Virus record (IMG/VR): IMGVR_UViG_3300022752_000014 | Strand: one strand, 5' to 3' | Source: a virus | Taxonomy: Duplodnaviria; Caudoviricetes | DNA: 64,000 nt | Shown here: one piece after another, positions 1 through 64,000 of the stretch | Layout of the letters: the number at the start of each line of letters is the position of its first letter | Numbering within the stretch: position 1 is the stretch's first letter | The notes under the pieces: model-generated | What the model was told of the DNA's origin: nothing | Database searches by the model: none | The model's input: only the letters and a program-made list of their open reading frames with translations | Translations under genes and position numbers: made by a program

Positions 1-954
1 AAGAGACTTTCTGAGTCCTTGGGTTATAATTTAAAAAATGTAGAATGTCCTTGGAGAAATCCACTAGAAAACTATATTTTTGAAGGACAAGATTCTTTTG
101 ATTTTGCGGCAAATGCTCAGAAAGCTTATGAAACAATGTTCTTGGAAATTTTTGATCGATTGATTGTAGAGTATCCAATTAAAAATATTTGCTTAACTGG
201 TGGTGGTGCTCTGAATGTTCTTCTTAATCAAAGAATTAAAGATACCTATGATTTAAATCTCTTTGTATCTCCAAATCCAAATGATTGTGGTCTCTCTTTA
301 GGTGCATCATTTTTAACTAAAACTCCAACAGAAAAAATTAATATCTCTTATAATGGCATTCCTTTGATTGACGAAGAAAAAGCAAACGATTTATTGAATG
401 GTAGAAAAACATCGAGTCTGGATTTAGACTATGTTTGCAAACTTTTAAAGAGTGGAAAAATTATAGGAGTATGTAGAGGTGATTCTGAGGTTGGACCTAG
501 GGCACTTGGAAATAGATCAATTATTTGCGATCCTTCTTTTAAAGATATGAAGGATATTTTGAATGCAAAAGTAAAGTTTAGAGAATGGTTTAGACCCTTC
601 GCTCCTTTCTGTCTAAAGGGTGAAGCGCATCTGTATTTTGATAGCAAAGACTTTGATAATATGGAGTTTATGAGCTATGCTCCATTAGTAAAAGAAGAAA
701 TTCAAAATCGTCTTCCTTCAATCACTCACGTTGATGGTAGTTCAAGATTGCAAACCGTCACAGAAGAATCTCATAAATTTTTCTATGACCTGTTGAAAAC
801 CTATTCTAATTATTCTGATATCAATGTTCTTCTAAACACATCATTTAACATTCGTGGTAATCCAATTTTAACTACGATTGAAGATGCATTATATGTTTTG
901 GACAACACTGAATTAGACTGTGTAATCATTAATGACGTTTTAGTAGAAAAATGA
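1..954 (+). CDS. Carbamoyltransferase (NodU/CmcH/TobZ family), C-terminal part; 5'-truncated by the window edge
   Basis: Frame is open from base 1. Motifs GGGALN, GDSEVGPRALGNRSI, REWFRPFAP, THVDGSSRLQTV and LLNTSFN are typical of the carbamoyltransferase C-domain. Confidence 0.9.
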   Translation, partial: KRLSESLGYNLKNVECPWRNPLENYIFEGQDSFDFAANAQKAYETMFLEIFDRLIVEYPIKNICLTGGGALNVLLNQRIKDTYDLNLFVSPNPNDCGLSLGASFLTKTPTEKINISYNGIPLIDEEKANDLLNGRKTSSLDLDYVCKLLKSGKIIGVCRGDSEVGPRALGNRSIICDPSFKDMKDILNAKVKFREWFRPFAPFCLKGEAHLYFDSKDFDNMEFMSYAPLVKEEIQNRLPSITHVDGSSRLQTVTEESHKFFYDLLKTYSNYSDINVLLNTSFNIRGNPILTTIEDALYVLDNTELDCVIINDVLVEK

Positions 955-1913
955 AAGTAATTATTTGGGGATACCCCCTATATTCTCACACTCACTCATA
1001 TATTCACAATGCATTTTATAATGCGTTTAAATATATGGGATATGAAACTTATTGGTTTCATGATAATGAATATCCAGATGATTTTGATTGGGATGATTGT
1101 GTATTTTGGACGGAAGGATTTGCGGATAAAAATATTCCACTGAACAAAAACAGTTCTTATTTTGTCCATGTATGTCCAGATCCTGCAAAATATATTAATG
1201 CTGGCGTTAAAAAATTTATTGACGTTAGACCTAATGGCATTTGGCAAAAGGATCATGTTTATGATTTTACTTTAGATAAGTCAAAAGTAGAAAAACTAGG
1301 TCCTTGTGCTTATCATATTCCAAAACAAAATAAAAAAACCGAAGTAAAAAATCATTATCATTCTTATACTATTGATGATTATGATATTATTCATCTTTCT
1401 TGGGCTGCAAATGCTTTGCCCAATGAGTTTAATTTAGATGATGTTTATTATCCACGCCTTAATAAAATTTGGTACAGTGGAACTATTTCGAATTTTGGAG
1501 TTTGTGAAAATTACTCTAATTTTGCTCCTTTTATTGAGGAGTGTTATAGAAATAATATTGAATTTGTTTGTAATGACCCCTGGCAAAATCCTTTAACAGA
1601 GGAACAAGTCAAAAAAAGAACTATGAATTCTATTCTTGGAATTGATATTAGGGGACCAGAACTTTTAAAAAATGGTTATATCCCTTGCAGGGTATTTAAA
1701 TCTATAAGTTGGGGTCATCTTGGAATTACAAATTCCGAAGAAACGAATAAAGAACTGGAAGGACATGTTCTTTTTCAACCAGATCCAAGACAGTTATTTT
1801 ATGATGCTATGGAAAAAAGATTAGACTATGATTTTATCAGGCAGTCTATGCTGTATGTACAAGAAAATCATACTTATGTGAATCGCATCAAAGCTATTAT
1901 GAGCATTTTATAG
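951..1913 (+). CDS. Putative glycosyltransferase (GT-B/CgeB-like)
   Basis: ATGA overlap with the upstream gene. C-terminal GYIPCRVFKSISWGHLGITNS...HTYVNR resembles the CgeB/glyco_trans_1_2 region; glycan-operon context. Confidence 0.6.
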   Translation: MKVIIWGYPLYSHTHSYIHNAFYNAFKYMGYETYWFHDNEYPDDFDWDDCVFWTEGFADKNIPLNKNSSYFVHVCPDPAKYINAGVKKFIDVRPNGIWQKDHVYDFTLDKSKVEKLGPCAYHIPKQNKKTEVKNHYHSYTIDDYDIIHLSWAANALPNEFNLDDVYYPRLNKIWYSGTISNFGVCENYSNFAPFIEECYRNNIEFVCNDPWQNPLTEEQVKKRTMNSILGIDIRGPELLKNGYIPCRVFKSISWGHLGITNSEETNKELEGHVLFQPDPRQLFYDAMEKRLDYDFIRQSMLYVQENHTYVNRIKAIMSIL

Positions 1914-1914
1914 T

Positions 1915-2841
1915 ATGAACACTGTAGTATTTGTCAATCATAATGTTGTAAATTGTGGTGTTTATCAGTATGGAAAGAGGGTTTTTGATATATCTCAGAA
2001 ATCAAAAATATATGATTTCCAATATGTAGAAGTAACTTGTGTCGAAGATTTACTTACTTTTATACAAGATAAAAAACCAAGTATAATTTTTTATAATTAT
2101 CTTCCAACTACAATGCCATGGTTTAATGATTCAATTTTTAATCAAATTAAATCATTAGGAATAAAACAGGGTAATATAGTTCATAATTGTCAATACGGAA
2201 ATTTTGATTTTTATTTACATCAAGATCCATATTATAAGAATAGTGAAAACAATTTTGCACTCTTGAGACCACTTTTTGAATATGTCCCTAAGAATGACTT
2301 GAAAAAAAGTGATACCATTCAAATTGGTACATTTGGATTTGGTGGTCAACATAAATTTGTTCCTGAGATTTGTAGATTGGTATCTGAAGAGTTTATTGAT
2401 ACGCCAGTAACATTAAATTTGCACGTCACTGAAGGATTTTATTCTGGAAATATTTTTGAAGAAGTAAAAAATGATTGTCTTAATAATTTAAGTAATAAAA
2501 ATATTAATTTAAATATTACAAATAATTTTTTAACTACCGAAGATCTTTTAAATTTTTTATATCAAAATGATTTAAATATTTTCTTTTATGAAAATTATCC
2601 ATTTTATAATGGAATATCTTCTTCGATTGATTATGCTCTTTCTGTAAAAAAACCAATTGCAATTTGTAGAAGTAATATGTTTTCTCACATCATAGATGTG
2701 ACTCCTTCAATATGTGTAGAAGATACTGATTTGGTCGATATTATGAATAATGGATTTTTACCATTACAAGAAAAGTACGATTCTTGGTCCCATAAAAACT
2801 TCATAGATAACATAGAAATGATCGTTGAAAAATTATTATGA
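1915..2841 (+). CDS. Putative glycosyltransferase-like protein
   Basis: IGTFGFG, DLNIFFY and GISSSIDYALSVKKPI resemble a GT-B C-domain; operon context. Confidence 0.5.
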   Translation: MNTVVFVNHNVVNCGVYQYGKRVFDISQKSKIYDFQYVEVTCVEDLLTFIQDKKPSIIFYNYLPTTMPWFNDSIFNQIKSLGIKQGNIVHNCQYGNFDFYLHQDPYYKNSENNFALLRPLFEYVPKNDLKKSDTIQIGTFGFGGQHKFVPEICRLVSEEFIDTPVTLNLHVTEGFYSGNIFEEVKNDCLNNLSNKNINLNITNNFLTTEDLLNFLYQNDLNIFFYENYPFYNGISSSIDYALSVKKPIAICRSNMFSHIIDVTPSICVEDTDLVDIMNNGFLPLQEKYDSWSHKNFIDNIEMIVEKLL

Positions 2842-3572
2842 TCTTGGCAGCATTTCATTCAGCATACAAAAATAAAAGAGCAACAGAAGAGGCAATTAAA
2901 AATTTTCGTAAATTTAACGATGGTCCATATTTTTTGGTATCGGATGGTGGCGATGATTTTTCCGATATTGCTGAAAAATATAATTGCTTTTACCATCATT
3001 CAGATTGGAATTTAAAATTAAGGGATCATAATGATCCATCTGGAATATATGGCAACACAAAAGAAGAAACTTTAGAGTGGTTGCGTAGATTTCATCTGGC
3101 ATGTGCATTTGAGAAATCTGATCATATTATGATGATGGAAGATGATGTCCTGATTAAAGGTAACATATCAGTAGAAAATGATGTAGAATTTAGTGGTTTG
3201 GGGGGTCCTGGTAATCGTGTTCATCAAGAATTAATTGATTATTTGACCGAAAAGTATGACGCAAAATTTTATAATAATTGGTATGCTCTTTCTGGTGGAG
3301 CAATTTTTAAAACAGAAACTTTTATTGAAAATTATGATAGAATAGTTAATATCTTGGATTTAGAATTTGATTTCATCAAATCAAATTTGATGAAAAGTAT
3401 TGGTTGTATAGATGTTTGGATGACAGTATACTATGCTCTTTGCAAAAAAAATTATACTGTAAATCCTTATATTACAGAAACTACAACTAATATGAATTGG
3501 AGAGATCCTTCTTACGCAATTGTGCATCAATATAAAGAACACTATGAACACCTTGGATACTTTTATGAATAA
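2838..3572 (+). CDS. Putative GT-A glycosyltransferase
   Basis: FLVSDGGDD and a DXD-like MMMEDDVL motif; ATGA overlap with the upstream gene. Confidence 0.55.
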   Translation: MILAAFHSAYKNKRATEEAIKNFRKFNDGPYFLVSDGGDDFSDIAEKYNCFYHHSDWNLKLRDHNDPSGIYGNTKEETLEWLRRFHLACAFEKSDHIMMMEDDVLIKGNISVENDVEFSGLGGPGNRVHQELIDYLTEKYDAKFYNNWYALSGGAIFKTETFIENYDRIVNILDLEFDFIKSNLMKSIGCIDVWMTVYYALCKKNYTVNPYITETTTNMNWRDPSYAIVHQYKEHYEHLGYFYE

Positions 3573-4374
3573 AGATTTTGCTATTGTATCTGCTCTCTTT
3601 AATATCGAAAGAGAGGGAATGGATGGAAGAACCTGGCAAGAATATCTTAATTGGTTTGAAATTACTCTTAAATTAAAATGTCCTATGATCTTCTTTGTTA
3701 CTGAAGATCTTGAATCATTCATTTTAGAAAGACGAGGAGATCTTCCTACTGAAGTAATTGTACAAACTATTGATGATATTCCATATTACCATCTTAAAGA
3801 ACAAATTGATGAAATTATTTCATCAGAACAATATAAAACTACAATTGCTGACCCAAATAGAATTGAGTGCCAGCATTCGTTGTATTCTATTATCCAATAC
3901 TCTAAGTTTAAGTGGTTGACGGCAGCTGTTGAAAAAAATCCATTTAGTAGTAAGTTTTTCTTCTGGGTTGATGCTGGAGGATCTAGATTCTTTGATGATT
4001 ATGATTTAGATCTCTCTTATCCAAGTCCAAATGCAATGGAAGCTCTGAATGATATGGGTGATAAATTCCTTGTTCAAATGAATATGGAATATTATAAGGA
4101 TCTTGCTAATGCATCTATTCTTCCTAAGAGTTATCTTCTTGATAATAGATCTTATGTTCTTGGATCTATGTTTGGTGGAGGTGTAGAGTCAATTAAAAAA
4201 GTTGCAACAGACATTGAAGATATTTTCTTGAATAAAATGATCGCAGAGAACTTTGTAAATAATGAACAAATTGCTCTAGGTTATCTCGTAAAATTGTACC
4301 CCAATGATTATGAGATTTATGAGCGTTATAATGGTAAACACGCTGCTTTATTTGAGGAGTTGGGTAAGCGATGA
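3565..4374 (+). CDS. HtrL/YibB (WlaTC-like) family protein, putative glycosyltransferase
   Basis: IVSALFNIER, YSIIQYSKFKWL, FFWVDAG and NNEQI match the HtrL/YibB pattern. Start placed at ATG 3565, overlapping the previous stop. Confidence 0.65.
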   Translation: MNKDFAIVSALFNIEREGMDGRTWQEYLNWFEITLKLKCPMIFFVTEDLESFILERRGDLPTEVIVQTIDDIPYYHLKEQIDEIISSEQYKTTIADPNRIECQHSLYSIIQYSKFKWLTAAVEKNPFSSKFFFWVDAGGSRFFDDYDLDLSYPSPNAMEALNDMGDKFLVQMNMEYYKDLANASILPKSYLLDNRSYVLGSMFGGGVESIKKVATDIEDIFLNKMIAENFVNNEQIALGYLVKLYPNDYEIYERYNGKHAALFEELGKR

Positions 4375-5315
4375 AGATTACTTTAGTTGGTCCTGGCATT
4401 ATGCCTATCCCTCCCACTGGATGGGGAGCAGTTGAAATTTTAATTTGGGATACTAGAAATGCTCTAAAAAAATTAGGACACGAAGTTCAGATTGTAAACA
4501 CTAGAGATCCTAATCAAATCATTAATGAAATAAACGCCTTTAGACCTGATTTCGTACATGTACATTATGACGAATTTATAGGTGTCTATCCATACATTCA
4601 ATATCCAAAAGTAATTACAAGTCACTTCGGGTATTTGGAAAGACCAGAAATGTTCGGTGGATATGCAAATATTGCCAATGCATTTGCTCAGATCAAACCA
4701 AATATTTTTTGTTTATCTGATGGGATTAAGAACATCTATAAAATTTTGATGAATATTCCAGACGAAAAACTTTTTGTTACCCCTAATGGAGTTAACTGCG
4801 AAGCATTTAGATACGCTGAGACTCCCGCTTATCCTGATCGATCAATTTATCTTGCAAAGATTGATTATAGAAAAAGACAGCATTTGTTTCAATCAATTGA
4901 TAGTCTTTGGTTTGCTGGTAATAATGCAGACAGTAGGTTTAATACTTCTAAAAATTATCTTGGTGAATGGGATAAACCAACTTTGCACGACCAGTTAACT
5001 GAATATGGAAATCTTGTTCTACTAAGCGATGGTGAAGCACATCCTCTGGTGTGTATGGAGGCTCTATCTGCAGGACTTGGCGTTGTTGTTACTGAATGGG
5101 GAAAGGCAAACTTAGATCAGTCGAAGGAATTTATTACAATCATTCCTGAAGACAAGGTAGAGGACATTTCATACGTTGAAGAAAAAATTATAGAGAATAG
5201 AAATTATTCTGTACAAAACAGAAAAGAAATTTTAGAGTATTCTAAAGAGTTTGATTGGGTAAATATCATTCAAAATTATTATCTACCAAATGTTGAAAAG
5301 GTGATTGCGTTATGA
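4371..5315 (+). CDS. Glycosyltransferase family 4 (GT-B)
   Basis: N-terminal GPGIMPIPPTGWGAVE, VTPNGV, and an E-x7-E-like SDGEAHPLVCMEALSAG. Confidence 0.8.
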   Translation: MKITLVGPGIMPIPPTGWGAVEILIWDTRNALKKLGHEVQIVNTRDPNQIINEINAFRPDFVHVHYDEFIGVYPYIQYPKVITSHFGYLERPEMFGGYANIANAFAQIKPNIFCLSDGIKNIYKILMNIPDEKLFVTPNGVNCEAFRYAETPAYPDRSIYLAKIDYRKRQHLFQSIDSLWFAGNNADSRFNTSKNYLGEWDKPTLHDQLTEYGNLVLLSDGEAHPLVCMEALSAGLGVVVTEWGKANLDQSKEFITIIPEDKVEDISYVEEKIIENRNYSVQNRKEILEYSKEFDWVNIIQNYYLPNVEKVIAL

Positions 5316-6103
5316 TTGGTTTTAATGCACTGGGACAACTTGGTAGACTTGGAAATCAAATGTTCCAATTTGCCGCACTCAAAGGTATTGCTAGGAATAG
5401 AGGATTTGAGTATTGTATTCCACCAACAAAAAATCAAAATGAATGGACGGACCATCAATTATTCAATCCTTTTAAACTTTCTAATACCACACAGTTAAAC
5501 GTTCAGTTTATTGATGCTGATCGTCCTATAGTGGTAGAAGGTAGTTTTTCTTTTGATGAAAAACTGTTTAGTGGATGTCCAGATTGGGTTTCTATTCAAG
5601 GATACTTTCAAACAGAAAAGTATTTCGAACATATCAAAGATGAAATCAAAGGAGATTTTTCTTTCAAGGATGAAATCTTTGAACCTTGTAATGAAATGTT
5701 ATCTGAACTAGACTCCCCTATTTCGTTACATATTCGTAGAACAGATTATGTCACTAATCCAAATCATACTGCTCTTGGACTTGATTATTATGAAAAGGCA
5801 TTAAAAGAGTTTGATAAAGCATCAACAGTTCTTGTTTTCTCCGATGATCCAGAATGGTGTAACCAACAAGACATTTTTTCTGAAGATCGATTCTTGATTG
5901 CTGAAGGAAATTCAAATTATGTTGACCTTTGCTTAATGACTCTTTGCTCTAAGCATATTATTGCCAACAGTTCTTTTAGTTGGTGGGGGGCGTGGTTATC
6001 TGAACAAGAAAAAGTAGTTGCTCCCTCTGGTTGGTTTAAAGGTTCAAATAATGAACACCTAGATACTAAAGATATAATTCCTGAAGATTGGATGGTTATT
6101 TGA
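5312..6103 (+). CDS. Alpha-1,2-fucosyltransferase (GT11)
   Basis: GRLGNQMFQFA, GYFQTEKYF, SLHIRRTDY, FSDDPEWC and IIANSSFSWWGAWL are GT11 hallmarks. Confidence 0.92.
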   Translation: MIGFNALGQLGRLGNQMFQFAALKGIARNRGFEYCIPPTKNQNEWTDHQLFNPFKLSNTTQLNVQFIDADRPIVVEGSFSFDEKLFSGCPDWVSIQGYFQTEKYFEHIKDEIKGDFSFKDEIFEPCNEMLSELDSPISLHIRRTDYVTNPNHTALGLDYYEKALKEFDKASTVLVFSDDPEWCNQQDIFSEDRFLIAEGNSNYVDLCLMTLCSKHIIANSSFSWWGAWLSEQEKVVAPSGWFKGSNNEHLDTKDIIPEDWMVI

Positions 6104-6822
6104 TGAAAGTTGCTATTTGTTTTATAGGTACGGGAGAGTATTTAAACTTTCTTCCAAACTATTATGAAAACCTTGAAAAGTATTTTTTGCCAAATACAGA
6201 AAAAACTATTTTGGTTTTCACTGATGGAGAGTTGAATGAAACTCCAGATAATTTAATTCCTTATTATCAAGAACATTTGGAGTGGCCTTATATTACACTG
6301 ACTCGTTTTGAAATTATTCAAAAAGCAAAAGACATCATTTCACAAAACGATTGGTTTGTTTTTATTGATGCTGATGCTTTAGTTGTTGACACAATTACAG
6401 AGGAAGACTTCTTTGATAGTACAAAGTCTTTCTTTGGAGTGCATCATCCTTGCCATTATCTTCAAATGCCACCTCACGATCAACTACCAGGTGCATTTGA
6501 AATCAATCCACTTTCAAGAGCGTGTATAACTGATAATGATGATACTTCTGTTTATTATCAGGGATGTTTATGGGGAGGAAAAGTTCCCGAAGTTCTTGAT
6601 ATGATTGGTGAGTTAGAGGATAGAGTTAAAAAAGATTTGGATGACAATGTAATTGCAGTTTGGCACGACGAAAGTCATCTCAATAAATTTTTCATTGAAA
6701 ATAAAAAAGAGGTTCATCTATTAGGACCTTCGTTTGCATATCCAGAAGTCTTTGAAACATATTGCAATTTTGAACCAAAGATAGTACACTTAGCGAAAAA
6801 CAATTCAAAATACCATGTTTGA
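6103..6822 (+). CDS. Glycosyltransferase family 6 (ABO-like alpha-1,3-Gal/GalNAc transferase)
   Basis: ICFIGTGEY, ILVFTD, FIDAD, YYQGCLWGG, AVWHDESHLNKFF and C-terminal HLAKN. TGATG coupling to the GT11 gene. Confidence 0.88.
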   Translation: MKVAICFIGTGEYLNFLPNYYENLEKYFLPNTEKTILVFTDGELNETPDNLIPYYQEHLEWPYITLTRFEIIQKAKDIISQNDWFVFIDADALVVDTITEEDFFDSTKSFFGVHHPCHYLQMPPHDQLPGAFEINPLSRACITDNDDTSVYYQGCLWGGKVPEVLDMIGELEDRVKKDLDDNVIAVWHDESHLNKFFIENKKEVHLLGPSFAYPEVFETYCNFEPKIVHLAKNNSKYHV

Positions 6823-7630
6823 TCTTAATGATAAGAATAAATCAACATATAAACTAAAAGGAATTGGACCAATCTATTATTTGAATCTTGATGGTCAACC
6901 TGATAGGAAAGAGTATATGGAATCCCAGTTCAAATACTGGGAGATAGAAAATTATACTCGTATTTCTGCGTATGATGGTCGTGAAGATGATCTAAGTGAT
7001 ATTATCTCTGGAAGATATCCTGAGATGATGACCTCTGGTGAGATTGGATGTATTACGTCTCATCTCAAAGCAATCAAGCATTGGTATGAAACTTCCGATA
7101 GTCAATATGCAATTATGATGGAAGATGATTGTAGTTTAGACTTAGTGAGATATTGGAATTTTACCTGGCAAGATTTTTATGCAAACATTCCTTATGATTG
7201 GGATATTGTACAAATTGCTATTATTTGTACAGGAGATATTCACGTTAAACTTCATAAGAGATTTGTAAATGATTTTTCAACGGCTTGCTATCTAATTAAT
7301 CGACATCACGCCGAAAAACTTCTAAAGCATCACGTAAGAGGAGAAAAATATAAACTTGATAATGGCGTAAAACCACGTCCAGTAGCAGATGATTTAATCT
7401 ATAATTCTGGTAATACTTACTCTATTCCTCTTCTTCTTTATAGAACGGAACTTGGTTCCAGTATTCACCCAGAGCACGTAGATGCTTTTCATAAAGGCAA
7501 CTACCAAGCACAATCTCAGTTCTGGGAACAGAATGGAGCAACCATTGATATCAAAGACTATATGAACTATGATCCGTACCTTGGTCGGATAACCGAAAAT
7601 TCAATGCACCAACAACAAGAAAATTCTTAA
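6815..7630 (+). CDS. Glycosyltransferase family 25 (Lex2B/LgtB-like)
   Basis: YYLNLD, RISAYDG, GEIGCITSHL, MMEDD and STACYLIN. Confidence 0.85.
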   Translation: MFDLNDKNKSTYKLKGIGPIYYLNLDGQPDRKEYMESQFKYWEIENYTRISAYDGREDDLSDIISGRYPEMMTSGEIGCITSHLKAIKHWYETSDSQYAIMMEDDCSLDLVRYWNFTWQDFYANIPYDWDIVQIAIICTGDIHVKLHKRFVNDFSTACYLINRHHAEKLLKHHVRGEKYKLDNGVKPRPVADDLIYNSGNTYSIPLLLYRTELGSSIHPEHVDAFHKGNYQAQSQFWEQNGATIDIKDYMNYDPYLGRITENSMHQQQENS

Positions 7631-7644
7631 CCAAATCTTAATTG
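7626..7644 (+). promoter_or_regulatory. Candidate cyanobacterial Pho box (two YTTAAYYW-like half-sites, 11-bp period)
   Basis: CTTAACCA at 7626 and CTTAATTG at 7637, overlapping the porin -35. Confidence 0.5.
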
Positions 7645-7671
7645 ACACATCTGATACGGTTATGCTATGAT
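7642..7671 (+). promoter_or_regulatory. Sigma70-type promoter for the porin
   Basis: TTGACA (7642-7647), 18 bp, TATGAT (7666-7671) with a TG extension. A late-type TAAATA follows at 7714-7719. Confidence 0.65.
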
Positions 7672-7773
7672 ACCGTTAACTTAATAGTCTTTTAAGATTT
7701 GATTAAGTCCCTCTAAATACTGAGGTTTTATCCAAAACCACATTTGTCGTTTAGTACAAAAACAAAAACTTTT

Positions 7774-9279
7774 ATGAAACTCAAACAACTGATGCTTGCA
7801 CCTGTTGCTCTGGGAATGGTTGCTCCTGTTGCTGCGAATGCGGCAGATCTTAATATGGCTGCAGTCAACCAATATGTTTCCTCAGAACAAGCTACAAGCG
7901 TCACACAATTTACAGATGTCAAGCCTGGTGATTGGGCATATCAAGCCCTAGGCAATCTTATTGAAAAGTATGGTTGCATTGCTGGACTCACCGACAGCAC
8001 TTTTGCTGGTGGTAAGACTCTGACTCGTTTTGAGGCAGCAGCACTTTTGAACTCCTGTCTTGAGCGTGTAACCGAAAACACTGATGAACTTAATCGTCTT
8101 GCTAACGATTTTGCCAAGGAACTAACTGTTCTCCGTGGGCAAATCGCTAAACTGGACAAGAAGATTGGTTCTGTTGAAGCACAACAGTTTTCCACTACCA
8201 CCAAACTCAAGGGCGAAGCAACCTTCGTTCTGGGTGGTGTAGAAGGTGCTCGTCTTGCTAACAATACTAACGTTGGCAACACTGCTTTCAACTATGATCT
8301 TCGTCTGAGTTTTGATACTTCCTTCACTGGTAAGGATCTGCTCAAGACCCGTCTGCGTACTGGCAACTTCTCCAGTCAACCCTTCGGTTCATCTTCTTCC
8401 CTGTTCAAACTGGACAAGGCAGAAACCTATGCAAATGCTTTCCAACTGGATCGCCTTTACTATCGTTTCCCCGCACTTGCCAAGGGCGTGAACCTGACTG
8501 CTGGTGCTATCGTTCGTAACACCGAAATGGCGTGGATGCCCACCGCATACAAGTCTGATATTCTAGACTTCTTTGCTGTTGCTGGTGCTCCTGGTGTTTA
8601 TAACAAGGCAACTGGTTCTGGTTTCGGCGTAGAGTGGACTCAACAAGTCAAGAAGGGCAAACCTGCTCTTACTGCTGCTCTGAACTATGTTGCTCAAAGT
8701 GGTGACAACTCTTCTAAGGGACAGTTTGATGAGACTGGTGCTCTGAACACTCTTGCTCAAGTTGGTTATCGTGCTCCTCAGTATGGTATTGCTTTCGGTT
8801 ACCGCTATGGCACTGAAGGAACCCGTGTTCGTAACTTCAATGCTATCGGTGGTGGTTCTGCTGCTCTTGTTGCTGGACAAACTTCTAGCAGCTATGCTAT
8901 CAACGCATACTGGCAACCTAAGAAGTCGGGTATCATTCCTTCTGTGAGTGGTTCCTACGGTTGGACTGATGTAAGTCTGAATGCTGCTGGTAAGCAAACT
9001 CCTACTGGTGCTACCAACTCTCAGACTTGGATGGCAGGTCTTCAGTGGAGTGATGTATTTGCCAAGGGTAATGCTGCTGGTTTTGCCATCGGTGCTCCTG
9101 GTAATGCTGCTTCCCTTGCAGATGATAAGAAGGCTCTCATGTGGGAAGCATTCTATCGTTACAAGGTCAGTGACAACATCAGTGTAACTCCTGCTGTGTT
9201 CTATGTTTCCAACAACCAAGGATTCAAGAATGCTTCGGACAACTACGGTGGTGTGATTCAGACGACTTTCCGTTTCTGA
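7774..9279 (+). CDS. som: Cyanobacterial Som/OprB-type outer-membrane porin with N-terminal SLH domain
   Basis: Signal peptide (APVAANA), SLH motif FTDVKPGDWAYQAL...TRFEAAA, coiled coil, FSTTTKLKGE barrel start and terminal TTFRF. Start at ATG 7774. Confidence 0.92.
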   Translation: MKLKQLMLAPVALGMVAPVAANAADLNMAAVNQYVSSEQATSVTQFTDVKPGDWAYQALGNLIEKYGCIAGLTDSTFAGGKTLTRFEAAALLNSCLERVTENTDELNRLANDFAKELTVLRGQIAKLDKKIGSVEAQQFSTTTKLKGEATFVLGGVEGARLANNTNVGNTAFNYDLRLSFDTSFTGKDLLKTRLRTGNFSSQPFGSSSSLFKLDKAETYANAFQLDRLYYRFPALAKGVNLTAGAIVRNTEMAWMPTAYKSDILDFFAVAGAPGVYNKATGSGFGVEWTQQVKKGKPALTAALNYVAQSGDNSSKGQFDETGALNTLAQVGYRAPQYGIAFGYRYGTEGTRVRNFNAIGGGSAALVAGQTSSSYAINAYWQPKKSGIIPSVSGSYGWTDVSLNAAGKQTPTGATNSQTWMAGLQWSDVFAKGNAAGFAIGAPGNAASLADDKKALMWEAFYRYKVSDNISVTPAVFYVSNNQGFKNASDNYGGVIQTTFRF

Positions 9280-9301
9280 TAGTATTCATCTGATACACTC
9301 T

Positions 9302-9325
9302 AACCACCCTTCGGGGTGGTTTTTT
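9302..9325 (+). terminator. Intrinsic terminator after the porin
   Basis: AACCACCC-TTCG-GGGTGGTT followed by a T run. Confidence 0.9.
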
Positions 9326-9340
9326 GAGTGTTTGGGGACA

Positions 9341-9373
9341 TTTAACCTCCTCTTAAATTTAATCAAGTACAAT
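9341..9373 (+). promoter_or_regulatory. Candidate Pho box plus -10 element (activator-dependent pstS promoter)
   Basis: TTTAACCT at 9341 and CTTAAATT at 9352 (11-bp period) sit where a -35 would be; TACAAT at 9368-9373. Confidence 0.6.
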
Positions 9374-9397
9374 TACTCAAGAAGTTTTTTAATTCTA

Positions 9398-10366
9398 ATG
9401 AAACTCAAACACATTGCTACAATTGGTCTTGCTCTGATGCCTACCACTGCATTTGCTGGACCTGCTCTCAATGGTGCTGGTGCTACGTTCCCTGCACCTC
9501 TTTATCAACGTTGGCTTGCTGATTATGCTGCTGCCACTGGTAACCGTGTGAATTATCAGTCCGTTGGATCTGGTGCTGGTATCAAACAGTTTATCAAAGA
9601 AACTGTTGACTTTGCTGCATCTGACGAACCTATCAGTGCCAAGGATGGTGCCAAAGTCAAGCGTGGATATGTTCAACTGCCGATGACTGCTGGCACTATT
9701 GACGTTGCCTACAACAAACCTGGATGCAAACTGCGTCTGACCCAGAAGCAGGTTGTTGATGTATTCCAAGGTGATATCAAGGATTGGAAAGCACTTGGTT
9801 GTGCTGCTGGTCCTATCAAAGTTGTTTATCGTTCTGATGGTTCTGGCACTACCTTTGCCTTTACCAACTCTCTGAAGGCATTTGGTGGTTGGACTGCAGG
9901 TGCAGCTAAGTCAATCAATTGGCCTACTGGTGTTGGTGCCAAAGGTAACGAAGGTGTTGCTGGAACCCTTGTGAATACTCCTGGTTCTATTGGTTATCTC
10001 TCACACGCATTTGTGAAGAATAACAAGCAACTTCAGTCCGCCTCTCTTCAAAACAAGGCAGGAAACTATATTCTTCCCACCCTCAAAAGTGGATTTGCTG
10101 CTGTTAATGGTATCAAACTTGATCCCGCTTCTCTTGCTGGCGAAGATCCTAATCCTGCTGCTCCTAATGCTTATCCTATTACGACGCTAACTTGGGTCCT
10201 TGCTTATAAAGAAGGTAATGGTGCCAAGCGTGATGATATCCGCGATGCCCTTAACTACATGCTGAGTGGTAAGGCACAACTGCTTGCTGATGATCTGGGT
10301 TATGTTCCTCTTGCTGGTTCTGTTCTGAACAGAGCAAGGAATAAAGTAAAGCAAATCGGTCAGTAA
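9398..10366 (+). CDS. pstS: Phosphate ABC transporter substrate-binding protein PstS
   Basis: LNGAGATFPAPLY, YQSVGSGAG, VDFAASD, RSDGSGTT, GAKGNEGVA and YPITTLTW. Start at ATG 9398. Confidence 0.97.
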   Translation: MKLKHIATIGLALMPTTAFAGPALNGAGATFPAPLYQRWLADYAAATGNRVNYQSVGSGAGIKQFIKETVDFAASDEPISAKDGAKVKRGYVQLPMTAGTIDVAYNKPGCKLRLTQKQVVDVFQGDIKDWKALGCAAGPIKVVYRSDGSGTTFAFTNSLKAFGGWTAGAAKSINWPTGVGAKGNEGVAGTLVNTPGSIGYLSHAFVKNNKQLQSASLQNKAGNYILPTLKSGFAAVNGIKLDPASLAGEDPNPAAPNAYPITTLTWVLAYKEGNGAKRDDIRDALNYMLSGKAQLLADDLGYVPLAGSVLNRARNKVKQIGQ

Positions 10367-10396
10367 ATCCTAACAAATTAAGTATAAATTACTACC

Positions 10397-10422
10397 AGGG
10401 GTGCTTGACACCCCTTTATTTT
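10397..10422 (+). terminator. Intrinsic terminator after pstS, with the hli -35 inside it
   Basis: AGGGGTG-CTTGA-CACCCCT followed by TTATTTTT. Confidence 0.7.
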
Positions 10423-10433
10423 TCCTATATAAT
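10405..10433 (+). promoter_or_regulatory. Consensus sigma70 (early) promoter for the hli-petF cluster
   Basis: TTGACA (10405-10410), 17 bp, TATAAT (10428-10433). Confidence 0.85.
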
Positions 10434-10460
10434 TGTGTAACAATTCTTAAAGAATGTACA

Positions 10461-10655
10461 ATGACTGTAACAACTAACGAACTTGGACAACAGAATATGT
10501 TTGCCAAGGAACCTGTAATGTATTACGAAAACTATGGGATGTTATCTCCCAATCAAGTAAAGGAGAGAACTAATGGGCGCTGGGCAATGGTCGGTATTGT
10601 TGCTGGTTTTATTTCTTATGCGCTCACTGGCAACCTCTACTTCGGACTCTTCTGA
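10461..10655 (+). CDS. hli: High-light-inducible protein
   Basis: Chlorophyll-binding motif ERTNGRWAMVG followed by a TM helix and TG; start MTVTTNE at 10461. Confidence 0.9.
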   Translation: MTVTTNELGQQNMFAKEPVMYYENYGMLSPNQVKERTNGRWAMVGIVAGFISYALTGNLYFGLF

Positions 10656-10664
10656 GGGTTGACA

Positions 10665-10751
10665 ATGGCTTCAATTATCTTTACAATTACTAGTGTTGCC
10701 TTTTTCGTTTTACTGGCACACTCCGTAAATCAACTATCAGAAACCTACTAA
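10665..10751 (+). CDS. Small hydrophobic peptide (28 aa, MASIIFTITSVAFFVLLAHSVNQLSETY), not in the ORF track
   Basis: Fills the gap between hli and petF, with GAGG upstream and one TM helix. Confidence 0.5.
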   Translation: MASIIFTITSVAFFVLLAHSVNQLSETY

Positions 10752-10754
10752 TTT

Positions 10755-11045
10755 ATGGCTTACAATGTTACTCTCCGTTCTCCCGACGGCTCCGAAACCA
10801 CTATTCAGTGTGAGGGTGATCAGTATATTCTTGAAGCAGCAGAAGAAGCAGGTGTGGATCTTCCTTCTTCGTGTAAGGCAGGTGCTTGCTCCGCTTGTGC
10901 TGGCAAACTGATTAGCGGCACTGTGGATAACGAAGAGCAGTCGTTCCTGGATGATGAACAGCAGGCAGATGGTTGGATTCTCACTTGTGTTGCATATCCC
11001 ACCAGCGACTGCGTAATTCTGACCGAACAGGAAGAGAACCTGTGA
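10755..11045 (+). CDS. petF: Plant-type [2Fe-2S] ferredoxin
   Basis: [15 protein letters not shown]...[11 protein letters not shown] cysteine pattern. Confidence 0.97.
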
Positions 11046-11317
11046 GTGCTGAAATGCTTGGGCAGTTTGCAATTGCTCTTCAAAAACTTGGATGGGATGC
11101 CGACGATGAACTCTCTGTTGAGATTGGCGGTGTAGCAGTTACAGGAACTGCTACTCACCCAGATGCCAACGCTAAGTGGGCAAAACCATTTGGAACTGTA
11201 TCTTATCAGAACGATGCTTTTATTGTCATCAAAAATAAAACCAGGAGTCCTATGGTTTTTTCCCAACCTAATCCTGAACTTAAACAACAACACCCCTATC
11301 AAGGAGAAAAACAATGA
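11042..11317 (+). CDS. Hypothetical cyanophage protein
   Basis: GTG start overlaps the petF stop (GTGA); its stop overlaps the next hli start. Confidence 0.6.
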
Positions 11318-11421
11318 ACGAAAAAGCAGAACGTATTAATGGTTGGGCAGCAATGATCGGTATTGTTGCTGCAATGGGCTCTTATGCCTTCACCGGACAG
11401 ATTATTCCGGGTGTATGGTGA
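11314..11421 (+). CDS. hli: High-light-inducible protein (35 aa), not in the ORF track
   Basis: [35 protein letters not shown] contains AERING, a TM helix and TGQIIPG. Confidence 0.92.
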   Translation: MNEKAERINGWAAMIGIVAAMGSYAFTGQIIPGVW

Positions 11422-11432
11422 TGGAGGTTAAG

Positions 11433-11960
11433 ATGCGTAAAGAAGGTTATACAATCCCTGAGGTTCAGTTTCAGTTTCGTGAATCAGGTGAGTTTGTAAC
11501 ACGTACTTCTACCGAACTTTTCAATAGCAAGCGTGTTGTAATCTTCTCTCTTCCTGGTGCATTCACTCCTACTTGCAGTGCTTATCAACTCCCTGGATTT
11601 GAGGAGAAGTATGAGGACTTTATTGCTCTTGGAGTAGATGAAATTTATTGCATCTCTGTTAATGATGGTTTCGTAATGAATGCCTGGGCACAAGACCAGA
11701 ACATTGAGAAAGTCAAACTCATTCCTGACGGCAATGCATATTTCACTCGCTCTATGGGATTCCTTGTCAGCAAGTCTAACCTTGGTTTCGGTGATCGCTC
11801 TTGGCGTTATGCTGCAATTGTGGATAACGGAATCATCGAGAAACTCTTCGTGGAGGAGGGTATGCGTGACAATGCGGACACAGACCCATATGAGGTATCG
11901 ACACCTGAAAATGTTTTGAGTTATGTTGCTGCCAATGTAAAAGTTGGTGCTACGGTTTGA
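11433..11960 (+). CDS. Peroxiredoxin (type II / Prx5-like)
   Basis: FSLPGAFTPTCS active site, ISVNDGFVMNAW, DGNAYFT and RSWRYA; GGAGG upstream of ATG 11433. Confidence 0.93.
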   Translation: MRKEGYTIPEVQFQFRESGEFVTRTSTELFNSKRVVIFSLPGAFTPTCSAYQLPGFEEKYEDFIALGVDEIYCISVNDGFVMNAWAQDQNIEKVKLIPDGNAYFTRSMGFLVSKSNLGFGDRSWRYAAIVDNGIIEKLFVEEGMRDNADTDPYEVSTPENVLSYVAANVKVGATV

Positions 11961-11969
11961 AAATAAATG

Positions 11970-11993
11970 AGCGCCCCAAAAGGGCGCTTTTTT
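11970..11993 (+). terminator. Intrinsic terminator after the peroxiredoxin
   Basis: AGCGCCC-CAAAA-GGGCGCT followed by TTTTT. Confidence 0.85.
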
Positions 11994-11994
11994 A

Positions 11995-12001
11995 CTAAAT
12001 A
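11995..12001 (+). promoter_or_regulatory. T4-type late promoter (TAAATA core)
   Basis: CTAAATA directly after the terminator, 24 bp upstream of the peptidase start. Confidence 0.65.
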
Positions 12002-12025
12002 CCTCAGTGTTTAGAGTAATATCCA

Positions 12026-12697
12026 ATGACCCTAGATCTTCATAACTTTTTTAAGTTTTATGATGAGAAGAACGCAAACCACGTTGCTGCTGTTCAGTGG
12101 TTGGAAGACCATCTTCCAGAAAAATTCCTAGATGATGCAGAGACTGACTGGATTGGTATTTTTAGAACGAAACCACCAACTCCAGAAGTACTCGCAGTTC
12201 CATACTTTAATCAAGTAGACAACTACAGAGATGCACATAGAACTTGTAACAGTTCATCGTGCGCTATGTGCCTTGCTTTCCTCAAACCAGGTAGCATCAA
12301 AGGCGACGATGAATATGTCAAGAAAGTATTTGAGATTGGCGACACGACTGACCATGCGGTACAGACAAAAGTTCTGGCGGCTTATGGAGTTAAGTCACAC
12401 TTTAGTTACAATCTTTCTTTTGCTGATATTGATAAAAGTCTCGATGCTGGGAAGCCCGTTGTTATTGGTATCCTTCACAGGGGTCCTCTTTCTGCACCTA
12501 CTGGCGGGCACATGGTTGTAGTCATTGGCAAGACTCCTGATGAAAAAGGATATTTTGTCAATGATCCATATGGTTCTTGCAACGATAACTACACTGGTCC
12601 AGTAACAAATGGTAAGAAGACCATTTACACAAAGGCAATGCTTAAGCATCGTTGGTGCCCAGGTGGCAACGATGGTTGGGGTAGAATTTTCGACTGA
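12026..12697 (+). CDS. Peptidase C39-like (papain-fold) protein with N-terminal module
   Basis: PYFNQVDN, CNSSSCAM (Cys), GGHMVVVIG (His) and VNDPYG (Asp). Confidence 0.8.
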   Translation: MTLDLHNFFKFYDEKNANHVAAVQWLEDHLPEKFLDDAETDWIGIFRTKPPTPEVLAVPYFNQVDNYRDAHRTCNSSSCAMCLAFLKPGSIKGDDEYVKKVFEIGDTTDHAVQTKVLAAYGVKSHFSYNLSFADIDKSLDAGKPVVIGILHRGPLSAPTGGHMVVVIGKTPDEKGYFVNDPYGSCNDNYTGPVTNGKKTIYTKAMLKHRWCPGGNDGWGRIFD

Positions 12698-12711
12698 TAG
12701 GAGAAACAACA

Positions 12712-13380
12712 ATGGCACGTATCGATCTGCATAACTTCTTTCAATTCTATGATGAAAGAAATCCTAACCACGTCAAAGCAGTTCAGTGGTTAGAGGACAA
12801 TCTCCCCGTTGAATATCTTGGTGATACTGTGGAGTGGGCGGAGATTTTTAGAGGAAAAAAGACTAGTGCTGCACCAGCAACCCCAGCTGCTGCAGCTCCT
12901 GTAACAGGTGGTGATGATGTTCCTATGATGGGCATCAAGTTGATCAAAGAGTTTGAGGGTTGCAGACTAAATGCATACCCAGACCCTCTGACTGGTAATC
13001 TTCCAATCACAATTGGTTGGGGATGCACTCGTAAGAAGGATGGTTCAGCGTTCAAGATGGGAGATAAGATTACACAAGCAGAAGCAGATGAACTTCTGAT
13101 TGAAGAATGTAAGCATAACTTTCTCCCAGCACTCAGAAAAATCCCACACTGGAGTGAAATGTCTGATGGAAAAAGAGGCGCTCTGCTCAGCTTTGCTTAT
13201 AATCTTGGTGCCGCTTTTTACGGTGGCGATAACTTTAATACTATTACTAAACGCTTGAAGAATAAAGAATGGGACTTAGTTCCTGATGCTTTATATCTCT
13301 ACCGCAATCCTGGTTCAAATGTAGAAGCAGGTTTAGCACGTAGAAGAAAGGCAGAAGGAGAAGCGTGGAAGAAAGGATAA
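12712..13380 (+). CDS. Lysozyme/endolysin (GH24) with N-terminal module
   Basis: IKEFEGCRLNAYPDP...TIGWG (E-x8-D-x6-T), ALLSFAYNLG and GLARRRKAE. Confidence 0.92.
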   Translation: MARIDLHNFFQFYDERNPNHVKAVQWLEDNLPVEYLGDTVEWAEIFRGKKTSAAPATPAAAAPVTGGDDVPMMGIKLIKEFEGCRLNAYPDPLTGNLPITIGWGCTRKKDGSAFKMGDKITQAEADELLIEECKHNFLPALRKIPHWSEMSDGKRGALLSFAYNLGAAFYGGDNFNTITKRLKNKEWDLVPDALYLYRNPGSNVEAGLARRRKAEGEAWKKG

Positions 13381-13383
13381 ATA
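13377..13383 (+). promoter_or_regulatory. T4-type late promoter
   Basis: ATAAATA overlapping the lysozyme stop, followed by a ~135-nt leader. Confidence 0.65.
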
Positions 13384-13431
13384 GTAACAATCACAACTGA
13401 TTCTTGATCTTCTGATCTGAATCTACATACC

Positions 13432-13517
13432 CCAAGTCCTCTAAGACTTGGTGAATACTTTACTTTTAAACAACTTCGGTTTGTTTTGTTTAGTACACAC
13501 TAAGTAATAGAGGACTT
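13432..13517 (+). ncRNA. Candidate cis-regulatory 5' leader with alternative pairings
   Basis: Hairpin CCAAGTC/GACTTGG (13432-13451) competes with a 9-bp pairing of AAGTCCTCT (13434-13442) to the SD region AGAGGACTT (13509-13517). Confidence 0.4.
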
Positions 13518-13520
13518 TTT

Positions 13521-15455
13521 ATGTCTTACACCACGAGGGCGCTCGCAGCAGCGTCTGCCCTTCTGCTTGGGGCTCCAACTGCAGTCTTAGCACACACCAA
13601 CTCTATCGGATATGTTGGTGGGGGAAATGGATCGGTTACCTTCTGGTATGGTAACTGGCACCCAGGAACTACCTTCAACGAAGGAACCCTAACCTTACAA
13701 GGTATCAACGGGACTAATTTTTCCGCAACAACCGTAAACTGGACTTTACTTTCATCAACAAGACCAGACGGTTTGATTAATGGTACAAACTATTTTACTT
13801 CTAATGGATCACAACTGGTTCCTTATGGAAGTAATAGTCAGGTATCATCGACTTGGCAGGGTGTAAGTTTTACTGGACTTGGCGCTGGTGATTATCAGTT
13901 TACCTATAATGCTGCTGGATCTCCAACAGTCAACTGGATGCCTATGGATAATGTTATCCTTTCCAGCACTGTAACTCTTACTGCAGCAGCTCTTTCTGGT
14001 GATGCTGATGGAGATGGTATTAATGATGCAACAGGACAACCAGTAGCACCAGCAACTCCAACATTAGTATCTTCTGCTGCTGGAACTCCTATCATCACAA
14101 CTTCAACTAGCAGCGGTTCTAGAACTGAAACCAGCACCCAAGGTAGAACTGTGATGGGTACTGATGCTAATGGTAATCAGACAGAAACTTATTATACAGA
14201 TACAGTTGTAACGACCATTCCTACAACCACAACAGTTACAACTACAACTCCAACGACAGTTGATACTTATAGTGATGGTAGTACAGTAACTACTAACGGA
14301 ACATCATCATCATCTTCATCAACTTCGGATGCGGGTTCCGGAACTTCAGTAGTTACACAGGCAAGTGTTGCTGATTGGGTAAGAACTAGAACCTATGACG
14401 TTCAGAGAACTGCATATGCTCCTTCTGGTGCAGCACCAACAGTAACAGAGACCCATCGTTTTACTGCAACTGAAACTGAGGTTAAGCAAAAAGTTAATCA
14501 TCACACAACGACTGGAGTTACAACGCCAACAGTTAGAACTGTAACTACTACACCAGTTTATACAAAGGTTTATACTAATGGTTCTCCTGATGTGGTGACA
14601 ACTGATACTGCTGTTATTACATACGAAACCAGCACATCATATGCAGAGTATTATGCATCCAGAGATTACTTTGGACGTATTGATCAACTTGAAACCCTTG
14701 ATAATATGAGCGGTGCGATTAATGGACTTTTGAATCACGAACCATCAAGAACCAAACAAAAGTTTAGAGTATTTGAGAACAATAGATTTGTTCAATCCTA
14801 TAATGCTGATGGATACTCTGCTGATAGTAAAATCTTCGGTGGCGGATTTGAGTTAGATCTATCCAAAGGTTGGACTATTGGTTATCAATACAATAATGTC
14901 AATATCAATCTTCGTGGCGTAGATTCAACTGCAAAACAGAATAAAGATGTTCACGGAATTTTTAATACATTCCACGGCAACACTTTAACTTTGAATACAA
15001 ATGCTGCGATTGCAAACAGCAAGTACAACTATTCAAGAACAGTAGAGGGTGTTTTTAACAACCAAGGAGAAACAACTGGTTCTGAGTGGTGGGTGTCTAA
15101 TAGATTATATTTACATTTGACCAAGTGGTTACATCCTTTTGTTGGACACACTGTATCTAACTTGAAGAGAAATTCTTACACTGAGTCTGGTGATGTCAGA
15201 TCAGCAAGAAGTGTTAGCGAGTTCTCACAAACTACACACGTTGGTGAAGCAGGTGCTAAACTTGAAACCAGATTTGGTGGTAAGAAGAGAGATTTATTTG
15301 GCGTAAGTGTTGAAGGTGCTTATGCAACTGATAACTCTTATGGTGTAACTGCTTCTGTTGATTATAAAGAGATGTTGATTATTGAAGGTTCTCACGGTGT
15401 AAGTGATGGTGTTACAACAAATTCCATCGCTGGAAAGGTTAAATTTAGGTTCTAA
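13521..15455 (+). CDS. Secreted autotransporter-like protein: signal peptide, beta-rich N-domain, Thr/Ser-rich stalk, C-terminal beta-barrel
   Basis: Signal peptide ending AVLA-H; long Thr-rich tract; alternating-aromatic strands ending GKVKFRF. Confidence 0.65.
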   Translation: MSYTTRALAAASALLLGAPTAVLAHTNSIGYVGGGNGSVTFWYGNWHPGTTFNEGTLTLQGINGTNFSATTVNWTLLSSTRPDGLINGTNYFTSNGSQLVPYGSNSQVSSTWQGVSFTGLGAGDYQFTYNAAGSPTVNWMPMDNVILSSTVTLTAAALSGDADGDGINDATGQPVAPATPTLVSSAAGTPIITTSTSSGSRTETSTQGRTVMGTDANGNQTETYYTDTVVTTIPTTTTVTTTTPTTVDTYSDGSTVTTNGTSSSSSSTSDAGSGTSVVTQASVADWVRTRTYDVQRTAYAPSGAAPTVTETHRFTATETEVKQKVNHHTTTGVTTPTVRTVTTTPVYTKVYTNGSPDVVTTDTAVITYETSTSYAEYYASRDYFGRIDQLETLDNMSGAINGLLNHEPSRTKQKFRVFENNRFVQSYNADGYSADSKIFGGGFELDLSKGWTIGYQYNNVNINLRGVDSTAKQNKDVHGIFNTFHGNTLTLNTNAAIANSKYNYSRTVEGVFNNQGETTGSEWWVSNRLYLHLTKWLHPFVGHTVSNLKRNSYTESGDVRSARSVSEFSQTTHVGEAGAKLETRFGGKKRDLFGVSVEGAYATDNSYGVTASVDYKEMLIIEGSHGVSDGVTTNSIAGKVKFRF

Positions 15456-15458
15456 ATC

Positions 15459-15465
15459 CTAAATA
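15459..15465 (+). promoter_or_regulatory. T4-type late promoter
   Basis: CTAAATA 24 bp upstream of ATG 15490. Confidence 0.6.
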
Positions 15466-15489
15466 AAAAGGACATCATCGCACAGACTG

Positions 15490-15831
15490 ATGGAAAACAA
15501 TAAGAAAGAAAAAGCTATGGGACAATTAATTCGTATTGCTATCTTGAGTTGGTCTGCTGCTCTCCTAACTGCTAGTTATGCAGGTATGCTCGCTAAAATG
15601 GATCCTACCTTCATTGCTACAGTCTTCACTGCTTCTGCTGCCACATTTGGTATTAATACGATGAAGAAAGGTGGAGAAGAAGACGAAAAGAAAGAAGAAC
15701 CACGTAGAGAAGAAGTTGTAGAAACCCCACCAGAACCACCAGCACCTACCGCTGAAGCACCTGCTGCAAGTCTTGAAGAAAGAGTTGAAGCACTTGAGGA
15801 AGGATTCGTTCAACCTCGCACAGGAGCCTAA
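15490..15831 (+). CDS. Hypothetical membrane protein (2 TM, acidic Pro-rich tail)
   Basis: Two hydrophobic helices followed by an EEDEKKEEP tail. Confidence 0.7.
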   Translation: MENNKKEKAMGQLIRIAILSWSAALLTASYAGMLAKMDPTFIATVFTASAATFGINTMKKGGEEDEKKEEPRREEVVETPPEPPAPTAEAPAASLEERVEALEEGFVQPRTGA

Positions 15832-15947
15832 TGGCAAAGTCCGCAAACAAAGCAAAAAAAGGTGGAGCAGGCTCTGCTAATAACAAGAAGCAGAACTCTG
15901 GCAATGCTAATGCAAATAAAGCAAAAAATGGTGGAAAGAAAAAATGA
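15831..15947 (+). CDS. Small basic Lys/Asn/Gly-rich peptide (38 aa), not in the ORF track
   Basis: MAKSANKAKKGGAGSANNKKQNSGNANANKAKNGGKKK; TAATG coupling and GGAG upstream. Confidence 0.65.
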   Translation: MAKSANKAKKGGAGSANNKKQNSGNANANKAKNGGKKK

Positions 15948-15953
15948 GGTATT

Positions 15954-16148
15954 ATGCCAAGAGAATGGAATACTCCTATACGGGAACCTTGGAACCCTGT
16001 AATTAAAAAGTGTCTTGATGCTGTTGATGAACATATGCGACAGCATCTCAAGACAGGTGATGAGTGGCACTTTTCTCAAGCAGAAACCTTAAGAAAGTAT
16101 GTAAAAGATTTGAAAGTTTGGATACATAAACAAGAGGGGCGAGAATGA
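15954..16148 (+). CDS. Hypothetical cyanophage protein
   Basis: GAGG SD; ATGA overlap with the next gene. Confidence 0.7.
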   Translation: MPREWNTPIREPWNPVIKKCLDAVDEHMRQHLKTGDEWHFSQAETLRKYVKDLKVWIHKQEGRE

Positions 16149-16891
16149 AAAAATTCCTCACAGCAATTAGTTTATCATTAACTCTAGTTGCTCCATCAAC
16201 CGCAAACACAATACTCAAAAAACAACCCACCGTTCCAGCATACAGTCTGGCAGCGATGGGTTGTATGATTTTAAGAGAATGTACTGAAGGTGTAGAACAA
16301 CTCACAACACAATCAAAACTATTAGAAGATAAAAGTTTTGATGCGTTTAGAGATGAAATTAAATCTATTCTTGTTGGATTGGATAAACTTGGTGTTCCTG
16401 TATATGTTGGACCATCACGTTACTTCACGCCAAGAACAGTAGGTTTATACAAACCAGAGTACAATCGGTTCTTTGTAAACGAAGAACTACTCAAAGACCC
16501 TAGAGAGTTTCTAGGAACGATGAGACACGAAGGATGGCACACAGTCCAAGATTGTATGGGTGGTGGTCTGAAGACCTCCTTTATGGCACAGGTCCATCAA
16601 GATAGTGAGATCCCTGCCTGGGTAATGAAGATGACTAAACTTTCTTATGAAAGTATAGGTCAGGGTCGTGCAGTGCCTTGGGAAGCAGATGCTAACTGGG
16701 CAGAAGAACAATCAAATACTACAGCAAAGCACCTAGAAATGTGTGCCAAAGGTCCTTTGTGGGAACAGATCAGACCGACACCACTTACAATGGAATGGTT
16801 GATTGGTTGTGGATGGATGAAACCACAAGAAGGATATAAAGAATATACACCAAATAAGAAAGCGGATTATTGTGTAGAAGGTAAATACTGA
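16145..16891 (+). CDS. Secreted putative Zn-metallopeptidase (HEXXH)
   Basis: Signal peptide, MRHEGWHTVQDC and a downstream WEADA glutamate. Confidence 0.65.
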   Translation: MKKFLTAISLSLTLVAPSTANTILKKQPTVPAYSLAAMGCMILRECTEGVEQLTTQSKLLEDKSFDAFRDEIKSILVGLDKLGVPVYVGPSRYFTPRTVGLYKPEYNRFFVNEELLKDPREFLGTMRHEGWHTVQDCMGGGLKTSFMAQVHQDSEIPAWVMKMTKLSYESIGQGRAVPWEADANWAEEQSNTTAKHLEMCAKGPLWEQIRPTPLTMEWLIGCGWMKPQEGYKEYTPNKKADYCVEGKY

Positions 16892-17046
16892 TGCCACAAG
16901 ATTTTCCTTGGGGTGTAATTGCAATCTTGGGAACTGGTCTAGTATTTGTTTTGTATATTATTTACTACATATTAAAGTTAGCTAATGAGGAAATGAAAGA
17001 TGAAGAACCTAGCAATCATTCTGTCAGCGACAAGTCTGGCGATTAG
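16891..17046 (+). CDS. Small membrane protein (51 aa), not in the ORF track
   Basis: MPQDFPWGVIAILGTGLVFVLYIIYYILKLA...; TGATG coupling. Confidence 0.55.
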   Translation: MPQDFPWGVIAILGTGLVFVLYIIYYILKLANEEMKDEEPSNHSVSDKSGD

Positions 17047-17209
17047 TGGAGCACTTTGTTATGGTGCTTATGTGACTTATAAGAGAGCAGAAGCAATTCT
17101 TAATAACCCAGAAGAGTTTGTTGGTAAGGTTGTAGAGAACCAAGTAAGTAAAGCATTTGAAAAGTTGCCTATTCCTAAACTAAATACTGAGAAGTTTAAA
17201 CTATTCTAA
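17000..17209 (+). CDS. Hypothetical membrane-anchored protein
   Basis: N-terminal TM helix; operon context. Confidence 0.65.
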   Translation: MKNLAIILSATSLAISGALCYGAYVTYKRAEAILNNPEEFVGKVVENQVSKAFEKLPIPKLNTEKFKLF

Positions 17210-17212
17210 CAA

Positions 17213-17626
17213 ATGGCTGACAAAGATCCTTACATTTATAGAATAAGAGAAATTCATAAGGTTGTAGATGGCGACACTATTGACGCTGATATTGATTTGG
17301 GTTTTGATATCTCCCTTACTAAGAGAATTCGTCTTGCTGGTGTCGATACCCCAGAGAGCCGCACAGCTGATGCGAATGAGAAAAAATATGGGCTCGAATC
17401 AAAAGAATGGTTGAAGCACCGTTGTGAGGGTGCTAAGAACATTCTAATCAAGACTGAACTTCCAGATTCTACTGAAAAGTATGGAAGAATCATTGGGCAC
17501 TTGTTTATTAATGATGAACCAACATCACTCAACGAGCAGATGATAGTTTCTGGATACGCCTGGGAATACGATGGGGGCACTAAAAAGAAGAACTTTGCCG
17601 AACTAGATGCGAAGCGTAAGAAATAA
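17213..17626 (+). CDS. Thermonuclease (staphylococcal nuclease-like)
   Basis: VVDGDTID, RIRLAGVDTPES, KYGRIIG and GYAWEY. Confidence 0.9.
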   Translation: MADKDPYIYRIREIHKVVDGDTIDADIDLGFDISLTKRIRLAGVDTPESRTADANEKKYGLESKEWLKHRCEGAKNILIKTELPDSTEKYGRIIGHLFINDEPTSLNEQMIVSGYAWEYDGGTKKKNFAELDAKRKK

Positions 17627-18316
17627 TTATTTGTTGTGAGCTTTCCTGTATTGCTCTAACTTTTGTTTCTTGAACTCTTTCTTTAAAATCTTATTGACTT
17701 TCTTTTGATGTTCATAGGCAAAGAATAGTTGTAGCTCATAGTCAGTTACATCTCTATTCAATGCCTTTTTGATTTGTGCGAATATTCTTTCAACAACTGG
17801 CTTGAATTTCTTTACCATCCATTCCACCAAAGATTTGCCAACAAGAGCCGCAGCAACAGAAGCAGTAGCAGTGGTGCCAGCAAGAATAACCTGCTCTTTA
17901 GGTGGGATGGGAACTTCTCCGACGATTGGTACTTCAATGACGGGTACTCCTAGGTTTGTATTAGGTGTATTAGTTTCTTCAGCGATATTTTTATTTTCTT
18001 GTTTATCAATAACAGGAATTTGAACTTGAGGGACAACTGGTTTTGTATCAGGAAGTCCTCTATGTTTTTCTTGTTGTTCTTGTGTTTGTTTTTCTCTTTC
18101 TGCTTTTACAGCAGCATCGAACTCTTCCTGCGTTGGGACATTAACGGTTGGATACTTGATCCTTGTATCTGGCATCAGAATCACAGGAAGTTCCATACCG
18201 CGAACAACAGGAACTTCTACACCTTTATTGACTGGTGGATTGATTGTTGGTATTATGTTAGGTCCAGCAACATTAATATTTGGAGAATTAATATTACTTA
18301 TTGGTTGTATTTCCAT
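17627..18316 (-). CDS. Hypothetical Pro/Val-rich protein with a C-terminal TM segment
   Basis: ORF track gives 17627-18325; ATG at 18316 overlaps the upstream gene. Confidence 0.65.
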   Translation of the reverse strand: MEIQPISNINSPNINVAGPNIIPTINPPVNKGVEVPVVRGMELPVILMPDTRIKYPTVNVPTQEEFDAAVKAEREKQTQEQQEKHRGLPDTKPVVPQVQIPVIDKQENKNIAEETNTPNTNLGVPVIEVPIVGEVPIPPKEQVILAGTTATASVAAALVGKSLVEWMVKKFKPVVERIFAQIKKALNRDVTDYELQLFFAYEHQKKVNKILKKEFKKQKLEQYRKAHNK

Positions 18317-18872
18317 TGACAACATCCTGTACTCGTGGATATTTCACAACAATATCAGCACATATTTTTGCATATGGACTGTCAGGATGAAAACTAATTC
18401 CATTCTTGAGTGCTTCACCACACTTTAACAATCTCACAAGTTCAAAGTCTAATCTGGCTTTATCTGCCTCTGCTTGTTGTCTTGCAATTTCAACTCTTGC
18501 TCTTGATTTACATATCTCTGTAAGACTTCCATCAAGAGGAAAGTTAAAACCCATCGAGAATCCAGCATTTGCGCTATGAGTTTGATATGTGGTGGGATCT
18601 TTATCTCCATTTATATTTCCCATTACAAACGGAGATAAACTCATTGTTGGTCCTTGGCAACTCACTCCAGAACCATAAGTGTTCATAGCATAAGGACCCT
18701 GCAACACTTGAACTGCCTGGTTGGTTACATTACCAGTAGCAGATGCTGAGGGTCCTGCAATGTTTGTATTGCTAGGTGCTTGTTGTGCTAGTGCTGTCCC
18801 ACTTAAGATTATTGAGTAAAGACAGATATAGAGTTTGTTGTAGAATCGGTTGTAGTAGTTCTTTCGATCCAT
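18294..18872 (-). CDS. Hypothetical secreted protein
   Basis: Signal-like SIILSGTALA, beta-strand-rich middle and a Cys pair. Confidence 0.65.
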   Translation of the reverse strand: MDRKNYYNRFYNKLYICLYSIILSGTALAQQAPSNTNIAGPSASATGNVTNQAVQVLQGPYAMNTYGSGVSCQGPTMSLSPFVMGNINGDKDPTTYQTHSANAGFSMGFNFPLDGSLTEICKSRARVEIARQQAEADKARLDFELVRLLKCGEALKNGISFHPDSPYAKICADIVVKYPRVQDVVNGNTTNK

Positions 18873-19168
18873 GTTTCTTTAGCCACTCCAGGTCCAAGAT
18901 AAGTTTCACTAAACTGGAAAGGAGCACCTTGATTTACAATTGTATAATTCGCTCCTGGAGTAGGAGTTCCAGGAATATTGATATTTGTACCTGTTACTGT
19001 ATAAGACGTTCCAGTGGTATACTCTATTTGTTTAATGGTTTCTATGATTTCAGTATGAGATTTGGTCTCTGCTGTAATCGTCCCCCTTGTAAAATTAGGC
19101 ACAACCGTATTCGCTAAGGCGGGGGAGGAAAACCCTAGCAGCATCAGTGCCGCTAGGGTCCTTCTCAT
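18809..19168 (-). CDS. Hypothetical secreted protein
   Basis: Signal peptide ending SPALA; Thr-rich body. Confidence 0.7.
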   Translation of the reverse strand: MRRTLAALMLLGFSSPALANTVVPNFTRGTITAETKSHTEIIETIKQIEYTTGTSYTVTGTNINIPGTPTPGANYTIVNQGAPFQFSETYLGPGVAKETWIERTTTTDSTTNSISVFTQ

Positions 19169-19641
19169 TTGAATACGCTCAATTCAATACTACGTTGTGC
19201 TGTAGCAGTGGTTCCAGGACCACCAGCAGTTACAGTAGCAACACCGGTGGGGGATAATGTACCCGCAAGAGTTCCTTTATCACCTGCTAACTGAGTAGTA
19301 GAGTTCCCATAAACATGGGGAGAAGCAATTGCTCCAGCAGAGACAGTTTCAGTGGTGACAACTGTATCTGCAGCATTTTTTGTTTCAGAAAAACTAAATG
19401 CTTGTCCAGCAGTATTGATGTCATAAGTTCCAGTTGTAGCAACCCCACCAAAAGTATTTCCGTTGGCTGTACCAACTTTAATGTTTGAACCAGAAACGGA
19501 ATAAGATGCTCCTATTCTTTCTGTTTGAATCGCTGCGCCCTGAACGCCTAATTGGATAGAGTCAGTGATTTTTGATGTAATTTCAGCAGCACTTACAGGA
19601 GTGATGAAGAATAACGAAAAGGCTAGTAGAAGTCTTTTCAT
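19165..19641 (-). CDS. Hypothetical secreted protein
   Basis: Signal peptide MKRLLLAFSLFFITPVSA; Thr/Gly/Ala-rich; late-type TAAATA on the minus strand at 19666-19671. Confidence 0.7.
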   Translation of the reverse strand: MKRLLLAFSLFFITPVSAAEITSKITDSIQLGVQGAAIQTERIGASYSVSGSNIKVGTANGNTFGGVATTGTYDINTAGQAFSFSETKNAADTVVTTETVSAGAIASPHVYGNSTTQLAGDKGTLAGTLSPTGVATVTAGGPGTTATAQRSIELSVFK

Positions 19642-19694
19642 TTTTCTTGTGATGAACACTGCAAGTATTTAGCAGAGTGTCCCCATTTTGGGAC

Positions 19695-19728
19695 TTGACG
19701 CTTTCGGCAAACCGTAGTATGATAAATA
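19695..19728 (+). promoter_or_regulatory. Overlapping early (sigma70) and late promoters for psbA
   Basis: TTGACG, 17 bp, TATGAT (19718-19723), overlapped by ATAAATA (19722-19728). Confidence 0.75.
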
Positions 19729-19774
19729 GGTAAACAAATGTTACGGATTTCTCATAATTCTTAACATTGTCGAA

Positions 19775-19880
19775 CACCCGTTAACCGAGACCTATGGGTG
19801 TATAAATCACGTCTCTCATATCCCCGCTGAGGGTGCGGGGAGCATAGTAACTCCACCATTCCCCTGATGGTCTTACTAAC
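19775..19880 (+). ncRNA. Structured psbA 5' leader, PhotoRC-II-like RNA motif
   Basis: Stems CACCC/GGGTG, GAGAC/GTCTC, CCCCGC/GCGGGG and ACCAT/ATGGT upstream of psbA. The family name is from recall of known cyanophage psbA leader motifs, not from a search. Confidence 0.55.
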
Positions 19881-19893
19881 TGTTTAAAAAAAA

Positions 19894-20973
19894 ATGACTG
19901 CTTCAATCGCTCAACAACGACAATCGAATACTTGGGAACAATTCTGCAGCTGGATCACCAGCACCGATAACCGCCTTTATGTGGGTTGGTTCGGCGTTCT
20001 GATGATTCCTTGCCTGCTTGCTGCAACAATCTGCTTCATCGTGGCGTTCATCGCCGCTCCCCCTGTGGACATCGATGGTATCCGTGAACCCGTTGCTGGT
20101 TCACTCATGTACGGAAACAACATCATCTCTGGTGCTGTGATTCCTTCGTCCAATGCTATTGGACTGCACTTTTACCCCATCTGGGAAGCTGCTTCCCTAG
20201 ATGAGTGGCTTTACAACGGTGGACCTTTCCAACTGGTAGTCTTCCACTTCCTCATCGGCATCTATGCTTATATGGGTCGTGAGTGGGAACTTTCCTACCG
20301 TCTTGGTATGCGTCCTTGGATTTGTGTTGCCTACAGCGCACCTGTTGCTGCTGCTTCTGCAGTGTTTCTTGTGTATCCTTTTGGTCAGGGTTCTTTCTCT
20401 GACGCGATGCCTCTGGGTATCTCTGGTACGTTCAACTATATGCTTGTGTTCCAGGCAGAGCACAACATCCTGATGCACCCCTTCCATATGCTTGGAGTTG
20501 CTGGTGTGTTCGGTGGTTCTCTGTTCAGTGCTATGCACGGTTCTCTGGTTACTTCTTCTCTGGTTCGTGAAACCACTGAGAACGAGTCCCAGAACTATGG
20601 TTACAAGTTCGGTCAAGAAGAAGAGACCTATAACATCGTTGCTGCACACGGTTATTTCGGACGCCTTATTTTCCAATATGCTTCCTTTAATAACTCCCGT
20701 TCGCTGCACTTCTTCCTTGCTGCGTGGCCTGTTGTAGGTATCTGGTTCACTGCTCTTGGTGTTAGCACTATGGCTTTCAACCTCAACGGCTTCAACTTCA
20801 ACCAGTCAGTTATCGACTCACAAGGTCGTGTATTGAACACCTGGGCTGATGTTCTGAACCGTGCTGGTCTTGGCCTAGAGGTGATGCATGAGCGCAACGC
20901 CCATAACTTCCCTCTGGACTTGGCAGCTGCAGAAGCGACTCCAGTTGCTCTTACTGCTCCAAGTATTGGATGA
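19894..20973 (+). CDS. psbA: Photosystem II D1 protein (intronless; E130-type GREWEL)
   Basis: Full-length D1: [27 protein letters not shown] and [13 protein letters not shown]. Confidence 0.99.
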
Positions 20974-21322
20974 GTTTAGATAAAATCTGAACATTATCAC
21001 CTACTAATCCGAGAGCAGTGTTGCAATTATTACACAACACTCCTCGGATTTTTTCTGCAGTATGACAGTGGTCAATACATTTCTTTTCTGTAATGTCTCT
21101 GCCACATACTTGACAACTATCGTGCTTCATTAATTCTTGATACTCTGTCTCAGAAAGATTAAACTTTCTTCTCATGTATTCATGGGGTTTGTAATATTTT
21201 TTTCTTACTGATGTAGAACATTCTTTACATTTTGACTGGTGAGATATTTTTCCAGTTTTTAAAGTTCTCTTATGGAAATGATTAAAAGAAAGAGTTCTAT
21301 TACATACACTGCAGAGTTTCAT
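20951..21322 (-). CDS. Free-standing endonuclease VII-family (F-CphI-like) homing endonuclease
   Basis: N-terminal CxxC...CxxC Zn finger and C-terminal CQVC...IDHCH...[14 protein letters not shown]; late-type TAAATA on the minus strand at 21348-21353. Confidence 0.85.
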
Positions 21323-21362
21323 ATTTGTAATGCGTATTTTCCATACATATTTAGGAGGATAA

Positions 21363-22424
21363 ATGGTTTCATCTACACTTTCACAACCAATTCAACAAAG
21401 GGGGTGGTTTGATGTCCTGGATGACTGGGTTAAACGTGATCGCTTCATATTTGTGGGTTGGTCTGGACTATTACTTTTTCCCACTGCTTATCTTGCCCTT
21501 GGTGGCTGGCTTACTGGCACAACGTTTGTTACAAGCTGGTACACCCACGGGTTGGCGTCTAGTTATCTTGAAGGGGCTAATTTCCTTACGGCTGCTGTGT
21601 CAACGCCTGCAGATTCTATGGGTCATTCTCTTCTTCTACTTTGGGGTCCTGAGGCTCAAGGGGATTTCGTCAGGTGGTTCCAACTTGGGGGACTCTGGCC
21701 TTTTGTGGCACTCCATGGGGCTTTCAGCCTGATTGGATTCATGCTTCGCCAGTTTGAGATTGCCCGTCTAGTAGGTATTCGTCCGTACAATGCGATTGCT
21801 TTTTCAGGTCCTATCGCTGTATTTGTATCTGTGTTCCTGATGTATCCACTGGGTCAATCTAGTTGGTTCTTTGCTCCCTCTTTTGGTGTCGCAGCAATCT
21901 TCAGGTTCCTTCTGTTCCTTCAGGGTTTCCACAACTGGACCCTCAACCCCTTTCATATGATGGGAGTTGCTGGTATACTAGGAGGAGCACTGCTCTGTGC
22001 CATTCACGGAGCTACTGTAGAGAATACACTTTATGAAGATGGTGATGCTTCAAACACTTTCAAGGGTTTTGAACCTACACAGGAAGAAGAAACGTATTCA
22101 ATGGTTACTGCAAACCGATTCTGGTCGCAGATTTTTGGAATTGCTTTTTCCAATAAGCGTTGGTTACATTTTTTCATGCTTTTTGTTCCCGTTATGGGTC
22201 TCTGGACTAGTTCTATTGGGATTATTGGTTTGGCTCTCAATCTTAGGGCCTATGATTTTGTAAGTCAGGAAATTCGTGCTGCTGAGGATCCGGAATTTGA
22301 GACCTTCTACACGAAAAATATACTGCTCAACGAGGGACTACGTGCTTGGATGGCTCCAGTAGATCAGATTCACGAGAATTTTGTCTTTCCAGATGAAGTT
22401 CTTCCTCGTGGAAATGCCCTCTAA
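21363..22424 (+). CDS. psbD: Photosystem II D2 protein
   Basis: [24 protein letters not shown] and VLPRGNAL; AGGAGG SD. Confidence 0.99.
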
Positions 22425-22435
22425 TATTATTTTTA

Positions 22436-22468
22436 TATAAATAGTATTGCGAGAGGCAATGCTACTAT
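22436..22468 (+). promoter_or_regulatory. Late promoter plus hairpin over the endonuclease RBS and start codon
   Basis: TATAAATA at 22436-22443; TAGTATTGC-GAGAG-GCAATGCTA stem at 22442-22464; ATG at 22467. Confidence 0.65.
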
Positions 22469-23033
22469 GGTTTGGAACAAAGGATTAAAAAATGACCCCC
22501 GATTAAAAGGGGGTCGTCCAAAATCAAGTCTCTCATATGTCGGTAAGACTTATGGGAGACTTACTATTTTGGAACAATATAGTCACAAAAAAAGTATAAG
22601 ATTTAAATGTCGTTGTGAGTGTGGAAATATTACTGATGTTCGCAAAGATAATTTAATAACAAAAGCAGATACTGTTTCTTGTGGGTGTAGATTGGAAGAA
22701 CTTCACCAAGAAAGAAGAGAAAAAGGTATTGATGAAGTTTCTGCTATGTGGTCTAGGGCAAAATATAGAGCAAGACAAAAGGGAATGGAGTTTACAATAG
22801 AACAAAAAGATATTATAATCCCAGATGCTTGTCCTTTACTTGGAATACCATTAGTTTTTCATAGGGGTAAAGGAAGTCAGCAGGGAAACTCTCCATCGTT
22901 AGATCGCATTGATTCTTCCAAAGGATACATAAAAGGTAATGTATGGGTTATCAGTAATAGAGCAAACACCCTCAAGAACGATGCCTCCCTACACGAACTT
23001 GAACTCCTGGTAGAAAACTTAAAGAAACTATGA
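22467..23033 (+). CDS. Free-standing HNH-type (His-Me finger) homing endonuclease
   Basis: GKTYGRLTI...CRCECGN...SCGC N-domain and CPLLGIPL...SLDRIDSSKGYIKGNVWVISNRAN nuclease domain. Confidence 0.8.
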   Translation: MVWNKGLKNDPRLKGGRPKSSLSYVGKTYGRLTILEQYSHKKSIRFKCRCECGNITDVRKDNLITKADTVSCGCRLEELHQERREKGIDEVSAMWSRAKYRARQKGMEFTIEQKDIIIPDACPLLGIPLVFHRGKGSQQGNSPSLDRIDSSKGYIKGNVWVISNRANTLKNDASLHELELLVENLKKL

Positions 23034-23158
23034 TATCTTCCACTACACCTTATAAACTCGCAGAGATCATTCGGGACACTTGGCCCAACCTTTACAGAAA
23101 ACCCCAAGTGCCCTATAATAAAGAAAAAGAACAGGATGATGAACAAGTACAACAGTGA
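23030..23158 (+). CDS. Small hypothetical protein (42 aa, MISSTTPYKLAEIIRDTWPNLYR...), not in the ORF track
   Basis: ATGA overlap with the endonuclease stop; fills the gap to the next gene. Confidence 0.55.
   Translation: MISSTTPYKLAEIIRDTWPNLYRKPQVPYNKEKEQDDEQVQQ
23091..23119 (+). promoter_or_regulatory. Sigma70-type promoter
   Basis: TTTACA, 17 bp, TATAAT. Confidence 0.6.
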
Positions 23159-23450
23159 AGACTATTTCACAGTAAGAGAAAGAAGGACTCATAAAAAAAT
23201 TTGTGATTGTGGTAATCTTGAAGATGCAAAAATGGTGATGAGTCTGGACATACCAAATCGTGAAGTTGTAAAAAACAAATCACTGATGAGTCCAGTGATT
23301 GATGTTGAGATACCCAAGGCACTACCAACAAATGAGATTGTGGTGAACATGGATGGTGGAGTTGGTGGTTCTTGGGAAGTCCGTGAACCAGAAAAACTTC
23401 CTCAAATCAAACTTCCAGAAGGACAAGGAATTCCAGTTAACGCTAAATAA
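23136..23450 (+). CDS. Hypothetical cyanophage protein
   Basis: ORF track; AGGA SD. Confidence 0.7.
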   Translation: MMNKYNSEDYFTVRERRTHKKICDCGNLEDAKMVMSLDIPNREVVKNKSLMSPVIDVEIPKALPTNEIVVNMDGGVGGSWEVREPEKLPQIKLPEGQGIPVNAK

Positions 23451-23470
23451 ATTTCAGGTTTATAAAAGAT

Positions 23471-23707
23471 ATGAAATTCACAATTTATTCAAAAGACGGT
23501 TGCCCATATTGCACTAAAGTGGAACAGGTGCTACAATTAGCAGAGTTGCAGCATGTTGTCTACAAATTGAATACAGATTTTACTCGTGAAGAGTTTTACG
23601 CAGAATTTGGAGAGGGTTCCACTTTCCCTCAAGTTATTGTTGATGATAAACATATTGGTGGATGCACTGATACTGTTCAATACCTAAGGGAGCAAAATCT
23701 AGTTTAA
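23471..23707 (+). CDS. nrdC: Glutaredoxin
   Basis: YSKDGCPYC, TFPQV and IGGCTD. Confidence 0.93.
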   Translation: MKFTIYSKDGCPYCTKVEQVLQLAELQHVVYKLNTDFTREEFYAEFGEGSTFPQVIVDDKHIGGCTDTVQYLREQNLV

Positions 23708-24066
23708 TGGAAAGCAATTTTCACGAAGTTTATGGTGATGTTGAGAAAGCAATCGACTATGCTTTCAAAGGACAATTTGTTTTAAAGTTCTATGATTACT
23801 TAAAAATTCGTGGAACAAGACGCCATGAAGTTGAAGAGTTTATTGAAAGTGCCACAGCGAACGAAATTAGCAGTCTTGTAATGGACCTTGATGATTATCT
23901 TGAGGGTGGTGCAGATGAGATTCACAAACAACTTCGTGAGGGATATGGTTATCTACCAAAACCCGAAGCAAGAAAAATTAGAAACTATTTGTACAGCATC
24001 CTAGAAGATGCCTGGAAATACAGTCATGATAGACGACCAGGAAGACGCAAGAAGCAAACTAAATAA
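23707..24066 (+). CDS. Hypothetical cyanophage protein
   Basis: TAATG coupling; YLEGG...LREGYG pattern. Confidence 0.75.
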   Translation: MESNFHEVYGDVEKAIDYAFKGQFVLKFYDYLKIRGTRRHEVEEFIESATANEISSLVMDLDDYLEGGADEIHKQLREGYGYLPKPEARKIRNYLYSILEDAWKYSHDRRPGRRKKQTK

Positions 24067-24232
24067 GTCAGAACCCCAGATTAATCGGGGTGTTGAATTA
24101 TTACTACGCAATAGGAGAAGAAGATCAGAAAAACCAAAGACTTTTCAAGTGAAGTTTGGTAAGATGATCTCTCTGTTCCGCCGAGAGTTTCACTTCTTTA
24201 TAGAATTTCATTTTGATATTAGGAAAAAATAA
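24008..24232 (+). CDS. Hypothetical basic protein (start uncertain)
   Basis: Fills the gap between neighbouring genes. Confidence 0.45.
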   Translation: MPGNTVMIDDQEDARSKLNKSEPQINRGVELLLRNRRRRSEKPKTFQVKFGKMISLFRREFHFFIEFHFDIRKK

Positions 24233-24250
24233 ACTCTCTGGAGAAGGAAA

Positions 24251-24472
24251 ATGTTAGCAGTAACACTCACCATCGGCACTCTAGTTTCTATAATGTTCTT
24301 TTTTGTTGGTGGAGTAATAGGATGGATGGCAAAGGAACATTTTTATCAAACTTCGCCAGTCTATACACACCCAGAGATGTTTGACTCAAATGGGAATGTA
24401 ATACCAGACGAAATTTTAGCAGTACGATTTGAAAATGACTATGACGACTACGAAGACGAGGAAGAAGACTGA
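24251..24472 (+). CDS. Hypothetical membrane protein
   Basis: N-terminal TM helix, HPEMFD motif and acidic tail. Confidence 0.7.
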   Translation: MLAVTLTIGTLVSIMFFFVGGVIGWMAKEHFYQTSPVYTHPEMFDSNGNVIPDEILAVRFENDYDDYEDEEED

Positions 24473-25007
24473 AGAACCAATCCCATCTCTTCCCACAAAT
24501 CCATTTGTTTTTGAAGTTCTAGAACTTGTATCAAAACAAAGAAGTAACGAAAAGAAAGTAGAGGTTCTCAAAACCTACGAACATCCCTCTATTAAGTCTG
24601 TTTTGATTTGGAATTTTGACGAGACTGTGGTCTCTCTTCTTCCAGAGGGTCCAGTTCCTTATGGTGATGTAAAAGATCAAAACGTTTATTCTGGAAATCT
24701 TTCTGATAATCTTTCCAGAGAAGCCGCAGGTGGAGAAGCTGCAACTACTCAAGATCTTCAAGGTCTTGGAAAAACCTCTCTTCGCAGGGAGTATCAAAAT
24801 CTTTATCATTATGTAAAAGGTGGTAATAATTCTCTGACTACAATTCGCAGAGAAATGATGTTTATCAATCTTCTTGAAGGTCTGCATCCTAGAGAAGCAG
24901 AACTGTTATGTCTTGTAAAGGATAAGAAGTTGCAAACTAAATACAAAATCACTCATGAGAATGTGAAAGAGGCATTCCCCGATATTCAATGGGGTGGTCG
25001 TTCATGA
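24435..25007 (+). CDS. Conserved T4-like hypothetical protein
   Basis: LLPEGPVPY and RREMMFINLLEGLHPREAELL patterns. Confidence 0.75.
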   Translation: MTMTTTKTRKKTEEPIPSLPTNPFVFEVLELVSKQRSNEKKVEVLKTYEHPSIKSVLIWNFDETVVSLLPEGPVPYGDVKDQNVYSGNLSDNLSREAAGGEAATTQDLQGLGKTSLRREYQNLYHYVKGGNNSLTTIRREMMFINLLEGLHPREAELLCLVKDKKLQTKYKITHENVKEAFPDIQWGGRS

Positions 25008-25339
25008 CAGTTGCAGTTAGTACGGAGAAGCGTATGGCAGATAATGGAAGAGAAGACAGAAGTGTTCTGCCTAGCAACTATGGATGTGAGATTCTTCTAG
25101 AAAAAACAACGGTTGAAACCGCAAAGGATTCTTCTTTTCCAAATGATGCTTATTTAATTTGGTATAACCTTGATGGAAAAGATTATATTGATCTTGTGAG
25201 GGGAACCAGAGTACGTATTTTTGATATGTACTATGATAAGTATGGTCCAGGATCAGTTCAAAAAATTGATTTTGGATATGGAAGAACTAACCCAAAACTT
25301 TGGGGATACAAACAACCAGAGAAAAAGAAAAGAAAATGA
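25004..25339 (+). CDS. Hypothetical cyanophage protein
   Basis: ATGA overlaps at both ends. Confidence 0.7.
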   Translation: MTVAVSTEKRMADNGREDRSVLPSNYGCEILLEKTTVETAKDSSFPNDAYLIWYNLDGKDYIDLVRGTRVRIFDMYYDKYGPGSVQKIDFGYGRTNPKLWGYKQPEKKKRK

Positions 25340-25536
25340 GTGAAGGTTTTAGTGAAGAAAAAATTGAAGTTGCAATTTACAAAGACGAAGTAAAAAAACT
25401 TCTTAAAAAATATAAAAAAGTAAAAAAATATCAGAGGTCTTCAATTTTTGAAGTTAAGACGATGGATGGAACTGAAACGTATGTGAGTCAATTGATTAAA
25501 GAAGCAGAAGAGAATGGGGAAACATTATCTACTTAA
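25336..25536 (+). CDS. Hypothetical protein
   Basis: ATGA overlap with the upstream gene. Confidence 0.6.
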   Translation: MSEGFSEEKIEVAIYKDEVKKLLKKYKKVKKYQRSSIFEVKTMDGTETYVSQLIKEAEENGETLST

Positions 25537-25840
25537 TCTATATGGATGTTCGTTTGTCCTTTTGGATGACGAATGTTGTCTTATAGACTTGTTAGAAAAT
25601 GCAGCAGCAGCAAGTGGTGCTACAGTAGTCCAAACGATTTCAAAAAAGTTTGAACCACAAGGAGTTACTGTTATTTGTTTATTGTCTGAAAGTCATATTA
25701 GTATTCACACTTGGCCTGAAGAGGGTAAGGCAGCAGTAGATGTTTATACTTGTGGAGACTGTAATCCCAAGATTGGATGTGATATAATTATTCAACAACT
25801 CTATGCAACTAATCATACACTCAGTTATATAGAACGGTAA
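25514..25840 (+). CDS. speD: S-adenosylmethionine decarboxylase proenzyme
   Basis: MGKHYLLNLYGC, FEPQGVT, the ESHISIHTWPE autocleavage motif and DVYTCG. Confidence 0.95.
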   Translation: MGKHYLLNLYGCSFVLLDDECCLIDLLENAAAASGATVVQTISKKFEPQGVTVICLLSESHISIHTWPEEGKAAVDVYTCGDCNPKIGCDIIIQQLYATNHTLSYIER

Positions 25841-25873
25841 CAAAAGTTACAAAAAAAATCTTATAAATCTTAA

Positions 25874-25920
25874 TACGTTGATCACAAAAGTGACGGAAGT
25901 ACCAAATGGGAAGCAACGCA
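25874..25920 (+). ncRNA. Glutamine riboswitch (glnA-class aptamer)
   Basis: CGTTG-A-TCAC-AAAA-GTGA-CGGAAGTA-CCA-AA-TGG-GAAG-CAACG gives P1 CGTTG/CAACG, P2, the E-loop strand CGGAAGTA, P3 and GAAG, in the same order as the cyanobacterial glnA aptamer. Confidence 0.85.
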
Positions 25921-25950
25921 CCAATACCCACAAAGTAAAGGAGCAAACCA

Positions 25951-26037
25951 ATGGCACTCATTCTTATTCAACAAAAACTTCTAAAAGAAAAACGTCTTCG
26001 TGAAGCACAATTGTTTATGGCATCAAGACTTGCTTGA
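25951..26037 (+). CDS. 28-aa peptide downstream of the riboswitch (MALILIQQKLLKEKRLREAQLFMASRLA), not in the ORF track
   Basis: AAGGAG SD at 25938-25943; terminator directly after the stop. Confidence 0.7.
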   Translation: MALILIQQKLLKEKRLREAQLFMASRLA

Positions 26038-26043
26038 TATGTT

Positions 26044-26069
26044 GGGAGGTTGACACCTCCCTTTTTTTT
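26044..26069 (+). terminator. Intrinsic terminator with an embedded -35
   Basis: GGGAGGT-TGAC-ACCTCCC followed by 8 T. Confidence 0.85.
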
Positions 26070-26078
26070 AACTATAAT
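26050..26078 (+). promoter_or_regulatory. Consensus sigma70 promoter for the thyX operon
   Basis: TTGACA (26050-26055), 17 bp, TATAAT (26073-26078). Confidence 0.85.
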
Positions 26079-26099
26079 TACTTGGTCAGAGTTATAAAA

Positions 26100-26279
26100 A
26101 TGGATAAAGAAAAACTTAAACTGATTGTCCATAATCTAGAGTTGCTAGTTGACTCTTTGAAGTCCGAAGTTTATTCCGATGTGGACGCATATAAAGCATC
26201 TTATGAAGAAGTAGCACCTTACATTACTGATTACGACGAAGTATTTTATGATGGAGACGATGATGGATATCCCGACTGA
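26100..26279 (+). CDS. Hypothetical cyanophage protein
   Basis: MDKEKLKLIVHNLELLVDSLKSEVY; acidic tail. Confidence 0.7.
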   Translation: MDKEKLKLIVHNLELLVDSLKSEVYSDVDAYKASYEEVAPYITDYDEVFYDGDDDGYPD

Positions 26280-26289
26280 GTTTGAGTTT

Positions 26290-26979
26290 ATGAAGCCAGA
26301 AGTTAAACTCATTAGCGTTACACCCGATGCGGAAAAGCATATGGCATATTGTGCTCGGGTGAGTAATCCTGCTAATCAAGAAAACGAAAAGTTCTCTGGA
26401 CTACTCAAATATTGTATTCAACATCAACACTGGAGCATCTTCGAACAAGCGACGATGACAGTGGAGATCAATACGACTCGTGGTATCGCAGCTCAGATTT
26501 TGCGTCACCGTAGTTTCACATATCAAGAATTTTCACAACGGTATGCTGATGCAAGTCTTCTAGGTAAGTTTATTCCTCTTCCTGAGTTGCGTCGTCAGGA
26601 TACAAAGAATCGTCAGAATAGTATTGATGATATTCCTGATTATTTAAAATTGGTATTGGGTGAGGATATTCGTGTTCATTTTGAGCACTCCCTACGCATC
26701 TACAATCGCCTTCTGGAGGCAGGAGTGGCAAAAGAGTGTGCAAGGTTCGTACTGCCCTTAGCGACGCCTACACGCCTCTATATGACGGGTTCTGTGCGTT
26801 CTTGGATTCACTATATTGATCTTCGCTCTGCACACGGCACACAAAAGGAACATATGGAGATTGCAGAACTGATTCGCTGCATTTTTACCTGCCAGTTTCC
26901 TGCTGTGTCTGAAGCACTTGGTTGGAAACGTGATGGATGTTTTGAGTGTGTGGATGCACCGTCTATTACTATTGAATAA
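26290..26979 (+). CDS. thyX: Flavin-dependent thymidylate synthase
   Basis: HWSIFEQ, the RHRSFTYQEFSQRY ThyX motif, KECARFVLP and AHGTQKEH. Confidence 0.96.
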   Translation: MKPEVKLISVTPDAEKHMAYCARVSNPANQENEKFSGLLKYCIQHQHWSIFEQATMTVEINTTRGIAAQILRHRSFTYQEFSQRYADASLLGKFIPLPELRRQDTKNRQNSIDDIPDYLKLVLGEDIRVHFEHSLRIYNRLLEAGVAKECARFVLPLATPTRLYMTGSVRSWIHYIDLRSAHGTQKEHMEIAELIRCIFTCQFPAVSEALGWKRDGCFECVDAPSITIE

Positions 26980-27004
26980 ATATTCTTACAAATTTATGTA
27001 ACTT

Positions 27005-27253
27005 ATGGCGACGTATCCTGTTATTAATAAAGAAACTGGTGAACAGAAAGAAGTGACGATGAGTGTTCACGACTGGGACCAGTGGAAAAAAGACAATCCT
27101 GATTGGGATAGGGATTGGTCAGACCCATCAACTTGCCCATCATCAGGAGAAGTTGGTGAGATCTATGACAGACTTAAAAAGTCTCATCCTGGATGGAATG
27201 ATGTTCTTCACAAAGCATCAAAAGCTCCTGGATCCAAAGTAAAACCAATCTGA
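27005..27253 (+). CDS. Conserved T4-like hypothetical protein (FmdB-like position upstream of phoH)
   Basis: MATYPVINKETGE...GWNDVLHK; late ATAAATA at 26976-26982. Confidence 0.7.
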   Translation: MATYPVINKETGEQKEVTMSVHDWDQWKKDNPDWDRDWSDPSTCPSSGEVGEIYDRLKKSHPGWNDVLHKASKAPGSKVKPI

Positions 27254-27261
27254 TTACCTCT

Positions 27262-28017
27262 ATGCCTGCTAAGAAAAATACCCCGAAGTCACCAGTGCCA
27301 TTTGGTATGAGCAATAGACAAATGAAACGTAAAAAACCAATCAGTTCAGAATTGATGAGAGCAATTGAACCTCTCACTGACAATCAAAAAGAACTTTATC
27401 GTTGCTATAAGAACGATCAAAATATTGTTGCTTATGGATGTGCGGGTACAGGTAAAACATTTATCACTCTCTATAATGCTCTTAGAGATGTGTTGGATGA
27501 AAGGTCTCCTTACGAAAAAATTTACATTGTAAGGTCTCTTGTTGCTACTCGTGAAATTGGTTTTCTTCCTGGAGACCACGAAGATAAATCTTCGCTTTAT
27601 CAGATTCCTTATAAGAATATGGTGAAGTATATGTTTGAGTTGCCAACTGAAGCTGATTTTGAAATGCTTTATGGTAATCTCAAAACTCAAGGTACGATTA
27701 GTTTTTGGTCCACTTCTTTTATTCGTGGTACTACTCTTGATAATGCAATCATCATTGTCGATGAATTCCAAAACTTGAACTATCACGAACTTGATAGTAT
27801 AATTACTCGTGTAGGTGAGAATAGTAAGATTATGTTCTGTGGTGATGCCACTCAATCTGATCTTGTTAAATCTAATGAAAAAAATGGCATCGTTGACTTT
27901 ATGAAAATTCTTCGTATTATGCCTTCAATTGATATTATTGAATTTGGAGTTGATGACATTGTTCGCTCTGGATTTGTGAAAGAATACATCCTTGCGAAAA
28001 TGGAAATTGGTCTATGA
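27262..28017 (+). CDS. phoH: PhoH-family ATPase
   Basis: GCAGTGKT, IGFLPG, RGTTLDN, IVDEFQN, GDATQSD and DIVRSG. Confidence 0.96.
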   Translation: MPAKKNTPKSPVPFGMSNRQMKRKKPISSELMRAIEPLTDNQKELYRCYKNDQNIVAYGCAGTGKTFITLYNALRDVLDERSPYEKIYIVRSLVATREIGFLPGDHEDKSSLYQIPYKNMVKYMFELPTEADFEMLYGNLKTQGTISFWSTSFIRGTTLDNAIIIVDEFQNLNYHELDSIITRVGENSKIMFCGDATQSDLVKSNEKNGIVDFMKILRIMPSIDIIEFGVDDIVRSGFVKEYILAKMEIGL

Positions 28018-28694
28018 GTTTTATTCATTGTAATTACCTAGGTGAACTTGAACTAGAAAAGAAAGAACAGAATGGCATCCGTCTCTACAATCTTCCGAAT
28101 GGAGACTGGGTGCCTTCTATTACCTCTGTAACTTCATTCTACAATCGCCAAATCTTTGTGAAGTGGCGTGAGCGTGTTGGACTTGAAGAAGCAAATCGTA
28201 TTACCAAAAAAGCAACCGCAAGAGGTACTGACTTTCACCAAGTTTGTCAAGACTATCTTGAGAACAAAGAACTTAACTGGGATGATTATCAACCCCTCAC
28301 AAAGTTTATGTTCTATCACGCAAAGCCTTATCTTGATAAGATAAATAACATACACGCAATTGAACGCACACTCTACTCAGAGTATCTTGGACTAGCAGGA
28401 AGAGTAGATTGTATCGCTGAATATGATGGCGAACTAGCGGTGATTGACTTCAAGACTTCAGAAAAAATTAAACCAGAAGAGTGGATTGAAAACTACTTTG
28501 TTCAAGAAACATTTTATGCTGCTGCATACTACGAATTAACCGACATTGTTCCCGTAAAACTTATTACCATTATGGTAACTCCTGGTGGTGAAGTCAAAAT
28601 ATTTGACAAAAGAAACAAAGGGGATTATATTAAGTTATTAGTTCGGTATATCAAAGAATTTGTACGTCACAATACTAGGCAAGATGGAGAATGA
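28014..28694 (+). CDS. PD-(D/E)xK exonuclease
   Basis: PSITSV, ARGTDFH, LAGRVDCIAE...VIDFKTS and a Q-x3-Y motif. Confidence 0.88.
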   Translation: MSFIHCNYLGELELEKKEQNGIRLYNLPNGDWVPSITSVTSFYNRQIFVKWRERVGLEEANRITKKATARGTDFHQVCQDYLENKELNWDDYQPLTKFMFYHAKPYLDKINNIHAIERTLYSEYLGLAGRVDCIAEYDGELAVIDFKTSEKIKPEEWIENYFVQETFYAAAYYELTDIVPVKLITIMVTPGGEVKIFDKRNKGDYIKLLVRYIKEFVRHNTRQDGE

Positions 28695-28941
28695 ATTAGA
28701 GAAGGTTCTAGAGAGCAAATTCTTTTGCCCATCAAGATTCGCACAAGAAATTGAAAAGTTAGTTCAGACAAATCCTGATATGAACTATATTGATGCAATC
28801 ATTTATTTCTGTGAGCAAAATAATATTGATGTGGAATCTGTTCCGAAACTGATTTCAAAACCATTGAAAGAGAAAATTAAGTATGAAGCAATGGAACTTA
28901 ATTTTCTAAAGAAAACTTCCCGTGCTAAATTAATTTTTTGA
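28684..28941 (+). CDS. gp33: Late-promoter transcription coactivator gp33
   Basis: FAQEIEKLV...YIDAII...LISKPLKEKIKYEA; conserved position upstream of gp59. Confidence 0.85.
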   Translation: MENELEKVLESKFFCPSRFAQEIEKLVQTNPDMNYIDAIIYFCEQNNIDVESVPKLISKPLKEKIKYEAMELNFLKKTSRAKLIF

Positions 28942-29538
28942 ATGATGCCTTATGATGCCTATAAGTGTTATCTGTCTTTAAAGAATCACTTTACCAAAGA
29001 CAGTTATGACTATCACAAATACTGTGGTAAAAGTCGTGCAACAGTTCAATCATTCTATAAGCGTAAAGATAGAATGTGGTTTGAGAAAGTTGCGCGGCAA
29101 AAGTCAGATCAAGAAGTTGTAGAATTTTTTGTTGCCAACTTTGTCTCTTGTCCTGATCCAGAAACACTCTGGATTGGTGAGATGATAAAAGAGGGTGAAG
29201 GAAGATACCAACAGTGGCAAAAGAAAATCCAATCACTTTCTTATGTCTTCAAAGAAGAAACGCAACAACTCTTTGAAGAACATAAGTTTGAAGACGTATT
29301 CAATTGTTCCAAAGGACACCCACCCGTTCTTAAAAAATTCCTGAGCGGGAAAATCTCCCTTGAAACTCTGGTTATATACGATAGAATATTCCTGTTCGGG
29401 AATAAGTTTGATAAGAAACTCAAGGACCCAGTGTGGGAAACCGTAAGTCGTAAAATTAAAAAGTATAACCCGTTTCTAAATATTGATGTATTCCGTTATC
29501 GTAAAATTTTGAAGGAAGTTATTTTGGGAGATGTATGA
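28942..29538 (+). CDS. gp59: Loader of gp41 helicase, gp59
   Basis: YLSLKNHFT...YDYHKY, FYKRKDR and ISLETL; gp33-gp59-gp32 synteny. Confidence 0.88.
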   Translation: MMPYDAYKCYLSLKNHFTKDSYDYHKYCGKSRATVQSFYKRKDRMWFEKVARQKSDQEVVEFFVANFVSCPDPETLWIGEMIKEGEGRYQQWQKKIQSLSYVFKEETQQLFEEHKFEDVFNCSKGHPPVLKKFLSGKISLETLVIYDRIFLFGNKFDKKLKDPVWETVSRKIKKYNPFLNIDVFRYRKILKEVILGDV

Positions 29539-29879
29539 GTTTTTTTGATTCCGAATTTGTTCGTGCAGAGATGACTGAAATCTCTGAACTCCAAGAAGAA
29601 ATTTATGGAAGTGTTTTTAAGTTTCCTTCAATGACGAAGGAGGATAAACTTCGCCATGTAAATCTTCTTGAAACACTACTGAATAAGCAACAGGTTTTGT
29701 ATACTCGCATGAGTCTGTCTGATGATCCTGAAGCACAAGAAATGAAAGAACGTATTTCAGATTCCGCTAGAATGATGGGACTTCCTCCTGGTGTTGATAT
29801 GAATATTATTTTTTCTAACATGACTAAAATGCTAGAAGTGATGAAAGCACAGATTGACAAAACAGGTTCCGACCTGTAG
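29535..29879 (+). CDS. Conserved cyanophage hypothetical protein (DUF1825-like)
   Basis: MSFFDSEFVR...RMSLSDDPEA. Confidence 0.7.
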   Translation: MSFFDSEFVRAEMTEISELQEEIYGSVFKFPSMTKEDKLRHVNLLETLLNKQQVLYTRMSLSDDPEAQEMKERISDSARMMGLPPGVDMNIIFSNMTKMLEVMKAQIDKTGSDL

Positions 29880-29882
29880 AAT
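29854..29882 (+). promoter_or_regulatory. Sigma70 promoter for gp32
   Basis: TTGACA, 17 bp, TAGAAT with a TG extension; the spacer holds an ACAGGT/ACCTGT inverted repeat. Confidence 0.7.
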
Positions 29883-29929
29883 AACGAAGTACACAAAAGC
29901 CAAATCCGTACACAATCCGAGGTAATCTA

Positions 29930-30865
29930 ATGTCTTTTTCTGACCTTAAAAAACAATCTTCTCTTGGTTCTCTGACCCAGAAACTAGTCAAAGAAGTAGA
30001 GAAGATGAGCACAACTTCTGGTGGCGCAGATGAGCGTCTCTGGAAACCCGAAATGGATAAGACTGGCAATGGTTTCGCAGTCATCCGTTTCCTCCCTGCG
30101 CCCGAAGGTGAAGATCTTCCCTGGGCAAAAATGTATTCCCACGCCTTCCAAGGTCCTGGTGGTTGGTACATTGAAAATTCTCTGACTACCATTGGTCAGA
30201 AGGATCCTCTTGGTGAACACAACCGAGAACTGTGGAATAGTGGAACTGAAGCAAACAAAGAAACTGTTCGTAAGCAGAAGCGTAAACTGTCTTACTACAG
30301 CAACATCTATGTTGTAAAAGATCCTGCAAATCCCTCTAACGAAGGTAAAGTCTTCCTGTTCAAGTATGGCAAGAAGATTTTTGATAAGATTATGGAAGCA
30401 ATGCAACCTGAGTTTGAGGATGAAACTCCTATCAATCCCTTTGACTTCTGGCAAGGCGCGAACTTCAAACTGAAGATCGTGAAGAAGGATGGTTACTGGA
30501 ACTATGATAAGTCTGAGTTTGGTTCCGCTGAACCTCTGCTGGATGACGATGATGCTCTGGAAGCACTGTGGAAGAAAGAGTATTCTTTGACTGCTATTAC
30601 TGCTCCCGACCAGTTCAAGTCTTATGAAGAACTTGAGAAGCGTCTGCAGTATGTCCTTGGGCAGAAAGGCACTCCTCGTATGTCTTCTGTTGAGGAAGAG
30701 ACTGAGTATGACAACTACACTGAAAGCAAAGAAAGTGCCGTTGTAAAGGAACTGGAAGAGTCTTATGCTCGTTCTAAGTCTCCTTCACTTCCTGTAGTAA
30801 CCAAGGAAACTGATGAAGACGAAGATGATGCTCTTGCTTATTTCCAGCGTCTCGCTGAAGATTGA
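29930..30865 (+). CDS. gp32: Single-stranded DNA-binding protein gp32
   Basis: DKTGNGFAVIRFLP, WYIENSLTT, KYGKKIFDKI, GANFKLK, NYDKSEF and an acidic tail. Confidence 0.97.
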   Translation: MSFSDLKKQSSLGSLTQKLVKEVEKMSTTSGGADERLWKPEMDKTGNGFAVIRFLPAPEGEDLPWAKMYSHAFQGPGGWYIENSLTTIGQKDPLGEHNRELWNSGTEANKETVRKQKRKLSYYSNIYVVKDPANPSNEGKVFLFKYGKKIFDKIMEAMQPEFEDETPINPFDFWQGANFKLKIVKKDGYWNYDKSEFGSAEPLLDDDDALEALWKKEYSLTAITAPDQFKSYEELEKRLQYVLGQKGTPRMSSVEEETEYDNYTESKESAVVKELEESYARSKSPSLPVVTKETDEDEDDALAYFQRLAED

Positions 30866-31534
30866 TCAAGAGTAAAGTCTAATATTGTCTCCTCTCTTAA
30901 GGTCCTCACTAACATATTGTGAGGACCCTTTTTTATAGGGCATAATATCTCCCATATCATCAAGAACTACATTTAGATATCTGTTCTTGAGTACAAAAAT
31001 ATTTCTCTTATCATTTTCTTTTTTTTCCTCATACTCATAGTTTGTGACTGGCGTTGCAATATTTCCACTATCTACTTGTTTATCTGCAAAGTAATCATAA
31101 AAACTCACCGAGTATGATGAAGGAACCTCAAGACCTGCAGGGACAATAACAACTCCTTGACTATTTTTTACTTCTCTTGTTTCGTAATGATGAACTCCAC
31201 CATATAAAATATCATAAGTTTTATATTTTGATAAAAGGTATTCATCAAATGCCGCTTGAGTCATTGGCCATTCGGTTTGAATATTAATAATGTTATTGCA
31301 AAGAAGCACTAACCAATCTAATGTTGAGTCTTGATAGACTTCAAATGCCACATTATCGGGACGGTCGTCACCATTAATTTTATACTTTGTGAAGAACGCT
31401 AAATCTTGAAAAATGTCTTCCCTAAGTTTTCCTTTTTTGAATAGGTTTTTTACAGGAGCATAGTCAGATATTTTAGCATCAGGTAGTCTGCTGACGTAAT
31501 CAAAATTAGGAATTTGGCGGAAGTAACTTGGCAT
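30866..31534 (-). CDS. gp53: Baseplate wedge subunit gp53
   Basis: YFRQIPNF, RPDNVAFEVY...DWLVLLCNNI...WP and HHYET. Confidence 0.88.
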   Translation of the reverse strand: MPSYFRQIPNFDYVSRLPDAKISDYAPVKNLFKKGKLREDIFQDLAFFTKYKINGDDRPDNVAFEVYQDSTLDWLVLLCNNIINIQTEWPMTQAAFDEYLLSKYKTYDILYGGVHHYETREVKNSQGVVIVPAGLEVPSSYSVSFYDYFADKQVDSGNIATPVTNYEYEEKKENDKRNIFVLKNRYLNVVLDDMGDIMPYKKGSSQYVSEDLKRGDNIRLYS

Positions 31535-31535
31535 T

Positions 31536-32909
31536 TTAGTAACCTATTTTGGTATCTTCATTATCATCAAGAGTAGTGTAATCATCATTGAAGACTGGTT
31601 CAAGTTCTTGGAATTGCATTGTAATTCCATAAGAAACCATCGCGCCATCATAAAAAGTTGCGTATTGTCCTTCTGGAGTATAATCAACAGAGAACGATGT
31701 GAGGGCACATTCTTTAAATTGATTTAAAAAATTATGTTCTTTATTTACGTGACGATATTGTAACTGAAATGTGTGAGGCGTTTTTAAAAATAATTGTGAT
31801 TCTGTTCTAATTGGAGACATTCCTTGTTTGAAAAAGCGAATAATTTTTCTTATTTCTGCTGCTTCTGGAGCACTGCGGGCAGATAATTTAAAACTAAATG
31901 TAAATGGTCTTAAAGTTGGACCAGTAAATAAAAGTTCCATATTTGGATTTACAACTAGTCCAGTGGTTCTTGCTAGAAGACCACCAACTCCAAGAGCAGA
32001 TTGGGCAAACGCATTTTTTACAAGTGTTCTTACATCACCGCTGTTTGCTGCTATATCCTCTGCAAGTTTTGAAGCTTTATCAGCACCAGCCGAACCTCCC
32101 TGATCAATTGTAGTTAGTGCAACATTTGCTACCGACGCTTCAAGTGCATTCATACTACCGCCATCACTCCAACTTACCGCATTCGTATCTGATATTCCTG
32201 CTGGTATTGGTAGAACAACAGTTCCTATTATTTGTTTATCGCCAATCACTTCTCCACTTTTGATATTAGATGCAACTCTACTTCTTTCCCCAAATCCAAA
32301 TGTTTTAGTATTAAATGGTTTGGGGCGATACTTAACCATTTGGAATTTTATAGTATCCTGATCCTCATATCTTAATTTGATTGGATACACTAAAGGACGA
32401 GTTCCAGATGCTCCTGGAAAATTATTTCTTGTTTTTGTATTTTCTTTAGCAGTTGTTGATGCTAATAATTGTTTTCCAGTTACACCTGTCTCTGAACCTT
32501 TATTTTTAGCAGCGTCCGATAAAACTTTTATTTGTTCTGGGTTTAATTTTGCTTTAGTTGCTGCAGTCACAACTGAACCCTGAGTTGCTTGATTCAATAC
32601 TCCATTAGGAGTTTGTAGAGACTTTATGGCAGCTGCTCCTAATATAGGAGTATCGCTATTAGCTGCATTAATAAGTTTCCAACTACCAGCTTTTCCACCC
32701 TCGGTTGAAGTTGCTACCGCTTGAAATACTCCAACTGGACTTGGAGTTACTTGATATTGAAGTATTGTTTTTTTGGTTCCTTCTATAATTTTACCATTCG
32801 CATCTTTTTCAAACGTAGTCATCGTTTTGAAATTGAGCGGTCTCGTTAATCCTGGAAGTTGGTCTGATTTAATTTGAAAAGGATCACTTGTTAAGGTTTG
32901 TGTTGCCAT
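31536..32909 (-). CDS. gp48: Baseplate tail-tube cap gp48
   Basis: NPNMELLFTGPTLRPFTFSF, IIRFFK and CALTSFSVDYTP. Confidence 0.85.
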   Translation of the reverse strand: MATQTLTSDPFQIKSDQLPGLTRPLNFKTMTTFEKDANGKIIEGTKKTILQYQVTPSPVGVFQAVATSTEGGKAGSWKLINAANSDTPILGAAAIKSLQTPNGVLNQATQGSVVTAATKAKLNPEQIKVLSDAAKNKGSETGVTGKQLLASTTAKENTKTRNNFPGASGTRPLVYPIKLRYEDQDTIKFQMVKYRPKPFNTKTFGFGERSRVASNIKSGEVIGDKQIIGTVVLPIPAGISDTNAVSWSDGGSMNALEASVANVALTTIDQGGSAGADKASKLAEDIAANSGDVRTLVKNAFAQSALGVGGLLARTTGLVVNPNMELLFTGPTLRPFTFSFKLSARSAPEAAEIRKIIRFFKQGMSPIRTESQLFLKTPHTFQLQYRHVNKEHNFLNQFKECALTSFSVDYTPEGQYATFYDGAMVSYGITMQFQELEPVFNDDYTTLDDNEDTKIGY

Positions 32910-32971
32910 CAGAACTCCTCCTCAATCACAAGAGGATTAATCATCTCAATTTTTTGTAGAGTATGAGACAT
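32909..32971 (-). CDS. Possible 20-aa leader ORF (MSHTLQKIEMINPLVIEEEF) coupled to gp48
   Basis: ATG at 32971; its TGA overlaps the gp48 ATG (TGATG). Confidence 0.35.
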   Translation of the reverse strand: MSHTLQKIEMINPLVIEEEF

Positions 32972-32984
32972 TTATAAGGAGTTT

Positions 32985-33371
32985 TTATTTATTTAGACGG
33001 AATTTTGCATATTGTAGAGATAAAAGTTCGTCAAGTTCTTCATACTTAACAACGTGAAGTTGTCCTGCTAATTCCTGCCAAGTGTAATTTCTTGATTCTC
33101 TCCAGTGGAAATTGATTGCTTTAAATCCCCATTTATAAATTTCAGTGCAAGCAATTAATGGGTGTTGATCATATTCAATATCAGGAGTCTTTGGATTATA
33201 AACAAAGGTGTAAAACTTTCCAACCTCAGGAATCCAAACCTTTTCGGTAAAGATGTCCATAATCAATATCATTATGTCTTCTGGATCTTTGATGTCAAGT
33301 CTACCTACTGCTTCACGAAGTCTTCTAACTCTTGCTGTTGAACCAACATATTGTCCGAATCCTTCTGCCAT
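32985..33371 (-). CDS. gp2: DNA end protector protein gp2 (short form)
   Basis: GKFYTFVYNPKT...YDQHPL...GFKAINFH. Confidence 0.7.
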   Translation of the reverse strand: MAEGFGQYVGSTARVRRLREAVGRLDIKDPEDIMILIMDIFTEKVWIPEVGKFYTFVYNPKTPDIEYDQHPLIACTEIYKWGFKAINFHWRESRNYTWQELAGQLHVVKYEELDELLSLQYAKFRLNK

Positions 33372-33814
33372 TATTTGATACCTAACTCTTCTTCGGTAAT
33401 GACTTTAAACTCTAGTAATCTATCAGCGCAAAATTCTTTTGCCGCTTTCCATTTTGCTTGATTCACTGCATAGGTTGTGCATTCATAAATGTATGATTTG
33501 GTTGTTCTACTCTTTTTTTGTGGAGGGACAGTTTGCTTCTTTGGTTTTACTTCAATCACATAAGTTTTGATTTGACCAGTGCTTTCTCTGACTTTAATAA
33601 TGAAGTCTGGAAAATATCTATGCACACGATTATCAACTGGCGAAAGATAGGGAATCCAAAACTCTTCACTTCCCCACTCTAAAATACTTTCATTTAAATC
33701 ACACCAATGACAGAAGCGTCTTTCCCAACTGCTTCTACAAATGATATTATTTGGATCTCCCTTATATTTTTTTGGATACGATGGTTTGTATTTACTTTTA
33801 ATACTTTCTGCCAT
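33371..33814 (-). CDS. gp4: Head completion nuclease gp4
   Basis: KYKGD, RSSWER, WGSEE, HRYFPDF, IEVKP and NQAKW; minus-strand TATAAATA at 33838-33845. Confidence 0.93.
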   Translation of the reverse strand: MAESIKSKYKPSYPKKYKGDPNNIICRSSWERRFCHWCDLNESILEWGSEEFWIPYLSPVDNRVHRYFPDFIIKVRESTGQIKTYVIEVKPKKQTVPPQKKSRTTKSYIYECTTYAVNQAKWKAAKEFCADRLLEFKVITEEELGIK

Positions 33815-33846
33815 ACATAATATATAAGGTCAAAAAGTATTTATAG

Positions 33847-34728
33847 ATGCCTAGTAACAAAACGGTTTCGCAAATTCAGGCAGCACTATTACATCCAGCT
33901 ACAACATCTCATTTTGAAATAGAAATTCCAAGACCAATAAGTTTAAATGATAAATTTTTAAGTGATAATGGTCTCAACTTTTCAACTGTCAATGAAGGAA
34001 GATTGAAATTGTTGTGTTGTGAGGCATCTTTGCCTGGTTCTAATTTAGCAACTTTAGAACTTACCAATGATTATACTGGAGTTACTGAAAGACATGCTTA
34101 TCGTAGAGTTTATGATGATAGAATTGATTTTACTTTTTATGTTGATGCTGAATATAATTTACCAATACGATTTTTTGAAGTTTGGATGAAATATATCACT
34201 CAAGAAAGTGTAGCGGAAAGAAATGGGTCTTCTTCAAGAAATGCAAATTATTTTTATAGATTTAATTATCCAGACAACTACACAGTTGATCAGGGATTAA
34301 AAATTCATAAATTTGAAAGAAGTAGTTTGGGAGGTGGATCTAAAGGAGTTAAAGCTAGCATTCTGACTTATGAATTCATAAGAGCTTTTCCAATTAGCAT
34401 ATCTTCGATGCCCGTTTCATATGATTCTTCTTCTTTATTAAAGTGTACTGTAAGTATGAGTTACATCAGATATATCGTCGAAAGACTGACAGATCCTCCT
34501 GCGGAACAGGGACAGAATGGAACTCCTTCCACTCCTTTGGAACAAGCAGCGTGGAATAATACTCCTGATTATTTCCTGAATCCGCAGTTTGGGGTGGAAG
34601 GTCCTCAAGGAACTCCAACCCCAAATGACTTTCTTAATATTGGCAATCCCACTCTTGATCAATTTGGAGTCAGAGATCAGTTTGGCAGAGGTGCCGCTGG
34701 AACTGTCGGAGCAAATATTTTGGCATAA
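33847..34728 (+). CDS. Tail-tube-fold protein (gp54/gp19-like initiator)
   Basis: LCCEASLPGSNL, RRVYDDRIDFTFYVD and FPISISSMPVSY. Confidence 0.7.
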   Translation: MPSNKTVSQIQAALLHPATTSHFEIEIPRPISLNDKFLSDNGLNFSTVNEGRLKLLCCEASLPGSNLATLELTNDYTGVTERHAYRRVYDDRIDFTFYVDAEYNLPIRFFEVWMKYITQESVAERNGSSSRNANYFYRFNYPDNYTVDQGLKIHKFERSSLGGGSKGVKASILTYEFIRAFPISISSMPVSYDSSSLLKCTVSMSYIRYIVERLTDPPAEQGQNGTPSTPLEQAAWNNTPDYFLNPQFGVEGPQGTPTPNDFLNIGNPTLDQFGVRDQFGRGAAGTVGANILA

Positions 34729-34738
34729 AAAAAGGATC

Positions 34739-35074
34739 TCAGTGACCCTTAATGTTCAAATGATCGCAAAATAGTTTTTCAAAAGTATTTGATGCGGAAA
34801 CAGAAGTTGCGTTGTTTGCACCTGCTGCTTTAAGAAATTTTTTTTGAAAATCAATATTGCCACAAGCAAAAGTTGCTGCAGTAATAATCCTATTTGCGTT
34901 TGGAGTATCAATCAAAGAACTAAATTTAGTTCCTGCTTGGGAATCAATGAGTTTAATAAATTGTATTTGCCCAGGAGTGAGTGGGATATCATCATAGTTT
35001 GATGCTATAGCGGGAACAGTAACTGCTGTTCCTAATACTCCAAGAATACTTAAAAAAATATGTTTGTGGTTCAT
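34739..35074 (-). CDS. Hypothetical secreted protein
   Basis: Signal peptide (PAIA) and a Cys pair. Confidence 0.6.
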   Translation of the reverse strand: MNHKHIFLSILGVLGTAVTVPAIASNYDDIPLTPGQIQFIKLIDSQAGTKFSSLIDTPNANRIITAATFACGNIDFQKKFLKAAGANNATSVSASNTFEKLFCDHLNIKGH

Positions 35075-35367
35075 GCTTTTTCTTCTTTTTTAGAACTAGA
35101 CAACCCTTTAACAGCAGAGATTACGAGCATATTTGAGAGAAGATACCATACTCCATCAAATCCCACATTAATGCGATGTCGCATTTCTGCGTGTTGTGCT
35201 CCAACTGCAACTGCTTGTTCCAATGCAAAATAATCCTTAAGAGACCAAACTCCAAAATAGGCAGAAAATGCCAGACCTTGCACCAAAACAAGACTATAAA
35301 AAAGTTTTTTCATTAGAGGGGTGTTTGTTACTTTATTAGTATAGGGCATTTTTTTCTTCTGGTCCAC
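35071..35367 (-). CDS. Hypothetical membrane protein (2 TM; start uncertain)
   Basis: Two hydrophobic helices; ATGA overlap with the downstream gene. Confidence 0.6.
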   Translation of the reverse strand: MDQKKKMPYTNKVTNTPLMKKLFYSLVLVQGLAFSAYFGVWSLKDYFALEQAVAVGAQHAEMRHRINVGFDGVWYLLSNMLVISAVKGLSSSKKEEKA

Positions 35368-35372
35368 TGCAT

Positions 35373-35396
35373 GTGGACACTTTTCTTCGTGTCCAC
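35373..35396. repeat. Perfect 8-bp inverted repeat between divergent genes
   Basis: GTGGACAC-N8-GTGTCCAC, followed by the late promoter TATAAATA at 35401-35408. Confidence 0.8.
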
Positions 35397-35436
35397 CCTC
35401 TATAAATAATTACACTGAGACACTCTATAGGACATT

Positions 35437-36156
35437 ATGCCTTTACCTAAGATTGCTACGCCAACGTATGAACTTGAATTGCCATCAACAGGAGAGACAA
35501 TTCAATATAGACCTTTTCTAGTTAAGGAAGAAAAACTGCTTGTAATTGCTTTAGAGAGTGAAGATACAAAGCAAATTACGACAGCAATTAAGACCGTCAT
35601 CAAGAATTGTATTCTTACTAAAAATGTAAAAGTAGAATCATTACCTACTTTTGATATTGAATATTTGTTTTTAAATATTCGTGGTAAGTCTGTTGGGGAG
35701 GAGATAGAAGTTAATATCATTTGTCCTGATGACAGTGAAACACAAGTTTCTGTAAAAATTAATCTTGATGATATTGAAGTTCAAAAAAACGAAGAACATT
35801 CAAATAAAATCAAACTTGACAATTCAATTATGATGGAAATGAAATACCCTTCATTAGATCAGTTCATTAAAAATAACTTTGATTTTAATGATAAAAATGC
35901 AATGGACCAATCATTTGAACTGATTGGATCTTGTATTGATAAAATTTTCACTGAAGATGAAGTTTGGTCTACTGCTGATGTAACAAAGAAAGAACTCATA
36001 GAGTTTTTAGAATCAATGAATTCATCACAGTTCAAGGATATTGAAAGATTCTTTGAGACGATGCCCAAACTTTCTCATAAAGTAAAGGTGACTAATCCAA
36101 AAACTGAAGTTGAAAGTGAAGTCGTTATTGAAGGGTTAGCATCTTTTTTCGCATAG
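35437..36156 (+). CDS. gp26: Baseplate hub subunit gp26
   Basis: MPLPKIATPTY, YRPFLVKEEK, FDIEYLFLNIRGKSVGE and GLASFF. Confidence 0.92.
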   Translation: MPLPKIATPTYELELPSTGETIQYRPFLVKEEKLLVIALESEDTKQITTAIKTVIKNCILTKNVKVESLPTFDIEYLFLNIRGKSVGEEIEVNIICPDDSETQVSVKINLDDIEVQKNEEHSNKIKLDNSIMMEMKYPSLDQFIKNNFDFNDKNAMDQSFELIGSCIDKIFTEDEVWSTADVTKKELIEFLESMNSSQFKDIERFFETMPKLSHKVKVTNPKTEVESEVVIEGLASFFA

Positions 36157-36158
36157 CA

Positions 36159-36347
36159 ATGGTCCATATGGACCTTGAGAATTATTTCCGTCTTAACTTT
36201 TCTTTGATGCAATACCATAAATATTCTTTATGGGAGATTGAAAATATGATTCCTTGGGAAAGGGATGTATATGTCGCATTATTACAACAACATCTTGAAG
36301 AAGAAGAGTCAAAACAAAGACAGCAGATGAGCAATGCCCAATTCTAA
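36159..36347 (+). CDS. gp51: Baseplate hub assembly protein gp51
   Basis: LENYFRLNFSLMQYHKYSL...MIPWER. Confidence 0.9.
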   Translation: MVHMDLENYFRLNFSLMQYHKYSLWEIENMIPWERDVYVALLQQHLEEEESKQRQQMSNAQF

Positions 36348-38904
36348 GGACTTAAAAGACCTAGATTCACAACTTAAAAAAACGGTAATCTCTGCTGAAA
36401 GTTTTAAGAGATCCAGTTCATTTGATTCGTCTAAAAGTATTACAAACGTTCATAAGACTATATCTAATCTTGCTGGACACGTTAGAAAAGTTGTCATAAG
36501 AGTTGGTAATTTAGAAAAGACAGTTGAGAATAATTCAAAGAAGATCACAAGTCTTAAAAATATATCGGCACTTCAAGGACCACAAATCAGAGGAACAAAT
36601 ATTGGTGCAAAACTTCCTGGTGGGTCAGTTCAAAGTGTAGATAAAAATATTGCTGCGATTACTGAGTCCGTAAGTTCAATCGCAGAAATATTGGCAGGAA
36701 GAAAAAAACTTGCTGATGATACTGTTGCTTTTGATAGAAAAAAATCAGAGCAAGAGAAAAGAGAACTAGCAGAAAGTAAGTTAGAGAAAAGATTTGATGG
36801 ATTAAAAAGAGCAGCAGAGAAAATTCTTTCACCAGTTAAGAGTATCTTAGATAAGATAATTAACTTCTTGGTGACTGTTTTACTTGGAAGAGTCGTCTAT
36901 AAGTTAATTGACTGGTGGGGTGATCCTAAAAACGCAGGTAAAGTTAAATCTATTATTAGATTTTTAACCGATTGGGGTCCTGCTTTACTTGGTGGGTTTA
37001 TTTTATTCGGAACTAGATTTGGAAAAGGTGTAAGAATTTTAACAAGAATTGCACTATCTGGTATTGCAAAACTTGCTAAGGCAATTCCTTCTCTTCTAAG
37101 ATTTGCTAGGGGAAATCCAAGAACTGCACTTGCACTTGCTGCTGGAACTTATGCTGCTACACAACTAGCAGGAAGAGCGTTCAGTGGTGGAGACGAAAAA
37201 CCACAAGGTCTTGTTGGTGGTGGATATGTAATCCCAAGATTTTCTGGTGGTGGATTAAATTTTGGTAGTTTGTTTAGTGGAATAGGAAACTTCTTTAGTG
37301 GTCTTGTAAGCGGACAAAAAGGAACAGATAAAATTCCTGCAATGCTTACTGATGGTGAATTTGTAATGTCTGCAGGAGCAGTTCAGAAGTATGGTGTAGA
37401 TACACTGGAAGCAATGAACGCTGCTGGTGGTGGGACAAATAAACCTAAGATGATGAGCGGCACTGTATATGCTGCAGGTGGTGGTCCCATAGGAAGAAGT
37501 TTTGGCAACCGTAGTGGTAATAATGATATTCAAAATATAAAAGATTTTATTAAATATAAAATTGGTTATGATGTAGATAAACCTTCTACTTGGGGAACAT
37601 CTTTTCAATCTGCTTTTAGTGCAGGATCAAGACCAAGAAGCAATCAATCTGGATCTGGTATTAATATTGGATCTCTGACTAGAGGTGTTTTAAATCAGGG
37701 ACAGGGTTTGATGAGTCAAGCGGCTCCCACAATTCGCAGTGGAATGAGTCAAGCGCAGGGACTTCTAAATCAAGCACCCCAGTTGCTTTCTCAAGTTAAT
37801 CCTTTAGCACCGATAGGAAAATTTCTCAGCACAACTGATTTGCCTTTTGAAAAACAAGCTTTAAATTATGAAAGGAATTTGAATCTAAAACCTGGAGAGG
37901 GACTGACATCAGAGAATAAAAAAAGAGATGAAGATTTAAAAAGACGTATAACAAAAATGTATGATCCCGACAAAGATACGGGAATACAAGGTGCTTTTAA
38001 AAAAACATATAAAGAGATTGTAAATAAAGGACTTGTTCCAGAAGCAGTATATTCTCCTTTAACAGCACTATTAAAAACAGAACAAAGTGATAAATTAGTA
38101 TCAAAACTTACTAACGGAAAAATAAAACATTTGAGCGCAGCTATTACTGGTCTGCAGTATGTTATGAAAGGATTTATGGGCCCTTTGGGGAGACCATTTC
38201 AAATTGATACTCAAGGTCTAGGAAGATATCAGAGATCTTTGATGCTAGAAGCACAAAGACAAGGGCATGGAGCTGTAGGAGCAAGAGCATTCGGGCAAGA
38301 AAAATATGATAAAATGCAAGAACAATCTATGGGAAGTAAAATGTTTGCGAAACTTGCAAACTATGCCCTGGGACAAAATATATTTACTGTAGATAAAAGA
38401 GGAAGAGCAACAACAACCGATACTTGGGATTCATCTACTCAAGATTTAAAAGGTTATGTAAAAGATACGAAGAGTGGTTTAAAGAGTTTTGGTGATTTTC
38501 TTCAGGGGAAAAATCCACAGGGTTATAAAGGATTGGGTGAGGCTGCTTTTAAAGGTGGTTCTGGACTTTTGAGAATGATGCAAAATACTCCTTGGGCAAA
38601 TTTACATCCTGGTGGTGTTGAAGTTGATTTGGGTGGAGGATTTAAACCAACAGACTCAAGAGGAAATGTCTTAAGTTCTCAACAAATTAGACAAGCAAAT
38701 AGGACTAGATCAAATGTAAGACCTGTTAAACCCCCATCAAAACCGGCAGTTATATACAAGTATTCGCAACCTACAAATAAAAATCAAATGTCCCCCATTT
38801 ATAAAACTGCTTCTCCCAAAGTTCCAAGTTTTAGTGCAACTACTAGAGGGTCTAGTGCTAAGGCAAATACGCTAGGTATTCCAAATCAGGCTTCTTACAG
38901 GTAA
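36334..38904 (+). CDS. Tape-measure/hub-like structural protein
   Basis: N-terminal coiled coil, amphipathic segment and a GTDKIPAMLTDGEFVM...LEAMN motif seen in tape measures; follows gp51. Confidence 0.55.
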   Translation: MPNSKDLKDLDSQLKKTVISAESFKRSSSFDSSKSITNVHKTISNLAGHVRKVVIRVGNLEKTVENNSKKITSLKNISALQGPQIRGTNIGAKLPGGSVQSVDKNIAAITESVSSIAEILAGRKKLADDTVAFDRKKSEQEKRELAESKLEKRFDGLKRAAEKILSPVKSILDKIINFLVTVLLGRVVYKLIDWWGDPKNAGKVKSIIRFLTDWGPALLGGFILFGTRFGKGVRILTRIALSGIAKLAKAIPSLLRFARGNPRTALALAAGTYAATQLAGRAFSGGDEKPQGLVGGGYVIPRFSGGGLNFGSLFSGIGNFFSGLVSGQKGTDKIPAMLTDGEFVMSAGAVQKYGVDTLEAMNAAGGGTNKPKMMSGTVYAAGGGPIGRSFGNRSGNNDIQNIKDFIKYKIGYDVDKPSTWGTSFQSAFSAGSRPRSNQSGSGINIGSLTRGVLNQGQGLMSQAAPTIRSGMSQAQGLLNQAPQLLSQVNPLAPIGKFLSTTDLPFEKQALNYERNLNLKPGEGLTSENKKRDEDLKRRITKMYDPDKDTGIQGAFKKTYKEIVNKGLVPEAVYSPLTALLKTEQSDKLVSKLTNGKIKHLSAAITGLQYVMKGFMGPLGRPFQIDTQGLGRYQRSLMLEAQRQGHGAVGARAFGQEKYDKMQEQSMGSKMFAKLANYALGQNIFTVDKRGRATTTDTWDSSTQDLKGYVKDTKSGLKSFGDFLQGKNPQGYKGLGEAAFKGGSGLLRMMQNTPWANLHPGGVEVDLGGGFKPTDSRGNVLSSQQIRQANRTRSNVRPVKPPSKPAVIYKYSQPTNKNQMSPIYKTASPKVPSFSATTRGSSAKANTLGIPNQASYR

Positions 38905-38910
38905 TAAAAG

Positions 38911-41829
38911 ATGGCAGTCAATCCCCAAAAGTTTTTACCATCAAAAGAGACCACAAAGGAGACTATTAATATTAAAAAATCTTCTATCGTTCTCTCACAA
39001 AACTCTGTAAAAAATATTGCTACAATTAAAGTAAAGGTTATTCAAATTGAAAGCATCTTAAAAGGAACTCTTGCATTAGAAAAGAAAGCATTAGACCAAA
39101 AGAAAAGAAAAGAAAGTGCTGGAAGAAGAGAGAAACAAGAAGAAAAATTAGAAACAAAAACGAATATGGGAATGGGAGGAATTAAAATGCCTCAACGCCC
39201 AAAACTTGGCATCTTTGATTGGATTAAAAACTTTATTGGTAATGTTATTCTTGGTTATTTTGCTGTAAGACTAGTTGATCATCTTCCCAAGATAATGCCA
39301 ATTGTTAAACTGTTGGGTAAAGCAGGTGATTTGATTGTAGATTTTGGGGGAAAACTTTTAAATGGACTCGCAACATTTATTGACTGGGGATATAAAGCAG
39401 TTGATTTTAGTCGTGGTTTGATTGGCAAAACATTTGGTGATGATGCGCTGAAGAACTTTGATAAACTTACTAGTGAGTTTGAGAAGTTTATGAACCTTGC
39501 CATCATTGTGGGTATGGCAAGTGCCGACTTTGGAATGGATAGAATGAGGAGACCTGGACCCACAGGACCCACAAGAGGTGGAACTAGAACAAGGACCGGT
39601 GGTGCTCCAATGGAAGGTCCTGATATTAGAAATCCGCTCAGACGAAGACCAACAATAACTCAGGGTAGAGGTGGTACACGGTTAGCATCTAAATTCGGTC
39701 CTAAAATTCTCAAAGCGGTTCCATTTTTAGGCGCTGGACTTGCTATCACTGAAGGAATAATGAGAATTCGTGAGGGTGATATTGTTGGCGGATTACTTGC
39801 TTTTGGAACTGCTATTCCTGGTTTTGGTTGGGGATTTTTAGCACTTGACATTGCTCGTGAGTTTATGGGTGGACAAGAATTTGATAAAAAAGTTGGAAGA
39901 GCATTGAGTGGAAAACCAGGTCTAACTAATAAACAAGTTCAAAAAAGAACGCCACATTTTTTTGGACCTGATCCAATTGTTGGTGCTGCTGGCGGAGGTC
40001 CAACAAGAGGTGGAAAATCTAAAGGAGCAGTAAAGAGAACTATTGGTAAAACTAAAAAGGCAAAATACAAGAGAGTAATCCCACAAAAACCAGGAAAGGT
40101 TGAAATAACTTCTCCTGGTGCTGATGTTGGTGGTGAAGATAAAATATTTGGAATATTCCCAAACCCTCTTAAGGGAGCTCAAAAAGTTATTGACGCAATG
40201 AATCCCTTTAATACACTTAAAAAATCTGGAGAGGAACTTGGGAAGACGGATTACTTTGGACCTATTCTTGCAATCACATCAAAATTACTTGCAGGCCAGA
40301 AACCAAGTCAACAAGACTATAGAAACGTTGGTCTTGGAATTAATATGTTGATTGCAAAAGGCATTCAAGACAAACAACTTAAAGGTGGAGTTGTCGCTGC
40401 TTTTGCTGAAGGTGGTATGGTTGATCCTGATGTTCTATCAGCAGCAGAAACTGGTGGAGACATTAGTAATTGGGTAGCAAAAACTTTCCAAGGTGAGATT
40501 GAAAGTAATGCCCAAAGAACATTGAGATTGATTAAAGAAAACGCTGAAAAGAAAAAAGATGAACCATCAAAGGAACCACCATCTCCAGATATCGATTTAG
40601 ATGGTGCTGGGACAACTGGTGGGGGAACTGCAGATACTTCTTTAAATCCTTATAGAAGAGCATTTTTAGATACTCTTGCTTTTGCGGAGGGAACTGCAAA
40701 TTATCCTAATACTGGATACAATACAATTTTTAGTGGTAAACAATTTAGTGGATACAAAGACCACCCAAGAAGACTTATAACCAGTGGCGGTTATAGTTCT
40801 GATGCTGCAGGAAGATATCAGTTTCTTAGTACGACTTGGGATGGTTTAGGTCTACCTGATTTCAGTCCAGCAAATCAAGATAAAGGAGCTCTCAAATTAC
40901 TTGCCCCCCACGTCCTTGCCGCTATTGATAAGGGAGACTTTGCGACAGCATTTCACGGGGCAAGAAAAACTTGGGCGTCTCTTCCTGGAGCAGGTTACGG
41001 TCAACCAGAAAAGAAAATGAAAACACTTGTTGGTTATGCAAATAATAGATTGGCAAAATATCAAAAGGGGGAAATAGGAAAACCAATTACTTCTATTCCA
41101 GACCTTGGTAGTGCTCAACCAACAGGTGCTAATGGTAGATTAAGTCCCGGTCAACTTACAACAGTTCAGGGAGGATATCAACTAAGAAGTGATGCTGCAC
41201 AAGCATTTCAAAATGCAGCGGCATCTGCCAGAAAATCTGGAGTTAATATATCACTATCAAGTGCCTATCGATCTTATGAAAAACAAGCTGCTTTATATGC
41301 AAACAGGGCATCCAATCCATATCCTGTAGCAGCACCAGGAACTTCCAATCATGGATATGGTATTGCCATAGATGTTCCTGAAGGGACACCTGGACACAAT
41401 TGGATGATTGCAAATGGTAGACAGTTTGGATGGAAAAATCTACCAGGCGATGCTGTTCATTTTGATTTTGTTGGTGGATCTAGAATGAAATCATATCATA
41501 CTGGGTCAGATAGGATTAACTCTAAGGAAACAATTGCAAAACTTTTGAAAAAAGAATCGGTGCTTGATGTTGATACCTCAGAGTCTTTGAGAAAAATTGA
41601 TCCACAATTGATTGGTAAACTTAATCGTGCAACAAATGTCCAGGGAGTTATGAATGTTCTTCAACAATATGCTTCATATGAATCTGGTGCTGAGCAAACG
41701 GTTGTTGTTATAGATTCCACACCAACTACTTCTATGGGCGGAGGTTATGGAGATTCTGGTGCTGTTATGATGATGGGAGGATCTGGTGGCGAATCAGATC
41801 CATTTGAGTCTCTAGCAATTGGTGGTTAA
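38911..41829 (+). CDS. Tape-measure-like virion protein with lambda-R-type lysozyme and M15 (VanY-like) peptidase domains
   Basis: AFLDTLAFAEGT...AAGRYQFL..TW at ~40650-41050; SAYRS...SNHGYGIAID...DAVH at ~41150-41480. Confidence 0.75.
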   Translation: MAVNPQKFLPSKETTKETINIKKSSIVLSQNSVKNIATIKVKVIQIESILKGTLALEKKALDQKKRKESAGRREKQEEKLETKTNMGMGGIKMPQRPKLGIFDWIKNFIGNVILGYFAVRLVDHLPKIMPIVKLLGKAGDLIVDFGGKLLNGLATFIDWGYKAVDFSRGLIGKTFGDDALKNFDKLTSEFEKFMNLAIIVGMASADFGMDRMRRPGPTGPTRGGTRTRTGGAPMEGPDIRNPLRRRPTITQGRGGTRLASKFGPKILKAVPFLGAGLAITEGIMRIREGDIVGGLLAFGTAIPGFGWGFLALDIAREFMGGQEFDKKVGRALSGKPGLTNKQVQKRTPHFFGPDPIVGAAGGGPTRGGKSKGAVKRTIGKTKKAKYKRVIPQKPGKVEITSPGADVGGEDKIFGIFPNPLKGAQKVIDAMNPFNTLKKSGEELGKTDYFGPILAITSKLLAGQKPSQQDYRNVGLGINMLIAKGIQDKQLKGGVVAAFAEGGMVDPDVLSAAETGGDISNWVAKTFQGEIESNAQRTLRLIKENAEKKKDEPSKEPPSPDIDLDGAGTTGGGTADTSLNPYRRAFLDTLAFAEGTANYPNTGYNTIFSGKQFSGYKDHPRRLITSGGYSSDAAGRYQFLSTTWDGLGLPDFSPANQDKGALKLLAPHVLAAIDKGDFATAFHGARKTWASLPGAGYGQPEKKMKTLVGYANNRLAKYQKGEIGKPITSIPDLGSAQPTGANGRLSPGQLTTVQGGYQLRSDAAQAFQNAAASARKSGVNISLSSAYRSYEKQAALYANRASNPYPVAAPGTSNHGYGIAIDVPEGTPGHNWMIANGRQFGWKNLPGDAVHFDFVGGSRMKSYHTGSDRINSKETIAKLLKKESVLDVDTSESLRKIDPQLIGKLNRATNVQGVMNVLQQYASYESGAEQTVVVIDSTPTTSMGGGYGDSGAVMMMGGSGGESDPFESLAIGG

Positions 41830-41851
41830 ATAAAGTATCAGGTAATAAGAA

Positions 41852-43192
41852 ATGTCAAACTTAATTGTCACGAAAAGTGCTGAACCGTCTTTTATAGAAC
41901 GAATTGATATCGTTTCAAATAAAAGTCAGAGTAAAACAGCAAGCGTCACTGGTGGCACGATTCGCTTGATGTATTATGAAAGTATTTTACAAGACTCTGT
42001 TAAGGCGACAGTGACGTTTGTTGATACTGGAAATGCAGTTGATAATAAGACAGTTCTAGAGGGGCTACCTTTAGTTGGACAAGAAAAAGTATATTTAAAA
42101 TTTAGGGACAACAACGACTCTACATTGAACATAGTTTTATATGTAAACAAGGTAACACCAGTAATAGAAGATACTACAAAGTCTATGGTCCAATTGGAGT
42201 TGGTATCCAAAGAATTTATTATGAACGAAAAAGTCAGATTGAATGAAAGATTTGATGGAAAAATATCAGACCATATTAGAAAGATTTTAACAAATAAAAA
42301 TTACCTTACAACAGAAAAGAATATTGACATTGAAGAAACATCAAATAACTATAACTTCATTGGTAATAATAGGAAACCATATTACGCTATGAATTGGTTG
42401 TCTAAAAAAGCGGTCTCTGCAAAGAATCAAAAGAGTGGCGACAGTGCTGGGTATTTTTTCTTTGAAACTTCAGAAGGATTTAAATTTAAATCTATTGATG
42501 GACTATTAGCACAAGAAAAGAAAAAGTCAATTACCTTTAACCAGACACCAGACTCAAGAGGAGATAATATTCCTGCTGGTTATGATGTAAAGGCTTTGGA
42601 ATATTCAAAAGATAATAATGTAGATGTGCAAGAAAAACTTAAGATGGGGGCGTTTTCTACTCGCACTATTTTATTTGATCCCTTTTCTTGCTACTATGAA
42701 GTTATCACACCAAATGCAAAGCAAGTAGAACAATCATTAAAACTTGCTGGTAAAGAACTTCCCACTTTAAATCCAGAGTTTAATAGAAACGAAAACAATA
42801 AAGAGTTTTCTAGAACGACTTTTTCACTTCTTGATAAAGGATCTCTACCATCTGGAAGCACCAAACAACAAATAGAAAAGTCAAAAGAGCAAAACTTTGA
42901 TCCAAAAAATATTTTGAATCAATCTATAATGAGATACAATCAATTGTTCTCTGCCAAGAGCACAGTCACAATACCTGGTGATTTCTCATTACACGCTGGA
43001 GATGCTGTTTTTATTGACGCAAAACAACTTGCTGCTGCCGATGAAGAAATAAACAAGGAATATGGAGGTCTATATATTATAGCAGATTTATGTCACTACA
43101 TTTCTCCAAGAGAAACCTACACCAAACTCAATCTAGTAAGAGATTCTTTTGGTAGAACTGGTAATCACACATCGGGTAAGATACCATTATGA
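41852..43192 (+). CDS. Baseplate hub-like protein (gp27-like)
   Basis: YYESI, YFFFETSEGFKFKSID, IPGDFSLHAGD and GLYIIADLCH; lies upstream of gp5; late TTAAATA at 41826-41832. Confidence 0.55.
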   Translation: MSNLIVTKSAEPSFIERIDIVSNKSQSKTASVTGGTIRLMYYESILQDSVKATVTFVDTGNAVDNKTVLEGLPLVGQEKVYLKFRDNNDSTLNIVLYVNKVTPVIEDTTKSMVQLELVSKEFIMNEKVRLNERFDGKISDHIRKILTNKNYLTTEKNIDIEETSNNYNFIGNNRKPYYAMNWLSKKAVSAKNQKSGDSAGYFFFETSEGFKFKSIDGLLAQEKKKSITFNQTPDSRGDNIPAGYDVKALEYSKDNNVDVQEKLKMGAFSTRTILFDPFSCYYEVITPNAKQVEQSLKLAGKELPTLNPEFNRNENNKEFSRTTFSLLDKGSLPSGSTKQQIEKSKEQNFDPKNILNQSIMRYNQLFSAKSTVTIPGDFSLHAGDAVFIDAKQLAAADEEINKEYGGLYIIADLCHYISPRETYTKLNLVRDSFGRTGNHTSGKIPL

Positions 43193-43407
43193 CGGACAGA
43201 AGCATTCAACAACACATCAATGATGATAAGGATAAGTTAGAGGATCCAACGTTATCTCCTCAAATGAGACGCCACGTTGAAGATGAACTAGGGCATCTTG
43301 AGAAGTATCAAGCGAATCACCCAGACGAAGAACACGATCCAACAGCATTTGAAATGTATTGTGATGAACATCCAGATGCAGCAGAATGCAAAATCTATGA
43401 TGATTGA
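43189..43407 (+). CDS. cp12: CP12 Calvin-cycle inhibitor (cyanophage type)
   Basis: C-terminal FEMYCDEHPDAAECKIYDD with the conserved Cys pair. Confidence 0.92.
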   Translation: MTDRSIQQHINDDKDKLEDPTLSPQMRRHVEDELGHLEKYQANHPDEEHDPTAFEMYCDEHPDAAECKIYDD

Positions 43408-43413
43408 TAACTA

Positions 43414-45159
43414 ATGGAAGGTGGAGCATTATTTAATCCTGGATTCTTAGGTGGCAGTTTTCTCTGGTGGGTTGGTCAGATTGCTGACGACTCCACTTGG
43501 AGGGAGAATATCCTCCCTGGAAAATTTGCAGATGCTTCCACTATTCCTGGTTGGGGTAGAAGATACAAAGTAAGAATTATTGGATTGCACGATCAAGGTA
43601 ATGATACAATAACAGACGAGAACTTGCCTTGGGCTCAAGTAATGTATCCCATCACTGCTGGTGGCGGGCAAACTAATTCATCACAAACCCCCAATCTACG
43701 TCAAGGAAATTTTGTATTTGGATTTTTCCTTGACGGACAAGATCAACAAGTCCCAGTCATTATGGGTGTGTTGGGCAATAATGCTCAGACTGCACTAAAC
43801 ACTAGTTGGGATAAAACTAAAAAAGTCACTAATGCATCTCCTGGCAGTTTAGCAACAAGTGGATATGCGAAAGGAAAAAAACCAAAAGGTGCTGCAACTG
43901 AAAAAGTTCCTGATGAAGGTAAAGTTGTTGTTAAGCCCAAATCAAGAACACAATATAATGAGTGTGCTCCTCTTGCTCCAGGAAAGACCTTAGATAAGTA
44001 TGGTCTTCCTTATGGAGAGGCAAACCAATTTCAATTAAGAGATATTCAAAGTGCTGCAGCAGAAGCAACAACAAAGGGATTAACTGGAACTGACTTTGAT
44101 AATTTTGTAAAGAAAGTCGTTCAAGATGGAATTAAGAATCGTTGTAAGGAAGCAAACTCATCAACATCACCACCCTCTCCAGGCGCAGCAAAAGAAAATG
44201 CAGATGCTGTTCATCAAACTAGTTCAGCTGATTTAAAGTTAAAAGAGAAGTATAAAGAAAAAATTCCCCTGATGAAACCAGGTGAAAATAAAGTTATGTC
44301 AGCATTGAAATGTATCCAAACAGTGTTGGACAATTTGATGCGTGAAATCAAAAAATATCTAGATGCTATTACTTGTTATGCTGATGCAGTTTCAAATCTG
44401 ATTAACAGTATTCAAAAATTAATTGCAAAGGCGGCGTGTATTATTGCAAAGTATATGAAGATTATTTTTGATAAAATTATGGAGTATGTTCTTAAGTTAT
44501 TGAACAAAGAACTGACCAAAGTCGTATCAGCAATGCCTTCAAGTATGAGAAGTATGTTTGGTGATATGAAAGAAATTCTTGTTGAACTTATTATGTGTTT
44601 ATACAATAAAATTACACAAGGTCTTTGTGGATTAATTCAGGGATTGTTGACAGATATTTTAAAACCAAATGAGTTGGAACAGCAAATGAGGAATAGTCCC
44701 TCCAATAGAAAGATAACTCCTAGTGTTCCAATATGTTATGCAGAACAACTTGCTGGTCAAGTTATTTCATTTAACAAACAACAAATTAATGATGCAAATA
44801 ATACAATCATTGATAATGTAAATGCCTTTCTTGATGATATTCAGGGACAGATTGCTGGTGTCAGTGGATCCTTAGCAGATATTACTTCCAATATTGGAAA
44901 TATCGGCGGAAGTTTATCTGATGCTTTAAGTTTTACTAATCTGAAGTTGAATGTCTTTGGATGTGAACTTAAACCAAATGTTGCCGTATCTGACTTCTAC
45001 ACTTTTGGAAGAGGTGGTGGAGCACAACCAGACGCACAACTTCCAAGTGAGAAAGGTGTAGAAAATGCAGCGACACAACCAGTATCTACAACACCAACAC
45101 CTGAAGTTCCATATCTAGAACCAACAAAAGCATCAGCAAATGTTGATCTTAAACAATAA
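43414..45159 (+). CDS. gp5: Baseplate hub gp5, N-terminal OB-fold part
   Basis: WWVGQI, RYKVRIIGLH, LPWAQV and VFGFFLDG...PVIMG. Confidence 0.85.
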   Translation: MEGGALFNPGFLGGSFLWWVGQIADDSTWRENILPGKFADASTIPGWGRRYKVRIIGLHDQGNDTITDENLPWAQVMYPITAGGGQTNSSQTPNLRQGNFVFGFFLDGQDQQVPVIMGVLGNNAQTALNTSWDKTKKVTNASPGSLATSGYAKGKKPKGAATEKVPDEGKVVVKPKSRTQYNECAPLAPGKTLDKYGLPYGEANQFQLRDIQSAAAEATTKGLTGTDFDNFVKKVVQDGIKNRCKEANSSTSPPSPGAAKENADAVHQTSSADLKLKEKYKEKIPLMKPGENKVMSALKCIQTVLDNLMREIKKYLDAITCYADAVSNLINSIQKLIAKAACIIAKYMKIIFDKIMEYVLKLLNKELTKVVSAMPSSMRSMFGDMKEILVELIMCLYNKITQGLCGLIQGLLTDILKPNELEQQMRNSPSNRKITPSVPICYAEQLAGQVISFNKQQINDANNTIIDNVNAFLDDIQGQIAGVSGSLADITSNIGNIGGSLSDALSFTNLKLNVFGCELKPNVAVSDFYTFGRGGGAQPDAQLPSEKGVENAATQPVSTTPTPEVPYLEPTKASANVDLKQ

Positions 45160-45194
45160 ATATCACTATGAAGAAAAAGGTAAACCAATAACTA

Positions 45195-48100
45195 ATGTCG
45201 TTTAATATCTTTGGTCCCGCTTCAAAGAATTCAATTCGTGTTGGTTATATATCAACAGATAGGGGTTTTGTTGATGATATTACTATCTGTGAAGCAAATG
45301 ATTATGCAAAGTTAAATCCAGGAACACAATTTATATTTAAGACAAGAAAGTTTATTAAGTATCTAAACATTAATGAAGTTAATAAATTAACACCTGATGA
45401 TGTTCTATCTACTGGAAGCACCTGTGGCGGTATTGTATTAGACGCAGACTGCGGATATCCCGAAGCACACTTTTATGGTGGTGGAGGAGTAGGAGTTCAG
45501 GGCAACCCTGTATTTGGTAGAGATGGATCTTTACTTGCTGTAGATTTAGTTCACGGTGGATTTGGATATCAATATCCACCGATCGTTGAAGTTAAAGACA
45601 ATTGTGGATTCGGTGTAGGTGCTGTCACCCGTGCAGTTCTTGGTGAGATTGTAGAGACTGTGGAGTATTATGATCAAGAAGGAGACTTTGAAGAGTATGA
45701 AATCTGTGACCCTACTGATGTTGGATATGGATTAAGATATGGTCCGAATGGAGAGGTACTGGGAGATTGGGACCCAACCCTATATGCAAATTTAACTAAA
45801 GACCCTATTGCTATAGAGATTAAAGAGTATCAAGACTTCTTACAAAAGTTACAAACTCCTTGGTGGACAACAAGAACAAAAAATCCATTAAGAGTTACAT
45901 CTGCAAATCGCACAACAAGAGTTAAACATAATGTCACCTATCCTGCTTGGAGTGACTTTTTAAATAAGTATGCAATTTCTCCTGTTCCACCATCAAATGC
46001 TCCTGGTAGTGATTTTTCTGCAGAAGGGTTTACACTTGAGTGGGAAGAAGAATTTCCATATGATGGCGAATATGTTTTCAGAGGTCTTGCTGATAATAGA
46101 GCGGCACTTTATTTGGATAATTTGAAACTCAGTGATCTTCAAAGCGTCACGTTTATTGGTGAGAACAATCGTCAAGATAGTGCATTAAGTGTAAAAGATA
46201 CTCCAAATACTATAAGAAAAATCGTAAAGGCTGGTGTGCATCGAATTCGTGTTGACTTATACAATCAACCAATATCACCAACACCATTACCAGCAACAAG
46301 AAAAGTATTTAATACGGTAGATTATATTACCAAAGCGAACAGACGTTTATGGAGAACAAACGTTTATGGTCGAGGTGGTTTTATCAATGAATATGGAGTA
46401 TGTCCATTTGATACAACGGTTCAACTTGAAGACAACCCTTATGCGGGCACTCACACAATTGTATGGGACAATATTAGCTTTCCAGCAGATGGAAATTATA
46501 TCATAGAAATTGAAGTTGATGATAATGTTACATTGAAATTTGCAGGTCAAGATGGAGAAACAGTCATCACAAAAAGAGGTTTTAGTGCTGGTGACAAAGG
46601 CACTGGAAAGACAACTGAAACAAAATTCTTCAGAGCAGGAACATATAAAATTACTGCTGACTTAGAACAAATTCCTGGTGGTAAGTTTGGATTTAGTCAT
46701 ATCAAGGGAGTCAATCCAATGGCTCTTGCTGTAAATATTGAGTCTGCTTCTACACAAACACCTGTTGTATCTCCAAGGTCTTGGAATGAAAATCCAATGG
46801 GAATTGCATTGACAATTGATGCTCCATTACCTCCAATACCACAGGAACCAATTCCTGTTCAACAAGAAGGTAGATGTCCCAATAATCCAATTTGGAGTAC
46901 AAGATTTCCAAATGGAAAAGAAAAGTGGTGGCCTGTTAAATATGAATCCAGAAGCTGGAGTAAGTTTATGAACCGTTATGCGATTTCTCCAATCCCACCA
47001 CTATCTAAAAAAGGAAGTGATGGTGGTGGAGTTGTCTATAAAAATTCTTGGAACTTAGACATTCCTTATGATGGGTTCTATGCACTAAAAGGAACTGTTG
47101 ATAATGGTGGTCGAATTTTAATTGACGATAAAGAAGTTGCTAGAGGTGGTGGAGTAAGTTTTAAGGGTGGGACAGTAGATACAAAACAAAAACTAGACTC
47201 ATTTAAAGTTGAAAATCCTCAGTCTACAAAACTGTTTTTGACAAAAGGAAAACACACTATTCAAGTTGAAGTTGAGAATGAAAAGACAGAGACTTTTGAA
47301 AAGATTGACAAAAAAATATTCAGTACAAAAGACTGGATGTTTAAACCTACTGTTCAACCAATAGTGGTTCAAGAACAAGTTGATGAATATGAACTTCAAT
47401 CGGAAACATACATTGGTCCATTGCGTGACAATGTTGTAACAGGTAGTAAGTATGATGCAAGAGTTCCTAGTAATTGGGTTACATATGGAGCAGTTCAATT
47501 AGGAAATATGGCTCGTGGTGGTTCTTCTACTTACATATTAGGACCTCCAGGTGTTTCTTTTGGTACAAATAACGGATTTATTTTCTGGGGTGGTGGAAAA
47601 ATAGATGGGACAGTTGTAGATGTTGGAGCAAAAGGTCCATATACTACTGGGGAATATATTCAAGTTGATGACCAAACTAGGGTCACTTTAGGTGCTTTCT
47701 CAGAAACTTCTGCTTTTTCTATACCGACTAGAGATGGACGATTCTCTCGGTCCATTCAGTCTTATGGTTTACACAAACTTAAAGTGTGGAAGAAAAAAGG
47801 TTCATCACAAGTTACAAAAGAGGTTGGAACAACTGTTTCTACTGCCATCATAAAACAATCACCTACTGCTGCTGGTGTTGTTTATGAAGGACCAACACCA
47901 ATTGCAAACTACGTCAGTGATTTCATTTCACCAGTTTTTCAAGATGTGAATGCTAAACCAAATGAAGAAATCCAAGGCAAGACTTGGTTCTTCCGTTGGT
48001 CTAATGTTGACTTCCCCGTTGATGGTCAATATACTTTAGAAGCAGAAGCAGATGATAAACTAATTGTAAGAATTGATGGTGTTGAGGTTGGTCAAGCAAA

Positions 48101-48968
48101 AGTTTTTGAGGGTAGAAGAAAAACAATCTTTAATATTACGAAGGGCAAGCGAACTGTTGAATTGGAACTTTCAAACATTCGTATTCCAAACACGGGATTT
48201 GATAAGAATCCAGTTGTGACATATGCTCAAATAACTGTACCAGTTGATGTCGCTGCAGGAATTAGCAAACCCTGGACAGAAAATCCAATGGGAATTTCAG
48301 CAATCTTAATTCCTCCTCCTTGTCCAAAAAGAATTAAAGGTAAGGGTGTTGTTACAGAGGTGATTGTTGATGATCCTGGTAATGGATTTGTTCCTCCAGG
48401 AAATGGTGATTATCCAGTCGCACTGCGACTTAAAAATGTTATTGTAGAAGATACTGGAATTAACTATAATTGTGGTGTTGATCAAATTCAAATCACTCCA
48501 AATAATGGTGCTGTTCTTGATTATGAGTGTGATACATTTGGTAGAATCGTCAATGTGAAAGTTTTAAATCCAGGACTTGGATTTACAACGTATCCAGAAA
48601 TTACGATGGTTACTCCTACTGATAATCCAACAGGTATTAATGCAACCTTTAGACCTCAATTTGAAATTGTAAGAGACCCGATTGCTGAACCACAAAAACT
48701 GATTCAAGTTACTGATTTGGTTGGTCTTAAACAGACTGGTTATGTGGATGGAAGACCTTATTATGGAGCAGTCTTCTCCAAAGATGGTGCTAATTATGCT
48801 GGTTTCTATGAAACACCTGGCGATTTAGTACAAGTTTATGCTACACTTCAAGAAAGCATTAATGCTCAAGTTACTACAGCACCTTCTGCAATTCAAAGGC
48901 AGGGTACAGATGTTACTAGTAACGATCCTAGACTTAATCTTCCTGGCACTCCAGAAAATCTTATTTAA
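45195..48968 (+). CDS. Large virion protein with about four PA14-like repeats
   Basis: Repeated W...F/IP.DG.Y.....D....D...G.H unit; late ATAAATA at 45156-45162. Confidence 0.7.
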   Translation: MSFNIFGPASKNSIRVGYISTDRGFVDDITICEANDYAKLNPGTQFIFKTRKFIKYLNINEVNKLTPDDVLSTGSTCGGIVLDADCGYPEAHFYGGGGVGVQGNPVFGRDGSLLAVDLVHGGFGYQYPPIVEVKDNCGFGVGAVTRAVLGEIVETVEYYDQEGDFEEYEICDPTDVGYGLRYGPNGEVLGDWDPTLYANLTKDPIAIEIKEYQDFLQKLQTPWWTTRTKNPLRVTSANRTTRVKHNVTYPAWSDFLNKYAISPVPPSNAPGSDFSAEGFTLEWEEEFPYDGEYVFRGLADNRAALYLDNLKLSDLQSVTFIGENNRQDSALSVKDTPNTIRKIVKAGVHRIRVDLYNQPISPTPLPATRKVFNTVDYITKANRRLWRTNVYGRGGFINEYGVCPFDTTVQLEDNPYAGTHTIVWDNISFPADGNYIIEIEVDDNVTLKFAGQDGETVITKRGFSAGDKGTGKTTETKFFRAGTYKITADLEQIPGGKFGFSHIKGVNPMALAVNIESASTQTPVVSPRSWNENPMGIALTIDAPLPPIPQEPIPVQQEGRCPNNPIWSTRFPNGKEKWWPVKYESRSWSKFMNRYAISPIPPLSKKGSDGGGVVYKNSWNLDIPYDGFYALKGTVDNGGRILIDDKEVARGGGVSFKGGTVDTKQKLDSFKVENPQSTKLFLTKGKHTIQVEVENEKTETFEKIDKKIFSTKDWMFKPTVQPIVVQEQVDEYELQSETYIGPLRDNVVTGSKYDARVPSNWVTYGAVQLGNMARGGSSTYILGPPGVSFGTNNGFIFWGGGKIDGTVVDVGAKGPYTTGEYIQVDDQTRVTLGAFSETSAFSIPTRDGRFSRSIQSYGLHKLKVWKKKGSSQVTKEVGTTVSTAIIKQSPTAAGVVYEGPTPIANYVSDFISPVFQDVNAKPNEEIQGKTWFFRWSNVDFPVDGQYTLEAEADDKLIVRIDGVEVGQAKVFEGRRKTIFNITKGKRTVELELSNIRIPNTGFDKNPVVTYAQITVPVDVAAGISKPWTENPMGISAILIPPPCPKRIKGKGVVTEVIVDDPGNGFVPPGNGDYPVALRLKNVIVEDTGINYNCGVDQIQITPNNGAVLDYECDTFGRIVNVKVLNPGLGFTTYPEITMVTPTDNPTGINATFRPQFEIVRDPIAEPQKLIQVTDLVGLKQTGYVDGRPYYGAVFSKDGANYAGFYETPGDLVQVYATLQESINAQVTTAPSAIQRQGTDVTSNDPRLNLPGTPENLI

Positions 48969-48993
48969 ATAGAATATACCAATGGACCTATAA

Positions 48994-49740
48994 ATGGCAG
49001 AAGATTCCGGAATACTTAAATCATTAAATAATGCACTTCAAAATGAAGAGATTGTTCAAAGTTTTGAAGATTTTAAAAATTGTGTTGAAGACCGATTACC
49101 TTCTCCAGCTGGAGAAAGTGCTTTTGAAAATACAAATACTAAAAAAGATAAAAATCCAAAAGATACTGCAAAACAAAATTACACAGCAATACGATATGGT
49201 AATGATCACGGTTCATTAAGTTTCGGTTCTATAGATGCAGATGGCGCTGTAACTTCTGCAGTAATGCTTCAAACGCCTGATGGAACACACCAGTTTTCTA
49301 TGGATAAGGACGGTCCTAGAAAAGGGTGGACTACATTCACAGGACCTGGAAACTTTCAGGTGGAATGTGGGAGTGCAAATGAAGAAGCACAAGACAGCTT
49401 GATATTAAATGCAAAAAATGGTAATATTATTATCAAAGCTAGTAATGGCAAAATCATACTTGAGGGGACCGATATTGAATTAAATGCTGTTGGTGAGGGT
49501 GGCAGTAAAGGAAACGTCCGAATAGATGCAACCGAAAATGTCAGTGTTGATTCAAAGAAATTTTTGGTAAATACAAAAGTATCTTATAATATCGTAAGTT
49601 CAGGAATGGGAGAAATTGTTGCCAACGGTATTCTAAAAATGTATGGATCGATTATTAAAGGGGCTGATGACTCTTGTGCTGTAAAAAATAGCAAGAATAA
49701 TCTCAAAAAAATAGTTGATAAAAATAACAAAGTATCATAA
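48994..49740 (+). CDS. gp5 C-terminal-like beta-helix / spike protein
   Basis: Short beta repeats (NAKNGNIIIKASNGKIILEG); position downstream of gp5. Confidence 0.45.
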   Translation: MAEDSGILKSLNNALQNEEIVQSFEDFKNCVEDRLPSPAGESAFENTNTKKDKNPKDTAKQNYTAIRYGNDHGSLSFGSIDADGAVTSAVMLQTPDGTHQFSMDKDGPRKGWTTFTGPGNFQVECGSANEEAQDSLILNAKNGNIIIKASNGKIILEGTDIELNAVGEGGSKGNVRIDATENVSVDSKKFLVNTKVSYNIVSSGMGEIVANGILKMYGSIIKGADDSCAVKNSKNNLKKIVDKNNKVS

Positions 49741-49751
49741 GGAGTTTGTAA

Positions 49752-50543
49752 ATGGCTGATTTACCAGATTTAAATGTAGGTGGTCAACTCAGAGTAGGAA
49801 CAGGTATTTGTCCTGCAATTAAAGAGGGAAATCAAAAGATTAATGGGTCTGCATTTGTTGAAGGTCCAATGGTGGTTGGAAGTCCTTTACAATTTCCAAC
49901 TGCATATGCAACCGTAATGATTGGACCACTTACAAATAGTGATGAAGACTCAGTACCACCATTTGTTCCAGGAGCTTTATGTGTGGGTGGAGTTCATAAT
50001 CCATACTCACTTTCAGTTTCTGGTTCAGCAGCGTTTCTTGGACCCGTAGATACAAATGATCATCTTCAAGTAGGTCTGAGTCTTTTTGCTCAAGGGGAAG
50101 TTATATCTAACTGTGGAGGACACATTCTTTCTGCAAAGAAAAACTTTGATATTCCTCACCCAACTAAAGAGGGTTGGAGACTTCGCCACACTTGTCCAGA
50201 AGGTCCATCAAACGATGTCTATGTGAGAGGAAAGGTACTGAACAGAACTGAAATTGAACTTCCAAAGTATTGGAAGAAACTTGTAGATTTTACAACTATC
50301 ACAGTGTCCCTTACACCAATCGGTGCTCATCAAGATGTAATTGTAAAACGTATTGATGAAGAGAAAGTTTATCTACAATCAAGAAGCGGAATTCCTATTC
50401 ATTGCTTCTACCATATCTTTGGAACTCGTGCTGATGGAGAACGATTGATTCCAGAATATGAAGGTGAAAGCCCAGCAGATTATCCAGGAAACAACGATGA
50501 GTATTCTGTTTCTGGATACCATTACGATAAGAAGGAGGTTTAA
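49752..50543 (+). CDS. Virion spike-associated protein (paralog 1)
   Basis: KKNFDIPHPTKEGWRLRHTCPEGP domain shared with the next gene. Confidence 0.65.
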   Translation: MADLPDLNVGGQLRVGTGICPAIKEGNQKINGSAFVEGPMVVGSPLQFPTAYATVMIGPLTNSDEDSVPPFVPGALCVGGVHNPYSLSVSGSAAFLGPVDTNDHLQVGLSLFAQGEVISNCGGHILSAKKNFDIPHPTKEGWRLRHTCPEGPSNDVYVRGKVLNRTEIELPKYWKKLVDFTTITVSLTPIGAHQDVIVKRIDEEKVYLQSRSGIPIHCFYHIFGTRADGERLIPEYEGESPADYPGNNDEYSVSGYHYDKKEV

Positions 50544-50546
50544 AAA

Positions 50547-51266
50547 ATGGCAAATATGGAATTTGTTCCAGGTGCATCTGGTAAAGATTGTGCTGAAAAG
50601 ACTGGTGGTTGGGGACTTAAATCAACTGCCTACGAATATATTTGGAAGGGTGATATTGACCAATCCAAGTATCCTGCAGATGCTTGCCCACCAAGATATC
50701 ACGGCAATGCACAAATCGACAACTTACAAGTTAATACTTTAATCAGTGGAGGAGGAAGCATCAATGTAAGTGGAAGTGTTTCTTCAAACGGAGGAGCGCA
50801 CGTTCTTTCCAATAAAAAGAACCTTCCATTTGATATGCCCCATCCAAATAAAGCAGGGTGGAGACTTCGCCACGTTTGTATTGAAGGACCTGAAATTGCA
50901 GTCTATTGCAGAGGAAGAGTTGGTGGCGATGGAATTATCAATCTTCCATCTTTTTGGGAAGGTCTTGTGAATCCAGAGGATATGTCAATTAGTCTGACAC
51001 CAATTGGATGTTGGCAAGAACTATTTGTAAAAGAAGTTCGTTGGGGAAAGCAAGTGGTTGTTGTGAATAATGCTGGTGGTCCAATCAATGCAGACTATCA
51101 TATCATTGCACGGAGACTTGATGATGATTTAGTGGTTGAGTATGAAGGACGATCACACGAAGATTACCCTGGCGGCAATGAAGGATATTCGTTTAATTTT
51201 GAACATAATTACGTGAAGAATCTCATTCAGGAAACCATCCGTGAGCATCTTGACAAACAACCCTGA
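50547..51266 (+). CDS. Virion spike-associated protein (paralog 2)
   Basis: KKNLPFDMPHPNKAGWRLRHVCIEGP domain. Confidence 0.65.
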   Translation: MANMEFVPGASGKDCAEKTGGWGLKSTAYEYIWKGDIDQSKYPADACPPRYHGNAQIDNLQVNTLISGGGSINVSGSVSSNGGAHVLSNKKNLPFDMPHPNKAGWRLRHVCIEGPEIAVYCRGRVGGDGIINLPSFWEGLVNPEDMSISLTPIGCWQELFVKEVRWGKQVVVVNNAGGPINADYHIIARRLDDDLVVEYEGRSHEDYPGGNEGYSFNFEHNYVKNLIQETIREHLDKQP

Positions 51267-51278
51267 CCTTGCTATACT
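51250..51278 (+). promoter_or_regulatory. Sigma70 promoter
   Basis: TTGACA, 17 bp, TATACT with a TG extension. Confidence 0.75.
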
Positions 51279-51303
51279 AGTCCAGTAATCAACAAACGAA
51301 CCA

Positions 51304-51486
51304 ATGCAAGATGAGTACCTGGCGCGATGCGTGGTTGACCCTTTGAAGCGAACCGTGTATCTATATTCCAATGAGGGTGCAGAGAAGCAAGTGTCGTGCG
51401 ATACGGTTGAAGAGTTTATGAGTGTGTTAGAGTTCGTTCGTGCTACTGTGGATGAAGAAACGCTCTCATACGCAAATCCACTTTAA
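51304..51486 (+). CDS. Hypothetical cyanophage protein
   Basis: Lies directly downstream of the promoter. Confidence 0.7.
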   Translation: MQDEYLARCVVDPLKRTVYLYSNEGAEKQVSCDTVEEFMSVLEFVRATVDEETLSYANPL

Positions 51487-51549
51487 GTTCCAAAAAAGGT
51501 TAAAAAAAATTCCCGGCAAAAATCCTTACGCGATACTTTTTTGAAAAGT

Positions 51550-51756
51550 ATGAATTTATACAAAATCTCATATAAAACTCTAAAAGACGAACCCGTCAAA
51601 ACCACACCAGAAAACGTAAAAGATGCAAATGAAGCACTTTTTACGGCAAAGTGGAATTTACCTCAAGCAGCAAAACATTGTGGAATGTCACAAAAAGAGA
51701 TGAAATTGACATTCTGGGAATATCTCAAGTATAATCCTATCACGTATCAAGCGTGA
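51550..51756 (+). CDS. Hypothetical protein (possible HTH)
   Basis: WNLPQAAKHCGMS resembles a helix-turn-helix. Confidence 0.6.
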   Translation: MNLYKISYKTLKDEPVKTTPENVKDANEALFTAKWNLPQAAKHCGMSQKEMKLTFWEYLKYNPITYQA

Positions 51757-51762
51757 TTTTTT

Positions 51763-51837
51763 GGCGGTGTAGCCCAATCGGCAGCAGGCAAATGACTTAA
51801 AATCATTACAGTGTGAGTTCGAATCTCACCACCGCTA
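51763..51837 (+). tRNA. tRNA-Leu (UAA) with a short variable arm
   Basis: Acceptor GGCGGTG/CACCGCT+A, anticodon arm AATGA-CTTAAAA-TCATT, T arm GTGAG-TTCGAAT-CTCAC; no encoded CCA. Confidence 0.9.
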
Positions 51838-51885
51838 TTAGGGGATTTAACGTCCTCTAAATAATCAAAAGTAGGAAACAGTCCT

Positions 51886-52155
51886 ATGAAATACCGCATT
51901 GATGCCAGATACGTTTGGTACAATAAAGGAACAGAACTTGTTCTAATGTATTTTATAGAAGGTGTTCCATTCACTTTTGACGATGTTCCAGAGAGTCATT
52001 TGTACGATTTGGAAATACTTGAAGTAGCAGATAAAGAACGCAGGTACGAACCAGAAGATTTGTACAGAACATCATTCTATTTGATTGATGAGCAGTGTCA
52101 TCCTCTGATGTTTGAACTTGAACTGGAAAATCCAGAAATGCTACCTCAAGATTAA
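51886..52155 (+). CDS. Hypothetical cyanophage protein
   Basis: Late CTAAATA at 51857-51863 and AGGA SD. Confidence 0.7.
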   Translation: MKYRIDARYVWYNKGTELVLMYFIEGVPFTFDDVPESHLYDLEILEVADKERRYEPEDLYRTSFYLIDEQCHPLMFELELENPEMLPQD

Positions 52156-52156
52156 T

Positions 52157-52228
52157 GCCCTTGTAGCTCAGTGGTAGAGCAACGGTTTTGTAAACCGTCG
52201 GTCGTCCGTTCAAATCGGATCGGGGGCT
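52157..52228 (+). tRNA. tRNA-Thr (UGU)
   Basis: Acceptor GCCCTTG/CGGGGGC, D arm GCTCAGTGGTAGAGC, anticodon arm ACGGT-TTTGTAA-ACCGT, T loop TTCAAAT. Confidence 0.93.
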
Positions 52229-52247
52229 TGAGTTCTAATACTCCAAA

Positions 52248-52406
52248 ATGTCATTAATTTCTCAAAAAGATCGCCAAATGGTGATAGAAGCACTAGAATT
52301 TTATATTGAGGATATGAAAAAGAATAACTGCAATGAAGCAGCAATTTATTCTTATAATACTCTTCTTAACTGGATTGAATTAGAGTATTTCAAAAATGAA
52401 AATTAA
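52248..52406 (+). CDS. Hypothetical protein (52 aa), not in the ORF track
   Basis: MSLISQKDRQMVIEALEFY...LLNWIELEYFKNEN. Confidence 0.6.
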   Translation: MSLISQKDRQMVIEALEFYIEDMKKNNCNEAAIYSYNTLLNWIELEYFKNEN

Positions 52407-52569
52407 TCTTTGGTATTGTAAAGAAATGAATCAATGGCGTTGGACTCTTACTGAGGATTCACGTCCAGTGATTCGGCAAGAATCGGGGCAGCAACCAAAT
52501 CTTCGTGATGCTATGAATGATGTAGCAAACACTGTGGAATATATGTTAAAATGCAAACAAAGTGAGTAG
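52396..52569 (+). CDS. Hypothetical protein (57 aa), not in the ORF track
   Basis: MKINLWYCKEMNQWRWTL...; overlaps the previous stop. Confidence 0.6.
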   Translation: MKINLWYCKEMNQWRWTLTEDSRPVIRQESGQQPNLRDAMNDVANTVEYMLKCKQSE

Positions 52570-52579
52570 AAATACTTAG

Positions 52580-53191
52580 ATGAAAGAGGATTTTTATATA
52601 GATAGAGTGGGTAAGGAAGAAATTAAAGAACTTCTTTACACATATCACTATCTTAAAGATGAATCCAAAGACTTTAAATCAGGTTTTAACTACGGATTAT
52701 ATAAACGTCCTGAATGGGAATGTCCTCTTAATCTTGGCGGTTGCCTTGGTGCTTGCGTTTTTACTACTCTCCCAGTTCCAGAGATTGCAGTAGGGGCATT
52801 TGGATTAGAAAGAAATCAACAAAAAGGTATATACGAATTATCGAGACTTTGCATTCATCCAGATATACAAAAACAGGAATACAATATTACATCCTGGTTC
52901 TTAAGTCGTTGCATTAGGAGATTTAAAAAAGATGCCACAGTTTCTGCTATTCTTAGTTACGCTGACGCTGATCACCACACTGGAACTATATACAGAGCTT
53001 GCAATTTTCAATACTACGGTTTAACCGCACCCAAAAAAGATTTCTATTATTCAGACGGAACTAAACACTCTCGTGGAAAAATAAAGGGTGAAGATGGTGA
53101 ATGGAAGGACCGAAGTAGAAAGCATAGATACTTGATGGTCTTTGATAAACAACTTCAAAAACGCTTGACGTGGGAAGAACAGTCGTGGTAA
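52580..53191 (+). CDS. Mom-like GNAT-fold DNA modification protein
   Basis: HYL, GACVF...P, YELSRLCIHP, SWFLSRCI, LSYAD and GTIYRACNFQYYG match the Mu Mom family pattern. Confidence 0.72.
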   Translation: MKEDFYIDRVGKEEIKELLYTYHYLKDESKDFKSGFNYGLYKRPEWECPLNLGGCLGACVFTTLPVPEIAVGAFGLERNQQKGIYELSRLCIHPDIQKQEYNITSWFLSRCIRRFKKDATVSAILSYADADHHTGTIYRACNFQYYGLTAPKKDFYYSDGTKHSRGKIKGEDGEWKDRSRKHRYLMVFDKQLQKRLTWEEQSW

Positions 53192-53199
53192 AATAACAA

Positions 53200-53249
53200 G
53201 GTGTGAAGGAAGTGCGAAAAGGGCAACCAGCAATGGTTTGCCCTTTTTT
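53200..53249 (+). ncRNA. Candidate ~50-nt stand-alone small RNA
   Basis: TTGACG (53165), 18 bp, TAAAAT (53189), then ~20 nt and a strong terminator; no ORF. Confidence 0.4.
53217..53249 (+). terminator. Intrinsic terminator (potentially bidirectional)
   Basis: AAAA-GGGCAACCA-GCAA-TGGTTTGCCC-TTTTTT. Confidence 0.8.
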
Positions 53250-53293
53250 CGTATGATAAATAATCCATAACGGAAACTATAAGTATTAATAAG

Positions 53294-56200
53294 ATGGGTC
53301 TCTCCAGATTAGATAATTTTCTGAAATCAGTTCGTGGCACAATCATCTACGTTGATCCAAACTCTCTTGACTCTACAGATAGTATTGAAAATCAAGGCAA
53401 CTCTCTGACTCGTCCTTTCAAAACGATTCAGAGAGCACTGATAGAAGCATCTAGATTTTCATACCAGAGAGGACTGAACAACGATAGATTTGGTAAGACT
53501 ACGATTTTACTTTATCCTGGCGACCACCTTGTTGACAACCGTCCTGGATGGATTCCAGATGGCGTAGATAATTTTAAATTGAGAAATGGTTCTACATCAA
53601 ATGATTTTACTGCTTTTGATTTAACAAGCAACTTTGACTTAACAACTCCTAATAATGCACTTTATAAACTGAATAGTATTCACGGTGGCGTCATTGTTCC
53701 CCGTGGCACTTCAATCGTTGGTTTGGACCTTCGTAAAACAAAGATTCGTCCAAAGTATGTCCCAGATCCAACGAATGATAATATTGCTAGATCTACAATC
53801 TTCCGTGTAACTGGTGGATGCTATTTCTGGCAGTTCTCTATGTTTGATGCTGATCCAAATGGTCAGTGTTATATTGATTATACTTCAAATCTATTTGTTC
53901 CTAACTTTTCTCACCATAAACTGACTTGTTTTGAGTATGCAGATGGAACGAATGATGTAACTATTAATGATAGTTTTATTGGTTCTTATTCAACAGATCG
54001 TACAGATCTAGAAATGTATTATGAAAAAGTTGGTCTTGCATATGGACAATCTTCTGGACGTGCAATTGAACCTGACTATCCAAGTTCTGGTTTAGATATT
54101 CAACCTAAGATTGATGAATATCGTATTGTTGGACCCACTGGTGGTTCTGTTGGAATTACTAGTATTAGATCTGGCGATGGGGTTACTGCAACAACGACAA
54201 TTACTGTAACCACCGCATCTGCAGTCAGTGGTTTAGATGTTGATACTGCATTCCGTATTCGTAATGTATCAGAGTCAACTTATAATGGACAGTTTGTTGT
54301 TACTGAAAGAGTAAATGATACAAACTTCAAGTATCAAGTTCAAAATGCTCCATCACTTGCACTTCCCAGTGTCACTAGTGCATCATTAACTCTATCATCA
54401 GATACGGTTACTTCAGCATCTCCATACATCTTCAATATTTCTCTACGTTCTGTTTATGGAATGTGTGGTGTGCTTGCTGACGGCGATAAGGCGAGTGGAT
54501 TTAAGTCTATGGTTATTGCCCAGTTTACGGGTATTGGACTTCAAAAAGATGATAAAGCTTTTGTTCTCTATAATTCTACAACTGGTGAATATGATGATAA
54601 TACCAAGGCAGGAAATGAAACAATAAGCACAAATTCAAGAGCAGTCTTTAAACCATCATATAGAAACTTCCACATTAAGACCATTAATGAAGCGTTTATT
54701 CAAAACGTTTCTATTTTTGCAATTGGATATGCAGAGCATTTTGCTACAGAAAGTGGTGGTGACCAGTCTGTTACAAACTCTAACTCTAACTTTGGTTCAA
54801 AAGCACTTGTTGCTTCAGGATTCCGTAAAAGTGCATTCCCACAAGATGACCAAGGATATATTACTCATATTATTCCGCCCAAGGAATTACCACTCACAGA
54901 AACTGCGATTGAATTCAATGCGATTGATGTAAACAAGACTGTTGGTGTTGCATCTACAGGACACCTTTATCTCTATAATCAAACAAACTCTGATACTTCA
55001 CCAGAAAATGTGCTGGAAGGATACAGAATTGGTGCAAGAGAAAATGACGCACTCAAAGTTCTTGTCTCTTCTGGTGGTTCTGTAACTGAATATAGTGCTC
55101 GTATTGTAATGCCTGGATCTCAATCCAGCTCTGAAAAGAAATTCACTGTTGCTCGTATAGGAACTGCAAATAGTATTTCAAATAGCAACACTCTAAACCT
55201 CACAAGTAATCATACATTCTTTAGTGGTGAATCTATTCGTATTATTAGTGAAAATGGACAATTGCCTGATGGATTGAATCCAAACGCTGTCTATTATGCA
55301 ATCACTTCTACTGTTGATGGTGGACTCAGTGCAAATCAACTCAAGATTGCAAAAACTGAAGGTGATTCAACAGTTGCAACGAATGCCATTACTATTAATG
55401 ACAAAGGTGGAATTCTATCAGTTGTAAGTCGCGTATCAGATAAGAATGCTGGTGATATTGGACACCCAGTTCAATATGATAGTACCAATAGTCAGTGGTA
55501 TATTAAAGTTGCAACTGCTTCTACTGAAAATAACATTTATTCAACGGTTGTTGGACTAGGATCCACTGCTCTTGGTGCAGCAACTCCAAGAACATACTTC
55601 AAGCGTAGACCAGATAATCGTAATTCTACCGACACTCTTTATAGAGTTAGATACGTTATTCCAAAGAGCACGGGATCTGTTGTTGCAAGACCTCCTGTTG
55701 ATGCATTTATCATACAAGAATCAAATACTTCTATTGGTGCAACTGATGCAGAAATTCAAACCTACTTTGGAAGTGGATCGCTTTCTAATGTAAATCAACA
55801 AAGAAACTTTAGATTTGTTGCAAATGCAGAATGGTCTGCAAACACTGCAAAGATTACAACTGAACTTCCTCACAATCTCTCTGTTGGATCACAAGTTGAA
55901 CTAGTAAACATTAAGAGTACTAATAATCTTACTGGTGCTACAAATTCTGGATTTAACAGAACTTATGCTGTTGTTGGTGTTAGTAGTGCAAAACAATTTA
56001 GTGTTGGTCTGAGTACAGATCCAGGCACATTTACAAATGACACAAGTGCTAGAACAACTGCTCTTCCATACTTTAAGAGAAAGGAATATAAGGATACGTA
56101 TTATGTTTATAGAAATCAAGAAGCACAGAAGTATATTGCAGGACAACAAGATGGCATCTACTATCTTACAATTCTAAATGCTTCAAATAGTCCAACTATA

Positions 56201-59158
56201 AGTCCATTTACAAATGAAAAGTTCTCACAACCAGTTAAAGAACTTTATCCACAAATCAATCGTGATAATCCAGCATCAGATCCTAATGAATCAACTTGTG
56301 CTGCATCATCTGCACTGATTGGACAGGTTGATGTTAATGATGTTCGTAATAGCATTACTAAAGAAACAGTTTCTAAACTACTTAAAGATGCTGATGTAGG
56401 TGTAGGTATTACTGATATTGTTTCAAATGCAAGTGGCATTGCTCATACAATTCACACTAATATTGATCACGGACTGAATAGAATTACCAAATTAACTCTT
56501 ACGAGTGGTGGTGCTGGTTATGGTTCTGGAACTGCTGGTGACCTTTACAATGCAAGACTTGTAGGATTTGCTGGTTCAGTTACAGGTGAACACGCAACAG
56601 CAAAAATCACAGTTAATGGTTCAGGAACCATTACTGATGTTAAGATTATGGACGGTGGTTCTGCTTATGGTATTGGTAATACTCTTGCAGTTGTTGGTGT
56701 TGGCACTACAACTGGTTACTCTCAAGCAGTAGTCACTGTATCTGGTGTCTATAATAACGTTGGAGATACTGTAAGAATTGCTGGTGTCTCATCAGAGGCA
56801 AATGCTTCATACAATAATGTCTACAGAATCACAGAAGTTCAAGTTGGTGCAGCAAAGAGTTTTGCCGTTACGTCAACAACTGCTATTGGAAATGGAAATA
56901 TCACAGGCATCGGTGCGACAGTTACTGCAAATGCTTATGTTTATCTGACCGGTGAAGCAATTCGTATTAGTGCTCTAACATATGATAATACAACAGGTAT
57001 TGCAGTTGTCACAACTTCAAATAATCACGGATTAAAGGTAGACAGTAAAATTCGTGTTGTGGGTGCAAATCAAAGTCTCTACACTGGTGACTTTGTTGTT
57101 ACAGAAAACGTAAGTCTTACCTCATTCAAAATGAATGTTGGTATTTCTACAAACGCTCCATCAGCAACTGGAACACTCTTTGCATATCGTGAAGGCATTA
57201 CGTCCAATGATGGTGTCATTACTGTTGATAATGAAAATCTGAATGGTAGAATGAATACCATTTACGCTGGTATTACTACAACACTATCCAGCCCAGTTAT
57301 TAATGCAACAACTGATCAAATCAATATCACATCAGTTTCTAATCTAGATGTGAATATTGGTGATTACTTGATGATTGATGATGAGATTATGAGAATTAAG
57401 ACTACTACATCAACAAGTAGTATCACAGGGGTTACAAATCCAATCACCGTATTCCGTGGTGTTCTTGGATCTAAGGCAACAACACATATTTCAGGAACAG
57501 TTGTAAGAAAAATTGACATCAAAGCAGTTGAATTAAGAAGACACTCAATTATTCGTGCATCTGGTCATACCTTTGAATATGTTGGATTTGGTCCTGGAAA
57601 TTACTCCACTGCATTCCCAGATAAGCAAGATCGCCAAATTTCTGCTCAAGAGGAACTTCTTGCACAATCAACCAGAAGGAATGGAGGTATTAACTTCTAC
57701 ACTGGTATGAATGACAAGGGTATTTCATACTCTGGCAACAAGAAAATGAGTTCCATTACTGGATTGGAGGAAATCTTTGACACCCCAATTCAGACTATTA
57801 CTGGTGAAGATATTGGACCACAACAAGGATTGAACGTTATTAATCCAATTGAAGGATCCTTTGGACGTTTAATTCGTGTTGAAGGTGGTAGTGATGGTAA
57901 GGCAACATCAGAGTTTAACGGACCAGTCATCTTTAGCAACAAACTGACTTCAACTTCTACAAAAGGTATTGAAGCATTTTCCTTGTTCTTACAAGGTGAC
58001 TCAACAGTTTCTAGAAAGTATACTGTTGGTATTGCAACACCAGCACTTGCAGGAAACCCAGGAGATATTGTATACCTAGATAACCCAACTGCGGGTGGTT
58101 ATGTTGGTTGGATTTATACCACTAACAATGACTGGTATCGTTTTGGTCCAATCAGCCTTTCCAAGACACTTAATATTGGTCTCTTTGATCAAGTTGGAAT
58201 TGCAACCACTTCACCAGGAACTGCAAAACTTCTGGTTGGATCTGGAACTACTCAATTCTCTATTGATGGTAATGGTGGAGTTGGTATAGGAACCACTGCA
58301 AATCAATTTAAACTGCACGTTAATGGAAATACTAATATCATTGGAACTTGTTATGCAACTTCTTTCTCTGGTGATGGCAGTGCTCTTACAAATGTAAATG
58401 TTGCTGCAGCTGGTTGGACTAACATTACTGGCGGAATCTATAACACCTCACTGAATAATGTTGGTGTTGGCACATCAGCTCCTAGATTTAGTCTTGAAGT
58501 TGGAGCAGTTGGAATTGCGTCAACAACTCTATATGTCAACGGTGAAGCAAAGTTTGTTGGAATCATCACTGCAAATAATGTATTTGTAAGTGGTATACTC
58601 ACAGCAACGGGTGCTTATAATTTAAATAGTTCTTCAGGTAGAATTACTGCTGGTGTTGTAACTGCTACTTCGCTTTATGTTGGAGCAAGTTCAACAGCAA
58701 TCGTTTCTACTGGTGGTTTGGTTGGCATTGGTACAACAGTCCCAAGAGCAAAACTTGATATTGAAGGTCATACAAGACTGAAGACTTATAGTGAAAACGT
58801 AGATTTAATCACCGTATCTTCGGGTATTGCAACTGTAGACTTGTCCAGAGCACAATCATTCATTTGTACTGCAACTGGTAATATCAATGAATTCATTGTT
58901 CTCAATGCTCCTGCAGGTTCAACACAATTCACCTTAAGAATCGATCAAGATTCTACAGGTAATCGTTCTGTTGGTATTGATACATTCAAAACTTCAGGTG
59001 GAGTCAGCATTCCAGTTTACTGGCCAGCAGGAGGAGTCATACCTGGTGTTACAACAACTGCAAGTAGAACTGATATTTACTCCTTCAAGACATTTGATGG
59101 AACGAATATTACAAGTTCAGGATTGTACGGAGTCGTAGTCGGTCAAAACTTCAACTAA
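53294..59158 (+). CDS. Very large virion structural / fibre-associated protein
   Basis: YVDPN...PFKTIQRAL N-terminus, pectin-lyase-like repeats, GIGTT repeats; late ATAAATA at 53256-53262. Confidence 0.75.
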   Translation: MGLSRLDNFLKSVRGTIIYVDPNSLDSTDSIENQGNSLTRPFKTIQRALIEASRFSYQRGLNNDRFGKTTILLYPGDHLVDNRPGWIPDGVDNFKLRNGSTSNDFTAFDLTSNFDLTTPNNALYKLNSIHGGVIVPRGTSIVGLDLRKTKIRPKYVPDPTNDNIARSTIFRVTGGCYFWQFSMFDADPNGQCYIDYTSNLFVPNFSHHKLTCFEYADGTNDVTINDSFIGSYSTDRTDLEMYYEKVGLAYGQSSGRAIEPDYPSSGLDIQPKIDEYRIVGPTGGSVGITSIRSGDGVTATTTITVTTASAVSGLDVDTAFRIRNVSESTYNGQFVVTERVNDTNFKYQVQNAPSLALPSVTSASLTLSSDTVTSASPYIFNISLRSVYGMCGVLADGDKASGFKSMVIAQFTGIGLQKDDKAFVLYNSTTGEYDDNTKAGNETISTNSRAVFKPSYRNFHIKTINEAFIQNVSIFAIGYAEHFATESGGDQSVTNSNSNFGSKALVASGFRKSAFPQDDQGYITHIIPPKELPLTETAIEFNAIDVNKTVGVASTGHLYLYNQTNSDTSPENVLEGYRIGARENDALKVLVSSGGSVTEYSARIVMPGSQSSSEKKFTVARIGTANSISNSNTLNLTSNHTFFSGESIRIISENGQLPDGLNPNAVYYAITSTVDGGLSANQLKIAKTEGDSTVATNAITINDKGGILSVVSRVSDKNAGDIGHPVQYDSTNSQWYIKVATASTENNIYSTVVGLGSTALGAATPRTYFKRRPDNRNSTDTLYRVRYVIPKSTGSVVARPPVDAFIIQESNTSIGATDAEIQTYFGSGSLSNVNQQRNFRFVANAEWSANTAKITTELPHNLSVGSQVELVNIKSTNNLTGATNSGFNRTYAVVGVSSAKQFSVGLSTDPGTFTNDTSARTTALPYFKRKEYKDTYYVYRNQEAQKYIAGQQDGIYYLTILNASNSPTISPFTNEKFSQPVKELYPQINRDNPASDPNESTCAASSALIGQVDVNDVRNSITKETVSKLLKDADVGVGITDIVSNASGIAHTIHTNIDHGLNRITKLTLTSGGAGYGSGTAGDLYNARLVGFAGSVTGEHATAKITVNGSGTITDVKIMDGGSAYGIGNTLAVVGVGTTTGYSQAVVTVSGVYNNVGDTVRIAGVSSEANASYNNVYRITEVQVGAAKSFAVTSTTAIGNGNITGIGATVTANAYVYLTGEAIRISALTYDNTTGIAVVTTSNNHGLKVDSKIRVVGANQSLYTGDFVVTENVSLTSFKMNVGISTNAPSATGTLFAYREGITSNDGVITVDNENLNGRMNTIYAGITTTLSSPVINATTDQINITSVSNLDVNIGDYLMIDDEIMRIKTTTSTSSITGVTNPITVFRGVLGSKATTHISGTVVRKIDIKAVELRRHSIIRASGHTFEYVGFGPGNYSTAFPDKQDRQISAQEELLAQSTRRNGGINFYTGMNDKGISYSGNKKMSSITGLEEIFDTPIQTITGEDIGPQQGLNVINPIEGSFGRLIRVEGGSDGKATSEFNGPVIFSNKLTSTSTKGIEAFSLFLQGDSTVSRKYTVGIATPALAGNPGDIVYLDNPTAGGYVGWIYTTNNDWYRFGPISLSKTLNIGLFDQVGIATTSPGTAKLLVGSGTTQFSIDGNGGVGIGTTANQFKLHVNGNTNIIGTCYATSFSGDGSALTNVNVAAAGWTNITGGIYNTSLNNVGVGTSAPRFSLEVGAVGIASTTLYVNGEAKFVGIITANNVFVSGILTATGAYNLNSSSGRITAGVVTATSLYVGASSTAIVSTGGLVGIGTTVPRAKLDIEGHTRLKTYSENVDLITVSSGIATVDLSRAQSFICTATGNINEFIVLNAPAGSTQFTLRIDQDSTGNRSVGIDTFKTSGGVSIPVYWPAGGVIPGVTTTASRTDIYSFKTFDGTNITSSGLYGVVVGQNFN

Positions 59159-59169
59159 GGTAGAGCACT

Positions 59170-61797
59170 ATGCAAAATAGTAAGCAAACCACTCTGGACC
59201 TCAACGGTCCCATTCTATCTTTCACAACACAACCAGTAGGAGTTGCTTCTACTGGTGTCGTTTCTGGGACTGGGAGTGGGATTGCTACTTTTACGGGCAT
59301 TGCAACAGCATCATTTATCACTATTGGTTCAGTACCAAACTCAGCAACAAATACTGGATTTATTACTTATCGTTGGTATGAAGTTGGTGTGGGTGCATTA
59401 AGTGACAGCACTTATGTAACAGGAACGGGAACAACAACTCTTACATTATCAAAACTTATTACTCCAACTGATAATCAAAGACAATTTTATCTAACTGCAG
59501 ATTATGTTCCTTCTGCATATGGATTACCTGGTGTTGCTGTTACGGTAGGAAGTGCAAGATCAACTGGTAATGCAATTTTAGAACCTGTAAACTCCAATAT
59601 CGCAACATTAACTGTCAAACCTTTAATTGAAGTTGTTGCTCAACCAACAAGTGGCACTGCTTCTACAAATGCAACTGCAACATTTAGATTAAATGCAGGA
59701 CTGACTGATGATTTCTTTACCGACGATTTAACCTATCAGTGGTATTATGATGGGTCTCCAATCACTGATGGAACAGTTACAGATGCTCTTACCTCAACGA
59801 CAACAACAACTGTAACTACATATGAAACACAAAATCAGACATTATATAGAACAGTAACTACGACAAGAGATAGATCAGATACTGTTACATTCACTTCTCC
59901 TGGATCAATCACATTACCCCCGTCATCATACAACGTAAAAGTTAGAGTTGCCGGGGCAAGAGGAGGAAATGGAGGTGCTGATGCTTCTGCTAGTGGAGGA
60001 AGTGGAACTGGTGGTAGATTTGGTGAATTTGATTACAGTTCTGGTGGAAGAACATTAACTTTTACAGTCGGTAAAAGGGGAAATGATGGAGCAAGTAATG
60101 CAAATAGTGGTGGTGGAGGAAGTGGTGGAGATGGACTAAATCGTGGCGGTAATGGCGGTAATGCAGGACCATCTGGAGCATCTGGCGGCGGTGGAGGTGG
60201 AGGTGGATCCACTGGAGTTTATGACAGTAATTATGGATATCATACAATTATTGCTGCCGGCGGTGGAGGAGGTGGTGGGGGTTCTTATGAAATTGCAGGA
60301 GCTCCTGCTAATCCATCTGCAGGCGGATTTACACCAGATGGTAGAAATAGAGCAGATGGAAATGCAGGAGAGAATTCAAATGGTGATGGCGGAGGCGGTG
60401 GCGGTGGTGGTGCCGGAACTGATAATTCACCAAGTCCAGACGGAGTAACAAAACCCAAGCAACTTGGCGGCAGTCGTGGTTTAGATATTGATAAGGGTAA
60501 TCAACAAGCATTAGGTGGAGGTAATGGTAGACAAATAGATGAGGGAACTGGTTATGGAAAAACTGGAGCAGTAACATTTGGTGGTTTTGATCGTGGAGCT
60601 GCATCATTTGGATTCAATGGAAGTCAAAACGACGGTGATGGGTATGGACAAGTTTCTTATAACTGGACTGAAACAACAACAACTCAAGAACCATATACGC
60701 AACAAGTTCAAGTTGCAGTTCCAACCACAGTTACAACTACCACATCATCTCCAAGAAATATTACATTTTCTGGATCAAGAACCCCAACTCTTTCTATCGT
60801 ATCTGATAATGTAGTTGGACTTGCTACAATTTTTTGTAGAGTAACTTCTGCAACTGCTGTAAATTCTCCAATTTTAAGTGATATTGTAGAGTATAAAGTT
60901 ATTTCATCAGCAGAAAATTATTTTGTAAATTTAGAGCAAATAGGAACTACAAGCACAGCATCATTAACAACATTTAATTTACAAAATGGAGAATATACGA
61001 TTAATCAACCAGCAGTGGTTGCAAACATTAATCAGATTGTTCTTTATGCACCTGATAGAGATATTAATGTAGAGATGGATCTCTACGGCGGTAAAGGATC
61101 TAACTTTGGTTCGTATGCTGGCGGGGAAGGTGGATTTTCAAGAATTCGTTTTACAATGACAAGAAATACTGAATATGTTATTGCAGGTCTCACAGCATCA
61201 GTTAATACGCCATTCATCTATAGAAAGGGTCAGTTAATTGCCTGTGTTGGTGGTGGAGGAAATGCAGGTGGATCTGGTAGAGGTGGTTTTGGTGGTGGTG
61301 TTAATAATGCTGGTCAGTCTGGATTTGGAAGAGGTGGTGGAAATGGTGGTGCAGGATTTTCTGCAGGAACACTACCTTCAAATGGAATCTTCGGTTCACT
61401 CACATCTCTAACATCAATATCTCCAGATACAAAATCAGCAATTCCAAATGCTGGCAGAGTTCTTCCCTGTGCAAGAGGAGTTTATTGGAGAGATCAAGGA
61501 TTTACTGCCTGCCAAGACGTTGGAACAGTTCAATTTAGATTGAGTGATGGAACATTAGTTACAAACACTGGATCTATTACTAGAGGATACAAAGCAGGAT
61601 ATGATATTATTCAAACTGCAGGTGCAAAGATTGGTAATGGAGGAAATGGTGGTAATGGTGCAACTGGTGGAGCAGGTGGAAATGAAGGTGGCGGCGGAGG
61701 AGGAAGTGGTTACACTGATGGATCAGTAACTGTTGTATCATCAACTCTTGGCGGAAGCACAGGCGACGCAAAAGTCATTATTCGCGTTGTGAGTTAA
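59170..61797 (+). CDS. Tail-fibre-like protein with Ig-like and glycine-rich domains
   Basis: QP...ATF...LTYQWY Ig-like repeats and two long GG-rich regions. Confidence 0.7.
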   Translation: MQNSKQTTLDLNGPILSFTTQPVGVASTGVVSGTGSGIATFTGIATASFITIGSVPNSATNTGFITYRWYEVGVGALSDSTYVTGTGTTTLTLSKLITPTDNQRQFYLTADYVPSAYGLPGVAVTVGSARSTGNAILEPVNSNIATLTVKPLIEVVAQPTSGTASTNATATFRLNAGLTDDFFTDDLTYQWYYDGSPITDGTVTDALTSTTTTTVTTYETQNQTLYRTVTTTRDRSDTVTFTSPGSITLPPSSYNVKVRVAGARGGNGGADASASGGSGTGGRFGEFDYSSGGRTLTFTVGKRGNDGASNANSGGGGSGGDGLNRGGNGGNAGPSGASGGGGGGGGSTGVYDSNYGYHTIIAAGGGGGGGGSYEIAGAPANPSAGGFTPDGRNRADGNAGENSNGDGGGGGGGGAGTDNSPSPDGVTKPKQLGGSRGLDIDKGNQQALGGGNGRQIDEGTGYGKTGAVTFGGFDRGAASFGFNGSQNDGDGYGQVSYNWTETTTTQEPYTQQVQVAVPTTVTTTTSSPRNITFSGSRTPTLSIVSDNVVGLATIFCRVTSATAVNSPILSDIVEYKVISSAENYFVNLEQIGTTSTASLTTFNLQNGEYTINQPAVVANINQIVLYAPDRDINVEMDLYGGKGSNFGSYAGGEGGFSRIRFTMTRNTEYVIAGLTASVNTPFIYRKGQLIACVGGGGNAGGSGRGGFGGGVNNAGQSGFGRGGGNGGAGFSAGTLPSNGIFGSLTSLTSISPDTKSAIPNAGRVLPCARGVYWRDQGFTACQDVGTVQFRLSDGTLVTNTGSITRGYKAGYDIIQTAGAKIGNGGNGGNGATGGAGGNEGGGGGGSGYTDGSVTVVSSTLGGSTGDAKVIIRVVS

Positions 61798-61830
61798 TAA
61801 ATACTTAAAATTCAACGGGGATAGTGAACC

Positions 61831-63909
61831 GTGTCAGTAAACAAGAATTTCGTCGTCAAAAACGGATTTGAAGTATCTACCGATCTTATTCTTGCAAACG
61901 CAACAACAAAAAAAGTTGGTATTGGATCAACAAATCCAAGATACAAACTAGATGTTGCTGGTGGCATTGGTGCAACAGACAGTTATATCAGTGGAATTTC
62001 TACAGTTATTAATCAATTTAATGTAGGAACTGGAGGAACAATTTTCACAGTTCTAGGTGTTGGCGGATCCATTGGTATTGCGACCGCTACTCCTGCATAT
62101 TTACTTGATATTCGTTCACCAGTTTCTACGGGACAAACTGCAATTTATGTTTATGGTGATGCAAGAGTTACAGGAGATTTAGTTGTTGGTGATGATTTAA
62201 CCGTTGATGAAGTTACTACGAGAAATATTAATGTAACTGGTCTCTCTACTTTTGCTGGAATCACAACGGTTACAGGAGAAACTTTATTTTCAAAACAGTT
62301 GAGTATTTCTGGTGTCACAACACTTGGAGTCACAACTGCAACCAATATTACTGCACAAAACTTAAATGTCAGTGGTATTGGTACAATCACAACACTTAAT
62401 TCCACTACTGGTACTATTACCACTGGTACTATTACCAACTTAAGTGGCACTAACGTCAACTATATTGGCATTTCTACACTCACGAATGTAAGAAGTACAA
62501 CACTTGTTAATACTGGTGTCACTACACTAGGAACAGTACAGATTTCTTCGGGCATCATTACAGCAACTTCTGGTGTTGTAACTTATTATGGTGATGGTCA
62601 ATATCTGGATAATGTCATTCGTGGTGTTGGTATTGGTACTTCCGCCGGAATTGTTGGATACGGAGCAACAATACTAAACTTCCAAGGACCTGGAATCTCT
62701 ACTATTACAGTATCGTCAGGCATTGCAACAATCAATATTACTGGTGGTGGTGGGGGAGGAAGTGGTAGTGCATCAATTGGTATTGGAACTACACCAGGTT
62801 CTGCTGGATTTACCGCTGGTATTGTAACAGCAGGTAACCTTTGGTATAATTCAAATCTTGGTAGAATGTTTATCTACTATCAAGATACTGACAGTGCTCA
62901 GTGGGTTGATGCATCACCATCTAATGTTGGTATCATCACCTCATTAGTTAATGTTTCATTTGCTCCTGGATCTGCATCTTCACCATCAATGTATTTTGTT
63001 GGTGATTCTCAAACTGGGTTCTTCTCTCCAAGTGCAGGACGATTTACTGTTGTATCTTCTGGATCTTCTATCTTAAACATTAATCCAAGTGGTATTAATG
63101 TAACTGGCATAGCAACAGCATCAAGTTTTGTTGGAAACTTAACTGGAACTGCTACTTATGCCACTAGTGCAGGAATAGCGACTTATGCCACTAGTGCTGG
63201 AATTGCAACTTATGCTACAACCTCTGGAGTATCTACAAGTGTTATAGGCGGTATTTCTTCAGTTACACAATTGAGTGTGTCTGGTATATCTACTGTAGGA
63301 TTTATAACAGCGACTAACTCTTACACCTCCGGTATTTCATCAGTAGGAACCGCAATTACAATGTATGGTTCCACTGGAATTGTAAGTGCGACCAAATATT
63401 ATGGAGACGGTTCTTCCTTATCAGGAATGAGTACATCAAGAATTATTAATGGAACATCAAATATAACTGTTGCAAGTGGTTCAACAATCTCTGCAACTGT
63501 ATCTGGACAAAACATTTTTAATGTAACTGGTATAGGTGTTTCAATGGTTGCTGGTGAAAGACTTGATGTATCTTCTTATTCAGAAAATGTAAATTTCTTG
63601 GGTTCTGTAAGTGGTACTACTGCATTAGATGTTGGAACATATTCTGTTTTTGTTGCAGATATTTCTGGATCAACGTCCGTCACTTTTACATTAAGTGGTG
63701 CAGTTTCTGGAAGATTATCTTCTGCAACTTTAATTTTGAGATTTTCTGGAAGTGCATCCAGAAGCGTAAGTTTGGCATTTAATCCAAAATATGTTGGTGG
63801 TTCTGGACCTACATATTCAACAACGGCAGTTACAGATATTATTTCATTCTTTACTGCGGATGCAGGAACAACTACATATGTATCGGTCGTAGGACAGGGG
63901 TTTGCATAA
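61831..63909 (+). CDS. Tail-fibre protein
   Basis: GTG start MSVNKNFVVKNG, GIGT repeats and LWYNS...QWVDASP; late ATAAATA at 61797-61803. Confidence 0.75.
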   Translation: MSVNKNFVVKNGFEVSTDLILANATTKKVGIGSTNPRYKLDVAGGIGATDSYISGISTVINQFNVGTGGTIFTVLGVGGSIGIATATPAYLLDIRSPVSTGQTAIYVYGDARVTGDLVVGDDLTVDEVTTRNINVTGLSTFAGITTVTGETLFSKQLSISGVTTLGVTTATNITAQNLNVSGIGTITTLNSTTGTITTGTITNLSGTNVNYIGISTLTNVRSTTLVNTGVTTLGTVQISSGIITATSGVVTYYGDGQYLDNVIRGVGIGTSAGIVGYGATILNFQGPGISTITVSSGIATINITGGGGGGSGSASIGIGTTPGSAGFTAGIVTAGNLWYNSNLGRMFIYYQDTDSAQWVDASPSNVGIITSLVNVSFAPGSASSPSMYFVGDSQTGFFSPSAGRFTVVSSGSSILNINPSGINVTGIATASSFVGNLTGTATYATSAGIATYATSAGIATYATTSGVSTSVIGGISSVTQLSVSGISTVGFITATNSYTSGISSVGTAITMYGSTGIVSATKYYGDGSSLSGMSTSRIINGTSNITVASGSTISATVSGQNIFNVTGIGVSMVAGERLDVSSYSENVNFLGSVSGTTALDVGTYSVFVADISGSTSVTFTLSGAVSGRLSSATLILRFSGSASRSVSLAFNPKYVGGSGPTYSTTAVTDIISFFTADAGTTTYVSVVGQGFA
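63154..63231 (+). repeat. 27-bp in-frame tandem repeat (about 3 copies, TYATSAGIA)
   Basis: ACTTATGCCACTAGTGC(A/T)GGAAT twice, plus a degenerate third copy. Confidence 0.85.
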
Positions 63910-63911
63910 TT

Positions 63912-64000
63912 ATGTTTAATAAAGCAGGAAAATTTTCTGGTGGTTTTACAAAAGTATACAAACCATCAATAACATCACCTACAGCGAATCAAATTATTGC
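63912..64000 (+). CDS. Start of the next structural gene, truncated by the window edge
   Basis: ATG 2 bp after the previous stop; frame open to the end (MFNKAGKFSGG...). Confidence 0.55.
   Translation, partial: MFNKAGKFSGGFTKVYKPSITSPTANQII

Follow-up and report, generated by a model that had tools for sequence, protein, structure and literature searches.

How is a late phage gene translated when its start codon lies at the end of a long leader that can fold in two mutually exclusive ways? This question is raised by a reading frame of 644 codons (13521–15455) in the DNA that we analyzed, a 64,000-nt stretch of a member of the Caudoviricetes (IMG/VR record IMGVR_UViG_3300022752_000014), referred to here as the window; all features described are on the + strand unless stated otherwise. 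A sequence-only reading had proposed that a ~135-nt leader follows a late promoter and that an anti-SD strand in it competes with a local hairpin, giving a riboswitch-, thermometer- or sRNA-gated control. Our results support a model, to which we assign a probability of roughly one half, whereby a conserved cis-acting 5′ leader keeps a late autotransporter-like gene translationally masked by default.

The leader lies where it had been placed. The late-promoter-like motif GATAAATA (13376–13383), which we compared with the cyanophage late-promoter consensus NATAAATA (PMC2984593), overlaps the stop codon of the lysozyme gene and is separated by 137 nt from the ATG at 13521. Judged from the spacing in T4, transcription probably starts at ~13389–13390, a few bases past GATAAATA. 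The NTAAATA at 13377–13383, which precedes the 5′ arm of the rod described below by ~50 nt, is the sole one serving the leader; none lies inside the leader, and within it the + strand yielded no sigma-70-like site. The same motif marks the 5′ boundary of 53/53 distinct homologous leaders, with a varying gene upstream. Long and structured leaders behind this motif are found in the window only at the autotransporter-like gene and at psbA (PhotoRC-II); the other NTAAATA motifs of the window lie 19–32 nt from their ATG and have unstructured leaders. An internal late promoter in the apex of the rod, as in a bypass of the T4 e type, was considered and rejected: the candidate, TTTTAAACA, is not TAAATA, and it varies from relative to relative (TTAACAA, TTAACAT, CTAAAACA).

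Searches of the 644-aa protein against Pfam, PHROG and NCBIfam returned no match. Its structure model (pLDDT 67.6, moderate) shows a helix (389–403) followed by a β-barrel (415–640), and Foldseek gave the NalP translocator as the best match (E 1.6e-9; TM 0.78 by target) and also EstA, EspP, BrkA, and Hbp. The predicted layout of signal peptide, passenger, linker helix, and 12-strand C-terminal barrel is that of a type Va autotransporter, and the protein terminates in ...KFRF, the barrel ending in an aromatic residue. The model thus suggests that this presumably secreted product is an autotransporter-like outer-membrane protein; its gene adjoins lysis enzymes.

The leader folds at −44.4 kcal/mol compared with −26.6 ± 3.7 kcal/mol for 200 dinucleotide shuffles (z = −4.84; 0/200 as good). 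Its architecture comprises a small 5′-proximal hairpin, P1 (13399–13423; 5 bp + 4 bp, 4-nt loop), and a single long rod, P2 (13425–13524; 34 pairs, about −34 kcal/mol), in which the SD is buried and the AUG is paired. At the base of P2, ACATA (13425–13429) pairs with TATGT (13520–13524), which includes the start codon (helix 3, 98% paired); subtypes A, B, and D retain this pairing, and the SD-less subtype C lacks it. The masking strand, or anti-SD (13434–13443), forms the foot of the 5′ arm and pairs with 13508–13517, while the middle and upper part of that arm (13446–13459) pairs with 13492–13505 (helix 6, 95% paired, with double changes at two pairs). The 3′ arm (13492–13517), identified by fold, repeat search, and alignment, includes the SD AGAGGA (13509–13514), and a U-tract, TTTTT (13516–13520), lies between rod and AUG. 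The second hairpin that had been noted between the two elements is the apical hairpin of P2 (13467–13483, with one bulge); it is weakly supported and dispensable, being 81% paired without covariation and missing in the isolate DSL-LC03 and in subtype C. P1, by comparison, is paired in 98–99% of cells (33 sequences), and its pairs change type between subtypes in an alignment that was model-fitted. A five-segment alternate chain, e1 to e5, was tried for subtype C and discarded: e1 is untranscribed if transcription starts, as in T4, ~6 nt past the motif. This leaves e2:e3 as the 5′ hairpin of the subtype, a pairing that the covariance model likewise aligns to P1.

The anti-SD complementarity is exact, with AAGTCCTCT at 13434–13442 and its complement AGAGGACTT at 13509–13517. 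By our own estimate, an isolated 9-mer of this kind is borderline with respect to chance, ~0.04–0.1 being expected in 145 nt. The original description understated a real pairing, however, as the 9-mer only forms the foot of a ~34-pair rod, in which the AUG is paired as well. A repeat search recovered the long pairing as two 26-nt arms (13434–13459 with 13492–13517) that are 81% complementary, and the local pairing as 13427–13438 with 13445–13456. The energy needed to open −18 to +12 around the start codon is 18.5 kcal/mol, the highest among 40 genes of the window (median 8.2, sd 3.2). The + strand folds more stably than its complement in 41/53 leaders (mean −41.0 vs −34.8 kcal/mol), which gives modest support to a structure at the RNA level; in the window's own leader, both strands are nearly equal.

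We compared 53 distinct leaders of homologous genes, drawn from 80 viral contigs and the isolates DSL-LC02 and DSL-LC03. A rod of 21–39 pairs (−25 to −42 kcal/mol) is present in every one, and its 3′ end reaches the AUG or ends at most 6 nt before it. Both isolates share the fold (z = −7.3 for DSL-LC02 and −4.5 for DSL-LC03), and DSL-LC02 carries a compensatory change in which the SD AGGAGA is matched by TCTTCT. In alignment A2, made like A3 with MAFFT and not fitted to structure, 95.9% of cells are paired, compared with 30–42% when the pairing is slid, and 32 double-change cells are found where 7.1 are expected; the covariation score was beaten by none of 500 shuffles. In A3, 94.4% of cells are paired and again 0/500 shuffles were better, so compensatory changes among relatives back the rod. 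Between subtypes the arm sequences differ yet remain complementary (93.6% paired, up to five pair types per position). At least five sequence-unrelated versions of the leader exist, always with one gene family, and a search with the covariance model found a single copy in the window and, at every locus, placed the leader solely before the autotransporter-like gene, with the upstream gene varying. Common to all subtypes is a rod base of at least ~15–20 near-continuous pairs; internal loops and apex differ among them. Conservation of the complementarity, on which the sequence-only reading had staked its case, is thus borne out for the rod, whereas the term anti-SD proves too narrow: 17 distinct relatives without an SD keep the rod. 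The retention of the rod in the SD-less subtype C implies that the double-stranded rod itself, and not masking of the SD, may be what is selected. A leader peptide was also considered (TTG/GTG frame from 13448 to the TAA at 13505–13507) and rejected, as indels of 1–3 nt in close relatives break the frame in A2.

The local hairpin (13432–13451) consists of 7 bp, CCAAGTC/GACTTGG (13432–13438/13445–13451), around a 6-nt loop, and combines the masking strand with the next segment of the arm. It excludes P2, and this mutual exclusivity, correctly recognized at the outset, extends to relatives. The hairpin is predicted to be the minimum free energy fold of the nascent chain at transcript lengths of 59–116 and to be replaced afterwards; at 113–117, both folds are nearly isoenergetic (−24.0 vs −24.4). 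In the nascent prefix of the window's leader it is better than with a shuffled arm (p = 0.007). The same test favored the hairpin in L030, L062, L060, L067, L082, L002, and L080 and was not significant in seven representatives (L024, L021, L079, L008, L014, L001, and L022). On a prefix that includes the upper 3′ arm, the combined p is only 0.026 because that segment competes for the hairpin's partner. The hairpin is paired in 96.9% of the alignment with no double changes within groups; most subtypes, though not every one, have it. A balanced two-state switch, as had been envisaged, is at odds with the energetics: the rod is more stable than the local hairpin by 12–20 kcal/mol, and the refolding barrier, a findpath estimate computed for seven representatives, is just 4.4–9.2 kcal/mol. 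On these calculated values, the local hairpin is best described as a transient co-transcriptional intermediate and not as a second stable state.

In our model of the self-masking leader, late transcription would begin shortly past GATAAATA, and the nascent RNA would form P1 first. The 5′ arm of the rod would then fold back as the local hairpin, until the emerging 3′ arm ousts it by branch migration and zips into P2. With the SD and AUG paired in P2 and only a short U-rich spacer left free, the finished mRNA should be a poor substrate for 30S binding, and output of the autotransporter-like protein would be very low unless the rod is opened or cut. The local hairpin may protect the 5′ arm while the distant partner strand is still to be transcribed; failing that, it would open a very short window for translation at most. 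Masking by P2 would be expected to lower translation in vivo, and some factor may relieve it. Several observations count against the model. A run of at least ~20 continuous pairs exceeds the needs of masking; the conserved U-tract directly after a stable hairpin would suit a terminator equally; and a gene that has its own promoter and yet stays permanently masked is puzzling without an activator, of which we found none. The local hairpin is also unevenly supported, considering the lack of double changes and the seven representatives in which the test was not significant.

The U-tract bears most directly on the possibility, which we consider unlikely but still alive, that P2 and the U-tract constitute an intrinsic terminator or attenuator that stops most late-promoter transcripts, and read-through from the lysin genes, at the AUG; the local hairpin would then be the antiterminator, with a factor or polymerase kinetics deciding the outcome. 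A stable hairpin is indeed followed immediately by a U-tract, which is kept in 53/53 leaders and is unusual for start regions of this phage (mean of 5.3 T, minimum 4, in −9 to −1, compared with 2.75 in 40 genes of the window). Kinetically controlled attenuators pit a weak hairpin made early against a far more stable late one, with a low barrier between them, and this layout, together with the near-equal energies of the two folds at a transcript length of 113–117, is what the leader displays. However, the stem contains the SD and the AUG is paired too, so that an mRNA made by read-through would refold into the masked form, and antitermination alone would yield no protein; nor does a terminator need the fixed distance of 0–6 nt between rod and AUG. 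A pattern scanner for hairpin-plus-T-run terminators did not call the rod because its stem and loop are outside the scanner's range.

The length and continuity of the rod could instead mark a double-strand-specific processing site, its ~20-bp helix being recognized by host RNase III or another dsRNA-binding protein, and a cut would free the start region from the masking strand and/or leave protective hairpins. We regard this as improbable. The rod offers the at least ~20 bp of near-continuous double-stranded RNA of an RNase III substrate; in all subtypes the paired stretch goes beyond what masking requires while internal loops and apex drift, and cleavage would supply the activator that a default-off leader lacks. 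On the other hand, masking alone explains why the AUG is paired and why the rod always sits at it, and no conserved internal-loop cleavage motif was seen. Less probable still is a sensor in which the local hairpin (open) and the rod (closed) are in equilibrium and the balance is moved by a ligand, by temperature or by a trans RNA. Two mutually exclusive pairings exist, and the high sequence conservation of P1 and the upper rod inside subtypes A and B could mark a binding site, but the rod is too strongly favored for such an equilibrium. Evidence against a riboswitch comes from a fold that has neither junction nor ligand pocket, from the wholesale swapping of leader sequence between subtypes whose proteins are still 60–70% identical, and from an Rfam scan of the leader, in which no hit passed the gathering thresholds and those at E ≤ 10 were noise; no named family had been recognized at the outset either. 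A thermometer fails because P2, at −25 to −42 kcal/mol at 37 °C, is far too stable for physiological melting. Gating by an sRNA or a protein is conceivable, but nothing in our analysis points to it. A trans partner was sought in the 10-mer of the SD arm, TAGAGGACTT, which recurs exactly at 18053–18062 on the minus strand and extends only to an 11-mer; we take this as chance, as the covarying 11-mer of DSL-LC02 matches exactly only in the leader itself. Finally, an independent small RNA merely abutting the gene would be laid out in just this way, with a promoter and, ~135 nt on, a hairpin and U-tract, but this reading is hardly conceivable for a leader that is always found with the autotransporter-like gene at a fixed distance, holds that gene's SD and AUG, and has no conserved single-stranded seed region that we could see.

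We found no earlier description in the literature of a cyanophage leader of this kind. With 53 distinct members, strong covariation, and no entry in Rfam, it is a well-defined candidate RNA family, and its presence in the cultured phages DSL-LC02 and DSL-LC03 makes it testable at the bench. The persistence of different leader versions with one gene points to a need for very low or tightly timed protein and also to some way of opening the mask. It is tempting, if doubtful, to speculate that the leader is a kinetically decided gate, operating by attenuation or by cleavage- or helicase-dependent unmasking, that a phage or host factor opens late in infection. If so, it would be the first described class of cis-regulatory RNA timing a late gene in T4-like cyanophages, and the transient hairpin would be the decision element.

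Among known systems, RNase III-dependent unmasking of ribosome sites occurs in the lambda N leader, the alternative structures of lambda cIII, and E. coli adhE, and RNase III cleavage separates a masking strand or leaves protective hairpins at T7 intergenic sites, in the lambda N leader, and in adhE. As in lambda N, cIII, and adhE, a stable leader helix hides the ribosome site in our phage and offers about two turns of dsRNA; cleavage here is conjectural. Within the window, the PhotoRC-II leader of psbA (RF01717 in Rfam, 19762–19855) is likewise long and strongly structured behind NTAAATA (165 nt, −44 kcal/mol), but it has another structure, belongs to another family, and ends ~38 nt before its ATG, short of the start region. 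In RNase P and SRP RNA, transient hairpins protect the 5′ strand of a long-range helix (Wong et al. 2007, via PMC4615214), and here too a 5′ strand would be sequestered until its 3′ partner is made and then displaced; as far as that secondary account goes, those RNAs differ in being non-coding and dependent on pause sites. In the maturation-gene 5′ UTR of the levivirus MS2, a metastable hairpin delays the final fold, which takes minutes in vitro (PMC4615214). MS2 resembles our leader in the long-distance pairing of the ribosome site with an upstream strand that an earlier hairpin ties up. There is no homology, however, the cyanophage hairpin is not significant in every subtype, and refolding in the cyanophage would proceed by toehold-type strand displacement, for which we computed a barrier of 4–9 kcal/mol, a value that argues against slow conversion to the inhibitory fold and therefore for a very short translation window, if any. 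A close parallel is provided by the T4 genes e, soc, 49, and I-TevI, in which hairpins mask the start region and late transcripts, initiated at a late promoter inside or downstream of the DNA for the 5′ strand, lack this strand and are translated (PMC3014915). The likeness includes a T4-like phage, an SD and/or AUG in an intramolecular helix, a nearby late promoter, and an adjoining lysozyme gene. In our leader, by contrast, the rod is much longer and the NATAAATA motif lies ~50 nt upstream of the 5′ arm with none inside, so the late transcript is not freed of its 5′ strand and masks itself. Thus leader-hairpin masking, classical in T4 and bypassed there by the late promoter, would be carried by the transcript of this lake cyanophage as a mask of its own.

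Our results confirm and extend the observation made from sequence and bear out part of its interpretation: the leader, a ~137-nt 5' RNA running from a late-promoter-like motif to the ATG at 13521, probably masks the translation start of the gene that it precedes. The window derives from a T4-like, Kyanoviridae-like cyanophage; in the phage collection, the records closest to it belong to two freshwater Synechococcus phages, DSL-LC02 (76% identity over 1.2 kb) and DSL-LC03 (72%). Rfam places a glutamine riboswitch (25874-25922), a PhotoRC-II leader before psbA (19762-19855) and two tRNAs in the window. The leader lies in the 140 nt that separate a GH24 lysozyme gene (12712-13380; PF00959) from a 644-aa ORF (13521-15455). 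Every motif named in the sequence-only reading is found in place, and an inverted-repeat search recovers the local hairpin (13432-13451) as well as the long pairing (13434-13459 with 13492-13517). The 9-nt anti-SD match at the centre of that reading is present, yet by folding it is merely the foot (13434-13443 with 13508-13517) of a long interrupted rod (13425-13524), which continues through a middle helix (13446-13453 with 13498-13505) and an upper helix (13456-13459 with 13492-13495) to an apical hairpin, and is extended at its base by pairing of ACATA (13425-13429) with TATGT (13520-13524), the AUG included. A separate small hairpin, P1, forms at 13399-13423. The MFE of the leader is -44.4 kcal/mol, compared with -26.6 +/- 3.7 kcal/mol in shuffles (z = -4.84).

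In DSL-LC02 and DSL-LC03 the leader has the same predicted fold, in DSL-LC03 without the apical part of the rod, and DSL-LC02 carries a compensatory change within the SD/anti-SD pair itself. Scanning viral contigs with the encoded protein gave 80 loci and, once start codons were located, 53 distinct leaders. Each of the 53 carries an NTAAATA motif at its 5' edge, ~145 or ~105 nt before the ATG and retained even where the upstream gene differs, and each folds into a rod, with 21-39 pairs and -25 to -42 kcal/mol, that ends at the AUG or at most 6 nt short of it. The arms of the rod come in at least five versions unrelated in sequence: one like that of the window, with AGAGGA, the GTCACGGA type, a UUCG-containing arm, the LC03 type, and a version with no SD at all (17 distinct leaders), in which the purine-rich strand lies on the 5' arm. 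The conserved feature is therefore a start-site helix and not an anti-SD as such.

Covariation supports this helix. Among 33 long leaders aligned with MAFFT, 95.9% of cells are paired (30-42% in slid controls), double changes occupy 32 cells against 7.1 expected, and none of 500 shuffles matches the covariation score; the 17 SD-less leaders are 94.4% paired, and again 0/500 shuffles reach their score. A covariance model built from the long-leader alignment finds one copy in the window and, per locus, only the copy preceding this gene, and it also picks up the other subtypes, correctly placed. Its own alignment, being structure-fitted and so biased towards the structure, has 93.6% of cells paired and at most five pair types per position (plus-strand rows only). 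A GATCTGAAT(C/T) motif in and 3' of P1 (window 13399-13429; also at homologous positions in L002, L067 and L082) is kept despite wholly different rods and may be a binding site. In SD-less loci of the L024 type (e.g. L024:2387-2503), the 5'-hairpin stem TGAGTTG/CAACTCA nearly copies the rod foot, so that four segments could pair as a chain.

Masking is indicated by the position of the rod: in every relative it is anchored to the AUG, which in three subtypes is itself paired, and the SD, where present, lies within the stem. Opening positions -18 to +12 costs 18.5 kcal/mol, the highest value among 40 window genes (median 8.2). An SD-like motif precedes ~30% of the genes in the window, which makes AGAGGA, 7 nt ahead of the AUG, a plausible SD. 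TAGAGGACTT recurs exactly at 18053-18062 (-), inside a minus-strand ORF (with the A before it, the match is 11 nt long); this second copy could pair with the masking strand (13434-13443); it is probably a chance occurrence, since DSL-LC02 has no counterpart. Other NTAAATA motifs in the window stand 19-32 nt from an ATG with unstructured leaders, and only this leader and that of psbA are both long and structured; two further motifs have longer than usual leaders of moderate stability (36217-36334 (+), 110 nt, -19.9 kcal/mol; 32996-32909 (-), 80 nt, -17.1 kcal/mol). Sequence searches of Pfam, PHROG, NCBIfam and PDB return no match for the 644-aa product. A structure model from 35 homologues (pLDDT 67.6) comprises a signal helix or signal peptide, an N-terminal beta domain, a disordered Thr-rich stalk, a helix (389-403) and a barrel (415-640) ending ...KFRF, for which Foldseek returns the autotransporter translocators NalP (E 1.6e-9, TM 0.78 by target), EstA, EspP, BrkA and Hbp; the product is thus predicted to be a phage autotransporter-like outer-membrane protein. 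A protein passing the Sec and BAM machinery late in infection would plausibly be kept scarce or tightly timed. Its homologues include one of 172 aa, owing to an early stop (L055), and one of 740 aa, ~90-130 residues above most others (L066).

Besides masking, the conserved length of ~20 or more pairs suggests that the rod may be recognized as double-stranded RNA, and RNase III could be the missing activator. A terminator or attenuator acting in addition to translational control would also fit the anatomy: a stable hairpin is followed by a U-tract, every leader being rich in U between rod and AUG (on average 5.3 of 9 positions are T, never fewer than 4, vs 2.75 in other genes), and a weak early hairpin opposed to a strong late one is how attenuators are designed. 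What speaks against a pure attenuator is that RNA from read-through would refold and again hide its start site.

The early hairpin is the local one, mutually exclusive with the rod. Among the long leaders its pairing stands at 96.9%, with one-sided changes only (one position shows A-U, G-U and G-C, and never A-C), and its covariation is no better than in shuffles (49/500); in the SD-less group the analogous pairing is invariant or wobble-only. In 52 of 53 leaders the rod's 5' half gives a better fold than its 3' half. When transcripts were truncated after the 5' arm and the self-pairing energy of the arm was compared with that of shuffled arms, self-pairing was significant in the window (p = 0.007), L030 (0.007), L062 (0.003), L060 (0.027), L067 (0.04), L082 (0.033), LC03 (0.007) and L080 (0.023), and not significant in L024, L021, L079, L008, L014, L001 and L022; L067 and L082 have a UUCG-capped hairpin of different sequence. 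We therefore regard the hairpin as real in the window and recurrent with varied sequences, and not as universal. In a series of growing transcripts it is the MFE structure at lengths of 59 to 116 nt, the two folds nearly tie at nt 113-117 (-24.0 vs -24.4), and the rod then zips while the SD emerges. It might delay masking in the manner of the MS2 timer (PMC4615214); such a timer would be weak, as the lowest computed barrier to refolding is only 4.4-9.2 kcal/mol (seven representatives), a value in keeping with strand displacement that starts from an existing helix, and by usual rate estimates this would correspond to milliseconds to ~1 second. A hairpin that does no more than guard the 5' strand of a long-range helix, as described for transient hairpins (PMC4615214), would fit equally well. 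Once the leader is complete, the rod is favoured by 12-20 kcal/mol, and the estimated refolding time would be shorter than or similar to the delay until the start region has fully left the polymerase, so we find no support for a thermodynamic two-state sensor. Of the gated control proposed from sequence, masking is supported, and the riboswitch, thermometer and balanced switch are not.

The leader, which has no match in Rfam and no description in the literature searched, is a variant of a known control. Masking has precedents in the T4 genes e, soc, 49 and I-TevI, where a late promoter bypasses the 5' strand (PMC3014915), whereas in the window the NATAAATA motif, which follows a late-promoter consensus (PMC2984593), lies upstream of both arms.

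Follow-up and report, generated by a model that had tools for sequence, protein, structure and literature searches.

In a T4-like freshwater cyanophage, an endonuclease gene with an EndoVII motif (DHHRN family) lies backwards between the photosystem genes psbA and psbD. This locus raises the question of whether the gene is a mobile element aimed at psbA and, if so, how the psbA allele beside it is spared and where the psbA transcript ends. The stretch analysed, hereafter the window, comprises 64,000 nt, and the related contigs compared with it are identified by L-numbers. The psbA gene (D1) spans 19894-20973 on the plus strand (Pfam Photo_RC, E 4e-90), with its stop codon at 20971-20973. Given that the open reading frame list presents it as a single uninterrupted frame of 359 codons, and that Rfam found no group I intron in 19000-23500, the gene is intronless, as the original prediction had stated. 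Upstream are a PhotoRC-II RNA motif in the psbA leader (19762-19855, plus strand; Rfam RF01717, 82.1 bits, E 7e-14) and, ahead of that motif, a sigma-70-like promoter (19695-19723).

The nuclease gene (20951-21322, minus strand) encodes 123 aa (Pfam PF02945 Endonuclease_7, E 8e-16). Its stop codon is the reverse complement of 20951-20953, and the antisense arrangement with a 23-nt overlap is thereby confirmed: as read from the sequence, the two genes meet tail to tail over 20951-20973, psbA ending in A-P-S-I-G-stop and the nuclease in I-Q-Y-L-E-Q-stop. The overlap falls in the C-terminal extension of D1, which is cleaved off after Ala344 during D1 processing. On the other side, psbD (D2; 21363-22424, plus strand, from the open reading frame list) forms the right flank of the insertion. 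Since a second free-standing nuclease gene, HNH-like and encoding 188 aa (22467-23033, plus strand; PHROG 3322 'endonuclease', E 1.4e-36), sits 3' of psbD, the photosystem gene pair is bracketed by nucleases. This second gene is preceded by TATAAATA 23 nt ahead of its start, and a homologue with 50% identity occupies the same place in S-SKS1.

The EndoVII-type nuclease matches PHROG 2633 (E 4e-31) and aligns over its full length with F-CphI of cyanophage S-PM2, reportedly described by Zeng et al. in 2009. The identity is 32% (E 2e-18) and all DHHRN and zinc residues are present there, in agreement with the proposed relationship to that homing nuclease. The protein has an N-terminal zinc ribbon (C4/C7/C32/C35, conserved) and a catalytic core formed by C70, C73, D84, H85, H87, R93, C97, C100 and N101, residues that align with C84, C87, D101, H102, H104, R110, C114, C117 and N118 of F-CphI; the CX2-4C...D-H-x-H...R...CX2C-N motif of the DHHRN family is thus complete. 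Both the zinc and the core residues are invariant across 35 psbA-linked homologues. Like F-CphI, the gene is free-standing and lies directly after psbA and before psbD, and the two proteins share the N-terminal CxxC...CxxC and C-terminal CxxC-DHxH-R-CxxCN modules. The nearest relative, however, is not F-CphI but a gene of S-SKS1, which is 56% identical and is located on the psbA strand.

The best sequence and fold match over all 123 residues, including both zinc modules and the beta-beta-alpha-metal core, is Hpy99I (PDB 3FC3). The AF2 model (pLDDT 91.6) places two strands (81-86 and 91-97) ahead of a helix (98-106), and together with Foldseek it identifies a beta-beta-alpha-metal fold, with a probability of 1.00 to both Hpy99I and T4 EndoVII (E 6.5e-6 for Hpy99I). 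Hpy99I differs in being a bacterial type II restriction enzyme paired with a methylase, whereas no methylase is found near the nuclease, and the identity between the two is 26%. Among EndoVII-motif enzymes, the nuclease falls in the F-CphI/Hpy99I branch, and the sequence comparisons support its description as a free-standing endonuclease of the F-CphI type.

The Pfam family is named 'Recombination endonuclease VII', many database entries among the homologues are annotated as resolvases, and the gene is under purifying selection, with a dN/dS of 0.09-0.22. These features would fit a gene that is not selfish at all, but a phage Holliday-junction resolvase equivalent to gp49/EndoVII, or a nuclease with some other housekeeping role that is next to psbA by chance. 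We consider this very improbable. The nuclease is missing from the closest relatives and survives as decayed remnants in L012-L014, and its homologues occupy the same psbA-adjacent site in both orientations. Moreover, the match to T4 EndoVII is restricted to the core (nuclease residues 66-107 against T4 residues 19-68), the T4 enzyme (157 aa) has a C-terminal part that is missing from the 123-aa protein, and the best full-length match in both sequence and fold, Hpy99I, is sequence-specific. Fang et al. 2018 (PMC6083498) distinguish a 'resolvase clade' from an 'endonuclease clade', in which the motif is C-terminal. In the window's protein the EndoVII motif occupies residues 70-101 of 123, behind the N-terminal zinc ribbon, and this position, along with the full-length match to Hpy99I, places it in the 'endonuclease clade'.

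The distribution of the gene among related contigs is that of an optional gene between conserved ones. It is present in the window and in L002-L010, whereas the closest psbA relatives (L015, L016, L018, L021 and L022) have psbA, a GC hairpin with a T-run, and psbD, with no nuclease; in these empty sites the gap between psbA and psbD is about 60 nt and holds the terminator. The cassette, which comprises about 400 bp with a late-promoter box, a conserved leader and the 123-aa nuclease, took the place of these ~60 nt, native terminator hairpin included. EndoVII-type cassettes at psbA fall into at least five clades, in both orientations, with and without introns.

Comparison of the window with L002-L004 delimits a tract of 493 nt (20854-21346) with 96-100% identity per 60-nt block, while its flanks are only 65-93% identical. 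According to the mismatch lists, the last mismatch on the psbA side is at 20853 and mismatches restart on the psbD side at 21347. The shared tract hence reaches about 100 nt into psbA and ends at the cassette edge towards psbD. This pattern, which comes essentially from one donor/recipient comparison, is what a homing cassette would be expected to leave if it carried the psbA tail along by co-conversion. Taken at the level of alignments, this shows that the cassette moved, with ~100 nt of psbA tail, into differing psbA/psbD backgrounds. PMC6083498 describes intronless homing by SegF and SegG of T4 (Belle et al. 2002; Liu et al. 2003), GIY-YIG enzymes for which an optional free-standing nuclease cuts a neighbouring conserved gene in genomes without the nuclease, and flanking markers are co-converted. 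The window resembles this system in its optional nuclease gene between conserved genes and in the 493-nt shared tract, which fits co-conversion; it differs in that the window element is of the EndoVII type and its homing is predicted from sequence.

At the 3' end of psbA, the original prediction singled out 20872-20904 (codons 327-337), and the sequence it quoted matches the actual letters. These codons are infrequent in the gene, as had been claimed: among 348 sliding stretches of eleven codons, this one has the lowest relative codon-usage score (rank 1). In comparison with the remaining psbA, GGC accounts for 3/31 Gly codons, CTA for 1/31 Leu, CGC for 2/11 Arg, GCC for 2/38 Ala and CAT, which occurs twice in the patch, for 1/8 His. 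The reading GLEV in place of the usual GMEV also holds, as residue 328, encoded by CTA at 20875-20877, is Leu where Met or Phe is usual (among 94 related phage alleles, 55 have M, 24 F and 14 L). The candidate target and immunity patch (20863-20906, plus strand) comprises psbA codons 324-337 and includes both the quoted stretch and Leu328. Codons 328-339 encode D1 residues of the Mn cluster, namely H332, E333 and H337.

The patch is less distinctive at the level of populations. A SNP-dense tract had been anticipated across psbA alleles, yet codons 327-337 rank 167 of 334 in per-codon synonymous diversity (91 alleles), and there is no population-wide SNP hot spot at the patch in these sequences. 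Divergence from the nearest nuclease-free relative is wider than the patch, covering all of psbA from about 20660 onwards. A search of the JGI metagenome contig collection gave no exact match to the 33-nt patch, and among viral contigs only four contain it: three with the nuclease, plus L187, which is an empty site. An island of 44 identical nucleotides between L187 and the window (20863-20906) hints at sharing of the patch, which is suggestive only, because the island is the third-longest identical run of that pair and mosaic psbA genes often share long identical stretches.

The region itself is the one targeted by F-CphI, as predicted. The 60-bp substrate of F-CphI corresponds to psbA codons 325-344 (PMC6083498 Table S3), and the enzyme cuts within psbA at the intron site (PMC6083498). 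When its target was placed by means of the substrate oligo and the S-PM2 exon junction, the S-PM2 intron, between R334 and N335, mapped to 20895|20896 of the window, inside the patch. In S-PM2, the allele's own protection comes from that group I intron ('collaborative homing', in which a nuclease acts with an ORF-less group I intron). Such introns are found in S-PM2, L009 and L011, whereas the window's psbA has none; L009 (76% identity, backwards) and L011 are members of the nuclease family that adjoin group I introns at the S-PM2 intron site.

In more general terms, the sister nucleases adjoin either a group I intron at R334|N335 or amino-acid changes at most seven codons away. A first tally gave altered sites in 21/21 loci of the nuclease clade; this was partly a sampling artefact and was discarded, since some loci had been fetched by Leu/Phe328 or Ile/Val331 patterns. 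Sampling by site pattern was replaced with retrieval by the nuclease itself, which yielded altered sites in 16/18 contigs, versus 4/52 nuclease-free relatives (Fisher 2.6e-10, on rows that are not phylogenetically independent). The alterations among the 16 are M328L/I, M331S/V, F339Y or a group I intron, and in sister lineages they take the form of M331S, of M331V with F339Y, of M328I, or of an intron exactly at R334|N335. In the two exceptions, L251 and L259, a canonical Met328/Met331 site adjoins an intact, backwards-oriented nuclease of the family. Owing to these exceptions, and to the comparative basis of the count, self-immunity by a recoded psbA site is plausible but unproven. Furthermore, since co-conversion carries the psbA tail along with the cassette, site variants may hitch-hike with no protective role, and the link between altered site and nuclease could be partly of this origin.

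The same observations bear on a different target, the empty junction formed by the psbA end, the terminator and the psbD start. If this were what the enzyme cuts, insertion alone would immunise the carrier, as site disruption by insertion usually does for intron- and intein-borne homing enzymes, and the Leu328 patch would be a neutral co-converted passenger. The replacement of ~60 nt, native terminator hairpin included, fits such a target, as do the canonical sites of the two exceptions despite their intact nucleases, the natural occurrence of Leu328 in at least 20 viral contigs without the nuclease, and the unremarkable synonymous diversity at the patch. We nevertheless judge it unlikely. The psbA-psbD spacer is poorly conserved among empty-site relatives and would therefore be a poor homing target, while F-CphI, a relative that has been characterised, cleaves psbA itself at the intron site, the very site at which group I introns accompany members of the family. 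In addition, five kinds of alteration concentrate in codons 328-339 beside the family, and the shared tract extends ~100 nt into psbA but not at all beyond the cassette on the psbD side.

With a target inside psbA, the following sequence of events is proposed. Late in a mixed infection, the enzyme would cut cassette-free psbA alleles around codons 328-339, and repair would copy the cassette, along with the psbA tail, into the cut allele. The carrier allele would be spared through its differing site, in the window by Met328Leu (CTA) and the run of rare synonymous codons, and in sister lineages by M331S, by M331V with F339Y, by M328I or by the intron at R334|N335.

The element ahead of the nuclease gene (21323-21354, minus strand) consists of a late-promoter-like CTAAATA box (21348-21354) and a conserved 25-nt leader. 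The late promoter of the original prediction corresponds to this box, which lies 25 nt before the ATG and is conserved in relatives; a sigma-70 scan found no promoter ahead of the nuclease. In the window, 8/12 copies of CTAAATA are 21-45 nt ahead of a gene start. Irrespective of the upstream sequence, L002-L010 share the box and leader, with TATAAATA at the box position in L007-L010, and both elements also occur in the same-strand relatives L231 and L011. F-CphI likewise has a TATAAATA-type box ahead of its gene. The box overlaps the psbD Shine-Dalgarno sequence (21353-21358, plus strand) by 2 nt. Parts of the nuclease region are represented in metatranscriptome contigs (three libraries from two studies) at a depth of 2.5-5 and with 2-3 mismatches; because they are unstranded, may reflect DNA carry-over and are blind to transcript ends, they were set aside as support.

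The backwards insertion would also have removed the psbA terminator. F-CphI lies on the psbA strand with an ordinary terminator between the two genes, and all same-strand cassettes keep such an intergenic terminator, whereas here the nuclease is reversed, overlaps psbA by 23 nt and holds a putative terminator inside its reading frame. Directly 3' of the psbA stop, RNA folding gives a small hairpin (20974-20992, plus strand), whose counterpart is kept in related antisense cassettes. It is followed by a terminator-like hairpin and U-run (21006-21056, plus strand) that lies opposite nuclease codons K91-L106, with the stem-loop at 21006-21050 and the U-run at 21049-21054. The 83 nt downstream of the psbA stop fold with -25.6 kcal/mol (z -6.7); the hairpin 21006-21050 alone, 33 nt past the stop and followed by UUUUUU, folds with -18.5 kcal/mol (z -6.0). 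The sequence features of an intrinsic terminator, that is, a stable stem-loop and then a U-run downstream on the gene's own strand, are hence present.

The hairpin might instead be a by-product of coding, or serve the nuclease mRNA or the DNA rather than psbA termination. Such an origin would be in line with its position across the most conserved codons of the protein, and with the consensus terminator scan, by which the hairpin, with its loop of 11 nt, was not flagged. Two contigs from RNA libraries, X15 (20909-21109) and X17 (20938-21088), also cross 21056, although they are unstranded and of depth 2.5-5. The comparative evidence points the other way. Every backwards-oriented member of the family has the hairpin (-17 to -20 kcal/mol), whereas same-strand relatives encoding the same residues do not (-6 to -13 kcal/mol): they have NK (AAT AAG) where the backwards ones have EK (GAA AAA), and neither stem nor T-run is found in them. 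Of 5000 synonymous recodings, just 4-13 are as stable as the observed sequence. In the remnants L012-L014 the stem persists, and is even improved, although the remainder of the gene has been lost, and in every other arrangement an ordinary terminator follows psbA. Also in line with a terminator, the C-terminal half of the nuclease gene shows a lower dS than the N-terminal half. Covariation gives thin support, consisting of a single compensatory pair (A-U to G-C, L247 versus L175/L236) among few distinct sequences. On balance, we give a non-terminator origin a small chance.

It thus appears, from sequence and predicted folding, that psbA's own terminator was replaced with one written into the opposite strand of the nuclease coding sequence. 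This replacement is a point additional to the original prediction. In the other backwards clade (L239 and L241), the equivalent position lacks a hairpin followed by a U-run, and the embedded terminator is therefore a trait of the window's nuclease family rather than of all backwards cassettes.

This modifies the original prediction that psbA read-through is antisense to the nuclease. An antisense overlap is still predicted, mainly with the last ~105 nt of the nuclease gene, but not over the whole gene, given the terminator-like hairpin; as the hairpin and U-run lie inside the nuclease frame, read-through is probably limited. With the terminator embedded, psbA transcripts would stop within the nuclease gene and could pair with the final ~105 nt of the nuclease mRNA, and this complementarity may damp nuclease expression. 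For S-PM2, PMC2984593 (reporting Millard et al. 2010) describes CfrI, a separate antisense RNA of ~225 nt opposite both psbA and the nuclease gene. CfrI connects the psbA 3' end with an adjacent homing-endonuclease gene through antisense pairing, as is predicted here, yet here the two mRNAs themselves would be convergent and complementary over ~105 nt.

Taken as a whole, we favour, with moderate confidence, an account in which a mobile F-CphI-like cassette homes to psbA, is protected by an altered site in its own allele, and provides an embedded replacement terminator. The backwards orientation, if correctly understood, would be an instance of compact dual coding, with 45 nt serving both as the catalytic core of a nuclease and as the opposite-strand terminator of a highly expressed gene.

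The psbA gene is the best-known host-derived cyanophage gene, and its mosaic evolution is usually ascribed to general recombination. If the account holds, part of the mosaicism at the psbA 3' end would be driven by diverse EndoVII-type homing cassettes, and the pressure they exert would extend to the amino acids next to the metal ligands of D1. Ready-made substrates for mapping recognition by a little-studied nuclease family are offered by the natural alleles (canonical, M328L, M331S/V/I, F339Y and intron-bearing). More tentatively, and as a reading we think somewhat less likely than not, an arms race between EndoVII-type nucleases and psbA at the DNA encoding Mn ligands may shape the sequence of D1. 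Since Met codons have no synonyms, escape from cutting would force amino-acid changes (M328L/I, M331I/V/S, F339Y) or the gain of an intron near H332, E333 and H337. The backwards element would also have taken over the termination of psbA transcription, with a psbA terminator encoded antisense to its own catalytic-core codons, and would leave a residue that is hard to lose after the nuclease decays, as in L012-L014. If so, a selfish gene would be shaping the sequence of a photosystem protein.

The window derives from a T4-like cyanophage in a lake-water assembly, and the best holder of its DNA is a lake-water metagenome. Its psbA (19894-20973, plus strand) is a single open frame of 359 codons, with a PhotoRC-II RNA motif in the leader (19762-19855, 82 bits; the motif also precedes psbA in contig L009), and psbD (21363-22424) is downstream, also on the plus strand. 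The two genes flank a minus-strand ORF of 123 codons for an EndoVII-motif nuclease (20951-21322). The original prediction of an intronless psbA overlapped at its end by an antisense nuclease holds: no intron was found in the gene, and the nuclease ORF ends 23 nt inside psbA, whose final five codons and stop double as the last nuclease codons on the opposite strand. This overlap costs mature D1 nothing because it falls in the C-terminal extension, which is removed after Ala344. After psbD comes a second free-standing nuclease gene (22436-23033, 188 aa, HNH-like, PHROG 3322 'endonuclease'), with TATAAATA 23 nt upstream of its start; a homologue of 50% identity occupies the equivalent position in S-SKS1, so the psbA-psbD pair is bracketed by two homing-type genes.

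The ORF between psbA and psbD matches Pfam Endonuclease_7 (E 8e-16) and PHROG 2633 (E 4e-31). Its proposed kinship with F-CphI, the homing endonuclease of cyanophage S-PM2, is borne out by 32% full-length identity (E 2e-18) and by the presence of all essential residues: C70/C73, D84, H85, H87, R93 and C97/C100-N101 correspond to F-CphI C84, D101, H102, H104, R110 and N118, shown or argued to be essential by Fang et al. 2018 (PMC6083498). The N-terminal part is a second zinc ribbon (C4, C7, C32, C35), and across 35 aligned psbA-linked homologues neither core nor ribbon positions vary. AF2 models the protein with high confidence (pLDDT 91.6); the model's best structural match is Hpy99I, a sequence-specific enzyme, over both modules (E 6.5e-6), T4 EndoVII matches it in the catalytic core, and a PDB sequence search ranks the two in the same order. 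This order places the nuclease in the 'endonuclease clade' of the family and not in its 'resolvase clade' (division of PMC6083498). The nuclease's own clade is well separated on the tree (SH-aLRT 91) and mixes backwards members (nuclease on the strand opposite psbA) with same-strand ones; among the latter is the S-SKS1 gene at 56% identity, above which no homologue was found among isolates in the phage collection. Within the clade dN/dS is 0.09-0.22, which indicates that the protein is maintained.

The claim that the nuclease has its own late promoter is well supported as a motif, since the box is conserved and its copies precede gene starts in the window (8 of 12 CTAAATA copies and 3 of 3 TATAAATA copies lie 21-45 nt upstream of a start). 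All backwards relatives conserve the 32 nt before the nuclease ATG, regardless of the gene beyond; these read CTAAATA-N25-ATG within the window's subclade, and L007-L010 have TATAAATA. Box and leader recur in L231 and L011, two same-strand relatives, and all other psbA-linked cassettes (box, leader and nuclease gene) have one box or the other at the equivalent place.

The cassette is optional. The closest psbA relatives in IMG/VR (L015, with 99% amino-acid identity, L016, L018, L021 and L022) all lack the nuclease; in these empty sites a GC-rich hairpin with T-run comes after psbA, and psbD starts about 60 nt past the psbA stop. The nucleases of L002-L004 are 95-99% identical to the window's, yet their psbA and psbD bodies share only 65-93% identity with it, and near-identity is limited to 20854-21346. 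On both sides of this tract the window resembles the empty site L016, mismatching it at 5 positions in 20413-20720 and being 95-98% identical to it in 21439-21650. A near-identical tract in differing flanks is the pattern expected if a homing cassette had been copied, together with the psbA tail next to it, into a new backbone. Decayed cassettes also exist: L012-L014 retain only the final 35 codons' worth of the nuclease gene, in the roughly 100 nt past the psbA stop, beside canonical psbA sites (Met328/Met331). In L052 (3665-4057, plus strand) a same-strand EndoVII nuclease downstream of psbA has a C-terminal end that repeats the psbA C-terminal extension, as though a duplicated psbA tail had received the cassette in frame.

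The target in the psbA 3' region, as originally marked, agrees with the F-CphI data: the 60-bp substrate from S-BM4 encodes G325-A344 (PMC6083498, Table S3), and the S-PM2 intron splits psbA between R334 (CGT) and N335 (AAT). This position corresponds to window 20895|20896, inside the stretch of unusual codons that had been singled out (codons 327-337, 20872-20904). The window's nuclease probably cuts around the F-CphI site. The stretch is indeed peculiar: GGC, CTA, CAT (twice), CGC and GCC are each minority codons elsewhere in psbA, and its codon-usage score is the lowest of all 348 eleven-codon stretches. The Leu at residue 328 is likewise uncommon, being found in 14 of 94 related alleles (Met in 55, Phe in 24). 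A SNP-dense tract was not recovered, given that synonymous diversity across alleles does not peak in the stretch.

Alterations at the site accompany the nuclease. Group I introns exactly at R334|N335 adjoin the nucleases of L011 and of L009, the latter 76% identical to the window's, backwards and with the same overlap, and others of the clade adjoin alleles with M328L, M328I, M331I, M331S, or M331V plus F339Y. (L011, whose nuclease is 59% identical to the window's and on the same strand after psbA, has two psbA group I introns, at 964-1176 and 1497-1737, with Rfam scores of 56.7 and 85.4 bits, one of them at the S-PM2 site.) An altered site, i.e., changed codons 328-339 or an intron there, is present in 16 of 18 contigs when only those fetched by the nuclease itself are counted; the corresponding figures are 4 of 52 among nuclease-free relatives and 0 of 10 among relatives whose EndoVII genes belong to other clades. 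An EndoVII gene lies directly downstream in 12 of 30 evaluable Ile/Val331 viral contigs (33 in the full list) and, in a pattern scan returning both, of 12 of 32 Leu328 versus 0 of about 58 Phe328 alleles. All these counts lack phylogenetic independence, and co-conversion alone would link psbA tail variants to the cassette; the telling point is the variety of alterations within 12 codons around a proven homing site. Against this, L251 and L259 combine an intact backwards nuclease with a canonical site, and Leu328 occurs without the nuclease in at least 20 contigs. Any self-protection of the window's psbA would probably stem from a sequence variant, amino-acid change included.

The exact 33-nt stretch is present in four IMG/VR contigs, L002-L004 and L187. 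The last is an empty site (psbA, native terminator, then psbD) whose psbA is 86% identical to the window's, and in L187:5536-5700 a 44-nt island of identity with 20863-20906 is flanked on both sides by mismatches at nearly every third position. A short conversion tract that repaired a break and stopped before the cassette would yield such a resistant, nuclease-free allele. The island is only suggestive of this repair, because runs that long occur elsewhere in the mosaic psbA.

An ordinary hairpin and T-run terminator directly follows psbA in all empty sites and all same-strand cassettes. Comparison of the loci indicates that this native terminator is displaced by the backwards cassette overlapping psbA. 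On the psbA strand of the window two hairpins are predicted, one small (20974-20992) and one long (21006-21050, followed by UUUUUU at 21049-21054), and the 83-nt stretch with both folds at -25.6 kcal/mol (z -6.7). The long hairpin spans nuclease codons K91-L106, across R93, C97, C100 and N101. The embedded hairpin is found in all backwards members of the family (-17 to -20 kcal/mol), whereas same-strand members encode nearly the same residues, yet reach -6 to -13 kcal/mol and lack the T-run, with Asn-Lys (AAT AAG) instead of Glu-Lys (GAA AAA); on the nuclease tree this contrast shows up twice, in separate subclades. When the window's 20 codons were recoded synonymously at random, just 4-13 of 5000 versions folded equally well. 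L247 is distinguished from L175 and L236 by a compensatory A-U to G-C change, and the C-terminal half of the gene has a lower dS than the N-terminal half. In the L012-L014 remnants the nuclease is lost, but the psbA tail persists along with the hairpin and U-run, and a 2-nt deletion has made the stem perfect (-36.9 kcal/mol over 110 nt). In L239 and L241, which belong to a different EndoVII clade likewise backwards over the psbA end and lie beside F328/V331/Y339 alleles, no hairpin with U-run was found at the equivalent place.

We infer that the cassette supplies the psbA terminator from within its own coding sequence. With a terminator there, psbA transcripts would pair mainly with the final ~105 nt of the nuclease mRNA, so that the original prediction of read-through antisense to the nuclease would hold for this portion and not for the whole gene; such pairing may damp nuclease expression. 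Should psbA transcripts end at about 21055, a separate promoter is required for psbD, and one candidate is a weak sigma-70-like match inside the nuclease ORF (TTGATA-17-TAAACT, 9 of 12; 21137-21165, psbD strand).

F-CphI, its psbA target and intron protection ('collaborative homing') are already published (PMC6083498), as are CfrI antisense RNA (summarised in PMC2984593) and intronless homing by T4 Seg enzymes (cited in PMC6083498). A non-exhaustive search of the searchable literature found no description of backwards overlap, intronless psbA and embedded terminator in one arrangement. The original observation is confirmed and its interpretation partly supported. In comparison with the published systems, the window's element runs backwards and overlaps psbA, which is intronless where the F-CphI system relies on an intron for protection; its protection probably comes from a sequence variant with an amino-acid change, and a putative terminator is embedded in its nuclease ORF.

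Follow-up and report, generated by a model that had tools for sequence, protein, structure and literature searches.

A late promoter placed inside a helix that masks the ribosome-binding site is a known arrangement in T4, where it has been described for the genes of I-TevI, I-TevII, I-TevIII and segB as well as for e, soc and 49, and in Aeromonas phage Aeh1, where it is found at mobE (PMC2988022, PMC3014915). Hairpins containing the late box TATAAATA have also been reported before free-standing endonuclease genes at 'fractured gene' loci in marine metagenomes (Dassa et al. 2009, PMC2677866). In cyanophage S-PM2 a free-standing homing endonuclease, F-CphI, lies beside psbA (Zeng et al. 2009, cited in PMC2984593), and an antisense RNA of F-CphI, CfrI, has been described (Millard et al. 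2010, cited in PMC2984593).

Here we analysed 64,000 nucleotides of viral DNA (IMG/VR record IMGVR_UViG_3300022752_000014; this whole stretch is referred to as the window), which form part of the genome of a T4-like cyanophage from fresh water. A reading frame of 188 codons, ORF188, follows psbD in this DNA. The design of the T4 lock is already known, and what is new here is its presence in another gene family. As with the T-even masks, ORF188 lies inside an earlier transcription unit and the regulated gene is a free-standing nuclease-like gene; in addition, a helix is predicted to cover the Shine–Dalgarno sequence and/or the AUG on the long RNA, and TATAAATA is placed so that the late RNA is predicted to start inside or after the 5' arm. 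Unlike the T-even cases, the host is a cyanobacterium, the neighbour is psbD and the system is known here from sequence alone. The ORF188 form is also very compact, with a 2-nt overlap between the box and the 5' arm and a late leader of 18 nt, it has two mutually exclusive predicted masks, one of which uses the last codons of the neighbouring gene, and its nuclease family is a different and uncharacterised one.

The loci of Dassa et al. resemble this one in that they are environmental phage-like DNA with a hairpin just before the endonuclease start, 10 of those hairpins including the late box (PMC2677866), and in that the 3' end of the endonuclease gene overlaps the start of the next gene, which in the window takes the form of an ATGA at 23030. 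In those loci, however, the split genes function in DNA metabolism (gp41, NrdA, DnaE and others), and the enzymes are Vsr-like or GIY-YIG and accompanied by split inteins, whereas ORF188 is of another family and the psbD in front of it is intact. For the Dassa hairpins no covariation had been shown across a large family; for the ORF188 leaders it was found. With F-CphI the locus shares a free-standing nuclease gene that adjoins a photosystem II gene of a T4-like cyanophage, and a relative of the F-CphI type is present in the window itself, as an Endonuclease_7 gene (8e-16) between psbA and psbD. ORF188 differs from F-CphI in having no detectable relation to this type, since hhalign of the ORF188 family profile against the Endonuclease_7 protein of the window gave a probability of 0.4%. 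The proposed control differs as well, being an antisense RNA for F-CphI in the work cited there and a late-promoter mask for ORF188. In a limited literature search we found no paper describing a late-promoter mask for a psbD-linked nuclease family.

Gene order around ORF188

The closest isolate to the window is Synechococcus phage DSL-LC02 (Kyanoviridae), and the DNA runs containing the stretch are lake, freshwater and estuary metagenomes. A T4-like core block is present in the window, with genes for a helicase loader, a single-stranded DNA-binding protein, and the baseplate and tail. The genes around ORF188 are the following.

19894-20973, + strand: psbA, from the gene order
20951-21322, - strand: Endonuclease_7 gene (Pfam, 8e-16), antisense between psbA and psbD and overlapping the psbA 3' end
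21363-22424, + strand: psbD (D2), a 353-aa ORF whose transcripts would read into ORF188
22467-23033, + strand: ORF188, a 188-aa ORF with its start codon at 22467, a probable endonuclease-like gene of the His-Me finger/HNH superfamily
23030-23158, + strand: a 42-aa ORF whose ATG overlaps the ORF188 stop codon (ATGA)

In blastn searches psbD matched the psbD genes of about 226 cyanophage records, and its stop codon is at 22422-22424. ORF188 lies downstream on the same strand, and no efficient terminator was called in the gap between the two genes; the sole terminator-like site there is a hairpin at 22442-22464 with a T-poor tail. The literature on other cyanophages describes psbD as being transcribed before the late genes. 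Contigs of four metatranscriptome runs (Logan) were compared with 21900-23400. They covered psbD, mostly with sequence of other organisms at 85-95% likeness, and were empty from about 22410 to 22920, and are uninformative on transcription or start sites either way.

At the psbD-adjacent site DSL-LC02 has other small ORFs and no ORF188, which is a presence/absence polymorphism, and it has a homologue of the 42-aa ORF. The linkage to psbD and this difference between the two phages support the view that ORF188 is mobile. In one homolog (P0047) the reading frame ends in the psbD C-terminus, VLPRGNAL, so that some genomes may carry a stranded end of psbD behind the nuclease gene. DSL-LC02 is also without the Endonuclease_7 gene of the psbA-psbD gap, and in the window this gene has CTAAATA, rather than TATAAATA, upstream of it.

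Two copies of TTTACA-17-TATAAT, each matching TTGACA-N17-TATAAT at 11/12 positions, were seen on the + strand at 22791-22819, inside ORF188, and at 23091-23119, just downstream of it. T4 endonuclease genes often embed promoters for downstream genes. Farther along, an 82-aa ORF at 27005-27253 matches PHROG 385 'transcriptional regulator', has no Pfam match, and sits where gp33 presumably lies in cyanophage genomes; gp55 was not found within the 64-kb window. The genes g55, g33 and g45 are present in all cyanomyoviruses (PMC2984593).

ORF188 probably encodes an endonuclease-like protein

A search of a metagenome protein collection returned 793 homologs of ORF188. The protein matches PHROG 3322 'endonuclease' at 1.4e-36, and PHROGs annotated as endonuclease, endonuclease VII or HNH match it at 1e-36 to 2e-12. 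Its language-model neighbours carry PF02945 (Endonuclease_7) or PF01844 (HNH), with scores of 0.87-0.90. No match was found in Pfam or NCBIfam, and searches of the PDB by sequence, with the single sequence or with a profile, gave none at E <= 10. The AF2 model has a pLDDT of 77 and a pTM of 0.47. For residues 87-188 of the model the top match in both structure searches was PacI (PDB 3ldy/3m7k), at weak scores (Foldseek E = 0.044, probability 0.92; VIA-align Z 6.2, rmsd 5.3 Å, 97 aligned residues). PacI is a rare-cutting HNH restriction endonuclease; its identity to ORF188 is 17-19%, with no match at sequence level, and a shared fold does not show a shared activity.

The family has a conserved block, SPSLD(R/K)I..KGY...N.W..S.RANTLKN, within which D146, Y154, N158 and N167 are invariant among 20 sequences, and it keeps four cysteines (C50, C52, C72 and C74). 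When the family was aligned to HNH_3-type motifs, by eye and not by computation, the position of the canonical His was occupied by R or K in 20/20 sequences. Collectively, these data indicate that ORF188 is probably endonuclease-like and a member of the His-Me finger superfamily. The first-pass annotation had called it an HNH nuclease; the label holds at superfamily level, given the PHROG matches, the language-model neighbours and the weak PacI fold match, but not more closely, given the lack of a Pfam or PDB sequence match and the R or K in place of the canonical His.

Codons 10-17 of ORF188 contain a GC-rich stem of 7-8 bp (GACCCCC...GGGGGTC; 22494-22515, + strand), preceded by an A-run and located 27 nt past the AUG. 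It is kept in relatives with the N-terminal extension MVWNKGL, where C-to-T changes give U-G on the sense strand. The model has a pLDDT below 50 for residues 1-18, and in shorter homologs the start lies just past this region. A scan had called a minus-strand terminator here, and we rejected this call on the grounds that the tolerated C-to-T changes leave a U-G pair in the plus strand where the minus strand would have A-C; as far as the sequences indicate, a sense-strand RNA stem is more likely.

A late promoter box is conserved before ORF188

The last codons of psbD and the region between psbD and ORF188 contain the following features.

22415-22431, + strand: 5' arm of a predicted long helix (last psbD codons, stop codon and first UTR bases), from folding of a 121-nt RNA
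22436-22443, + strand: T4-type late promoter box TATAAATA, an exact match, with comparative conservation
22440-22458, + strand: 3' arm of the predicted long helix, mutually exclusive with the local hairpin
22442-22464, + strand: local hairpin, with arms 22442-22450 and 22456-22464 and the loop GAGAG at 22451-22455
22449, + strand: predicted late transcription start, from the T4 box rule of -13 to -6 (PMC1524935)
22451-22456, + strand: Shine–Dalgarno-like GAGAGG, 10 nt before the AUG, from the sequence

The first-pass annotation had placed TATAAATA at 22436-22443, overlapping the 5' arm of a hairpin, and both points were confirmed from the sequence, the overlap with 22442-22450 being 2 nt. The number of boxes is by itself not above chance, with 3 exact copies in 64 kb compared to 4.1 expected. 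All 3 copies end 23-28 nt before the start of an ORF on the same strand, and of the two boxes elsewhere in the window, one stands before a baseplate hub gene (8.8e-81) and one before a head-closure gene (6.8e-60). Baseplate hub and head-closure genes are late genes in T4. Judging from the sequences compared, the signal comes from the placement and conservation of the box and not from its count.

We fetched 160 loci from IMG/VR and JGI metagenomes and counted 121 relatives, defined by a match that covers the N-terminus at an identity of at least 45% (47-100% amino acid identity) and by an intact 5' end. The box was kept in 112 of these 121, from lake, estuary and marine viral contigs, with 110 exact copies and 2 that read TATAATTA. 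In most relatives the end of the box lies 20-24 nt from the conserved ATG, the commonest distance being 21 nt, and the sequence between the two falls into unrelated classes, the leaders being otherwise without sequence relation. Nearly all distinct leaders (69/70) are directly behind psbD. Among the loci without a box, one was a truncated contig; the others were distant relatives that stand in non-cyanophage contexts and have ordinary AGGAGG sites. In relatives with a second box downstream, the psbD-adjacent copy is TAAAAATA and not the exact box. Only a box that directly serves the start of the nuclease gene is retained in exact form. In T4 the late promoter box occupies -13 to -6 (PMC1524935), which predicts a late start at 22449, inside the 5' arm; the range of 22448-22450 that had been expected beforehand agrees with this rule.

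A covarying hairpin adjoins the start codon

The arms of the local hairpin, TAGTATTGC (22442-22450) and GCAATGCTA (22456-22464), form 9 bp including one U45-G61 pair. The hairpin is the minimum free energy structure of a 61-nt piece at -12.1 kcal/mol (z = -2.9), and 3/200 dinucleotide shuffles equalled it. It had been described at first as a hairpin that encloses the Shine–Dalgarno sequence. The 9-bp stem is present, but GAGAGG is mostly in the loop and is enclosed yet unpaired. An alternative register proposed at the same time, ATAGTA (22441-22446) with TACTAT (22463-22468), does exist but is weaker by 3.7 kcal/mol (-7.5 versus -11.2 kcal/mol), and an extension that joins UAUA (22436-22439) to UAUG (22466-22469) is nearly isoenergetic at -11.1 kcal/mol. 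A search of Rfam with 22250-22650 gave no family at E <= 1.

To assess conservation of the stem we aligned 17 distinct leaders in which the local hairpin is present (A1); the stem has 10 pairs. All 162 of the 162 cells form standard pairs. Four pairs are changed on both sides (G-C to A-U, A-U to U-A and U-A to C-G), in 13 cells, and two positions of the sense strand alternate with U-G wobbles. The covariation score was 0.315 compared to a mean of 0.162 in shuffles, none of 500 shuffles reached it, and when the partner was slid by 1-3 columns only 20-64% of the cells paired. We regard this covariation as solid, though not overwhelming, because the double changes stem from few events and one clade carries three of them. 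Since U-G on the coding strand is an A-C mismatch on the other strand, a sense-strand RNA helix is favoured over a DNA palindrome.

A longer helix is predicted on the read-through RNA

When a 121-nt read-through RNA was folded, 22415-22431 was predicted to pair with 22440-22458 at a probability of ~1.0, and in isolation this long helix has an energy of -17.4 kcal/mol compared to -10.6 kcal/mol for the local hairpin. Its loop holds the first half of the TATAAATA box, and it pairs five of the six GAGAGG bases with CCCUCU. The predicted unpaired probability in the read-through RNA is ~0 for five bases of GAGAGG and ~1 for A22454, and GAGAGG is free in the predicted late RNA. These models indicate that the favoured fold on the read-through RNA is the long helix and not the 9-bp hairpin, and it is nearer to the textbook I-TevI layout than the previously proposed hairpin with the Shine–Dalgarno sequence in its loop. 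The long helix is without independent covariation: one leader (L082) breaks a pair, and the CTC/GAG match is found in one clade only. Complementarity to the psbD codons for (E)VLPRG was also observed in the leaders L101, L005 and L104, with duplex energies of -16 to -20 kcal/mol, and the 5' arm of the local hairpin resembles the (E)VLPRG segment of psbD.

The predicted cost of opening the region from -14 to +3 was 11.8 kcal/mol with 80 nt of upstream sequence compared to 3.4 kcal/mol in an RNA that starts at 22449. The former value is the second highest among 57 ORFs of the window (median 5.1, sd 2.5). For 30 leaders with the local hairpin the mean cost was 11.6 kcal/mol on the long RNA and 2.8 kcal/mol on the late RNA. 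RNAs that start at 22448-22450 keep 0-3 of the 9 hairpin pairs (two for a start at 22449) and none of the long helix. For some close relatives (L087, L011 and L089) the predicted mask falls to 5-6 kcal/mol because of an A/U-rich competitor.

Based on these results, we propose that ORF188 may be a mobile free-standing endonuclease-like gene behind psbD of T4-like cyanophages that brings its own expression control. RNA started upstream would read through psbD and fold over the ribosome-binding region in one of two ways. In the first fold 22415-22431 would pair with 22440-22458 and cover GAGAGG; the second, the local 9-bp hairpin that abuts the AUG, would form when ribosomes finishing psbD hold the long arm open, as a ribosome terminating at 22422-22424 would presumably do, and would thus serve as the fallback mask. 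ORF188 would be poorly translated from this masked RNA. Late in infection TATAAATA (22436-22443) would direct a gp55-type polymerase to initiate near 22449, and the resulting RNA, with both 5' arms missing and an open leader of 18 nt, would be translatable. The sequences themselves show the motifs and how well these are conserved, together with the covariation and the predicted energies; the use of the promoter, its start site, the effect on ribosomes and late-only protein synthesis are what we infer. A late-only translational mask on ORF188 is in our judgement probable. The T4-style design suggested in the first-pass annotation is supported in silico by the box, the covarying helix and a predicted start that removes the arm, all conserved across the family.

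Lock layouts differ among relatives

Three layouts were found among the relatives. Layout A is that of the window, with an overlap between box and local hairpin. In layout B, the classic T4 form, the whole of the 5' arm precedes the box and a Shine–Dalgarno sequence, GAAGG or GAGG, is covered by the 3' arm, with duplex z-scores of -3 to -6.5. This layout was seen in many contigs and in the cultured phage S-SKS1, where it is also directly behind psbD. Layout C, found in ~20 distinct leaders, has a terminator and a sigma-70-like TTGACT-N17-TATTAT before the box, and little or no mask. In L029, L033, L118 and similar leaders the TTGACT-N17-TATTAT lies ~40 nt upstream of the ATG and extends over the first base of the late box. 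Because this near-consensus promoter overlaps the late box, copies with the maskless layout may be expressed both early and late. Late-only translation is not universal in the ORF188 family, since ~20 distinct leaders have the box and little or no mask. The purpose suggested at first, avoidance of premature nuclease synthesis, may apply to ORF188; some relatives are without any mask.

In layouts B and C, a conserved TAAAAATA, which is one mismatch from the late box, and a small stem or its remnant follow right after the psbD stop codon. The TAAAAATA and stem of relatives with a terminator between psbD and the nuclease gene, seen within the 35 nt that follow the psbD stop in L029, L045, L116, L130 and ~30 other leaders and also at L001 3123-3150, resemble the box and hairpin of the window. 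A degenerate copy of this TAAAAATA-stem is found behind psbD in DSL-LC02, where there is no nuclease gene. For the psbD-adjacent TAAAAATA-stem three origins are conceivable: native target sequence, a relic, or one half, the first, of a two-box module. It is conceivable, though we consider it doubtful, that the mask is a two-state device in which the recoded psbD tail of the cassette is the anti-Shine–Dalgarno arm and the local hairpin the backup, and that the minimal layout of the window (box, arm, loop, arm, ATG) and the ~100-nt two-box modules with an internal terminator seen in relatives are stages of one portable element shared by unrelated cyanophage nuclease families.

Alternative explanations

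The stem could belong to psbD rather than to ORF188, as a 3'-UTR stem-loop that stabilises, processes or weakly terminates the psbD mRNA, with the box as an independent promoter and masking as an incidental effect. The pattern scan does list 22442-22464 as terminator-like, TAAAAATA with a small stem or remnant follows the psbD stop where the nuclease start is ~90 nt further on, and the nuclease-free site of DSL-LC02 has its degenerate copy behind psbD. We nevertheless find this explanation unlikely. The tail of the hairpin, CTATGGTTTG, is without a U-run. Between the psbD stop and the stem there are anywhere from 0 to ~11 nt, whereas the AUG and the box are in every case abutted or overlapped by the stem. 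Perfect pairing (162/162 cells) is found only where the stem abuts the start codon, most remnants away from it keeping 2-4 pairs as read by eye, and relatives with a real terminator after psbD still mask the nuclease start separately. An intrinsic psbD terminator as the main reading was rejected for the missing U-run and for a stem that tracks the nuclease ATG and not the psbD stop.

Another explanation keeps the mask and drops the promoter: if TATAAATA were unused, all ORF188 mRNA would be read-through and the helix would be a constitutive attenuator that keeps output always low. Three boxes in 64 kb are indeed no more than chance, and low, leaky expression is common for homing endonucleases (PMC2988022). 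What makes constitutive attenuation quite improbable is that 112 of 121 relatives retain the box (110 of them exactly) at a fixed distance in leaders of unrelated sequence, that two late structural genes of the window have this box in front of them too, and that in no relative does the complete helix lie downstream of the predicted start. The repeat could also act at the level of DNA, either as an operator bound by the nuclease, in the manner of I-TevI autorepression over its late promoter, or as part of the recognition site. I-TevI represses its own late promoter via an operator that resembles its homing site (PMC2988022), the repeat overlaps the box, and in some relatives, such as L101 and L005, the 5' arm resembles the 3'-terminal codons of psbD. 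The arms, however, differ completely between clades (GTATTACC versus ATTCTATC) with pairing kept, and the U-G wobbles are A-C mismatches on the other strand; both findings point to selection on the sense-strand RNA, and we give the DNA-level explanation very little weight, although an operator could coexist with the RNA helix.

Significance

The ORF188 lock reveals no new principle. It indicates that the T4 rule by which selfish nuclease genes are tamed, a late promoter inside a helix that masks the ribosome-binding site, is kept with clear covariation in a large uncharacterised family that is tied to psbD in freshwater and marine cyanophages. The finding supplies a concrete predicted start site, and S-SKS1 on Synechococcus WH7803 offers a cultured model. 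If the two-state reading were true, both the choice of promoter and the traffic of ribosomes on psbD would gate translation of the nuclease. The three lock layouts make up a natural series in which to study how a mobile gene can be accommodated in a host operon while an auxiliary metabolic gene there is left undisturbed.

Follow-up and report, generated by a model that had tools for sequence, protein, structure and literature searches.

A type-1 glutamine riboswitch and a 28-codon micropeptide gene in a T4-like cyanophage

The locus and its virus

The DNA analysed here is a 64-kb stretch of viral sequence (the window). Between its speD and thyX genes it carries a compact cassette on the plus strand, made up of a predicted NtcA-type box, a -10-like hexamer, the aptamer of a type-1 glutamine riboswitch, a ribosome site, a 28-codon open reading frame (ORF) whose product starts with MALILI, and an intrinsic terminator. 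That the cassette is placed between these two genes had been proposed in an earlier reading of the letters, made before any database search (the sequence-only reading), and Pfam searches bore this out: the upstream gene matches AdoMet_dc (speD, E = 1e-34) and the downstream gene Thy1 (thyX, E = 4e-47). thyX follows after a 59-codon ORF (P0123, 26100-26279), the product of which has an acidic tail ending in DGDDDGYPD and matches phrog_878 (E = 6e-19). P0123 is also present 3' of the cassette in S-SRM01, S-H9-1 and S-BM3 and in the related loci L013, L004 and L021.

When the 10 kb around the site were compared by megablast, the best matches were exclusively T4-like myoviruses of Synechococcus and Prochlorococcus, with 71-80% identity. 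An Rfam scan of the whole window gave four matches above the curated cut-offs, namely a PhotoRC-II RNA (19762-19855, 82 bits), two tRNA genes (51763-51837 and 52157-52228) and the glutamine riboswitch family RF01739; a more permissive scan of 24000-28000 gave nothing credible beyond the matches at cut-off level. The myovirus matches, the PhotoRC-II RNA and the tRNAs together identify the window, as far as sequence comparison goes, as DNA of a T4-like cyanophage to which no cultured phage is closely related. Near-identical DNA is found in lake, river, estuary and sediment metagenomes from 11 studies (matches to the run index only), and in a lake DNA metagenome run, possibly that of the source sample, contigs span 25300-26600 with zero differences from the window. 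In the lake DNA run, one contig connects 25953 with 26100 and thereby omits 146 bases, the body of the ORF and the terminator. Its shorter side has only 27 letters, and it could come from a relative with other content or be an assembly artefact.

Searching viral contigs for a ribosome site followed by the MALILI start returned 39 further contigs, giving 40 loci with 22 distinct coding sequences. The position of the cassette in the window is shared by 21 of 39 loci, in the order phrog_485 gene (with or without speD), cassette, an ORF of the MDKEKLKLIV type, thyX (present or absent), phrog_385 gene and phoH; the remaining loci have the cassette in other contexts, for example near tRNA arrays. 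Three related loci have in common a conserved 37-nt hairpin with a U-run, located a few kilobases from the cassette on the minus strand (L168 4993-5029, L172 3484-3520, L195 4732-4768). It scores 29-36 bits against Rfam CRISPR-DR21, below the cut-off of 48, and we consider a terminator more probable here than a CRISPR repeat.

Aptamer, leader and promoter region

The sequence-only reading described a glutamine riboswitch of the glnA class, in a phage and directly before a short conserved ORF, and proposed an Infernal search with the glnA model of Rfam. The letters that it quoted for the motif are present exactly at 25876-25918, and cmscan matched RF01739 at 25874-25922 with 47.3 bits, where the gathering score is 35 (E = 3e-7 for the 64-kb window; the full model, positions 1-53, is covered). 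No second RF01739 aptamer was found within the window by the Rfam scan. P1 is formed by 25876-25880 with 25914-25918, P2 by four pairs (25882-25885 with 25890-25893) and P3 by two pairs (25902-25903 with 25908-25909), and the E-loop strands are CGGAAGUA at 25894-25901 and GAAG at 25910-25913. The three-stem junction and both conserved strands are thus all present between 25876 and 25918, and every highly conserved base of the RF01739 model is retained. Based on this match, the RNA belongs by sequence to the glutamine riboswitch family, type 1 (glnA RNA, RF01739).

Two details of the motif had to be corrected. P3, given before as CCA/TGG with a 2-nt loop, has only two pairs (CC/GG) and a 4-nt loop. 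The P1 that was taken for the family, CGUUG/CAACG, is not the consensus, which is CGUUC/GGAACG; the only change in P1 of the window is a compensatory one at the fifth pair (C-G to G-C), a version that occurs in 7 of 126 distinct phage aptamers. This fifth pair covaries among the 126, being C-G in 112, G-C in 7 and U-A in 5, and the stems are kept across 92 distinct P2 and 94 distinct P3 sequences. The base 3' of P1 is C in 124 of the 126 and is C25919 in the window. According to PMC6212724, which cites Ren et al. 2015, this conserved C makes a long-range pair with a G of the junction and is called the linchpin. A scan of IMG/VR with a pattern of the aptamer core found more than 120 contigs among the matches listed, and all ORFs 3' of such aptamers in phage contigs are short, from 16 to 65 codons.

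The small size of P2 and P3, which the sequence-only reading had recognized correctly, might be taken as a sign that the aptamer has decayed or has been re-purposed, so that it no longer binds glutamine or acts as an OFF switch. Thermodynamic folding is unsupportive of the aptamer, and a large number of the related phage copies fall short of the Rfam cut-off and deviate in their cores. The window copy, on the other hand, scores 12 bits above the cut-off with all highly conserved bases kept, its lone change in P1 is compensatory, and both types of glutamine riboswitch that have been tested raise expression in nitrogen excess (PMC6212724). Moreover, a four-pair P2 is found in 52 and a two-pair P3 in 37 of the 126 phage aptamers. 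As short stems are this common, they are rather family traits under selection than the result of decay, and we consider a decayed or inverted aptamer improbable. Neither the leader nor the whole unit has a minimum-energy fold that is better than those of shuffled sequences (z about 0). In the window these folds pair the 5' strand of P1 (GUUGA, 25877-25881) with UCAAC in codons 6-8 of the ORF (25968-25972), a pairing specific to the window and absent in relatives. As the folds equal shuffles and this pairing is not conserved, they were rejected as a guide.

The aptamer that we take to be intact is separated from the ribosome site by 15 nt and from the ATG by 28 nt. In the predicted expression platform (25918-25944, plus strand), GCACC at 25918-25922 and UAC at 25925-25927 can pair with GGAGC at 25940-25944 and GUA at 25935-25937, respectively, and this pairing would cover the ribosome site AAGGAG (25938-25943). 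With G25918 and C25919 free, the anti-ribosome-site hairpin has a calculated energy of -4.0 kcal/mol, and with both bases held by the aptamer the value is -0.9; the means over 19 leaders of the family are -4.3 and -1.8, respectively. Among 88 distinct phage leaders, 52 have a helix of 4-6 pairs that is anchored at the linchpin C and spans the region of the ribosome site and start, and its pairs covary between leaders (CACCU/GGGUG, CACUU/AAGUG, CAUCUC/GAGAUG and CGCCU/AGGUG). The leader class of the window differs from these, as GCACC/GGAGC contains one A.A mismatch and UAC/GUA is set off by two more A.A mismatches. Covariation is not seen in this class since both strands of the helix are nearly invariant. 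In the model for gifB, the linchpin C and the bases following it pair with the ribosome site, and binding of glutamine releases the site (PMC6212724). By analogy, pairing of the GCACC tail with GGAGC fits, although weakly, a translational ON switch of this kind. The counterpoint is that, in the class of the window, freeing the P1 end is predicted to strengthen the anti-ribosome-site helix by no more than about 3 kcal/mol.

Upstream of the aptamer, a box of the NtcA type (GTA-N8-TAC, in the palindromic form GTAAC....GTTAC) lies on the plus strand at 25837-25850 and overlaps the stop codon of speD. The -10-like hexamer TATAAA (25862-25867) follows 11 nt after the box, and relatives have a hexamer resembling TATAAA or TATAAT at the same place. 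We infer a transcription start at about 25874-25875, which coincides with the first base of the aptamer model. Taken by itself, the box is not above chance, as the window contains 13 copies of GTA-N8-TAC where 9.9 are expected. Among MALILI units, a box is present in 26 of 27 distinct upstream regions, with a background of 0.12 per 330 nt, and the distance from box to P1 is mostly 38-39 nt. Over all 168 distinct regions upstream of phage aptamers, the distances form clusters at 38-39, 44 and 59-61 nt. With a start near 25874, the centre of the box would be at about -30.5. In Synechocystis and Anabaena, the repressing NtcA site of gifA is centred at -30.5 and -28.5, respectively, whereas activating NtcA sites centre at -41.5 (PMC6316151). 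For the genes of the glutamine synthetase inactivating factors, repressing sites near -30.5 or -7.5 are characteristic. The predicted box therefore shares the repressing geometry of gifA, and in silico the unit has the layout of an NtcA-repressed promoter. Another GTA-N8-TAC is present inside speD at 25736-25749. It is identical in L096 and is probably maintained by the coding sequence.

The 28-codon ORF and its terminator

The MALILI ORF occupies 25951-26037 on the plus strand, including its TGA stop codon, and its translation is the one quoted in the sequence-only reading, which had described a ribosome site, a short ORF and a strong terminator 3' of the aptamer; all three are there. Across the MALILI loci the length of the ORF varies by whole codons (26, 27 or 28), third codon positions vary most, and the residues K9, K12, E13, Q20, M23 and A24 are invariant. 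Over codons 7-26, which excludes the six codons fixed by the search pattern, the reading frame of the ORF has a pN/pS of 0.35, compared with 0.98 and 1.73 for the two alternative frames. On this substitution pattern we regard the ORF as a real protein-coding gene. Prodigal uses a minimum of 90 nt, which is the usual 30-codon limit of gene callers, and a gene of 28 codons falls under this limit, so the micropeptide family is largely invisible in annotations. In RNA libraries, one freshwater contig, derived from a relative, covers 25910-25959, and none was found over 25960-26090; as the contig may represent carried-over DNA, it is uninformative on expression either way.

The intrinsic terminator is located at 26044-26069 on the plus strand, with a stem of seven pairs, five of them G-C (26044-26061), and a run of eight T residues (26062-26069). 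Its fold has a predicted energy of -12.3 kcal/mol (z = -3.1), and only 1 of 200 shuffled sequences was as stable. Nearly all MALILI relatives have a hairpin and a T-run 3' of the stop codon, and the stem sequences differ between them. A perfect promoter of the sigma-70 type for the next gene (TTGACA, 17 nt, TATAAT; 26050-26078, plus strand, 12 of 12 matches) is interlocked with the terminator, with TTGACA forming the loop of the hairpin and TATAAT following after the T-run, and the cassette ends here. The same layout is seen in L096, L163, L174, L168, L198, L013 and L004. Other relatives have instead the T4-late-like sequence TATAAATA directly after the T-run. With a promoter region of its own and a terminator conserved in position, the cassette is indeed the self-contained unit that had been proposed.

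These features also bear on which gene the riboswitch serves. The ORF is very short, and about half of the relatives have the cassette immediately before thyX, so that the ORF could be a mere leader or decoy while the riboswitch governs the 59-residue ORF, thyX or phoH by read-through, or the conserved stretch could act as RNA. For Melnitz, a phage of OM43, a possible link of the glutamine riboswitch with nearby genes, including thyX, was suggested (PMC9004378). Read-through is hard to reconcile with a strong, position-conserved terminator after the stop codon and with the perfect promoter that the next gene has of its own, and half of the loci have the cassette in other genomic contexts. A role as RNA or as a decoy does not agree with a protein-type substitution pattern in one frame only, nor with the presence of the peptide module as in-frame fusions in other phages. 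We therefore find it very improbable that the ORF is anything other than the gene under control of the riboswitch.

The helix module and its possible role

The peptide had been described as basic and amphipathic. It is basic, with three Arg and three Lys residues and a net charge of +4, but its helical hydrophobic moment of 0.12 is below the mean of shuffled sequences (0.22), so the second part of the description does not hold. No Pfam family (E up to 10) and no NCBIfam entry matches the peptide, and a profile search of the PDB and look-alikes in the ESM Atlas gave matches at chance level only. A profile of the family collects 160 clusters from a collection of 5.8 billion proteins, of 26-73 residues and all unnamed or 'hypothetical', and an exhaustive profile search of 1.84 billion representatives gave 17 matches, all of them micropeptides of 26-58 residues. 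With phrog_545, 14 of 17 aligned family members match (best E = 7e-8), at profile positions 1-26, which is the helix half; the window peptide alone gives E = 0.16.

The relatives form a series. Peptides of 43 residues, such as P0027, start with TYRGVKY and end with the same helix, and this form is located on contigs of T4-like phages; relatives of 31-37 residues lack the TYRGVKY motif (P0024, P0057 and P0063). A profile of the MALILI peptides only, aligned by hhalign with that of the other phage micropeptides, gave a probability of 97.3% and E = 2e-11 over 26 columns, and these columns are the helix module. Among cultured phages, profile searching showed that S-SRM01 has a 45-residue YRG ORF overlapping a 33-residue helix ORF, both of them annotated CDS, and that S-H9-1 and S-BM3 have a single annotated protein of 54 residues in which the helix comes first and YRG second. 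L013 and L004 combine the leader of the window with a YRG ORF, a helix ORF, the terminator and the same next gene (MDKEKLKLIV..), and L021 has the same leader and next gene with YRG and helix fused. The YRG motif is absent from the 28 residues of the window peptide, and a YRG ORF was not detected in the rest of the 64 kb either. As relatives pair or fuse YRG with the helix, the window has the smallest version, the helix module alone.

The sequence-only reading had linked the peptide to the DUF4278 type. This is supported only indirectly, in that the homologous helix module accompanies or is fused to a YRG module in related phages; the window peptide itself carries no DUF4278 signature, and the proposed HMM comparison with this family gave no match (Pfam, E up to 10). 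The YRG part of the 43-residue phage peptides aligns with Pfam DUF4278 (PF14105) at positions 2-19 with E of about 0.05, which is below the cut-off. A pattern for the MALILI start, a narrow one, gave 16 matches in 185,579 bacterial and archaeal genomes, all inside larger genes or other kinds of ORF and none in a cyanobacterium. A phage collection gave no match to the 260-nt unit by blastn or to the 28- and 43-residue peptides by tblastn. These queries were short and filtered, so the result says little, and the homologues in cultured phages came by profile instead.

A double leader resembling two glutamine aptamers occurs at the same spot in S-SRM01 (L218), S-BM3 (L219), S-H9-1 (L220), L167, L168, L172 and L195. 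Its second core is split, with a 5' half (CGTTCATC..ATG) and a 3' half (..GACGCAAA..GAC.GAAGGAACG) flanking an annotated ORF of 54-64 codons. These leaders score 25-35 bits with Rfam, below the cut-off, and the layout is absent from the window.

Glutamine riboswitches control the main brake on cyanobacterial nitrogen assimilation. Taking the parts together, we think it likely that the cassette is a complete phage-borne copy, in its smallest form, of the cyanobacterial expression unit for nitrogen-replete conditions. Host RNA polymerase would start at about 25874, as the geometry and conservation of the upstream region suggest, and as the NtcA box overlaps the promoter core, transcription would be repressed under nitrogen starvation of the host. 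The riboswitch in the 5' UTR, which belongs to type 1, is expected to sense glutamine. Without glutamine, a tail starting from the last base of P1 and the linchpin C would fold back on the ribosome site; glutamine would lock these bases into the aptamer and free the site, so that translation is turned on, as the analogy with gifB and the covariation in sister leaders suggest. The product would be the 28-residue basic peptide, for which there is a clear coding signal, and the terminator would end the transcript. The peptide may be regarded as the stand-alone helix module of a modular family of phage micropeptides, the other module being YRG (DUF4278-like). Expression would take place only with NtcA inactive and glutamine high, which is the logic of the inactivating factors (IFs) of glutamine synthetase (GS). 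The most likely role of the peptide, judged by this analogy, is to modulate nitrogen assimilation of the host when glutamine is plentiful, with GS as one candidate target among several.

The sequence-only reading had suggested that the peptide may act on GS. A closer parallel with the IFs, in which the peptide would mimic IF7 and IF17 and bind and shut off host GS when glutamine is high, appears doubtful to us. The control logic is that of gifA and gifB, with an NtcA box near -30.5 and a glutamine riboswitch (PMC6316151, PMC6212724), and the peptide is basic like the IFs. In the host, IF17 consists of a DUF4278 N-terminal part and an IF7-like C-terminal effector, and IF7 is the effector alone, in which three arginines are essential (PMC6316151). 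In the phages, the 43-residue form consists of a YRG/DUF4278-like part and the helix, and the window has the helix alone. If IF17 relates to IF7 as YRG plus helix relates to the helix alone, a role directed at GS is conceivable. Against the parallel, the profile search of 1.84 billion representatives revealed no similarity to IF7 or IF17, with no protein among the 17 matches longer than 58 residues and none of the 160 clusters named beyond 'hypothetical protein', within the little reach that a 26-column profile has, and Pfam and NCBIfam gave no match. Furthermore, the module order is reversed, helix first, in S-H9-1 and S-BM3, pairs of IF and GS are species specific, and picocyanobacteria are reported to be without GS control of the IF type (PMC6316151). 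A broader version, in which the helix peptide is the effector part of IF17-like micropeptides of phages and perhaps of hosts, inhibits or modulates GS, PII, PipX or NtcA in a glutamine-gated manner, and has the YRG/DUF4278 module merely for stabilization like the N-terminal part of IF17, seems to us equally unlikely. If it were true, the regulator would be present in the window in its smallest natural form.

For picocyanobacteria, PMC6316151 leaves open what such short peptides under riboswitch control do. In phages the control unit is retained in full, with predicted NtcA box, riboswitch, micropeptide and terminator, and in the window it is trimmed to one peptide of 28 residues, which indicates the portion of the peptide system that is important to the virus. 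The cassette is also a very small test object that can be synthesized, and it suggests that freshwater cyanophages read the nitrogen status of the host in early infection.

Relation to known systems

The closest characterized leader is that of gifB (IF17) of Synechocystis sp. PCC 6803, a type-1 translational ON switch (PMC6212724) of the same RF01739 family. In both, the aptamer directly precedes the ORF of a small protein, the linchpin C and the next bases can pair with the ribosome site, and NtcA is involved: gifB is under NtcA control and the unit of the window has a predicted NtcA box. Unlike gifB, the unit described here is encoded by a virus, its P2 and P3 are minimal and its leader is about 77 nt. 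Its predicted 28-residue product, in contrast to that of gifB, has no DUF4278 and, as far as the profile search reaches, no IF7-like part. The upstream region resembles the gifA promoter, with GTA-N8-TAC about 11 nt before the -10 hexamer and a centre near -30.5, given the start that we infer; unlike in gifA, the box is also seen in related phages at sites shifted upstream by 5 or about 21 nt. The type-2 riboswitch (Glutamine-II, Downstream-peptide, RF01704) of marine picocyanobacteria, found with IF17-like DUF4278 peptides (PMC2864571, PMC6212724), is likewise a glutamine-sensing leader before very short peptides. The window differs from it in having a type-1 fold with P3 and no pseudoknot, and a peptide without the YRG/DUF4278 motif.

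The same RNA family has been reported in T4-like cyanophages such as S-CREM1 (PMC9964418, PMC9602691) and in myophages of OM43 and SAR11 (PMC9004378), where the RNA is either listed or connected with tmRNA (PMC9964418, PMC9602691, PMC9004378). Neither the phage cassette with its micropeptide genes nor its NtcA box or helix module is described in the literature that we searched. The nearest counterpart in a cultured phage is the operon of S-SRM01 (L217/L218; CDS QPX47982-QPX47984), which is syntenic with the window, being located before an ORF of the MDKEKLKLIV type and thyX, and the last ORF of which, of 33 residues, encodes a homologue of the window peptide. S-SRM01 differs in that its aptamer is double, with a 55-codon ORF enclosed by it, and in having the 45-residue YRG peptide before the helix ORF; in the window, a single plain aptamer is followed by the helix ORF alone. 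Glutamine riboswitches of phages are thus already known (Rfam; PMC9964418, PMC9602691, PMC9004378, PMC2864571), and units of this kind are known from hosts and are common in such viruses. What is new here is the minimal form; the predicted NtcA box at conserved spacing and the tail that can pair with the ribosome site are additions to the sequence-only reading.
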